Shown: piece by piece, positions 1 through 64,000 of the stretch
Position numbering within the stretch: position 1 is the stretch's first letter
Layout of the letters: every line of letters begins with the position of its first letter
Origin: Vicugna vicugna
Lineage: Eukaryota
Assembly: GCA_013265495.1 (NCBI GenBank)
Contig: MU058221.1
Span: 5,130,066-5,194,065, forward strand
Direction of reading: 5' to 3'
DNA length: 64,000 bases
Notes under the pieces: generated by a model
The model's input: the letters and a program-made list of their open reading frames with translations, nothing else
Database searches by the model: none
Told to the model about the DNA's origin: nothing
Position numbers and translations under genes: made by a program

Positions 1-114
1 GTACAGTACCAAACGGCTATAGGCATAGATGAATGTCACAAACATCACTGAGTGGTGAGAAAAGCAAATCAAAGAATACACACTATATGATTTATTTTAT
101 ATATAGTTCAAAAG

Positions 115-650
115 CCAAAACAACATAAATGTCCATCAACAGATGACTGGATGAAGAAGTTGTGCCTTATACACACACACAAACACACACACACACAATG
201 GAATACTACTTAGCCATAAAAAAGAAAAATAATGCCATTTGCTGCAACATGGATGGACCTGGAGATCATCATTCCAAGTGAAGTAAGCCAGAAAGATAAA
301 GAAAAATACCAATCACTTATAGTGGAATCTAAAAGAATGACATGAATGAACTTACAAAACAGAAACAGACTCACAGACATAGAAAACAAACTTATGGTTA
401 CTGGAGGGGAAGGAGGTAGGAAGGTTTAAATTGGGAATTTGAGATTTGCAGACATTAACTACTGTATATAAAATAGATAAACAAGTTTATACTGTATAGC
501 ACAGGGAACTATATAACTTGTGGTAACCTATAATGAAAAATGATATGAAAAAGGATATATGTATGCATATGTATGACTGAAACATTATGCTGTACACCAG
601 AAATTGACATGACATTGTAAACTGACTATGCTTCAATTTAAAAAAAAAGT
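115..650 (+). mobile_element. LINE-1 3' end (ORF2 tail + 3'UTR + polyA)
   Basis: aaatgtccatcaacagatgactggat...gaatactacttagccataaaaaag...tttgctgcaacatggatggacctggag...aactgactatgcttcaatttaaaaaaaaa. Confidence 0.9.
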
Positions 651-1190
651 GTTAAAAAAAGTTCAAAACCCATGCAAAATCAGCATATTCCTCAGAGATG
701 GGGTTTTTTTCAGGTGAAATTATGAAGAAAATCAAGGGAATAAGCAAAAAAATTTAGGCAGGGGCTGGGATGGGGAGAGGTACACAGAGGGGCTTCAGTG
801 GTGTGGGCTACAACTTACATCTTAAACTGAGTTGTAGGTGGTTAGTTGGGTGATCACGTTTTATATTTTCTCATATGACCTATTCTTTTGTACGCATTTA
901 ATATTTAATTAGGTTTTGAAAAACAAGATAGGGGCGGAAGTCGCCTGCAAAAGACGTAATTACAAAGCCTTATCTGATAATTCCGGAACTCAAAACTCAT
1001 CAGCTCTCTCTTTGTTTAACAGTCAGACAAACAAAATGAAAAGGCCAAGTACATATACAGAGCAAATGGAGACGGAGAAAAATGACCCCAGAGCTCCAAA
1101 TTTCTCCGTCTGCTGGATCACATTTGCCTTTTAGCTGTTCCTCTTTTTTATTTTTCATTTATTATTGTGGTCAAAAACATGTCTTGAAGC

Positions 1191-1280
1191 GGAGAGAGTG
1201 TAGCTCAGTGGTAGAGCGCATGCTTAGTGTGCATGAGGTCCTGTGTTCAATCCCCAGTACCTACCTCCATCAAAAAAAAA
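1191..1280 (+). mobile_element. tRNA-Ala-derived SINE (Vic-1-like)
   Basis: A box tagctcagtggtagagc, B-box-like gttcaatccc, A tail. Confidence 0.85.
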
Positions 1281-1499
1281 TTTTTTTTTAATTTCTTGAG
1301 TCTCATAAGCTAGACACAGTGTAGGCTGTGAGGACTGGACAGTGGAGAGACATGGTTCCTGCCCTTGTGGAGAAGACAGGTAATTAAGCAATAACCGTAA
1401 ATGAGGACAAGTGCTTCCTGGAAGTACAGGAGGCTGGGGAAGCACAGGGCAGCTGCAGGCAACTGAGCCCAGCCCGGGAGATGTGCTTTAGAGGGTAAT

Positions 1500-1735
1500 G
1501 AGGACTGACGCTACTGCGTGCTCGGCCATGTTCTAGGCACTTGACACATTGTATACATCATACGTGAACTCACAGAGTTCTGACAGCAAAGCTAGGAAGG
1601 TAGGTGCTATCATTATCCCCATCTGTAAGATGGGGAAACTGAGGCACAGAGATGTTAAGTGACCAGCCCGAGGTCACACAGCCACGATGTGTGCAGAGCC
1701 AGGATTTAAGCCCCGGCACCCTGGCATGCTTAAGC
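1500..1735 (-). mobile_element. MIR SINE
   Basis: attatccccatctgtaagatggggaaactgaggcacagagatgttaagtgac...aggtcacacagc (MIR core). Confidence 0.85.
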
Positions 1736-3553
1736 ACCGGGCTCTGCTGCCCCTCATGTTTCCCTGAGAAGGTGACATTCTGCCTGAGACCCGAGTGAGG
1801 AAGAGCAGTTGGGCAGGAACAGAGGCGGGGGATAAGACTTCCGGGCAGGGCCTGGGTGTGTATTGCTTGATGGTGATACAAGGAGCTAAAATAAGTAGTT
1901 AGCCACAAAAAAGTGTGAAAGACCCTTCCAGCTGAGAACAGTCCTCTTTCATCTTTTTTTCAGACCTTGGCCTAGCGGAAGCCGTGCAGGGATGAGGTGA
2001 GGTCTGAGGGAGGCGGTTTGTGCTCCATCAGTTTCTCTGGGCGAGACATAGATCTTGGTGCCAGGGCTCCCAGGGTTTCCAAAGGCCCATGGCAACAACC
2101 ACCAGGGCTCCTGGGAACGTCCCCAAGCATCCAGGATCCTGCTGCCTTGGCAGCCTCTCTGTCCCCCTCTTGGCCTCATTTCCCAAATGGACCCAACATC
2201 AATCCAGGACGGGACCTAAGGCACGACCTAGCAAACAGCTGGCAAACTATTTTTAAAACCCAATTTAAAATTGTATATGTGTAAGCCGCAGTGTATTTCT
2301 CTGGGGGATTCTATCCTTCAAGTGGAAACTTTTTTTAAGTCAAATAAGGTAATCTCTATTTTGATTCCCATCAAGCTCAAGTGTGGGGCCCTGCAGCCTC
2401 TGGTTAAGTGCTAATCCACTTTAAGCACAAGCAAGTCGGGGCCTGGGAGTCAGGGTGACTCCAGGACCCGGAGAGAAAGGTCAGGACTGCTGATATTTAT
2501 CGTGTTAACACTGTTAGTGTGTGTTTGGCTTTGTCTGGCAGAAGAGAAGAAATACAAGACATGAATTATGGTTGTGGGCCTGGGGGAGAGTGAGGCTTCT
2601 GGGATCTGCCTGTATGTTGTCCAGCTTCCTAAATCTTCACCTCCTGCTAGTCCCCTTCCGGAAAAAAGATAAAATCGCTCAGAAGAAACAGGAGTGAGGA
2701 GAGAGTAGAGTGCTGGGGCAGGGAATGGAGCAGAGAAAGCAAGAGGGAGGGCAGAGACAGGTGGGGACGTCACACATCACAACGCCTGCTTGTCTAACTC
2801 AGGCACTGTCTTTCTGGTGATTCTGTAACTGCCAGGCCTTGACCTCAGGCGCCAACAGTGAGATAAAGCACCTTGTCCCCGGGCCAGCCGCACAGCTTAT
2901 GCTGCAGGACGACAGCATTTCACTGCTCCTGACAAACACCTTTTGCATTCGGCCACCCTGATTTATTCGTCTGGGCTTTTCTTCTTTGAGGCCTAAATTG
3001 GGTGAATGCATCTAGAAAAAGGGTTTCTGCAGCTTTTTTGGTTTGGTTTTGGTTTTTTCAGGTACTTTCTAAATCTCATTGCGCCTACCTCTTTTTGTCT
3101 CAAACAAACTTCAGGATAACTCAGAATGACCCTTGGCTGCCAGAAGGATCAGGCCTGCTGGGGCCTCAGCTCTAGCCAGAGTTAGCAGCCATGCGGGTGA
3201 AAGGTTTGAGTCACTGGAAGGAGAGACATCCTGGGGTGGAGAGGAGAGGGTCCTGGCCAGGACAGGTGGGCCTGGCGTGGCAGGAAGCTCCTGACAGAAA
3301 CACTGAGTGATTTGCTTGCCTTGATGGGCCCCAGGGAGGTGCTGCAGGAGGCTACTCTCCAGGAAGGAGGCCATTCTAGAAAGAAGGAGGGGAGCAAGGC
3401 GGGGAGCCAAGTCAGAGGAGGGCTTTTCAAACAAACCATGAGCCTATAAATATAACTGCCCAGGGCTCACGATCACAAGTGTCTGCAGTCACGAAGTGAC
3501 CACGGTCTCACCAGGCAGCTGATGCTCCTCTCATTATTTAAAAAGCCATTCTT

Positions 3554-3632
3554 GGGGGGAGGGTATAGCTCAAGTGGTAGAGCGCATGCTCAACATGCAC
3601 GAGGTCCTGGGTTCAATCCCCAGTACCTCTAG

Positions 3633-3679
<47 letters not shown>

Positions 3680-3735
3680 ACCTAATTACCCCCCTAAAAA
3701 ACCTGAAATAATAATAATAACAATAATAATAAAAA
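3554..3735 (+). mobile_element. tRNA-Ala-derived SINE (Vic-1-like) with (TAAA)n tail
   Basis: gggggagggtatagctcaagtggtagagcgcatgc...gggttcaatccccagtacc; imperfect TSD aaaagccattctt (3541-3553) / aaaagtcattttt (3732-3744). Confidence 0.9.
3633..3680 (+). repeat. (TAAA)n microsatellite, about 12 units, SINE tail
   Basis: Perfect taaa run. Confidence 0.95.
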
Positions 3736-4229
3736 GTCATTTTTGTACTGAACTAATGGATGCCAAGCCCGTAGCACATCCCCCACAGGGCCTGGGGGAT
3801 GGTAAGTACTCTCTGAACATGAGCCAGTATCATGGCTATTACTGAGCAGAAAGCTCCCTTCTGCCCCAAATATTTAGCCACTGGCCCAGTGCTGTCTTAG
3901 AAAGCATCCTGGTCCATGTCTGATCCTCTTCGTTTGCTTTTCCGTGATGAACATCTTCATTGCCTTCCAGCAGACCTAATACTACATGGCTTCTAGACAT
4001 ACCACTATGGTTGCCCTCAATAGACAACTCAACTTATCAAAGGCCCTTTAGAACATTTTAAACATGGCACCCAGGCTTGAATCGAATAGCTCAGGTATTG
4101 TCTGACCACCCAAGAATACAGTGGAAACGTACTTCTTGAATTGTCTTACCTGATCATACACAAACCATCATGCTAAGCGTGCGTGAAATGCTGGAGATTT
4201 GAAGATTAATGAAACACAGTGCCTGCTAT

Positions 4230-4900
4230 TTGCAGTTGCCCCAAATGGGGCTACTTATCAACATACTTGAATGGATCAATAAATTGTGGTCTATTCACAC
4301 AATAGAATATCATATGGCAATGGAAATGAACTATCTGTGACCATAGGCAACAATGTGCATGACTCTCACAGATACGATGATTAAAAAAAAACCAGCCATG
4401 AAAGAGTATATAAGTACATACTACTTTTTGGTCTTTTACAACAATTTACAAAAACAGCCAAAGCAAATCCATGCTGTTGAAAGACTGGATAGTGGTTCCC
4501 CTGGGGAGGGAGATGGGGAGGGTAACAGAGCACAAGGAGTGTTCTGGGTGTTCTAACGCTTGGCTTCCTCATCTGGGTGCTGACTGCATGACTTATGTTC
4601 AGTTGTGTGAAAATTCTGTGAGCTATATACATTTAGAATATGTGCACTTTTTAAATGAAGTATAGTTGATTTACATGTTGTGTTAGTTCTGATGTACAGC
4701 ACAGTGATTCACTCATATATATATACACACACACACACAACTTCTTTTTCATATTCTCTTTCATTATAGGTTATTATAAGATACTGGATATAGTTCCCTG
4801 TGCTATACCATAGGACCTTGTTGTTTATCTATTTTATATATAGTAGTTTGCATTGTGCATTTTTTTTCTTGGATGTTATATATTTATAAGATGTTCAGGG
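4230..4900. mobile_element. Old L1M 3' fragment (+) interrupted by a younger L1 3' end (-, ~4648-4855)
   Basis: gaatggatcaataaattgtggtctattcacacaatagaatat (old L1). The inner element ttttaaatgaagtatagttgatttac...tatagttccctgtgctatac is flanked by tgtgcacttttt / tgtgcattttt. Confidence 0.75.
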
Positions 4901-6269
4901 GGGAAATATCATGCATTGGATCAAGTTAATTGGAGGAGACAGACAGTGAGATAACAAGTGCAGCAAAGTAAATGTCATGATAGAGAAATGTACAAAGTGT
5001 GTTACAGCCACACAGACGGAAGGAGCAAGTAGCCACGGCTCAGGGATGGAACAGGGTCAGGGAGGCCTCAGGAAGGATCCTGCAACTCAACAGGGGCTGA
5101 ATTGAACTCTAGGGAAAGAAGGTAAATCTTGTTTTAGATACACTTATAAAGAGACAGCTGAGATGTTAGAGGTACTCACCCCTGAGGGCCTCATTTGTTT
5201 CCTGAAGGAGGAAGGCAAGATAGGTCACCAAGATGAAACTGGAAATGAGATGTGAGAAGCGAACACGGTCATAATTTAGAATAACTGGAGAACGAGAGCC
5301 AGATCCAACCAAAGATAAGTAAAACTAAATCAATGGGGGCCCCTGGGAAAGCCCAGCAGAGCTACACACCGTGAACTTGCAATGAGGCCATTCTCATTGG
5401 TGGGTGGCCTTTTCAGGAACATAAACAGGAAAATGCAGGGTTGGGATTTTTCTGGGCAGATGTGGCAGAAGCAAGGCAATTGACACTGGAGAAGGAGTAG
5501 CTTAAGAAATCAGCAACACTGTCCAGCCAGGAGCAGAGAACAGTCAGTTGTCCGTGACCCCCTCCCTCCTGTTTTCCTCACACAGCTCTGATCACTCCTC
5601 AGCCTCACTTGGGTACCTCTTTCTCTGCCCGACACTTAAGAGACCTGGTCTCTAGAGTTCCACCTTGAACCTGGCCTTTACTTCAGTCTACACAATGTCC
5701 TTATACTTAGTTTCAACTACCCGTCCCCGAGCTGATGTTCCATCTCCAGCTTGAATTATCTGAGCTCCAAACCCACGTGTCTACTCAATGAGATCAAGTT
5801 CAACACGTTCCTCAAATCAACATGTCCAAAATTAAACTCACTCCTTTCTTCCCCACCCTCTTCCCAGTCTCTAACTCTCTCCTTTCTTCTGAGTGTCTCC
5901 TTGGGCAGCAGCATAATCCATTCAGCTGTCCAAGACGGATGCCTGGGCCCCCTCATCCTCCTCATCCAATCAGGCTTCAAGGCTGTCAGTTTCCCTTTTT
6001 AATAGCTCTTCTCTGTGGGGCAGTCTCTCCACCCCCACCATCACCTCCTCAATTTAAGCCCCACTCTGTTGCAAAAACCTTCTGACCCTAGTCTCACATC
6101 TCTCCTCCATCCTCCAGCCTGCTGCCCTGGTGGTCTTCCTAAAACCCAAATGATCAGTCACAATGCTTTTATTAACGTAGCTAAAACAAGACTGCCCTGT
6201 GTCAGGACAAACAATAAACTCCTGTCTAAGAGATCGCTCTTCTATTTCTTTATCCTTTCACATTCCTTG

Positions 6270-7070
6270 CCTGCTTTTAAAATACTTATTTTTTAAAAAG
6301 TCTTACATTCACATGGTATTTAAAAAAATCAAAAGTATAGAAAAGCATCAAACAAATGGCAAAAGTTATCTTTTCCTTCCTCCAACTCCCAGTGCCACTC
6401 TCCAAAAGTTACCACCACTTCTTATTACCCTTCCTGGAAAAAAAGTCTGCTTATACCTGTATATCTATTTTTTTAATTTAACACAAATGAGATCATAGTG
6501 CTGTGCACACTGGTTTTTTTGTTTTTGTTTTTGTTTTTAACAAGATAAATTTAGAAGAGCTTTCCATGTCAGTACATATAGTTCTGCTTCATGTTTTAAT
6601 GATTGGAAACTTTTCCATTATGTGGATGTATTTATCTGGTTGCCTGCTGATGGATGTTTGGTGCTTTCCAGTTTTCTGTTATTACCAACAATGTTGCAGT
6701 AAACATCCTTTACATGATTTTGGCATAATGTTGCCAGTATATCCCTAGGGCAAATTTCTAGCAGTAGAATTGCTAAGTCACTGAGAACAGGCATTCAGAA
6801 TGTTGACAGACATTGCTCAATTGCCCTCCAGAAGAGACAAATTTGTTTACACTCCCAGGAACAGTGCATGAGAGTGCCTATTTCCCCATAATCTTGTGAA
6901 CACTGGACATTTCCAAACTTTTTTTGCCAACCTGACGGATGACAAATGGAATCTCATTGTTTTGCAACGCATTTCTGTAACTACTAATGAGGTTGAATAC
7001 ATGTCTATTACATGTCTATTAGCTATTTGTGTTTCTTATAGATGGTTCATATCCTCTGCCTGTTTGGTGG
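6270..7070 (-). mobile_element. Degenerate old L1M fragment
   Basis: L1 3'-like phrases (ctgatggatgtttggtgctttccagttttct, tagcagtagaattgctaagtca, tggaatctcattgttttg). Confidence 0.7.
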
Positions 7071-7279
7071 TTAGTTTATGAGTCTGGGTGTGTGAACCAC
7101 TATCTAGGCTCCCAGGGAAGTTAATAGATTGATAGAACTTAATGAATTTCACCTTTGCCCAAGTAGGAGCCTCAACCAATCAAAGAAGATTGAGTGGTCC
7201 CCGAAAGTTTAAGTAAGGGTCTACTCCTGGAGCTTTCTGTCCACTAATGCTTGGCCCAAACAGCTGATGACTTACTATG

Positions 7280-8505
7280 TCTTGTGCAACCATCACCCCA
7301 AAAAGAAACTCTGTATCTATTAGCAATCACCCTCTATTTTTTTTTCTTCTCAGCCCCTGGCCACCATTAATCTACTTTCTGACTCTCAAATAGATTTGCC
7401 TATTCTAAACATTTCATACAAATAGAATCATAATATGTGGTCCTTTGTGACTGGTTTCTTTCACTTAATATAATATTTTCAATATTTGTCCATGTTGTAG
7501 CATGTATCAGTATTTCACTCCTTCTTATGGCCAAATAATATTTCATTGTATGGATATACCACATTTTGTTTATTACGGATAGACATTTGGTTTGTTTCTA
7601 CCTTTTGGCTGCTATGAACATTTATGTACATGTTTTTGTGTGAACATATGTTTCAACTTTCTTGGGTATATACCTAGGAGTGGAGTTGCTGGGTCACATA
7701 GTCACTGTATGTTTAACTTTTTGTGAAACTACCAAACTGTTTTCCATAGCAGCTGCATCATTTTACATTTTCAGCAGCAATATGTGAGTGTTCCAATTTC
7801 TCCACATCCTTGTCAACACTTGTTATTATCCGTCTCTTTTATTATGAACAAGCTAGTGGGCATAAAGTGGTATCTCACTGTTTTGATCTGCATTTCTCTA
7901 ATGACTAATGAAGTTGACCAGCTTTTCATATGCTTATTGGATATTTATGATCTTCTTTGGAGAAATGTCTGTTCAAATCCTTCACTCACTTAAAAATTAG
8001 ATTTCTTGTCTTTTTATTGTTGAGTTGTAAGAGTTCTTTACATATCCTGGATACAAGACCCTTGTCAGATACTTGGTTTGTAATTATTTTCTCCCACTCT
8101 GTGGACTGTCTTTTCACTTTGTTGATAGCCTCCTTTAATGCAGAACAGTTTTTAATTTTGATGAAGTCCGATTTATCTATTTTTACTTTGGTTGCTTGTG
8201 TTTTTGGTGCCATAGCTAAGAAACCATTGTCTAGCCCAAGACCACAAAGATTGACTCCTATGTTTTCTTTGAGGAGTTGTGTAGTTTTAGCTCTTACATA
8301 TAGACCTTTGATGTATTTTGAGTTAATTTTTGTACATGGTGTCAGGTAGGAGCCCATTTTCATTCTTTTGCATGTAGCTGTCCAATTGTCCAGCACCATT
8401 TGTTGAAAGGACTGTTCTTTCTCCCATTGAATAGTCTCAGCACCTTTGTTAAAAATCGGTTGACCATAGGTGTTTAGGTTTATTTCTGGCCTTTCAATCC
8501 TATTC
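7280..8505 (-). mobile_element. LINE-1 (L1MA/MB-type) ORF2 3' part and 3'UTR, decayed
   Basis: ORF 7986-8399(-) translates to an L1 ORF2-like peptide (YLTPCTKINSKYIK...IDKSDFIKIKN...WEKII...DKGLVSRICKELLQLNNKK). Confidence 0.92.
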
Positions 8506-10369
8506 CTCCAAAATTTCTTTAATGTGCTTTATTTCATATCTATATATACATATCTATTTTAAATAAGCTTAAAAAGAACTGTAAAGAGGAAGGAATATCT
8601 GTATTCACTGTTTGGTTCCCAACAGGAAAACCTACATGGGGTCCACTTACCATTGGAAATTGTCTCTGGTGATTTGGTTGCTTAGGACAATAGCAAAAGC
8701 TGAGTGTTACACAAGAGTCTTCAACACCCATCCCCCCACTTTATGTGCTCCCAAGTGTGTCTGAAGAACTTCAGGATGGAAGCATGGCAGGAGGCCAAGG
8801 GGAGAGGGTCAGAGCCTGGCAGCGTCATTGGTGGCAGCGGTGGGCCTGGCGTGGGCAAGAGTCCAAGGAGAGGGCACAGTCTGGATACACCAGGCCACGC
8901 CTGGAAGGCTACCCATGGGGAAGTTCTGCAAGATGGTTCTCAAAGGTCCAGCCAGACTCCAGACACCATGAAGGTAGTCCAATCTCCATGTAAAAATCTC
9001 AATTCTCAATCCAAAGGAATGCCTAGGGCAGTATCACTGAAATAGAGGATCTCAGAATACTGTAACTTAGGCAGGGACTGTGGGAAGTACCCAGGGTGGG
9101 GAGGGCTGTGTGTGAGTGTGTGAGAGAAAGAAGGAGGAGGGGAGAGAGAGAGAATAAGAGAGAGTCTACTTTGTAAAGTTTACATATTTAGAAATTTAAA
9201 AATTCAGTGGTCTCCCTGGGGACAAATGACTTCAAAGAATCAATTAAGGAGCAAGGGGGTGGCTGCCGTTTTCACAGAGGGCTCTGCAGTGGTGCTGGCA
9301 CCACAAGCAGGTCATCTGGTTATCTGGGAGCTTCCCATGGGAGCTGTGCCACCAAAAATGCTTACTCTACCTCGGGGGGCCCACGAGCCTGAAGCCCGGT
9401 TACCTGCCACACTCCACACTCTAGCGATAACTCACTTTTGTTGTGGCTATTAATCTTTCTTTTTTAACTTACAGAAATAATTCTTGCAAATTTTTACACT
9501 TTCAAATAACACAAGAGTAAATACAGAAAGAGCATAAGTCTCATCCCACAGAAGTAGCTGCTGTAAAGTTTGGTGCTTAGACTCCCAGAATTTATTCTAT
9601 GAATCCAAAAATATTATATATAAATCTAATATGCATATATTTGTACTTACACATACAGGATCATTTTTACAGAAAGAAGATGGTACCCCATATTGTTTCA
9701 AAAATTTTTTTATACCAAAGGATATCACGGACCTACTTTCAATCTGTCCATATAATTCTACCTCATTCTTTTTAATAGCTACATAGTATTCCACTGTGAA
9801 TTAATCAAGTAATTAATCAATGATTTTTTTTCAATTTCCCTGCTAGTATTCCTTTAAGCTCTTTCCGTATTTTTGCTATTACAAACAATGCTGATATAAG
9901 CACATGCAACATATTTACATATCAAATGCTAATATTTCTTTAGAATAGATTGCTAGAGGTAGGACTGCAGGGTACTAGGGAATGTGAATTTAAATTTATG
10001 AGAAATACTAGAAAGCATTCTTAACTTGTCGTATATGGTTGAGCTTCAGACATTATATATAGAATTACGTGTGTGAGTGTATATGGTCCATATTTTTTGA
10101 GAGAGACCACCAGTCTTCTTCAGACCAAAAAAAAAAAGGTTATGAACCATCGAGCCACAGGGAGCTGGCATTTCCCTGCGACTCTGGACCATAGGTAGGG
10201 AATTTGCAGGTTTTGAGCAATTTTATTGATCAGGTACTTGTCCTACCACTTCCCATCCAAGTCCAGGGCCACCTGCCAGGAGAGCAGGTCGTGGCATTCA
10301 CCCGAATGTCTTACCCCTAGAGTAAAGGTGAGGCGCCACACAGACAGATACAGTCACGGCCACACGCGG

Positions 10370-10534
10370 GGAGCACATTTTCAGTTGTTACAACTTGGCG
10401 GAGGGGATGCTACTGCACCCAGTGGGTGGAGGCCAGGGATGCTGCTCCAGGTCCTATAGTGCGCACACTAGCTCCCTCCAACAAAGAATTGCCCAGCACA
10501 AAATGTCAGTGCTGCCAAGGTTGGAGAAATCCTG
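10370..10534 (+). mobile_element. MER20 (hAT-Charlie MITE), partial
   Basis: acatttttcagttgttacaac...ggaggccagggatgctgct...caacaaagaattgcccagcacaaaatgtc...gagaaatcctg resembles the MER20 consensus. Confidence 0.8.
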
Positions 10535-11509
10535 TAAAATATCTGATTAGTAGCACCGACACACTATTTTGGACAGAAGAGCGATCACATTTTTGATATT
10601 TCACATGCCACTTGGACCCAGCTCACATGAAGTTTCTGCTTTTACAATTACTTTTGCATAACTCAGAGGAATCTATTTCTAACCATTTGAGGTTGAATTC
10701 TTAGAGTATCTTTTCCTTTCAAGTGGGTCTAGGTAGGTGTTCTTCACATTTTTTAACTCCAAAAATAACTTTTAAAAATTATATGCTACGAGCGCATTTT
10801 AAAGTAGATATCTACATTTTTTCATCATTAAGTATGGTTGAAAGGTTGTAACTTTCATTGTATTGTAAATATTGGCATTTAAATTATAATAACCATCACT
10901 CTTAAATACATCCAATGGAATCTAAACACCGTAGAGAGTTAAGACCCGCAATTATTCATCCTAAAAATACATGAACAAAAAATAGTAATAAATAAAAATC
11001 TTAAATACATGAACAAATTCTTCTTTAATAGTGCAAAAATTTGCATTATTCCTTTTCTCTGTGAATGTCAATCTATTTCCCCAATAGACTTTTATACTAA
11101 TGTAATATATTTGATCTTGAAAGTCTTTTATTGATCACCCTATCCCCTACTCTGTACCAAGATATGCATATAAATTCAAATATAAATTTGAAAGTGTTTA
11201 TTATAACCACAAGTCTCTAAAAGCTAGCAAAATTTCCTTTGGCTTGACTTATTAATATAATAATCAGTACACAAGTGATCAAAATAACAACTATTTATAG
11301 TTTTTTATAATTATCAATCAAAAAAGGAAAAATATACAAACACACATGTGTGTATACATATTCGTTTAAAATCCATTGCTAGAAAGAGACAGGGTTCATT
11401 ACTGATCTCATTCTATTTTTCATTTTTATAGGTATAAGCACTCTGAGTAAACTTATTTATATAAATTAGTAAATAATTAGGAGAGGAATTTTATTAGAGT
11501 AATTGGTTA

Positions 11510-11621
11510 GGGAGTAATTAAGGTTTGTTTATTTATTTATTTTTAGAGGAGGTGCTGGGGATTGAACCCAGGACCTTGTGTATGTTGAGCATGTGCTCTA
11601 CCATTTGAGCTATACCCTCCC
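11510..11621 (-). mobile_element. tRNA-Ala-derived SINE (Vic-1-like)
   Basis: Reverse complement of the same SINE body and taaa/cctaattac tail. Confidence 0.88.
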
Positions 11622-12282
11622 TTCTTTTTATTTTAAGAGCAACTTTTTGTTGTGTTTTAATTCCTTCTGAGTTAAATACCCCCCCAAAACAGCAAACAAA
11701 AACCACATAATGATCTATCATAGGAATCAAGAAAGCTCCAATAGAGGCCAAACTAACGGGATGGAGGGGTGGGGGGGCTAGAGACGGAGCAACCTGTTAC
11801 TTAGCTATTTCCTTCTACCCTCCCCTCCTCCACGTGTCCGGTTTTCCCCAAAACTCATTACACAAATGAATTAATTCATTTCCCTATTAATCAGGTTGAG
11901 CAGCTTTTCATACGTTTCCATCTCCTCTTTGATGAGTTACTCACTTACACTCTTTTTCCTAGTTTTCATGGGCTCTTGGTCATTTTCCTGTCAATTGGTA
12001 CTAACCCTTTGTCCATCATATGTGTTGTAAACGTTTTCTTCTATTGTTTGTCTGAGGTTTTTACGTGTACGGTAACTTTTCATTTCTCTGTAGTTAAGCC
12101 TATCGATCTTTTCCTTTGTGGCTTCTAGATATTCTCAGACCCCACTGGTATGCATGTGAGTTTTGACAGCCATTTGGAAAGTAATCTGGCTGTTACTACT
12201 AACATAAAATATGTACATATCCTTTGTCTCAGCAAGCCCACTTTGAGACATCTTTTCCACAAAAATCAAAACATCACTTCAT

Positions 12283-12442
12283 GGGGGGAGGGTAGAACTC
12301 AAGTGGTAGAGCGCATGCTTAGCATGCACAAGGTCCTGGGTTCCATTCCCAGTACCTCCTCTAAAAATAAATCAATAAACCTAACTACCTCCTCCCCCCT
12401 ACACACACACACACATACAAAAAGCAAAAAAACAAAACAAAA
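12283..12442 (+). mobile_element. tRNA-Ala-derived SINE (Vic-1-like) inserted in an old L1 fragment
   Basis: SINE body with a CA-repeat tail; TSD catcacttca on both sides. Confidence 0.9.
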
Positions 12443-15400
12443 CCATCACTTCACAACAGTGTGTGCACAAAGATGTTCATCAGAGTCCCGTAGAAGGCAA
12501 AAATGAGAAACAACTTGAATGTCAACCAGCGAGGCAACAGCTGAATAAATTGCATGGTGGAGCCACACTATAGTATACTTTAACTGTTATGAAAAAGAAT
12601 GATTTTGCATAACAATGTGAAAATTCTTAATGCCACTGACCTGTATACTTTAAAATGGTTAACATCGTAAATATTATGGGTTTTTTTTTTTACTACAATC
12701 TTTCAAAAAGAGAAAAAAAATAGAATGATTTCTATCTCTACATAGTGTTCTGGAGAAACAGCTGTGAAAATTGTTAAGAGGAAAATCCACGTTTCAGGTA
12801 ACGTGTGGGTCTGTGTGTGTCTGTGTGTGCATGTGTTCCTAGAAAAAGGTATGGAAAGATACAAAACAAATTTTATTGTTAATTACCTTGGGGAGGGTGA
12901 GGCATCTATCCTTTGACTTGTAACGAGAATCATGATTTTAGAACCCAGAGCCAGGCTCAAGTCCCGGTTCCACTCCTGATTTGATGTGTGACTTGGACGC
13001 GTTACACGTTAGTTCCTTCATGTGCAGAACAGGAAGAGAAACAGTATCCGCCTTACGAGAACCGTTGTGAGGCACGGACATTAGAACAGTGCCCGTCACA
13101 GTAAATTACAGACGTTGTCATCGTTACATTACTATCTCCTTCAGCGTCATCTTCATTGTACCCCATGCACTCTTCCAGCCCTCCCTACCTACTGGGATCA
13201 TTGAAAGATTTGATTATCTGGAGAGAAAAACAGACAAACAAAAATTACAAGAAGCCAAAAACTGAGAGGATTCACACGGTACTTGTTTCAGATCCCACCA
13301 GAGCTAGCTTGTTTCTGAGGCCCTGTCTGAGCTTTGGCCCCATAGAACTGGCACAATTTTGGAAACACTTGACCTAGACTTCTTTCTTCTTGGCCCGTCA
13401 TCACATAGAAGGTAGTCTCGAAAGCCTAGGGGCTCTCATCTCAGCATCTCCACGCCTTCCCTATTGCTTTTCCAAGTGTCATCTCCCTCTGCTCTCCTGC
13501 CAAATCAACAGCTTCTTGTACTGCAAATGCCTTCTCTCACTAGAACTCTCTCTTGACTGGCAGACTGGTAAGACCTGGAGTTGTCACACTCGCTGTCTGA
13601 GTCGCAAACACCTGTTTATCGAATCCTAACCTTGCCTCTTTCGTGGAACTACGGCCACATTCTTTGGGTTGAGATGTGGAGCCTTTAGGCAGCAATTAGA
13701 TTTTTTTCTATGTGCTATACAGTGTTTCACATTCCACACATCTCATTCATGTTATATATGAAATAAATCAAAAACTCCTCCTAGTTTATTTTAACCTTAG
13801 GGCACTAATGTGTGGAATCAGAAATCTCATTCCTTTCAGAACAGGATGGCAATGAACTTCCTTGCGAGTGAAGAGCTCTCTATGTTATTAATTATAATGC
13901 TTGAGACTAAAACAAGGCAGTAGCTCTTTTCATTGATTTTACATGGTCCCCAGGGGTCCCTCATTTCCCCACTTCTTTGTGCCATCCGTTGTATTTATCT
14001 CCTCTTTCCTTTTTTCTCCTTCCCTTTCTCCCACTCTTCTCTCTCCCTGTCCTCAATCTTAAGTAACTTCTATGTGTCAAGCTCTCAGCAACAAAGCTTG
14101 AGCAAAAAAGATCACCATCTTATTGTCATGGAGCTTACAAATCTCACTGGGAGTTGAGACATGCATCATATAATCACCAAATCTGTATGTAATTTCAAAC
14201 AGCACTGAGTGCCATGTAGGAAAACACAGGACCCTGTGAGAAATCTGTGTAGGTGAAGATTTCATCCGGAAGGAGGCAGCTGAAGGCTTCATCCAGGAAG
14301 TGACAGCTGAGCTGGGGCAGGAAGGATGAGGAGGAATTAGCCAGGCATCTCCCCTCATTTAGAGCTCCCGGTGGGCAGAGACCAGGACTGTCACAGCACC
14401 AATCCTGGGTCTGCTTGACAGAAATGGGAGGAAGGGACAATGTGAAAAATGTAAGTCAATGACAATGAGCTCTGCTTTGTTTTGAGAGTAATCAATCAAT
14501 CAGTTTAACTGTTAAAAGGAAACCAAAGTAGAATACAGAAACAAGAAAGTGGCACAAGATGAGGCTGAAGAAGTAGCAGCCAAATCACACTGAGGCCTTT
14601 AAGGGTTCCTAGGGATTTGGGTCTTGATCCTTACAGAATTGGCCGCCACTGAAGGGTTATTAATTTTTTTTACAGCTAACTATTATGTGCTAAAGACTTT
14701 ACTTGCATCATTTTGTTGCATCCTTGATGCAATTCTGTAATCGTACCATTTTTATCCCAATTTTACAGCCTGAGAACCCTGAGGTGTAGAGGGTAAGCTG
14801 TTTGCGCAACACGATTCATGGCAGAGGCTTGACTCCAAAACCCCTACTCTTAACCATTAAATTACACGCTAAGAACAAAAACGAGTAGGTGAGCAAGCCG
14901 GAACAGCTGATTCTAACCTCCTTGGCAGGAACAGCCCCTCTGTGGAGCTGGTAGCATAGGGGTACAGGGTTTAATGACCTAATCACTGAATTTAATCCCC
15001 TTGTTCTGACTCCATATTAATCAAATAACTTTCTAATTATAGTCTGGCTTCCTGTATAGATTTTTCTGCTGGAAGATAAAGCACTGACCAGCCTACACAT
15101 GCAATTTGTTCCAGTTGGGAATTTTATTACTCATTGTAAGTTAACAAATTGGCATTCTGCTTTTTTTTTTTTTAAAAAAAGGTGAAATACTCTGAAACAG
15201 ACAAACGAGGAATTATGAAAGTCTTACAGTTATTTTTTTCCATGAAGTTAGTTTGAAAAATAGAAACAAATAAAAATAACATATATACTGTCTCTTTTGT
15301 AATTTAGCCTTTTCTTGCTCCCTGCTTTGAGGGACTATGGATGTGGCCATGAAGTCCAGAGATAAGCCCTTTCTTTACGTTCTTTGTTTAAACCCCCTAG

Positions 15401-16249
15401 AACAGCCCAAATGCTTCTATTGTTTCCCCATCGGAAGCCCACCTCGCCTCCCGCCTGCCGCGGAGAGGACGGTTCTTCTGAATTTACCTAATTCTCTGAG
15501 CAGTTAGCAGCTGGAAGCGGCTGCAAGGGGGTCTCATTCATTATCCCGGGATAATGAGCATCCTATCCTAGGAGCAGGCCGTTTCCTAATAACATCATTA
15601 AACCCGGTTTTCCTGAGCTTGGGGCCACCGCGGGTGTAACCCCCCCTCCCTCTCCGCGCCCTCCAACCAGCCCTGCACCAAGCTCGCTGCCCCAGTGCGG
15701 GAGGAAGGGTCACCCGCCCACCTGCCACTTGTGGGCTCCTTCCAAACCCGGACTCCATGAAATCGGTCCCCGACTCACTAAATCCTCGTTGGCCCAAGTT
15801 TGGTTTTGTTCTTTTCCCTTCTTTCCCTATAATTCCTTTAATGGGCAAAACTGGCACAAACGCAGGTGGACATTTTAAACTGAAAGCTGCAGGAAACGGA
15901 CCATTGCACCTTGTCAAGAGATCTGCTGAATCACATGGGCGACACAGGCACCCCCCCTCCAAAATATTCAACAGTCTTTTGAACGGAAGATTGAAATGAC
16001 ACTCTAAACATCGACTTTTTTTCCCCCTCTAAGATAGGAAAGTCAGCAAATGCAAAGTCAGCCTTGTGAGCAGCCTCCTTTTTCGGGCAGAGAAAAGGCT
16101 GGAGTTGGAGGGGCCGAGTGCGGCCTCCACCGTAGGGTCAGCAAAGGGTAAGGGCCTCTCTCGGAAACTTTAGCGCTGGGGGAGAGAAGGGGACGGCAAT
16201 CGTTGATATCGATGACAGAACGCTCTTTATTCTGCTTCTCGGCCATTTT

Positions 16250-17750
16250 CCCCACAGAACCATTAACCAAGAAATTGCTAGGAACTAGACGGCCCCCGCA
16301 GGGTCGCCCGCCGCCAGCAGCGCGCAGGGCGGGGATGCACAAGGCCGTGCGAAGGAACGTCCGCTGACCAGCCAAGATGGCCACTTTCACGTGGCTATGG
16401 GCCACTGGCTCCCTGTCACTCGGGCACCCAAAGGCGGGGCGGCAGGAAAGACCCTCGGGCTGAGCCGGAGGACAAAACCCATGCCGATTCCCGCCGCCGC
16501 CGCTGGGGGACGCGACCTCGCGGCCAGAGAACCCGGCCAACGGTCGGAAGGGAGGTACCATGTCACAGCACAGGGGAGCAGTCCCACCAAGTCCTTGTCG
16601 CTTTTCCTCCCTCATCGAACATGGAAGCGTAGAACGACTCTATATATTCGCATTTACCCTTACGCCTTGTTAGAAGTGCTTAATACGGCGAAATATTCGC
16701 AGAAGGGGCGCGTTACCTCCGCTCCCCACCTGCCTGGCAGAGTGGTTCGGCCCGAGCTCCCCTCGGCGCACCGCCCCTTCCCCACCCCCCCGCCCCCGCG
16801 CGAGTGGCGCATTGGCGCGCGGCGCCGAGGGGCGGGGCCCGGGCCGGGCGCGCGCGGGCGCCGTATATAAATACTGGGCCGCGCCACCCGCCGCCTCGTT
16901 CGCTGCGCGCCGCCCGCCCGAGCTGAGTAGAACGTTGCGTTCTGCTCGCGCACTTCGCAGTCGTCTTCTTGCCGCTCCCTTTTCTCCTCGCCGCTACTCT
17001 CACTCACCGCCACCGCCATGAACGGGCAGCTCAACGGCTTCCACGACGCGTTCATTGAGGAGGGCACGTTCCTCTTCACCTCCGAGTCTGTGGGGGAAGG
17101 CCACCCAGGTGAGGTGACGGGGCCTGGAGCGAAGCGAGGGGCGGGGCGCCGGGCCTGGCCAGCCAGCCGGAGCCGCCGGCCGCGGTGCGCACGCCGGTGA
17201 CCCTCCCCCGGCGGGCGGTGCGGAGAGCGCGGCCGCGCGCCCTCCTCGTGGCGCCGCCGGTGCCGAGCGCGTGGCCGCCGCTCCCCTCACTCCTCCCCTC
17301 CCATCCGGCCGCGCGCCCCGGCATGCGGAAGATTCCAGAAAACGAGAAGGGCGGGGGCCGCGGCCGCTCGTGCTCTACCCGGGGAGGGCACGGTTTCCGC
17401 CTCCCCGCCCTGCGGGCCGAGCCGCCTCGAGTGGGCGGCCGGCCCCGCGTGCTCGCGGCCGGCCCGCGGGAGCGCGCGCCCCGCATTGCAGCCGCAACCA
17501 CGTGTTTGCCGCATGTGGCCTCGGCAAGGGAGCCGGCGGGTGACCCGGGTTTGCGGAGCGGGGCCCGGGCCTCAGAGGGGGTCCCCTCTTCCCGTTAATT
17601 CCCTCCCTCTGGTCCACGCTCCACTGAAGACTATGACGTGCCCTTAGGCGGTTATGGCCTTGCGTCAAGGTGACAGCCTCCAACTAAATATAGCGCGTGT
17701 CGGAGGAGGCCTGCCTTATTTGGACCGCGCGTGAGGAGGACAGGAAGCGT
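16250..17750. promoter_or_regulatory. MAT2A CpG island/promoter with TATA box, GC box and inverted CCAAT
   Basis: Dense CpG. TATATAAA 16864-16871, GGGGCGGGGC 16829-16838 and ATTGG 16811-16815 lie ~150-200 bp upstream of the ATG. Confidence 0.9.
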
Positions 17751-20700
17751 GAATTAAGTGTAAGCTGCCATTGCGTTGGGTCTCCTTTTAAAGTCTGCGG
17801 GGCTGACCCTCAGGCAAGGTTTTACTTCATTTGTCCTCCGGGCTTTGTCCACTCGTCCGCCATTATGGAGATCAGTTTACACGCGCACGAGTGAAGCTGT
17901 TGGAAGGAGCTTTCGATCTCAGCCTGGAAAACTCACCTAGTAAAAGATCGTTATTTTACTGGAGTGTTCCAGCCCTTTCTTAGGATGACCACGATGACAG
18001 ATACCTAGTCTGATGGGTTAAGGATCCATTTCTCTAGTAAGTCTGCTGTGCCTATGATGAAATCCCACGAGCAACCTCGTGGTATAGGAGAGGACAAACC
18101 CCAAGATCTGCTGAGTGAAGGTCAAGTGTGGTGTGGTGACTTTACCCCTCAGTACTGAGAGCTTATCATATGGATTAGACCCGCCTTCTGTTAATTTCAT
18201 TTAAGTCCCAGCGTTTGCGTTAGATTAAGTCTTTGGCCTCTGACTTGACTGTAGCACACATTTCGCTTTAATTTTTTTGGATGGTTATAGAAAATTTAGG
18301 AAAGTGATGTTTGGGAGTTTATTACTGTTCCCGCTCCTAATTTTTAATAGAAGGCAATGCAGTGGGGGGAAGATCATCAAGGATTCAGCCTGCGTTTGGG
18401 GATTTCCCATACTGTTCAGTTCTTGTTCCTTGTCTCCTCTTAAGATCAAATGATTTGTTCACAAAGTGTCCTTGCTTTCATCTAACTCTTTAGGAGGCAC
18501 TTCTGTAAATGACAGTATTTCTCATTGCCCTAATTGGTGCTTCTTAGGGTCAGAGAGAAATTGATAAGATAAACAGTTCACCTCTCTGGCTGGTTAGATT
18601 TATAATACAAACTTTAAACTTTGGGGATAAAATGTAATTACAGTTGTTCTTGAAAAATAATACTCCTTGCTTTGCTTTTGGATGGAAGATAAACCTACCT
18701 TAAAGGTGGAACTGAAGTCCTTGTAAGATTCAAAGTGCATTATATTGCAAAGAGTTTAAATGTATTAAACATGCTGAGTGTTTTGCTGGCTTTTCTGGAT
18801 TGGTGATCTTGTGCAGCTATACTAAGACTCAGGTGTAGGTAACATGTAGCACTGTGTCCAGCATTTGTTCTTCAGGCAAATAGTTTCTGTAAAAGCAGTG
18901 CTTTCCGCAGACAGCAGGTAGAAGAATGCCACTGAAAATGAACACTTGAACGGGTTAAATTGGTAAACTTTACGTTCTGTAAGTTCTGCCGCAGTTTTTA
19001 AAAGAAAGCTCTCACAAAGATCTTTACAGCTGTAGTTAAAAGGAAGGAGCATGACACGCTAACAGCAAGTTAAAGAAATTGAGTAAGGAATTTTTTTTCC
19101 AGATAAGATTTGTGACCAGATCAGTGATGCTGTCCTTGATGCCCACCTTCAGCAGGACCCTGATGCCAAAGTGGCTTGTGGTAGGTTCAGAACACTGCTT
19201 TCTCAGCTGATGAAAAAGTAACGTGAAAATGACTTTGTAAAAGGGATGTTGGAGTGTGAACTTCTCTTTTATAGAAACTGTTGCTAAAACTGGAATGATC
19301 CTTCTTGCTGGAGAAATCACATCCAGAGCTGCTGTTGACTACCAGAAAGTGGTTCGTGAAACCATTAAACACATTGGCTATGATGATTCTTCCAAAGGTG
19401 TGTTTTAATGAGTTGGCTTTTCTAATCTAATTTTTTCAGACCTTTTCTTCAGTCTTCTCTAGCTCTATTTTCTAGAATGTTCCCAGGAATCTTTAATGCC
19501 ACTTGTATACTTACTGTCTTTTTGTTCCAGTGCTGTTCTGGTGTCCAAAAGTACTAAATTTTAGGTATATGATTTCTTCAGCAGTATTTACAATTGTAGA
19601 TAATTGTTGTAAATACTAAGTATTGCTATAGCCTCCTTCCTTTTCTTTTTTTTCTTTTTAAACAAGACATTGCTTTGTTTATAGGGTTTGACTACAAGAC
19701 TTGTAATGTGCTAGTAGCTTTGGAGCAGCAGTCACCAGATATTGCTCAAGGTGTTCATCTTGACCGGAATGAGGAAGACATTGGTGCAGGAGACCAGGTA
19801 TCTTGGTAGACATTTCTTTGCATTACTTCTAACATTAAATTCTGAAGCATGGATTTATCACATTGGTGACTTTTCTTTTTCTAGGGTTTGATGTTTGGGT
19901 ATGCCACTGATGAAACTGAGGAATGTATGCCTTTAACCATTGTCTTAGCACACAAGCTCAATGCCAAATTGGCTGAGCTGCGCCGAAATGGCACTTTGCC
20001 TTGGTTACGCCCGGATTCTAAAACTCAAGTGAGTGGAAATCATCATAAAATTAGATGACACACGTTGAGTTGGCACAGAACATCAGTAAAGTTGTTTGAT
20101 TAAAGTTAAAGAATAGCATTTGTTTTGTTTGGTAGACTGATGGTCTTGATGGTCTGATCTGTTTTGCTTTCAAGGTGACTGTGCAGTATATGCAGGATCG
20201 AGGTGCTGTGCTTCCCATCAGAGTCCACACAATTGTTATATCTGTTCAGCATGATGAAGAAGTTTGTCTTGATGAGATGAGGGATGCCCTAAAGGAGAAA
20301 GTCATCAAAGCTGTGGTACCTGCAAAATACCTTGATGAGGATACAATCTATCATCTACAGCCAAGTGGCAGATTTGTTATTGGTGGGCCTCAGGTAAGGC
20401 CTTACAGTGTCAATTCAGCTTGCTTTTTTTGATCTTCTGTCATGGTTACTTGCAAAAATTTGGCTACTTTCACCTTTTTTCTAGGTTGTTTTTGAAGTCT
20501 ACATGTGAATCTTCTGAGGAAATTTCCTGAGTGATACTGAATAAGCATTTAACAAGCCTGATCTAGAACCACTGGAAAGGGTTAGGCGTAAAGTGACTTA
20601 AATCCTGTAATTTCAGGGTGATGCTGGTTTGACTGGCCGGAAAATCATTGTGGACACTTACGGCGGTTGGGGAGCTCATGGAGGAGGTGCCTTTTCAGGA

Positions 20701-21859
20701 AAGGATTATACCAAGGTGGACCGATCAGCTGCTTATGCCGCTCGTTGGGTGGCAAAATCCCTTGTTAAAGGAGGTCTGTGCAGAAGGGTTCTTGTTCAGG
20801 TATATACTCTTTTATACAACTGGGATGATTAAAAAGCATATAAGGGGGGCATTTGGTAAATTATCTATGGTCTTTTTTTATACCAGTGTATTACACTTGT
20901 ACGTGGGTTTTTTGATCACTGACTTTTATGACATTTAAATTCTTTTAGGTCTCTTATGCTATTGGAGTATCTCATCCATTGTCTATCTCCATTTTCCATT
21001 ATGGCACCTCTCAGAAGAGTGAGAGAGAGCTATTAGAGATTGTGAAGAAGAACTTTGACCTCCGCCCTGGGGTCATTGTCAGGTAAAGATGGTAAAGCCT
21101 ATTGCTAGTGAAAAAATACTGAGGGTGTGGGTGTGTATGTCTATGTATTTCGATGTGTCCAAATCTGAGGGTCAAGGTGTGAAAGACGACTCAAGTGGGG
21201 AAATACTTTAATTCCTAGGACGTGCTGATGTCATCTTTTCAATTGCCTTCATTAAAGGCTTAAATTACTAGGAAAAATCTAAAATTACAGTGCTCCACAA
21301 CTTAGACTGACTACCCTAGAAAGTCCTCCACATTTGATACGAGGCTTTGTTCGTGTTACCTAAGGAATGTTTACTTAACAGAAATTAGTACAAATAAATG
21401 GAATGTTCATGGCTGTTATAAAGAAAATAACCATAGTAGGGTGTGGGCATGGGACCTCGGTAAGTATTCCATGATGTTAGATGAGCTTTTGACACTTGGA
21501 ATTTCTCAGAATAATGACAAGTTTTCATATTTGTTGAGCCAGGGACGGAAAAACAAGAACTATAGTTACTAATAAGGACTGTGCAAGGAGTTTGGACACC
21601 AGGGAAGTAACAAACACTTTTGCCACAAACTTCTTTCCTAGCACACCCCAGAGAACTGAACTCATTTGCCAGGAGTCTTGAAAATGAGTCTTGCTGATTG
21701 TTTTGCTTTATTTTAATTGAATGCTACATATTAAGTTACGGACTTGTATATTCCAGGGATCTGGATCTGAAGAAGCCAATTTATCAGAGGACTGCAGCCT
21801 ATGGCCACTTTGGTAGGGACAGCTTCCCATGGGAAGTGCCCAAAAAGCTTAAATATTGA
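17018..21859 (+). CDS. MAT2A: S-adenosylmethionine synthase isoform 2 (methionine adenosyltransferase 2A), 9 coding exons, 395 aa
   Basis: Exons 17018-17108, 19103-19180, 19275-19397, 19685-19797, 19885-20028, 20175-20393, 20617-20799, 20949-21082, 21757-21859. All introns are GT-AG; total 1188 nt. Peptide [32 protein letters not shown]...GAGDQGLMFGYA...GGGAFSGKD...EVPKKLKY*; strong Kozak (gccgccATG-like caccgccATG). Confidence 0.99.
21083..21756 (+). promoter_or_regulatory. MAT2A intron 8, the SAM-regulated detained (retained) intron
   Basis: Last intron of MAT2A with donor AG|GTAAAG and a short, interrupted pyrimidine tract (gttacggacttgtatattccag). Regulated retention of this intron is established for mammalian MAT2A. 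Confidence 0.85.
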
Positions 21860-21868
21860 AAGTGTTAG

Positions 21869-21932
21869 CCTTTTTTCCCCAGACTTGTTGGCGTAGGCTA
21901 CAGAGAAGCCTTCAAGCTCTGAGGGAAAGGGC
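21869..21932 (+). promoter_or_regulatory. MAT2A 3'UTR hairpin 1 (METTL16 site)
   Basis: TACAGAGAA at 21899-21907 within ggcgtaggc-TACAGAGAA-gcc, enclosed by ccttttttccccagacttg...caagctctgagggaaagg. Confidence 0.95.
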
Positions 21933-22670
21933 CCTTCTTCCTAAATTTTCCTGTCCTCTTTCAGCTCCTGATCAGTTGCAGTCACTCTAGTCAATGACAT
22001 GAATTTTAGCTTGTGTGGGGGACTGTAAGTTGGGCTTGCTATTCTGTCCCTAGGTGTTTTGTTCACCATTATAATGAATTTAGTGAGCATAGGTGATCCA
22101 TGTAACTGCCTAGAAACAAACCAACAACACTGTAGTAAATAATGCTTTGAAATTGAACCTTTGTGCCCTATCAACCCAACCTTCTAAAATCCTAATTGCA
22201 TTGAGTTTCCCACCAAATGCTGAAAATGTCCTTGTAATGTGCACGTAAAGTACTTGTAGTTCCATTATAGCCTCTTGTCTGGCAATGCCACAGCCCTGTC
22301 AGCATGAATTTGTAATGTCTTGAGCTCTATTATGAATGTGAAGCCTTCCCTTATCCTCCCTATAACTTGATCCATTTCTAATTATGTAGCTCTTTGTCAG
22401 GGAGCGTTCCCTATCCAATCACTCTTGCATGTAACGCAAGTTCCAATTGGAGCTCTAGCCTGACATAAGAAAAAAAAAAGGCAGTTACCATTAAACCATC
22501 TCCCTGGTGCTTATGCTCTTAATTGCCATCTTTAAACAGCACCAAATCAAAATCTCTCCACTTTTCAGCTGTCTTTTGGAGGACGTACGTAATAAGGTTT
22601 TTATTTAGTAAACCAATCCTATGCATGGTTTCAGCACTAGCCAAACCACCAACTCCTAGCTCTAGAAAAA

Positions 22671-22724
22671 CAGGCACTTGGCACCCTTGTGATGTGATAC
22701 AGAGAAGTCACAGGGCAGTACCTG
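22671..22724 (+). promoter_or_regulatory. MAT2A 3'UTR hairpin 2 (METTL16 site)
   Basis: TACAGAGAA 22698-22706; stem cccttgtga...tcacaggg. Confidence 0.92.
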
Positions 22725-22860
22725 AGGGTCTGTAGGTTGCACACTTTGGTACCAGATAACTTTTTTTTTTCTTTATAAGAAAGACTGAGTACTCCACACT
22801 GCACAATAACTCCTCCCAAGGTTTTAACTTTGTTTTGTTTTCAAAACCAGGTCCAATGAG

Positions 22861-22910
22861 CTTTCTGAACAGCTGGTGTAGCTACAGAGAAACCAGCTTC
22901 CTTCAGAGAG
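22861..22910 (+). promoter_or_regulatory. MAT2A 3'UTR hairpin 3 (METTL16 site)
   Basis: TACAGAGAA 22883-22891; stem ctttctgaa-c-agctggt...accagct-tcc-ttcagagag. Confidence 0.92.
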
Positions 22911-22979
22911 CAGTGCTTTTGGCGGGGAGGAGGAAATCCCTTCATACTTGAACATTTTCTAATCGCTTATTTATTGTAT

Positions 22980-23020
22980 TCTGGGGTATGGCGTAAGTAC
23001 AGAGAAGCCATCACCTCAGA
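22980..23020 (+). promoter_or_regulatory. MAT2A 3'UTR hairpin 4 (METTL16 site)
   Basis: TACAGAGAA 22998-23006; stem tctggggt-atggc...gccat-c-acctcaga. Confidence 0.92.
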
Positions 23021-23088
23021 TGGCAGCTTTTAAAAGATTTTTTTTTTTTTCCTCAACACCATGATTCCTTTAACATGTTTCCAGCATT

Positions 23089-23134
23089 CCCAGGTAGGCC
23101 AAGGTGTCCTACAGAAAAACCTTGGGTTAGACCT
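23089..23134 (+). promoter_or_regulatory. MAT2A 3'UTR hairpin 5 (variant nonamer UACAGAAAA)
   Basis: TACAGAAAA 23110-23118; stem ccaaggt...accttgg. Confidence 0.88.
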
Positions 23135-23188
23135 ACAGGGGGTCTGGCTGGTGTTAACAGAAGGGAGGGCAGAGCTGGTGCGGCTGGC

Positions 23189-23255
23189 CATGGAGAAAGC
23201 TGACTTGGCTGGTGTGGTACAGAGAAGCCAGCTTGTTTACATGCTTATTCCATGA
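23189..23255 (+). promoter_or_regulatory. MAT2A 3'UTR hairpin 6 (METTL16 site)
   Basis: TACAGAGAA 23218-23226; inner stem ggctggt...gccagct, outer catgga...tccatg. Confidence 0.92.
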
Positions 23256-23351
23256 CTGCTTGCCCTAAGCAGAAAGTGCCTTTCAGGATCTATTTTTGGA
23301 GGTTTATTACGTATGTCTGGTTCTCAATTCCAACAGTTTAATGAAGATCTA

Positions 23352-23357
23352 AATAAA
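23352..23357 (+). terminator. MAT2A distal polyadenylation signal AATAAA
   Basis: AATAAA just after hairpin 6, followed by GT/T-rich downstream sequence (tgtgtcc, tgttttggtttg). Confidence 0.8.
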
Positions 23358-26189
23358 ATGCTAGGTTCTACCTTAACCTGTGTCCATTATTATTTTCAAA
23401 TGTTTTGGTTTGAATGAATCAAACACACTTTTTAACCCTGAGTAACTGTAATCCCATCTGTGGTTCAAAGAAATGGCTTCAACCCCTGACTGCCCGCATT
23501 CAGAAGGTTTGTAAATCACATCCCTAACACTGGGAAGAAAGTTCAAGACTGGATCTCAGCCTTTTTTGGCCAATGCAGTGGACAAAATTCATGTCTCATT
23601 GCAGTAGCCACTTCTATGCTGTCAGCAATGTCTTAAATTATCTAAAATTAAGGGCATAAAAACCACTAATGTGAGTTGTGTGATAATGTTCATTCTTGAA
23701 AGTTTACATTTTCAAAAAGATGAAAATTGGTGTAAATAGTTTAATACCTAGTTCCAATTCCTTTATATAAACAGGTGTTAAAGACTGCAAGTTGTATTAT
23801 GTTCAGGACACGTTTTTACAGTTCAGCAGTGGTGAGGGACCAGTTTCCAATATATCTTTATAAAATCTAAAATAAATGAACTAAAGTGAAATTTAAACAT
23901 AAAGCCACAGTTAAGAGGCTGTAAGTTCTTAAAGGGCTTATTCTAAATCTGTGGCAGTTTATGTAGAAAGTTCATCAGCTATAAAGCTTGGACCACCCTT
24001 GAGCCTAGGAGCCTCTTGGCACATGTTCATATCAGCATGTATGATGAAGTCAAGTGGATAAACTTCAAATGTGAGGAACAAAGAATGCTTGATTACACCT
24101 GTCTGCCTGGAGGCTCAAAAGTTTAGAAACGTTGGAAGGGAAGGCAAAACTAAATCAGGAATATCAATGATTAACTTCTGACTTGCTCTGAAATGAGGAC
24201 TTGAATTCTGCATGACATTGAAAAGCTCCAGCTTAAGTTTCAAAAAGCTTTTAAATGCCAGTGCACTTGTGGCCTGAAGGTAAGTGACCATGTTGGCTAA
24301 ATGAGGGAGATGAGAATGAGCAAGTGCCTGTGGGCTGGAGTAGCACCAGAGCAGTTCTCAGTTCAGTGTTTGCTAGGTTGATCCAGCCCTCAGTGACGGG
24401 TGCCTTGGCTTGTGCCCTAGCCTCTCCTGAGTGGCAGGGGCAGTACGGGGGTGGGAAACGACACTGGATTAACCACCCCAAGAACAGCAGAAGCAAAGGC
24501 ATGAGGCGGCAGGGGTTGGAGGCGATCACAGCAGAAAATCAAAAAGCATGAGTGTGTTAAGGGAGCATAATTATGTTTAGGTTGAAAGATAACATTTGTC
24601 CTTGCTTTTCAATAAAGCTCCAAGATGACGAAAGATCCGAATGCTGGGGGCAGGATGCAAAAGCCGCCTGGCTAAAAGGGCACTGATACCAGGGCCTGAG
24701 TACTGAAATCGGAATAACCCAGGTTTACTCCACTGAACAGCTTTTCTTAGCACTGAGATGAGCATCCGACCCCAACTCCTTCACTGACCGAGTGTCAGGC
24801 GGCGCACTAACAGGGAAGCAGCATCTTGGCCTATAGTAAACGGAAACCAGGAGTCCCCTCTCAAAGAGAAAAGTTACCTTTATTACCAAGTAAAAAAAAG
24901 GGCGGGAGGGTGTAAGGGGAACAAGGTAACTGACCCTAGTGGCAAAGGACATAGTGCTAAGGCTCACTGTGTGTCACTGAGATCTGCAAAGGGACTGAGA
25001 AGCAGTTCCCACACACGGTTAGCAAGATGCCTCCTGGAGCACAGCAGCCGCTGACCCACAAGAGGCCTTGTATGAATCAGAGGGACTTACTGCCAGGCCC
25101 CACCTGGCCTCAGGGAGGTGTCCTCATTCAGTCCCAAGCTACACAACTGCACAGCAGCCCCGCTCTGCTCTGTCTACCCCTAATGGCTCCAGTATAAAGA
25201 CTGGAAGAACACAGAGGCAGTAGAGATTAAATCAATAGATCCAAGAAGTAAGAGGTAGAACTGATGGGACTTGAAATTCTAAGAAATGTGAGAAAAAGGG
25301 AAGAAAGAAGGCTGATGGATGAGTCAGCTGGCTTAGTGGGGGGAAAAAAAAAAAAGTTGCCATCCGGCTAATACAGGAGAAGCAGGTCTGAGTTAGGAAT
25401 GAATGCCAGTTCTGTTTAGGACAGTGAAAGCCCCGAGGGACATCCAGGTGGAGCTAGATAGATGCACAGGCCCAGGACACAGGAAGGGAGCCTGGGCAGG
25501 AGCATCACTGGAAACCATGGAGTGGACATAACCATCCCAAGTGTGTACAGGGAACAGGCAGCAGCCTAGGAGAGAACTCAGATGGGGGGAAAGGGGGCAT
25601 GGGAAGAGAAGCCTGAAAACAGTCCTTTATCAAAAGTATAGGGACTGCCAGTCTCTGCCTCAGGGCCGTGAGGTCACAGAGCAGGAGCCTCGGGGTTTTT
25701 TTTGTTTTTTTTTTTTAATTATTCTATGTATTCTTACTTCCTAGCTCCAGTGCCAGGCCTTTGAATTTTCGCAGAATTGAGGATCTTCCTGAATCATATC
25801 CAAACCTTGTACATCCAAACCTAGAAAGTGGCTGTAAACATTCCCTAATCTCTCACAAAAAGTTTGGTTACATCTTTACACCACCTGCTGACTAAAGGCT
25901 AGACTAATACTAAACACTAAGCTTATTTTTAGAGCAATACTACTACCAACCATCTACATTTCCGTTTACTTTAACTCTGTGCTAAATACTCTCATAACTG
26001 CTAATGAAAACTTAGTGGCTGCATAGATAGCAGGAACAGAGAAGGAACCAGAATTGCAGTGAAGAGAAAATTACTGCACACACACTTAAAGCCTGCGTAC
26101 CACCCTAATACTTACAATTAAGTAGACAAGCTTTAAGCTACATCATTTCAGAATTATCGTCAGTGATTCTAAAAATTACAGGAGGCAGT

Positions 26190-26410
26190 GTGCAGGACCT
26201 TAAGTCAAACAGACTTGAGATTCAAACCATCAGTCCATCCCTTATGAGGTATATGTCTTTGAGCAAATTATGTTACATCTCAGCCTCAGTTTCCCCAACT
26301 GTAAAACAGGGCTAATGGCCATCAAGGACCAAATGTAATGACACAAGCACAGTGCTTCACACAGGGCCTACCTAGCAAACGGCAAGCACTCGAGAACAGC
26401 CAGCTATTAT
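26190..26410 (+). mobile_element. MIR SINE in the GGCX 3' region
   Basis: ctttgagcaaatta...cctcagtttccccaactgtaaaacaggg. Confidence 0.7.
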
Positions 26411-26726
26411 TTTCATCACATACATTAAATCTGTTTCCCCACGGAGCCAGTCATGTTACCTGATTCTTATCCCCTTTAGCCTAGAAAGATATTCTCACAT
26501 TGTTTCTTAACCCCCTTCCCAAGCCCCTCAATCTTGGATTCATAAATCTTATCTTTGCTTTACTTCCTTGGTTCCTCTAATCTATCATCTCTGAATTTAA
26601 CAGAGCTATGGATAGGAGAAAAATGTTTTAAAAAAGTCTTAAGTGATTTTTTTTAAAATGTCCACTGCATAGATAATGGTCCTGTGACTGGCTGCTCCCA
26701 TGTCTGTTCCCAGTGTCCGGCCTCCC

Positions 26727-36274
<9,548 letters not shown>

Positions 36275-37009
36275 GGCCCCGGGGAGGTAGGTCGGCCAAA
36301 GCAGCAGCGTCGGAGCCGGGGGCGTCGCGAGGGCAGCCTCGCTGAGCCCCTCCTCCCCGACACATCAGCACCCGCGCGGCCGGCCGGAAAGCGCCGGGAT
36401 TGTCGTGAAGGGCCCTAGTTGGCCGCCAAAGACTCCCTGCTTGGCGGCAGAGGGCGGAGCAAGGGGCCTTGGGGCGGGGCGGGGCGGGGCGGGGCGGGGC
36501 GGGGCGGTTGCGAAGGGGCGTGGCCGAGCCCCGCCTAACCGGGTGACACGGGAGGAATGAAGATTCCACCGGACCTGCAGGTCTTCTGTGGAAAGACCTG
36601 TTTCTCCGCTGGGCCGTCCCGAGGCCTCTCCGCGCTTTCAACCTGAGAAGACTTGGAGTGCCTGCGACTTCCCTGCGTCCCTCCTCGCCCCCATTAGGCC
36701 TCTCCAGGTTGTTGTGTCCCTGCGGTGCTCCTTGCAGTGAGCAGTGCGGGCGCAGATGTCAGACTTCCCAGAAAGGTTGAGCGCCGAGTTGAGGACGCAC
36801 CTGGAAGGGTTGCACTGGCCCAGAGAGAGTGTGCGAGTTCCTTTATTCATTCTTCCAGTGCCTGCCAAGAACCAGAGGTTTGACAGCTGCAGGGGAAACC
36901 GGAACAACGTAACTGCAGAGGGGATGCAGAACAGGGGCAGTGAGTAGAGTAGTCCATCGGGGAAATTCTTTGAGAGATGAAGTCTTTTTTTATAAAAAAA
37001 AAAACCAAC

Positions 37010-37748
37010 AAAACATTTTTTATTGAGTTATAGTCATTTTACAATGTTGTGTCAAATTCCAGTGTAGAGCAATTTTTCAGTTACACGTGAACATATGTAT
37101 ATTCATTGTCACATTTTTTTCACTATGAGCCACCACAAGATCTTGTATACATTTCCCTGTGCTGTACTGCATAATTTTGTTTATCTATTCTACATATGCC
37201 AGTCAGTATCTACAAATTTTGAACTCCCAGTCTATCCCTTCCCACCCCCCTCCCCCTTGTCAATCACAAGTTTGTATTCTATGTCTATGAGTTTGTTTCT
37301 GTTTTGTATTTATGGTTTTTTTTAGATTCCACATATGAGCGATCTCATATGGTATTTTTCTTTCTCTTTCTGGCTTACTTCATTTAGAATGACATTCTCC
37401 AGGGACATCCATGTTGCTGCAAATGGCGAGCGTTATTGTGGTTTTATGGCTGAATAGTATTCCATTGTATAAATATACCACATCTTCTTTATCCAGTCAT
37501 CTGTTGATGGACATTTAGGCTGTTTCCATGTCTTGGCTATTGTAAACAGTGCTGCTATGAACACTGGGGTGCAGGTGTCATTTTGAAGTAGGGTTCCTTC
37601 TGGATATATGCCCAGGAGTGGGATTCCTGGGTCATATGGTAAGTCTATTCCTAGTCTTTTGAGGAATCTCCATAGTGTTTTCCACAGTGGCTGCACCAAA
37701 CTGTATTCCCACCATCAGTGGAGGAGGGTTCCCTTTTCTCCACAGCCA
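37010..37748 (-). mobile_element. Relatively young LINE-1 3' end upstream of the GGCX promoter
   Basis: ORF 37433-37699(-) is the L1 ORF2 C-terminus ([32 protein letters not shown]...AALFTIAKTWKQPKCPSTDDWIKKMWYIYTMEYYSAIK). Confidence 0.93.
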
Positions 37749-37831
37749 GAAAGGTGAAATCTGGAACAGCGTTGTAACATCTAATTCTCTGCAGTGGGAT
37801 TGGCCAGCAGGATCAGAGGAAGGCATCTTAG

Positions 37832-39910
37832 AGCAGCAGTTCTCATATTTTTCAGTCTCATAACTGCTACACACTTTATTGAGAACCCAAAGAGTTTTTA
37901 TTTATATGGGTTATATTTTTCCATATTTACTGTATTGGAAATGTACAGAAATGTTTAAAATACGTGTTGACACAAAAGAAAAAAAAGTAATAAACGCATT
38001 ACACGTTTACATAACATTTTTATGAAAAAAGTATATTTTGCATGCAGAAAATTAAATGAGGAGTATTGTTTCACATGCAGATCTTTCTAATGTCTGGCTT
38101 ACTTGAAGAAAGCTAGATTCTCATCCCTGCTTCTGCATTCTCTCTGTTGTGAGGTGGTACTGATTGAAGTATATGAAGGAAATCCGGCCTCTCAGATACT
38201 TAGTTGGAATAAGCACTTTTATGATCTATTTAGATAACTATGGATATTCTTTGGTATAACACCTAAATTTACAAGTGGTCATTTTTTTTAAAGGTTAGTC
38301 AGATGCGGAATCAGAAATCATATCAATGAACTTTATGCTCTATTACATTAAAATCATTGGTATATCTTGCGCTTTGAATGACCCATTTACTCACACACGA
38401 TTTTGTAAAATCATACATATGGTTATTTGGAAAACACTGGTTCACTGAGTTATACAGCTCTTCTAAATGCAGAGTCTCTTAAATGTCGGGAAGCTGCCAG
38501 TGGCAGATAGAAGTTTTCTAAAATTCTAATTTTCACTTGAAAGCTCAAATTTTATCATTGGCAACAAATACTGTCTATTGTTTTCCTTGAACGAACCAGC
38601 AACTTTTATTTTTGAGAAAATACCTGCCAAAGCACCAGTTTGAATAACCACAGTTTGTCCAATGTCCTTTCAGGTAAAATAGTACTTCTTTTAGAAAAAA
38701 AAACTAAACTAAGATGCTTGACATCTTATTTGTGTTGGGGGGGTGCAAATTAAAACAACGAGATACCTGTTAGAATGGTTGAAATCCATGGCACTGACAA
38801 CATGCTGGCAAGGATGTGGAGCAACAGAAACTCTGCTTTGTTGCTGGTGGGAATGCAAAATGGTACAGCCATTTTGGAAGACAGCTTGACAGTTTCTTAC
38901 AAAGCTAAATGTACACTAATTGTATGATCCAGCTATAGTGCTCCATAGTATTTACCCAAATGAATTGCAAACTTCTGTCCACACAAAACCTGCACGTGAA
39001 TACACAGCAGTAGTATTCATAATTGCCCATACTTGGAAGCAATCAAGATGCCCTTCAGTAGGTGAATGGATAAAGCAAACTGGCACATCCATACGATGGA
39101 ATATTCAGTGATCAAATGAAATGTGCTATCAAGCTGCAAAAAGACATGGAGGAAACTTAAGTGCATATTGCTAAGTTGAAGAAAGCAATCTGAAATGGCT
39201 GTGTGATCCAAACTGCGTGATATCCTGGAAAAGGCAAAACTATGGAGCTAGCAACAAGATTGGTAGTCGCCAGGGACTGGGGGAAGGAAGGGAAGGATGA
39301 ATCGGAGGAGCACTGGAATTTTTTTAGAGAAGTGAAATTGTTCTGTACGATACTGTAGTAATGTCATGGTGAATTCATGTCATATATTTGTCAAAACCCA
39401 TAGAATCTATAATATAAAGAGTGAACCCTAAAATAAACTATGAACTTTGTTAATAATATTAGCCCATCAATTGTAACAAATGTGCCACACTAACGTAAGA
39501 TGTTAGTGAGATTTGGGGTGGGTGATGGGAAAATTCTGTATCCTTAATGTGATGGTTGTTACACAAATCTATACATGTGATGACATTTTATAGAATTATA
39601 TACAAAAATGCATACATATTAAATTGGTTGAAATCCAAAAAAAAAAAAAGCAAGATGTTAGTAATAGGAGAACTGGGAGAGCATGAAGTGGTGTATGGGA
39701 ACTGACTGTATTACTAAAAATAAATAAATAAAGTCTATTGATTGAAAAAACAAAGGTTGGTTGAGCTTACAGTTTAATTGCACAAGTGGTTTTTCTTAAA
39801 ACAACTGTGATCAGCCATCGCACGTGGGTATGCAGAAGGGCTGTGTGCATATATCCCATTTCTTCACACGAAGCAGTAAAAACATCTGTACCGTAGTGTC
39901 AAGAGTTCAA
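37832..39910 (+). mobile_element. Charlie1-like hAT DNA transposon remnant split by an L1 insertion
   Basis: Starts cagcagttctca...ttattgagaacccaaagag (Charlie-type end); Charlie-like sequence resumes at ~39755 (attgcacaagtggtttttc). Family assigned from memory. Confidence 0.65.
38710..39750 (+). mobile_element. Old L1 (L1MB/MC-type) 3' fragment nested in the Charlie element
   Basis: tgctggcaaggatgtggagcaacag...tatgatccagctatagtgctcc...ggaagcaatcaagatgcccttcagtaggtgaatggata; ORF 38920-39111 is L1 ORF2-like. Confidence 0.88.
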
Positions 39911-40724
39911 TTATTGGGCACAGATATGTTTGGCAAGTGGAACCACTGGGCTAACAGAGTTCCTGAGGGTGAGGGTCTGGCTCACTTCTAGGTCAAGTTG
40001 GGCCGAGTCACTTTGGAAGCCATAAACCTGTTTAGGGTGTAGACCTCTTAATCCACTGTCAAATCCCAGTCCAAGTGAATTCAGGGTGGGTTGGGAATTC
40101 TGGGCTACTCTTCCAGGAGCACTTAAAATTACTCGATTCTATTAAGTTCAGCGTTTATGGTCTATTATGTGCCAAGAATTGAACAAGTTACAGAGGAGGA
40201 AACAAATGAGTAAGTCATGGCCTCTGTCCTGTAGAAGTATAATAATAAAAAGAATATAGAAATAATAGAATAATAATAGAATATAGGAAGTTAAAAGGAT
40301 TAAGTAAGGTTCAAAGTGCTATGAGGAAGAAATGAATTACACTGGAGAAATCAGGAAATTTTTTGAAAACATGGGCTTTAAAGAACGAGTACAACTTTTA
40401 CAGGAGAGAGAGAAATCAAAAGTTCTTAATAGTCGTGGGTGAACTGAGAACATTCCGAGTAAGAAATCAGCTAATGAAAGAGCTATGCTAGCTTCACACC
40501 TTTTCATCCCATGCTTTTAACTTATTTTTGTTCAAGGGGTTAATTTCCAGTTTATCCTTTTTGGACCAATATAAAGAGACTCATAGCATTTAGCATTCAT
40601 TTCTACATAAAATAGTCCAAAATTTACAAAAGGTATTTCTTCATGGGTCTTTTTTAATACAATTTTCTTTCTGTCTGCACTATAGAGAAAGAAGCCCTCT
40701 TTCAGATCTCTCAGTCCAATACCC

Positions 40725-41630
40725 CAAACATTTAGTGAGTACCTACTGTGTGCAGGATATATATTCTTTTCTATGAGGGGTACCAAAGTAAAGACACAGC
40801 CCCTGCCTTTACAGAACTTAGAGTCTCAGGGGAGTCAAGTGTGTATGCAGTTAGTGACAAAGCATATTATAGGTTCTATAAAAGACACAGTGTGATGGTG
40901 ATCAGATGAGGAAGAAGTTAACTTCAGTGGGGAAATCTGGAAGGCTTCATGGAAGCAATGTCTTAAAAACAAATAGACTTTCCACAGGCAGTGATGAATG
41001 AAGCAGGATATTCACTCAGCGTGAGACAAGTCCACTTAAGCAAAGATATAAAAGGGGATGGTGTGTTTGCAGAAGGGCGTGTAATTTAGTATAACTGAAG
41101 GGCTAGGGGGTGAGTCTCATGAAAGGCAGGCTTCAAAATGCAGGTTGAGAAGAATCTTGGAATGTCAAGCTAAGGAGTTTGGACTTTACCCTGAGGGCAG
41201 TGTGGAACATACTCGATGTTTGGGGAAGATAACAAGCAGCCTCACAAGAAATGGATGGGAAAAGAAAGGTTAGTTTGGAGGTGGATGGAAATGTCCAGAG
41301 AAGGGATCGTGCTGGCATTACCTAGGAAGCAGGAGCTGGTGTGGAAAGGAGGGAGGTGGATTTGAAAGACACCACCAAGACTTAGTGATGCTCCGTCGTC
41401 TGTTTAGGATCGCTTTGGGGTTCCTAGCTTGGGAAACTGGCAGGATGGAAGTGCTATCCAGGAGGAGGAACATAGGAAAACGATAAAGGGTTTGGTTTGG
41501 CTGTGGGATGTATCTATGGACTGTCCAGGGCACTGGAGAGGCAGCAATGGCAATGGAGAGAGAGGTACAGATTGGCGGATTGTCCATAAATGGCTGTTGA
41601 AACTGTAAAGGCATTGATTGCACTTCCCTA
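40725..41630 (-). mobile_element. L2 LINE fragments
   Basis: catttagtgagtacctactgtgtgcagg...ccctgcctttacagaacttagagtc; gctaaggagtttggactttaccctgagggcagtg. Similar L2 pieces at ~5560-5960, ~14140-14650 and ~25270-25600. Confidence 0.65.
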
Positions 41631-41637
41631 GGGAGAC

Positions 41638-41870
41638 CAGGGTTTCTCAACCTTGGCACTATTGACATTTGGATCTGTGTATTCTTTGTCATTGGCAGGT
41701 AGGGGAGGGCGGAGGCTGTCCTTTGCATTGTGGGAAGTTTAGCATCCCTGGCCTCTACCTACTAGATTCCAGTAGCACACCCTTCCCCTCGAGTTGTGTC
41801 AATCAAAAATATTTCCAGACATTGTCAAATGTCCCCTGGAGGACAAAACCAACCCCATAGAGAACTACTG
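41638..41870 (-). mobile_element. MER20, full length
   Basis: cagggtttctcaaccttggcactattgacattt...agcatccctggcctctac...ccagacattgtcaaatgtcccctgg...gagaactactg. Confidence 0.88.
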
Positions 41871-42339
41871 CTCTAGGAGAGAGATGGGAATCAGAAGATG
41901 GCTAAGGGCAGAACATGCAAGTTCCAAGGGCACAGTCAGAAAGGAAGGATGCACACTGAGAGAGATGGGGGTGACGGTGTCACAGATGGGGTGGCCAGTG
42001 GCGTGACAGTCTATCAAGGGGGGTTTGGAGACAAAAGAGATCTTGGCAGTGGTCAGAGCTTTACGATCCTTCAGGGAGCAATTCCACTTGAGTCTCCTGA
42101 ATCTGCTTCTTCCTTGTTCTCTAGCCCTTTCCCTGAGAGGTACAAGGAGCCTTTTTGCACTTAGATTATAAATAAGACTGGGATACATGCCGATGTGCCC
42201 TAAAGTTTGCCTGGTGGCTTTGCAGGCTGATCATATTCCTTTTCTCCTATTTCCTCATTCGATTTGTTCTATTAGTCTCCTTTTTCATTTGTAAAGTGCT
42301 TTAGCAGAAATGTAGAAATGTACACCCGTACCATTTAAT

Positions 42340-42470
42340 CCTACTAATAACCCCTCAAAACAGCTTTCATTCTTATTCCCATTTTGCAGATGAGGAAACT
42401 GAGGCTCCCCAAGGGAAGTGGCTTGCCTGAGACTCCACAGCCAGGGAGCAGGAGATCTGATGCCCAGATC
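42340..42470 (-). mobile_element. MIR fragment
   Basis: attcccattttgcagatgaggaaactgaggctc. Confidence 0.7.
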
Positions 42471-43212
42471 TTCTGATCACGCAGGGATGGAGAACACGCT
42501 TCATCACAAAGCGGTTGCTTCTTTGGCTGCAGCTCCCACCACCTAGCAGCTTTTCCTTACGAAGTGATTGGCATCCCACTTCTGGGATAGAGCTTTCCTT
42601 GACTGTAAATAAATCAGGGACTTTTGTTCCTTTCTTGTTCCCTGCCCACAGCACTATTTCTGCTCACAGCACATCATTCGGTGCCTTACCGAATCTCTCA
42701 CCTTGCGAGGCTGTTAGCAAGGTGGTTTTCTACAAACGCGAACATTGTAATGTTCCTACAGGTGAGGCCAAGCCTGCAGCCATTCTATATGGTGAAGATG
42801 AGATTATCCGGTTGCAGGCCCAAGTGTACGCACTTTGGAATCTCCCTGATGGTTGCTGGGTCTAGGCCAAGGGTCCGCTCCCTCAGGGACACCAATGTAT
42901 GTCAAAGCCTTGCAGTGGCATAGCAGACCCCAGTGACCCCTCAAGTGTCATAACTCTCCTCCCCACCCTGGGAATCCTCTGCCACTTCTTCCTGCTCTCC
43001 TCAAACATCCTACTCTGACCTTTTGTTTCTTGGTACCTCTCATGTTTCCCTACCCACCAATTCACTCAGTATCTGGAATTCTTTATAATAGTGATCACAA
43101 AAGCCACCATTTCCTGAGGGTTTTTTAAGTGCCAAGGACAGACAATGAGATGACTGAGGCTTAGGGATGTTACATAAATCTGTCCAAGGTCACATAAATA
43201 TTAAGGTATAGA

Positions 43213-43645
43213 TCTGCGTGTCTACTAGAAATACAATTTGAATCACACTGGTAATTCAAATTTTTCTTTTTTTATTTATTGAGTTATAGTCAATTTACAA
43301 TGTTGTGTCAAGATAATTCAAAATTTTCTAAACGTTGTCAATCAACTACACGTCAATAAAACATAAAATTAAAAAAATTTTCCTGTTAGACAAATTAAAA
43401 GAGAAAAACAGGCGAAATTGATTTTATCAGTTTTAAAAATTTAACTCAGTATATCCCAAACATTATTTCGACATGTCATCAGTATATAAAATTACTAAGG
43501 AAATGTCTACATTCTTTCTTTCACAATAAGTCTTTGAAATCCGGCGAGTTTTTTTACTTTTATATCACATCTCAGTTCAGACCAGCCACATCTCAGGTGT
43601 TCAAGAACCACCTGTGGTCAGTGGCTACTCTACTGGACGGCTCAA
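43213..43645 (+). mobile_element. MER33-like hAT MITE containing two tiny L1-tail insertions
   Basis: aaacaggcgaaattgatttt...aagtctttgaaatccgg...accagccacatctcaggtgttcaa...tgtggtcagtggctact. Confidence 0.75.
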
Positions 43646-44794
43646 GGATAGATCACAAATTCCGACCTACCTCCGCTTGGCTACATGGTAGCTTTTCTAA
43701 GGATAGTAAGGAGTGGGCAGCCACATTCTCCGGGAAAGCAGGCTGCTGCTGTCCACCAAAATTCAGGTCTGCAGAAGATAGTAATAATCTCATCTTATTG
43801 GGAATCAGATTTCATAATAAATGACACTAGAGTGTCTCACAACGCTGTAGAGGTCGCAAATTTACTAGAACCTTTAAAAAAGCATTTGTCAGAGAAGCTG
43901 ACATTTCCCCCTTGGAACTGTTACTTCCTCTGGGATGTTTGTTCCTTTTTGCACGCCCCTGTTATTGTTCTTCTGTCTTGATAAACACCATCTGGGAAGA
44001 GTGGATTTTCTCTGGCCTGGAGCCAGATTGGTGGAAAAATCCTTTGCCCTGGGCCCCTTCTCCGGTCCATAGGGCAATCACCTGACACTTTCTGTGGGGT
44101 CACCAGCCCGTGGGGTGGCCCCTGAAGGGATGTGCAGGGTTGTTGAACTCTGGAAGCAAAGGAGAGTAGATGAGCCATTACTTCCTGACCTGAGCAGGGG
44201 GCAGCCCTCCATCCCAGGCACTGGGCTAGGTGTATGACATGCGCTGCCCTTTTAGTCCTCATCACGACCCCCGGAGGTCAGCATTGGCACCTGCAAAACC
44301 CAGACAGGTGAAGAGGTTCACTCAGGGTCCTCAGCTTTCTGACACCAAGAGCCCAGGGTCGCAGCATTCCAGACTTCGGGGTTTTAGTGATTTCTTCTCT
44401 CCGCCCTAAAACAGACACGGCAACAAGCGTTGTCCAGCAAGAAATGTGCATACATCTGCCTTCTGCTTCTCTGTGAACAAGGTCTGGCAGGGTGCTTCTG
44501 GGTGACTTCGGTCTCTAAGAACTGGGGGTCAGACATTCAGGACGGAAAAACAGGAGACAAATGCCCTTTCTAACTCAGGAAGCCTAGGAGGGCTGCTGGA
44601 TCTTTCTCTTCTTGTTCCTGAGAGGAGGAAGAAATTGGGCGCCGGGTGGCCCTGTCGCTTTAAGCCTCAGCCCGGGTGCGGAGGAGACGGGGAGGGCAGC
44701 GGCGGGCGCCCGCCTACCAAGTGAGCCGACGGCCGCCCGGGAGGAAGCCGACCAGGCGAGTTCTGCTGCCGACGGGCCCGCGCCGCTCGGAGAC

Positions 44795-47953
<3,159 letters not shown>

Positions 47954-48245
47954 GTAACTTAGGAGACCCCTCCCACCCTGTCCTCCTCTTCGGGGCAACT
48001 TCTCATAGTGGGTGCCAAAAGGGGACCCTCTCTCCTGTCTTTCTCCGCAGGAAATGTTGTTTGGTCTTCCTGTCCCTCACTCTCCGGTCCTTCCTCCACA
48101 CTGTCTACCCCAGGGAGCACCTCGATCCCCGGAAGGAGAGAGCTGGACTGTGGCTGTGTTTTGGGGGTCCTCAGAGTGGTTGGAGAGACCCAGAGGGCCC
48201 AGCATGTGGCTGGGAAACTGATGGAACTGATGGTGGCTGGTGGGC

Positions 48246-48251
48246 AATAAA
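48246..48251 (+). terminator. VAMP8 polyadenylation signal
   Basis: AATAAA ~290 nt after the stop codon, followed by GT-rich sequence. Confidence 0.8.
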
Positions 48252-50029
48252 GACCTCTTAGTGTTCCTATGAGTGTGAGATGCTGTGTCCCCTTCCATTT
48301 GGCCTTTGACCCTTCTATTTCTTTTATCCCAGAGGACACCCTCTGGCCAGGATTCTCCCATTGGAGGCCCAAGAGCGTTGGAGAGGTGGAGAGCATATGT
48401 TTGGAGAAGAAAGATGGACACTCCCTGTCTTTCTTTATCTCCCCTTGTTGCATCATTGTCCTGGTCTAAAGAACAGAAATTTTCTGGAGGTCTTGGCGTA
48501 TGGAAAATTCAAAACCTTCCCAGCATTTTCATGAGGGTGACGTGGAAAACTCCGAAGTGTCCTCTCTGGATCTTGCCATTTTCTTTATTACTTTTCCGCT
48601 GGAGGTGTGACCCGAGACATGAAGCATTTAGGAATCTGGTTCAGGGCCTCCTGCTTCTCGCATCATTGCTCTCTCTTTTCTGTGGCCCTGTTGTAGCCTA
48701 GAGACAGAAAGAGGGCAGTGGGGTGGTAGAGAAACTGAACTGCTTTTCCTTCTCTTGTGGTTGTGCAAGTTCTGTTTGTCTTTTGTCTGCCCCGTCCATC
48801 CGGAACTCAGCAGGGCCTCTGGGTCTCAGCTGTCCAAAGGGGGCTAGCATCTCCCACCCATGTCCCGTGGCTGGGCACAGTCAGTGTCACAGGACAGGGC
48901 CTATGGCCTTCCTTCCCCTCCATGGACAATGGACCTCTCTGTCTTTGGGCCTCCCTCCTCCCTACCAGGTTCCACCATCATTGTCACTCTTTCCAGTGCC
49001 CAGGATGCCTTGGTTGGGGGGAAGGGTTCTTGTCATCTCTGTCCCTATTTCCCCCATAGGCTTTCCAGAACTGAAAACAACCTGTTTGGGGGAGGGAAGA
49101 GGAAGGGACAGGGCTGGGAGACAGGATTTGGGACTAGTACTGATAAGTCAGTTTCTAGAATCATGCTCAGAAAACTGGGAACGGAGGAAAGCACAGAAGA
49201 GACCCTCGGAGCAGTCTTCGTCACAACCGTGTCCATCTGCTCTCTCCTCAGCCCACTCCTGGACTTGAGGTCCGAGCAACTGGGGTAACTGCGACCTAGA
49301 CCATCGGGGCGTGGGGGTGGGGTGGGGTCTGTGCTCACAGAAGATCAATCCTGGAGACAGATGCCTTCAACCCCCTTCCTCAAGAGGTAGGTCGCATTTG
49401 AGATGTTGGGGGTGGCATGGGGTGAGCTGGTGAACAGGTGGCTGGTGGCTTCTCTCCAGCAGTGAAAGGGGAGGCTGAGGATGGATAAATTCAGCTCATA
49501 AAGGCTCTGGTCAGAGGGTAGACACACCAGCCTCCCTCATCCCCTCACTGAGGAACAGGGTCATATCAGGGCAGGGCTGCAGTTGCCCGCAAAGTGAAAG
49601 AAAAAGCTAGAACTAGCACCTTCTCCATGAGGGTCTGTTTTCTCTCTTAACTGAGGTGAAAGTCACAAAACATACAATTGACCATTTTTAAAATGTACAG
49701 TCCAGGGGAAGTTAGTGCATTCATAATATTTATTGTGAATAAGCTTTATTTAGTTTCAAAACTTTGGGGGAATTGGTTTCTGGTTGTGGGTGAGATGCAC
49801 TCACCAAGTTAGCAAAGACCCTGCCTCGCTGTTCACTGCACTTCCAGCGCCTAACAAAGGCGGGGCAATCGTGCTCCTACAGGTGTTTGTTGAATGAATA
49901 AATGACGCCTCCCCAGGTAAACCCGATCTACCTGATGTTGGAGGCAGCTCCAGAGAGGACCTAAGCCCGGCTTCAGAGCCCGCTCCACTACGCCCATTTC
50001 ATAGACTGGGGTCCTGAGACGCAGACCTG

Positions 50030-50600
50030 GGCCTATGCTGCTGGAGCGGAGCCCCCACTTCACGAGGCTGGGGAGTCGGCCGGAGACCAGCGCGGCGGCC
50101 CGCGGAGAGGCACCCAAGCCGGATCCGTCACGGTCGCCGTCGCCGGCCGCTTTCGATTTGCCTGAGTCTTGGTCGCCGCTCAGGGGAGCGCGCCCCCCGC
50201 CCCCGCCGGGCCGGCCCCGCCCCGCCCTCCGCTTCCTCCCGGGCCCCTGGCACTGCAGCCGCTGGCGGGCAGAGGAGCCGGAGCGGGCGAGGCGGCGGCA
50301 GCGGCGATGGTGAGGGCCCGGGGTGGGGCGGGGGGCAGAGGGCAGAGGACGGCCGTGGGGGTGCGAGGCGGGAGTCCGAAGTCCAAGGGCGGGGGCGTCC
50401 TCCGGAGGGGACGGCGGCGGGGAGCGGGACCGCGCGGGACCCTCCACTCCCCACGCACCCGGGCAGGGAAAGTGCGGCGTGCGCCGGTCCCGGCGGCCCC
50501 GCGCCGAGTGAGCGGGACTCCGGCTTCGCACTTGCGGGAGTCCGGTGATTACCAGCACTGGCTTTGGAGTTAGACTCCCGGCCGAGATCCTGGTGGTGGC
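50030..50600. promoter_or_regulatory. VAMP5 CpG island/promoter
   Basis: Very CpG-dense, with multiple CCCCGCCC GC boxes upstream of ATG 50307. Confidence 0.85.
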
Positions 50601-53600
50601 CACTTACCCGCTCTGTGACCCCGGGCAAGTCACTTAGCCTCCCTGAGCCTCCTTTTCCGCATCGTGAAGTGGGGTCAGCAATACCGGCCTTGCTGAGTCC
50701 TTGGGAGGTTAAAGGAGACACAATGGCAGAGACCCGCCTGGAGCTCAGAAAGCCTGCTCCTGAGAAGTGGTGGGTAAAACGATGACCTTTCCAGCCCTTC
50801 TTGGAGCCGCGAGGAGCCAAGTCTGGCCCAGGAGTTGGAAACCTGAGCAGAGGGCGCGGTAGAGGATATACCAGCCTGGTGGCAGGGTGGTGAGGGGCAG
50901 ACTCCTCTAGAGAGAGAGAAAGGAAGACGTTTACTTAGGAAGTTCCACTGAAGTTATCAGACAGGGGCATGGCCTGACTCCCTTCTAACCCCTACCTAGG
51001 GACAGATTCTTGAGTGAGTCATTCGTCCACTCCTGTTGTAGACTCTGGCCTCTGTCTCCACTTGCCATCTCCAAGGCAAAGGTGTCAGGAACAGGTGGTG
51101 CCCCTCCCCTGGAACTCGTGGGAAGTTGGGCCCAGCAGAAGCAGGCTTGGTGCTTTAAGATTCTGCCACGGAAAAGCCAGTAGAGAGGTGTGATGGATGT
51201 GTCCTGGCTGAGGGTCGAGATGCCTGGATGGCTTCATCTCCAGGGAACTGGAGGCAGGAAGAGGAAGCGGGGCAGGAAGGTAGCACTGAGCTCTAAGGCC
51301 ATGCCAGGAAACTGAGGGAGGCCCAGAGAATGGGACTGAGCCCAGAGCCCACTTCCCAGTGTGCAGAGCAAGGGATCAGGCAGGGGTAGGGTGGACAGCC
51401 AGCTGGACCTTAGCACTTGGCCAGAAGTGGAAACTCTTGAAATGAAGGCAGAGGTCAGGGTAATTTGGGGGCGAGTGGTACTGGAAAACTCTGGGACTCT
51501 CACAGGTTCATCTGAGACAAATAGTGGATCAGAGCCTGGGAAGCGTACATTGACTTCTCTCTTCTACCCATCTCCTAGCCCCCTCCCTTTGTTCTTTCTC
51601 TCACTCCTGCCCCTTTGTCCACCCCCAGCACTGCCCCTTCCTTCTTTCCATCCACCTTCCCTACCTGGTCCATCTTTTTTATTATTATTATTATTATTAC
51701 ATTTATTTATTTAATTGAAGTGTAGTTGATTTACAATGTTTCAGGTGTACCTGGTCCTTATTCCTTTTCTTTCCTTTCTCCTTTTCTCTGATTCATTCAA
51801 TTAACAAGTATTTCTTGGGCATTTCCTTTGTGTTAGACCTGGTGACTAATATGAGGGGTAGAGTAGGAATAAACTAGTGGTGGGAAAGATAGAAATTGAA
51901 TGGGTAATGACTTGAATTCATTCATCTTGTAGATGGTCCTCTCTCATGCACTGTCCAAAGAATTTGGGTTTTGAGCCAGGGGCCTCCCTTGTATGCACAC
52001 AAGTTGAGTTGGCAACATCAACAGGTCTGGTGAGTCTTCAGCCAGCCAGCCAAAGCATTTGATCTCCTTTACTTACATCTAGTTTAGCACCGGGGTTGAG
52101 AATGTGATCCTTGAAGTCTAAGTTGGTTCAGTTTCCAGATCTACTCACAGGCTCTGTGACCTTGGGTGGGTGATTTAACCCCTCTGGGCTTCAATTTCTT
52201 ATAGGACTGGAATAACAGCACTTTCCTCAATGGATTGTTGTGAGGCTTAAATGAGATAAAGTGAACAAACAGCTAGCCGCAGAGTGCTTAGCTCAAGAGT
52301 ACGTGCCCATTGAACGGCAGCTGTCATCACGGTCAAGATGTGAAACCTTCTCAACAGCCTGCAGCGCCTGATGGAAATAAACTGGACATGAGTTATCAAA
52401 GGCCCATGTCAAGTTCTATATTTAGGTTAGAAACAATTAAGTGCACGAACTTGCAGTAAGGAAGAGCTTGCTTGGCTATGTATTTTGTAAAAATATCTAA
52501 GCAGTTTTATTGACCACAAGTATTGTGTAGTTCCTGAGATCTGATAGCTACAAAGAATGCTAGGGTAACTTGGGCTACAGCAATAATAATAATGGCTATT
52601 ATTTACTGAGCATTTAGTATGTGTCAGGAATTGTGCTAAGCCTTAATTTATAATAGATCACACGCCTTAGCTAATGTTATGGGAGATATCATTTTCCCCA
52701 CTTTATAGATGAGGAAGTGGACGGTCAGGAAGTTCACATCCCGGTCTTCAGTCACTGCAGGATTTGAAGGATGCTGGAGCTGCAGCACAGAGCCTTGCTT
52801 TTAGGCTCTGAGGTCAGGCAAGTGCTGACCCAGGAAGAAGCTGACATACCAGGTCGCTGCCCAGGTCCAAATGAAGACATAACAGTGACAGCTGGATAAG
52901 AGTTTTGTAGGCACTAAACAAGAAAGAGGGCAGACAGGAGAGTTTGGAAAGGGAGGTTTTTGAGAGCTTTGTTTTCAGAGAAAGAAACTTACTTGGCTTG
53001 GAAAACCCTAAGGGGGGATTTGAGAATCAAAGGAGGGGTATTCTGCATACAGGGTAACGGTCTGTCCGTTTCCTGTAACTAATACCCTTTGCCAGCAGTG
53101 CCGCCTGCACACCCCTCCACACCCCTCCAAACCCCGGAAGTGCCTCTTTCACTCTCCCTTCCTCTTGCCCTCTCTCCCGCTCCCCGCTAGCCTGCGGGAC
53201 ACCTCAGACTCTTGCTGATGGCACTTTTCTGTGCCTCTGGTGGCCTCTCATCTTGAGTTTTCTAACCTCCATGCCTTCTGGTGGCCTGTCGTCTTGAGTT
53301 TTCTCACCTCCATTCTCTTTTACTACCAGCAGAGAAATTCTCCTGAAGCCCCTCCAGGCTCAGAAACCTACTCTAGCTCTGGGTCCATCCTTCCCTCCAC
53401 ATAAGCTTCCTCTTCTTGGTTTTTACTGCTTTCTCAATCCCCGTCCTGCCCCTTCCATCCTTACCCTCTGCCAGGCTGTCACTGTCCCGAGTATGTCTCT
53501 GTCTCTCTGTGGCACGAGTGTCCGAGCTCCCCCCTCATCCCCCATCTCAGGAATCCCCTCTCTGTGGGCAGCTCCGACACTCACTGTTTGTATCTCACGC

Positions 53601-56600
53601 TGTAAACTCTTTTCTCTGACTGTATCACGTATGTCTTTCCCCAGGCCTATAGTGATCCTTTTAAGAACAGGCACAGTTCATTCAGAAAATATTTTCCGCA
53701 CGTCCACTGTGTGCCAGGCACTCTGCTGAGTTCTGTGTGGCAGGAGGCGGCGTGGTCTTGCCCTCTGGCCACTTACCTCCTTCCCCACCACGCAGTTCTC
53801 TATTTCAATCACTGTGCCAGCAGTGACCAGTGCATACGGTGTCCTTTTTCCTCTGGTTGAGTGGTGTCAAGGAGGGCCAGAGACTTGAACCTGGAGGCCT
53901 CCGTGTTCTTTTAGGCCTGGGCCCATCTTGGCTCTGGACAGGCCTGGCTTCGCAGTGAGGGAAGGAGGCTGCAGCTTGCAGCAGGAGGCACAGCCAGGTC
54001 TCTTGAAGAATGTGACCCAGCATCACCCCGTGTTGGAGAATAAGATAACAACAGCTGTAGGGTTCAGAGAAGAAAAAATAATGTCCAGCATCCCACCGGC
54101 CTCTAGCAGTGATTCTCATTTTTGACTCTTGGTCCATTCCCAGGTTTTTGTGTTGGACTATTTGAATGTGAGGAGGGCTTGGACTGTTTGAATGTGAGAG
54201 ACTCCAAACAGTGAAGACTTGTTGAGTAATATAGCAGCGATAATAGTAGTGATGGTGGTTGACTCAGGAAAAGGTAGAGATGAGTATACGGCTTCCCTGC
54301 TTTCTTCCTCCTTCCTCCTTGTTCCCCTGGTACTGCTTGCCCCAGCCTGTGAGTGCGCCCCTCTGTCGTCGTTTGCTACCCCCCTTCTCAAAGCAGGTTT
54401 CTTTTCTAGTTCATGGGTAAATATTGGCCTACTTGGGTTTCAGATGCCTGCCCCTCCAGATTCTTGCTGGGCTAGATAAACACCCTGGGATAACAAACTT
54501 GAGAGTAACAGTTGCATTTGGATATGCTATAATGCAGCTGGCCCACTCACTGAGTTCCTGCAGTGGTCAGCATGATGCTGGGCCCCCAGGCACTGGCCCC
54601 TGCCCTCCTGCTGGGAGCTTGTGGTCCAGTGGGGGAGGTCAGACTCATACACTGAGAATGCTTGAAGGTTGTGTGCAAGGCAGCTGCACAAATCCTCAAT
54701 GAGGATTCTTGCCTGAGTAGGAGGTGGCGCTCTGTGACCACCAGATCCCTTCCCTTTCTCTGGTTTTAAGTGGAATTCAGTCAAGTGCCAAAATGTCTAC
54801 TGTAGACAATGGGCAATATAGTCTGGCAGGAAAAGGAGCTTGGCCCGTGTTCTGTGGGGAGGAGATGAGAGCAGGGCTGGGCTGTGGGGGACTAGGCTGG
54901 GCGGAGAGAGTAGCTGTGGTTTGTTAATCCGCTGGCGTTCATCTCTCTGACATGTCCCTGGACTTCTAGCTCTTACTAGGGCCCCCTGCCCTGAGTCTCC
55001 TGGTTGCCTGCCTCCAAAGTCCAGTTCCTTTCTTGCTTGGGACCCCTGCTTTCTTCTTCCTCCTGTCCCGTCAGTCTCCCTGCTTGGATCCTGCATCTCC
55101 CATCCCCGTCCTCTGAAATGAGCTGGGTTCTTTTGTCAGATGAGGCTGGGAAATCAGAGTAGGTCTCCTCTGTGTGAGGTGGAACCCAGAGAAGATCTTG
55201 GCCAGCTGGAAAGCTGGAGGCCAGGGACCAGGAAGGCTGAGGTTCTCAGGCAGATGGAGAATCAGCTTTGAGCACTGATGTGGGAGCAGGGTCAGGCCAG
55301 GAGGCAGAACTGGCCTGACCAGTCAGAAGCCTGGGGAGGGCGGGGAGGGAGATCTGATCTCAGTTTGTGTCTGTGGGGTGAGGCAGAGGCTGTAACGTGT
55401 GGTGGTCCAAAATTACCTCTCTAGCTCTGTGGGGAGGATCTCCTCCCTGTCTGCCTCTGGCCAAGTAGCTTGGCTCTCTGTTCTTTGCTGCCTCCTTAGG
55501 CCAGTGGGAAGCCACAGGGCAGGTGCGCCTTGAGTCAAGGCCAACCTAGAGCAGGTGAGCAAAGTGTCTGCTTTGGAAGGTCCCATCCGGGGCCACCTTA
55601 GAGAAAGCTGAAATGCTGGAGGTCAAGGCTGATCTAGGACCTGCCGTGATAGGTAAGGGGAGGAGCCCAAGGTGAGCCACACACCCCCGGGAGGCTGGCC
55701 CTTCACTCTGCACATATTAGACCCTTCCATGAAAGATGCTGTTCCCCTTACTCAGATACTACACGTGTGTACACACACACACACATACACACGCTGTGGG
55801 GGCAAGGGGGTCTCTAGGTCTCAGGACCAGATGAGGGCCAAGTGGGGGCCTTGTGTAACCCTGACCTTGGGCTTGGTGCACAGGCAGGGAAAGAGTTGGA
55901 GCAGTGCCAGCGGCAGGCAGATGAGGTGACAGAAATCATGCTCAACAACTTCGGCAAGGTCCTGGAGCGTGACGGGAAGCTGGCGGAGCTGGAGCAACGT
56001 TCAGACCAACTCCTAGATATGGTATGAGGCCTGGGGAAGCAGGGTTGGGGGGGAGACTAGGAGGGGCCCTCAGAGGGAGCTCTCAGGCTGTGCTTAGGGT
56101 CTCCAGGCCACTCGGGGGCCTGAGGCTCACCCGAGGGCCAGTGTGGGGTTTCTTGAGGCACCCCCCAACCTAGCTGTGCAACAGGTAGGTAGGCCTTATG
56201 CAGTAAGAAGGCCTTGGTTTGAAGCTTGGATCTTCCTAAAGGCTGAAGACTAGCACTGTTAACAGTGGGGAGAAGCGGGGTGGTGTGTGAGCCCGTAGGA
56301 GTGCGAGTCAGGGGCTACACCAGTGTCTGAGACCAGGAGTCAGGCTGGGGGGATCCCAGGGAAGGCTGTGTGGAGGAAGGGAGCAGACAGGATGGGGAGG
56401 CTGCGGGAGGAGACTAGGCCTTGCCAGGGCAGGGCTGGAAGCGGCTGGTTCGGGGCTCTGGGGAAACACTCAACTCACACCTTATGTCTGGGGGTGTCCA
56501 CAGAGCTCAGCCTTCAGCAAGACAACCAAGACTATGGCCCGGAAGAAGCGCTGGGAGAACACCCGTTGCCGGATCTACTTGGGGGCAATCGTGGGCGGCA

Positions 56601-56713
56601 GCCTGGTCATTATACTGATCGTGCTGCTGGCCATCTTTCTCTCACCGAGCAGCAAGAACAGTGGTGCCCCACAGGTCCAGGACGCAGGTGCTGCCTCAAG
56701 GCCTGGGGACTGA
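50307..56713 (+). CDS. VAMP5: Vesicle-associated membrane protein 5 (myobrevin), R-SNARE, 116 aa
   Basis: Exons 50307-50309 (ATG|gtgag, inside a CpG island), 55884-56021 ([46 protein letters not shown]) and 56504-56713 ([19 protein letters not shown] + TM + luminal tail); 351 nt. Confidence 0.96.
52090..52330 (+). mobile_element. MIR SINE in VAMP5 intron 1
   Basis: ctgtgaccttgggtgggtgatttaacccctctgggcttcaatttctt...gattgttgtgaggcttaaatgagataa. Confidence 0.75.
53232..53312 (+). repeat. Imperfect ~40-bp tandem duplication in VAMP5 intron 1
   Basis: tgcctctggtggcctctcatcttgagttttctaacctcca / tgccttctggtggcctgtcgtcttgagttttctcacctcca. Confidence 0.9.
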
Positions 56714-58076
56714 CCCAGCTGGGCCTGAAAAAGAGGCCCAATGCCCACAATGGCCGGTTTTGGTCTTCAGAAAACCCTGGCATTTGCTCCCATCCGAGCC
56801 ACCGCAGTGAGCCCAGAAAGGCAGCCCCAATTTGTGCACCTTTGTTATCTCCTATCACACCACAGACTGGCCCTTGAGGGCAGCTTGCTACACCGGCCAT
56901 GCCAGACCAGCCCCATCTGGAGATTAGTAAAAGCTGCTGTTTTGTTAAAAGCTGGTGTGTGCGCATGTGTATGCGTGTGTGTGTTTGAAGGTTTCCAAGT
57001 TGGTTCATCTTGCTCTGCCTGCACTCCTGGGGCTACTTAGAAAGTCCCAAAGGACTCCAGTCCTGGGAGGTGGCCCCTTCCTCTCCCTTCCTGACTTGAT
57101 CCAACCCTACACAGACAGATCCTTCCAGAGTGCAGGTGTAAAGACACAACAGCCCCCCAACCAAACCCTTCAACCAGTGCCTCTGAGTCTGTTCCCCTGA
57201 GAATGAAATCTATTACTTTTCTGATGTCTTGGGGTGTTCAGAGGACCAGTGGGACTCCAGATGGGATGACAAAGAGGAAAACACTTCCAAAATGTTTATA
57301 TCACAAGGCTCTCACCCTCAGAGAGACCTTTTACCCTTGAGCACCTCTTCTCCAATCTCTCCGCCCACATTCTTCCTCAAACTTTACACCAGATTATAGG
57401 TTGTGGGTGGGGGATGGGGCAGTGCGTGCAGACGGCTTCCTTCCATGGTGCTATAATGCAGAGTCACAAAGGATGGCCTGGAGTTTGCCCTGTAGGAAAG
57501 AATTTGGGCTTTTCAGAGCTCTAGAACCACATACAATCAAGCAGATAGTGCCTTCAGGGTGCCAGGAAAGATCACTGGGTAATGAAAAAGGCCACGGAAA
57601 AAGGAAAGGCCCTACCAAGACCTGGGAAGCAGGGCAGCCATTTCCTGGGCTATTTAACATCTCAAACTCAAGTATGGGTGGAAAGGGGAATTCAGGGTCA
57701 AGTGTGTAACAGAAGCAGTTCCTTGTGAGGTGGAGTGAGGGTTACTGGCAGAGAAACAAGAACAAACCCTTAATTTGTACGCAACTGTACCCGCACAGAG
57801 CTGGCTACTTCTGCTAGGCTCACTGCTACCTGCCTTTCCTGGGAAAGATGGAGGAAAGCACAGCCCTGCACTTTGGTCTGCAACACCACTGACAGGCCCT
57901 GTGAATTCAGGCAAGCCACTTCCGGTACTTGGGTTTTACATATGTTTAAAAGAGATAGTGATACTTAGCTCCCAGGACAATTGTGAGGATTAAATTATAC
58001 CGTACGTAAAATATCTATCAATGTTATAGTTCTAGATGCCAAATAAATGGTAGCTGTCATCCAAATCATTTAATGT

Positions 58077-58215
58077 AGTGGTTCTCAACCTTGCCTCACA
58101 CCAGAGAATCACCTGCAGAACTTATAAAAATACCATGCCCAGGCAGGCCTAGATCAGTTAAATCAAAATCTTTGAGGGTAAGTATCAGACATGGTTTTTG
58201 TTTTTTTTCCTAAAG
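58077..58215 (+). mobile_element. MER5A-like fragment
   Basis: tagtggttctcaacctt...agaatcacctgcagaactt...aaataccatgcccaggc...ttaaatcaaaatct. Confidence 0.65.
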
Positions 58216-58479
58216 CTACAATCCCGCCTTCTTCTCGCTCCGGGAGATTATGGGTGGCAAAGGATGCAAACCACTTATTTAATTCAAGCCACTAGTTGTA
58301 CAGAAGCTAGGGGAGAGGTTGAGCAATGGGCTAAAGGTCACACAGATAGTTCAGAGGGCTGGTAAGCCCCCCGATTTCCCTGCAGGGATCGTCCTCCTCT
58401 CGGTTGAGGAGGTTGCCCCACCCTTTATTATCGTGCCTAACACAGAAGAAACGAGCAGGAAATTTTTGTTTGTTTTGCG

Positions 58480-59300
58480 GGGGTCATGGAGGAGTCAAGC
58501 GACAAGTCCTGAATCAACTAGAGCGCAGCGGGTGCAGAAGTGCCCGGCGGGGACGGGTTAGAGCAGCGGGAAGCGCCCTGACTCCAGGCTTCCCTAGGCT
58601 CGCAGAACTCTGAGCCCTGGGCCAGCGCCTTGCTCTTTCTGAGAGGCCGCTAGCATCCGCACTGCCGAGACCCTCCTGAGCCGCAGAGCAGATCGAAGAC
58701 CCCTAAAGCCCAGACACTTGGCATTTCAGGGCTCTAGGGACGCGATCCACAAGTCACTCCCAGGAGTTTACCGCAAGCTGGGACTCCGAGAAGAATGTTG
58801 TCTGACTAGCCCCGGCTCCTGCCATTGACTTTAGCCTTTTGTCACCTGACCTTTCTAGCCAATCAGAGGTGAGAAAATTAATACTTCCGCTTTCGGTGAC
58901 CACTGTGCCCGCCTTTTAGATGCCCTGATTGGTCTTCCTCCCTCACCTCGCCAGTTTATTGGTCAGCCCCGCGAGGCCGCAGTCCAGCGGAGTCCGAGGG
59001 CTGTGTCAGACTGCTCCGCTGCCATGGCGTCCTACTTCGATGAACACGACTGCGAGCCGTTGGACCATCAGCAGGATGCCCGAACTAACATGCTGCTGGA
59101 GCTCGCAAGGTGAGTGCGCGGGGCTGGGAGGTAGGGCCCAGGCAACAGGTTTCTGGGCTGAGGCTGGCTGGAGAAGGCGGATTATCCGGGGTAGCGGATC
59201 CTGGGGAGGACGGATGAATAATCTGAAGTTACTCCGGCGGTAAGATTCGGGGGGAAGTCGATAATTTGGATCGTCCGTGAGCAGCCTCGGCCAAGGGGAT
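58480..59300. promoter_or_regulatory. RNF181 promoter with three CCAAT (NF-Y) boxes and an ETS core
   Basis: CCAAT 58859-58863, ATTGG 58928-58932 and 58958-58962, ACTTCCG 58883-58889; moderately CpG-rich. Confidence 0.75.
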
Positions 59301-60758
59301 TCTGGGAAAGACTGAAGGTGGAGAGTAAGGGGAATCGGGGCGGTAGGGCAGTGGACTCTAGGAAGTACAGGAGTAGGCGGGTCATGGGGGCGGGGTAGAG
59401 GCCGTGTGGGTGTGAGTAGGTACATTAGGAACACCAAGCACGGAAGCCACACAGTCACTTGGAATCTGGCTTTACTAGGTCATTCCTCCGTGGCCTAAGT
59501 AACTCCTCCTCTGAGCTGCTGCCTCCTGTGTAGAATGGGTATAAACAGCCTGCGTGTTTGGGGTTGCTGGATAGCAGCTGTAAGCCATTTCCGGCTGTGC
59601 TTTTTGTCTACTGAGCACTACGAGGGGGTAGCTATTAGTATTGCTAGTTGGGCAGAGTATTTATCTGTTAGTTAAGCCTAGTGGATTGTGGGGGCAGAGA
59701 GAAAGTTTGGTCTTCTTCGGTCCTGAGCTGGCATCCTTCTTCCCAGGTCACTTTTTAACAGGATGGACTTTGAAGACTTGGGGTTGGTAGTAGACTGGGA
59801 TCACCACTTGCCTCCACCTGCTGCCAAGACAGCAGTTGAGAACCTCCCCAGGACAGTCATCAGGGGCTCTCAGGCTGGTGAGAACACTAATTCTTTCCAC
59901 TGTTTGGGGCAGGTCTCCCAGACCCACCTCATCTGGAGCCAGGCTATGGTGTGGCCTCTCAGTTTTCCAGGCCAGGTTGGGGCAGGAGTATCCTTCAGGA
60001 GTGGGAGCTGGGAGGTAGGGCCTGTAGCAGCTCTCCTGATCAGCACTCCCTCCTAAAGAGCTCAAGTGCCCCGTGTGTCTTTTGGAATTTGAGGAGGAGG
60101 AGACTGCCATTGAGATGCCTTGCCATCACCTCTTCCATTCCAACTGCATTCTGCCCTGGCTGAGCAAGGTACTGACTGCGTCCTTTCTCCCAGCCCTCCC
60201 CCTGCCCTGGGCCCAGCTCTCAAGACTCTTTCTGTGTATGGTCTACTGGGAGGATCAGAGACAGGAGGGGAGTAGGGGTGGGAGTTGGGAGCCGGGGACG
60301 GATATTAGCTCATGAAGACCAGACCAGGGCTGGTACACTGCACTGCTTTTCCCAGACAAACTCCTGCCCCCTGTGCCGCCATGAGCTACCCACTGATGAT
60401 GACACTTATGAGGAACACAGACGAGATAAGGTAGGGGCTGGGTAAGTGGAGGGGGTGGTAATGGGGCTCCCTGAGTTCCTATCCTTGGTGCTCTCGTTCC
60501 CCACCTCAGCAGGCCTGAGTAGGCCACACGGTCCCTGACTCTGGCCGCCTTCCCAGTGACTTTGCTGAGGAGCCAGAGCCTTGGCAATGATGTTGGGGGC
60601 CTGAAAACAGTGAAAGCCAGCCTCACGATGGCTACTCTACCCCTTGACCCACAGGCCTTCAGGTATGGCCCATGCCCAGCACGCTCTCTTTCCTTCAGGC
60701 TCGCAAGCAGCAGCAGAAGCACCGACTGGAGAACCTCCATGGAGCCATGTACACATGA
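59024..60758 (+). CDS. RNF181: E3 ubiquitin-protein ligase RNF181 (RING-H2), 153 aa
   Basis: Exons 59024-59109, 59747-59877, 60059-60168, 60356-60430, 60699-60758; 462 nt. [12 protein letters not shown]..., RING-H2 CPVC...CHHLFHSNC...CPLC, ending HGAMYT*. ATTAAA at 60817-60822. Confidence 0.97.
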
Positions 60759-60816
60759 GGTGGATGGGGCTGAGCATCCATCCCCCACAGCATCTTCCTC
60801 TTGTGCCTCAAATCTC

Positions 60817-60822
60817 ATTAAA
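60817..60822 (+). terminator. RNF181 polyadenylation signal (ATTAAA)
   Basis: ATTAAA ~60 nt after the stop codon. Confidence 0.65.
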
Positions 60823-62015
60823 GGTTTCTTTACCCATCCAGCGGCTGCACTGCTCACAGGCCTGGGCAGGGGCTCTGTACCCTCCACGCTGTCGACCGCT
60901 CTTGGGGAAGGTGGTCCTGAACTGCAGAAAGTACCAGGCTGCGGATCCCTCCCTGCCAAGCCCGAGGGCAGTAGAGCCGATGGCAAGAACCCGGCCACTG
61001 GACCAGCCAGGGCCTGGGCCCACGTGTCTGTGGTTGGCAAGCAAAATGTGTTAGGGCCTGGCATCCAGTAGTTGCTTAAAGATGGTAAAGAAAAACTAGT
61101 CAACATCTCCCTCCCCCTGCAATCTTTAGTCAACCTTAGAATCCCAAGAGCTTTCTTTAACTTCGTTGCAAAAAATCACTTTTAACATTTTAAGTCAAAA
61201 GGGACTTGCAGGTCCTTCCTCATATCCCCTGCTATGGAGTCAAACGTCGAAGCAGACTCTGAGCAGGGTAGGAGGTGTGAAACGGTCAGGTCAGCTCTGC
61301 ACTACTTAAAGGCCCAGAAAGGGCTTCAAGCCCTTGAGGCGGATTTGGACAGCGCTTGGCGTCCCTGCTCGGAAACAGCAGCGGGCACTCAGGACCTCCC
61401 TGGCGGGGCAGGGGCTTCTTCACATCCTTTGCCTAGAGAGCGCCGTCCTGGATCAGGTCCTCTCCAACTCTCCAGAACAGACTACAAACATGCAAATTAG
61501 AATTCTTTTAATAGATATAAAAAAAAATACTAAAATACCCACGTAGTTCTGCTGTGTTATTTGCCCTAAAGAAAGGGGGCAGAGCGAAGAATCCCAGGGC
61601 AGCTCAGTGGACCCAAAAATGGGCCTTTCCACCGACTAAGAGTGCTTACCCCTGCCCCCCGACTTTCTCTCTCTTGCTGTTCCCAGCCCCCAATTCCTGC
61701 AGCAGGAAACCCCAGTGGTCTGGCTTTGGCACTGGGGAGTAGAAGGCACCTGAAGGGCTGGCTGGGTGAATGAGGATACGTGACCTTTAAACGTAAAAAC
61801 AACACTGTGGTGTGGGGAGCAGGCTGTGCTCGGGCAGTGCCAGGGCCTGCTCCTCTATGGCACAGGTGGGTGTGGGATGGCCACTCCTCCAGAAGTGAGG
61901 AAGCCTGCGTCCCAACAGAATACTTTCTCAGGATTGTTTTTTGGTACAAAATAAATGCAAAGGAGCGACAGGGTGGGGGAGCTGCGGAGGCCGGACCAGC
62001 CATCCTCCCCAGACC

Positions 62016-63414
62016 TCAGATCATGGCGACGCTCTCAGGGGCACAGTTGAGGTGTGTGGAGGCGCTGCTGCTCCCGGAGGACTTGCAGGCCCGGCCGGGG
62101 GCAGGCTGCAGCGCAGCCACCAGTGTCTCTGAGGAGACTGCCCCGAACTCGTAGCTGAAGGTACCGCAGAAAATGAGGATGTCGATGACATAGACCCACT
62201 CACACAGGGCTGCCCCGTGCTGCAGCTGGGAGCTCTCGTGGATGAAGAAGACACCGTCTGGGAGGGGGCTAAGGAAACGTTCAGTAGGATGTGCAGGAGG
62301 CTGGGGATAGCCTTTCTGCTCCCCAGGTATGTGACTAGGCCGGGGCAGAGGACCAGGCCTCGCCTACCAGGAGGGGAAGCAGAAGACCACACTGGGCAGG
62401 GGTGACCGCCCTCCACCCCCTCATCTTGGGCGGGAGGGGGCTGGGCCACAGGACTTGTTCCTGGCTGCCCTGTCCTGGAAGGATACTGAGGATCAGAGTG
62501 ACAAAGGCGATAGCTGCCAGCAGGATCCGCAGGTAGGCCACAGCCAGGTCCTGGGGGGCAGTGGCCCCATGGTAGGAGAGGGCAGAGTGCAGGCAGACAA
62601 AGAGCAGCCCGGTGGTGAAGGCCACGCCAGTTCCCACGTAGTGCAGAGACTTAGCGTGATCCACCTGGGCCCAGACGGGGCTGATCTGTGAAGCAGCCCT
62701 ACTCCCCACCCCCTTCACACCACCTGTCCTCCCCTCTTCTCCCGTCTTTCCCTCCCAGGCCCTCCCGTCCCCACTCCAACCTTGACAGGCTTCCCCTGCC
62801 ACGAGTCAACCCTCAGGAAACGGAGGGTCCCTGCAGACAGCTCAGCCCTGTTAGGGGGAGTTCAAGAGGCAGCCAGGTGGGGCACACCTGAAAGTTGCCG
62901 ACTACCACAAGGCCCGCGGCGTTGGTGCAGCCTGTGATGAGCGTCGTGGTGTTAACCCAGGAATGACGATTCTGCTCCAGGAGCTGCCCATAGCGCAGGA
63001 GGCAGATCAGGACCACTGGGGGAGGAGAGCACAGGTGGGGCTGGCACCTTCCTCTGGCCCTGACCCAGCCGGGCTAGCCCGCCAGCTTCCCCCCAGATAC
63101 ACTGAGGGCCGGAAGGGAACAGAAGGGCAGGCGGGGAACTGGGCTTCCGCAGGCTTGGGGCAGCAGGGCGGCTGTGTGGGAGCCAGCCTTTGGCCTTCGA
63201 GGAACAAGAGAGAAGTGGCCAGTCTAGCCTTAGCGCTTAGTGGGGTGGGCTGGGCGAGGCCAGGGCTTCCTGGGCCTTTCCGGGGACTAGGTGTGACGGT
63301 GGGCTGGACTGGGCTGGGGGGGAGGGGTGCTGAGAGCACAACTCACCCATGAAAGCACCCATGTTGCCAATGAGGCTGAAGAGGCAGCTCTCTGGAGGGT
63401 ATGTGCCGCACTTG
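62016..63414 (-). CDS. TMEM150A: Transmembrane protein 150A (DRAM/TMEM150 family), last four coding exons only; the 5' part lies beyond the window
   Basis: Exons 63347-63414 ([22 protein letters not shown]), 62888-63015 ([14 protein letters not shown]...GNFQ), 62487-62664 ([11 protein letters not shown]...) and 62016-62257 ([20 protein letters not shown]...PESVAMI*). Phases are consistent. Minus-strand ATTAAA at 61507-61512. Confidence 0.95.
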
Positions 63415-63739
63415 CTGAGAGGAGGGGGCGAGGACAGAGTGAGGCAGAGGCCGGAGCACTGGAAGGCCCCCGTTCTGGCCCACCTGCTCTCCTGTGCCTT
63501 ATCTGCGCCTGTTCCCCAGCAGGCAAGCCACTGATGTGTGAGAAAGGCCAGTGTCCCTCACAAACACTTGGCCCTAGGCTGGCCGCACCCATCCCCCTCA
63601 AGGCAGAGCTCGTGTGTATCGGGTTAGGGAGTGCCCAGGATGGCTCAGCACACCTCGACACTTCTTGGACTCCCTGAGACTGTCGAGGCCTGCAGCTAGT
63701 CTGGCTTTTCTTAAGCCAGAACCTGGGCAGGGCAATCAG

Positions 63740-63930
63740 AGGAGCCTGAACTTAAATCCAGGTGCCTCTACTTATAGCTTAGTGACCTGGATGGACGACA
63801 TAGCTCGGTCTCAGTTTCCCTGCCTATAAAATGGTGAAACAACAGCTGCCTCAATGCTGGGAGAATTAAATGACCTTATGTATGTAAAGCATTCAGCACA
63901 ACGTCTGGCACATAGTAATTGGGAAGTAGT
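63740..63930 (+). mobile_element. MIR SINE in a TMEM150A intron
   Basis: tctcagtttccctgcctataaaatgg...gagaattaaatga...tatgtaaagcattcagcacaacgtctggcacatagtaa. Confidence 0.75.
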
Positions 63931-64000
63931 ATTGTAATTAAGTGCTCTTGAGAGAATTATTATTCCTGTGACTCAGGGACAGGCCTTTGCTTGAGGGCCT

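Follow-up and report, generated by a model that had tools for sequence, protein, structure and literature searches.

Gene content of the window

The window, a 64-kb stretch of DNA, carries MAT2A on its plus strand, with a coding region (17018-21859) of 1188 nt that encodes 395 aa and is distributed over nine exons. The coding parts of exons 1 to 3 were located at 17018-17108, 19103-19180 and 19275-19397, those of exons 4 to 6 at 19685-19797, 19885-20028 and 20175-20393, and those of exons 7 to 9 at 20617-20799, 20949-21082 and 21757-21859. All eight introns have GT-AG borders, the open reading frame is intact with a single stop, and the promoter is GC-rich. When the translations of exons 1, 6 and 9 were compared with PDB sequences, MAT2A outscored MAT1A for each of these three exons. 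Specifically, exon 6 scored 147.5 bits against MAT2A and 126 bits against MAT1A, while 29 of 30 residues of exon 1 and all 33 residues of exon 9 were identical to PDB MAT2A. Residue 10 (17045-17047) is Asp where PDB MAT2A has Glu, a conservative difference in the N-terminal tail.

Downstream of MAT2A, gamma-carboxylase domains (PF05090 or PF22777) were matched by nine of the 58 open reading frames scanned (of 223 listed), all within 28419-34607 (-). Judged by these domains, the minus-strand gene is GGCX (vitamin K-dependent gamma-carboxylase), which lies tail to tail with MAT2A. This convergent order is also the human arrangement.

Rfam additionally returned five tRNA matches, at 1194-1265 (+), 3559-3631 (+), 11547-11619 (-), 12288-12360 (+) and 46539-46608 (-), three of which were also called by ARAGORN. 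We rejected these as tRNA genes and assign them instead to a single tRNA-derived SINE, whose copies carry repetitive, AT-rich tails; the family presumably resembles a camelid SINE. The part of PMC8605555 that was available contains no description of this element.

Six hairpins in the MAT2A 3′UTR

The initial annotation had proposed that the region behind the MAT2A stop codon contains the six hairpins (hp1 to hp6) known from MAT2A mRNA, and had suggested the Rfam covariance models MAT2A_A to MAT2A_F as a check. All six models indeed matched over their full length, in the order A to F and on the plus strand, with scores of 70-100 bits against cut-offs of 32-51. The first hairpin, hp1 (MAT2A_A, RF02260), extends over 21868-21932 (97.5 bits, cut-off 40), with its nonamer at 21899-21907 and the target A at 21902. 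It is followed by hp2 (MAT2A_B, RF02261; 22670-22733; 93.7 bits, cut-off 45; nonamer 22698-22706, target A 22701), hp3 (MAT2A_C, RF02262; 22860-22911; 86.0 bits, cut-off 47; nonamer 22883-22891, target A 22886) and hp4 (MAT2A_D, RF02263; 22980-23020; 69.9 bits, cut-off 32; nonamer 22998-23006, target A 23001). The fifth hairpin, hp5 (MAT2A_E, RF02264; 23081-23147; 99.7 bits, cut-off 46), carries the variant nonamer UACAGAAAA at 23110-23118 with its target A at 23113, and hp6 (MAT2A_F, RF02265; 23189-23254; 98.5 bits, cut-off 51) closes the series with a nonamer at 23218-23226 and a target A at 23221. On the exon comparison above, the array is placed in the 3′UTR of MAT2A rather than MAT1A, on the sense strand. 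Together with the intact reading frame, the six nonamers and full-length matches bear out, as far as sequence can tell, the earlier claim that the array is intact in this species.

With the Rfam consensus as reference, rather than the human or a sister-species sequence, hp1, hp3, hp4 and hp5 showed no departures at all. In hp6, one G-C pair is changed to G-U (23195/23248). Departures other than this wobble were confined to hp2, where the linker base at 22696 differs and, at the upper stem's outer end, a C stands opposite a C (22684/22716). Lowering the Rfam threshold to E up to 1 over 15500-27000 added, beyond the six hits, four weak cross-matches on hp3/hp4 and one NEAT1_2 match (22 bits against a cut-off of 60, E 0.49) that was taken as chance.

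The TACAGARAA nonamer occurs seven times in the window when both strands are counted, against a chance expectation of 1.31 +/- 1.14, and seven sites were not reached in any of 100 shuffles. The six plus-strand sites are those of hp1 to hp6 (the one at 23110 being the AAAA variant), at exactly the positions listed in the initial annotation. The frame GRYGT-N(1-4)-TACAGARAA-RYC, which that annotation had described around each of them, likewise matched all six sites on the plus strand, none on the minus strand and none in 200 window shuffles; the proposed linker range was too wide, since the linkers of hp1 to hp6 measure 4, 2, 3, 3, 2 and 2 nt, and thus N2-4. A relaxed motif scan of the sense strand from 16900 to 24000 for a seventh or degenerate hairpin yielded the six sites only.

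The seventh nonamer lies at 12084-12092 on the minus strand, upstream of MAT2A, where it lacks the frame and, at -5.3 kcal/mol for 89 nt, is not part of a stable stem, which is consistent with a chance occurrence. That one unrelated nonamer arises in the window in this way could be taken to mean that the whole array is a chance cluster, a pseudogene or a set of degenerate U6 fragments devoid of any regulatory role. However, besides the lack of framed matches, the 200 window shuffles never gave more than two nonamers per 1400 nt on one strand (a maximum seen in one shuffle), and among 2000 shuffles of the 3′UTR alone the maximum was a single nonamer. Moreover, this MAT2A copy has introns, an intact reading frame and a GC-rich promoter, and no match to the U6 model was reported by Rfam, either in the window or in 15500-27000 at E up to 1. 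Given the shuffle statistics and the intact gene, we consider such an origin excluded for all practical purposes.

Predicted structure of the hairpins

In folding predictions all six sites formed hairpins, in agreement with the earlier proposal that each nonamer sits in the loop of its own stem. Folded in isolation, hp1 to hp6 reached z-scores of -2.7, -1.3, -4.2, -4.5, -2.5 and -2.7. For five of the six, no more than 5 of 300 shuffles were equally or more stable; the exception, hp2, was matched or exceeded by 26 of 300 and is thereby not significant. In the isolated minimum-energy fold of hp3, three of the nine nonamer bases were paired. With exon 9 as the folding context and a base-pair span of up to 150, pairing of the RYC element with the upstream GRY was predicted at a probability of 0.91-1.0 and an unpaired target A at 0.97-1.0, in each case for all six hairpins. 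Each hairpin is thus predicted to present GU, linker and UACAGARAA in a stem-closed loop, with an invariant C three bases past the nonamer. These are the loop features defined for METTL16 substrates (PMC7927073 and PMC10578476, which, like the other papers cited here, are drawn on for the parts of their text that were available).

The stems had also been described as differing in sequence, and the flanks of any two hairpins indeed share only 2-9 identical positions of 16, which argues against a recent tandem duplication.

Its two differences from the Rfam consensus and its fold, the weakest of the six, raise the possibility that hp2 has been tuned, in that lineage-specific changes (22696 and the C-C opposition) in an otherwise known element alter METTL16 turnover and shift the SAM set-point. 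Linker composition may modulate METTL16 activity (available text of PMC7927073), and if the changes do act in this manner, hp2 would be a natural variant with which to test the idea of hp2 to hp6 as a "dimmer switch". However, hp2 still scores 93.7 bits with a C-C column that the model does not flag as negative, its predicted pairing in context averages 0.90 with the target A 0.97 unpaired, and its differences were scored against a consensus and not against human or a sister species. Moreover, hp2 to hp6 are described as redundant, the response being lost only when four or more of these five hairpins are mutated (PMC10578476, in part), and activity showed no significant difference after stems were exchanged between hp1 and hp6 (PMC7927073, in part). 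Because of this redundancy and the small effect of stem swaps, we regard tuning through hp2 as improbable. For a direct comparison, the PMC9850920 supplement provided no human hp2 sequence, and a search of published texts for short pieces of hp2 gave one paper with a single short match.

Layout relative to the human gene

In the orthologous reading, hp1 to hp6 correspond one by one to the human hairpins. In this species hp1 begins 8 nt past the stop codon, the hp1 nonamer is found at exon 9 nt 143, and hp2 begins 810 nt past the stop. In the published human layout, according to the accessible text of PMC10578476, the distance from the stop to hp1 is 8 nt and that from the last 3′ splice site to the hp1 nonamer 141-145 nt, with hp2 to hp6 clustered about 800 nt further downstream. 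For human MAT2A, the available part of PMC8139829 further describes a UGUA that lies 9-12 nt upstream of the final splice acceptor, a UGUU 114 nt away in the interval from stop to hp1, and a UTR with 11 UGUA motifs, the tenth of which lies within hp3. All of these are present here: the UGUA upstream of the splice site, the UGUU (21863-21866, +) in the interval between stop and hp1, and a set of 11 UTR UGUAs whose tenth member (22877) overlaps hp3 as in human.

The G-to-A change that distinguishes the hp5 nonamer is the human state as well, and this G9A variant raises methylation in vitro (PMC7927073, in part). Compared with the human hairpins and RF02260-RF02265, the array therefore retains the order of models, the nonamers including the hp5 variant, the spacing to the stop and last 3′ splice site, the weak polypyrimidine tract (see below), and the UGUA and UGUU motifs. 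It is unlike the Rfam consensus, as opposed to an aligned human sequence, only in the hp2 and hp6 positions given above.

Intron 8 and polyadenylation signals

The last intron, intron 8 (21083-21756, 674 nt, +), is homologous to the intron that is detained in human, and its retention would stop the reading frame at 362 aa. Its 3′ splice site (21743-21756, +) is weak, with a polypyrimidine tract interrupted by purines at -11, -9 and -7. Two of these purines fall inside the UGUA at -12 to -9 (21745-21748), and the third is the A at -7. In human, a three-purine break including an A at -7 makes splicing of this intron inefficient (PMC10578476, in part), and the same broken tract is described in the accessible text of PMC8139829. 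By count the tract is not uniquely weak, as its 8 pyrimidines of 11 tie with introns 3, 6 and 7; its longest pyrimidine run, of 3, is the shortest among the eight introns. The intronic UGUA was first proposed to be a CFIm site (PMC8139829); the same group subsequently doubted this and reads it as a tract-weakening element (PMC10578476; both papers available in part), and we accordingly count it as part of the weak tract.

Of 24 sequencing runs listed, 19 contain the gene stretch and 13 contain at least half of its words. Two of the 19 are recorded as RNA, with shares of 0.52 and 0.48. By our own arithmetic, about 0.43 of the gene stretch is exonic, a fraction that rises to about 0.53 when intron 8 is included, and the shares in the two RNA runs are no evidence of intron 8 retention.

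An AATAAA at 23352-23357 (+), some 100 nt past hp6, is probably the main poly(A) signal. Between hp1 and hp2, an ATTAAA at 22490-22495 (+) is a candidate for a poly(A) site that is proximal and weak, and cleavage near 22490 would retain hp1 and lose hp2 to hp6. A weak proximal site that entails such a loss of hp2 to hp6 has been described for human MAT2A (PMC8139829, in part). Another AATAAA, at 23871-23876 (+) and about 520 nt past the probable main signal, could mark a distal poly(A) site or have arisen by chance.

A probable METTL16-dependent SAM feedback element

We conclude with high confidence that the array is the orthologue of hp1 to hp6 of the vertebrate MAT2A 3′UTR, a SAM feedback element that is read by a protein. 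This reading was reached because the six Rfam models match full length and in order behind an intact MAT2A, because the tract purines and the hp5 variant are kept, and because the target A is predicted to be unpaired in all six hairpins and GGCX is the convergent neighbor. The sequence and predicted structure of the array, the identity of the gene and the spacing come from the present analysis itself. The initial identification of MAT2A hp1 to hp6 as bound and methylated by METTL16 agrees with the Rfam result and with the available text of PMC10578476 and PMC7927073. Its description of the nonamer as U6-type is likewise upheld, human U6 carrying the same nonamer (PMC9850920 supplement, in part).

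By analogy with work in human and mouse, METTL16 binding, methylation, splicing and decay would be connected in this species as follows. The m6A methyltransferase METTL16 would be presented, by each hairpin, with the U6-like UACAGARAA, the 5′ GU and the GRY/RYC stem that closes the loop. At low SAM, METTL16 would stay on hp1 and promote splicing of the weak last intron via its VCR domains and CFIm, while hp2 to hp6 would remain unmethylated, leaving the mRNA stable and thereby yielding more SAM synthetase. At high SAM, methylation of hp1 would release METTL16, intron 8 would be detained and the RNA would undergo nuclear decay, while the spliced mRNA would be shorter-lived once hp2 to hp6 are methylated. 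The division of labor assigned earlier, with hp1 controlling splicing and hp2 to hp6 stability, holds according to PMC10578476 and PMC7927073, except that hp1 may also contribute slightly to decay control (PMC10578476). The authors of the latter paper note that the dwell-time step has not been formally demonstrated and that the decay reader is not fully characterized (all from the parts available).

The same hairpins might alternatively act as a true SAM riboswitch, binding SAM directly and changing their fold without a protein, as tandem conserved hairpins in the mRNA of a SAM-making enzyme do resemble riboswitch logic. However, the SAM riboswitch families had no match in the window, nor in 15500-27000 at E up to 1, and in-line probing by Parker et al. 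in 2011 reportedly gave no SAM-induced change. RNAs of bacterial and fission-yeast SAM synthetases do bind SAM (PMC8208822, PMC9778287), but mammalian MAT2A is described as controlled without direct SAM binding (PMC8208822), and METTL16 knockdown or hairpin mutation abolishes the response (PMC10578476; all available in part). Direct sensing by the hairpins is therefore extremely unlikely. Since there is no SAM riboswitch match and no direct SAM binding (PMC8208822, in part), the earlier label "riboswitch-like" is fair for the logic only, the sensor being a protein.

The protein-read element resembles three known systems to different extents. With bacterial SAM riboswitches (SAM-I and relatives) it shares negative feedback through RNA structure in the SAM-synthetase transcript, but those riboswitches bind SAM directly and reside in 5′ leaders, whereas MAT2A uses a protein sensor and has no such Rfam match. 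With the ACAGAGA box of U6 snRNA (m6A43, deposited by METTL16) it shares the nonamer and the enzyme (PMC9850920 supplement, in part). The U6 nonamer lies in a bulge and serves in pairing with the 5′ splice site, whereas the MAT2A nonamers lie in repeated mRNA hairpin loops and are regulatory. In the 3′ splice-site hairpin of C. elegans sams-3/4/5, methylated by METT-10, SAM-synthetase feedback, a METTL16-family enzyme and a structured nonamer recur. There, a single site lies on the splice acceptor and its methylation blocks splicing, whereas MAT2A has six 3′UTR sites and it is binding, not methylation, that drives splicing (PMC8208822, in part).

The array is real, complete and already known: it is curated as a family in Rfam, and its mechanism has been worked out. 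Its earlier characterization as known biology is accordingly sound, given RF02260-RF02265 and the match to the published human layout. In mammals, post-transcriptional control of the cellular methyl donor runs mainly through the MAT2A hairpins, and one more mammal with an intact array provides an extra row for the existing Rfam alignment. The questions of how METTL16, when bound to hp1, reaches the 3′ splice site and which reader acts on methylated hp2 to hp6 in decay are no more testable here than in human cells. We found no paper treating MAT2A, METTL16 and camel together. In the available part of a bioRxiv preprint (10.64898/2026.10.24.761493), the MAT2A hairpins serve as a known positive control.
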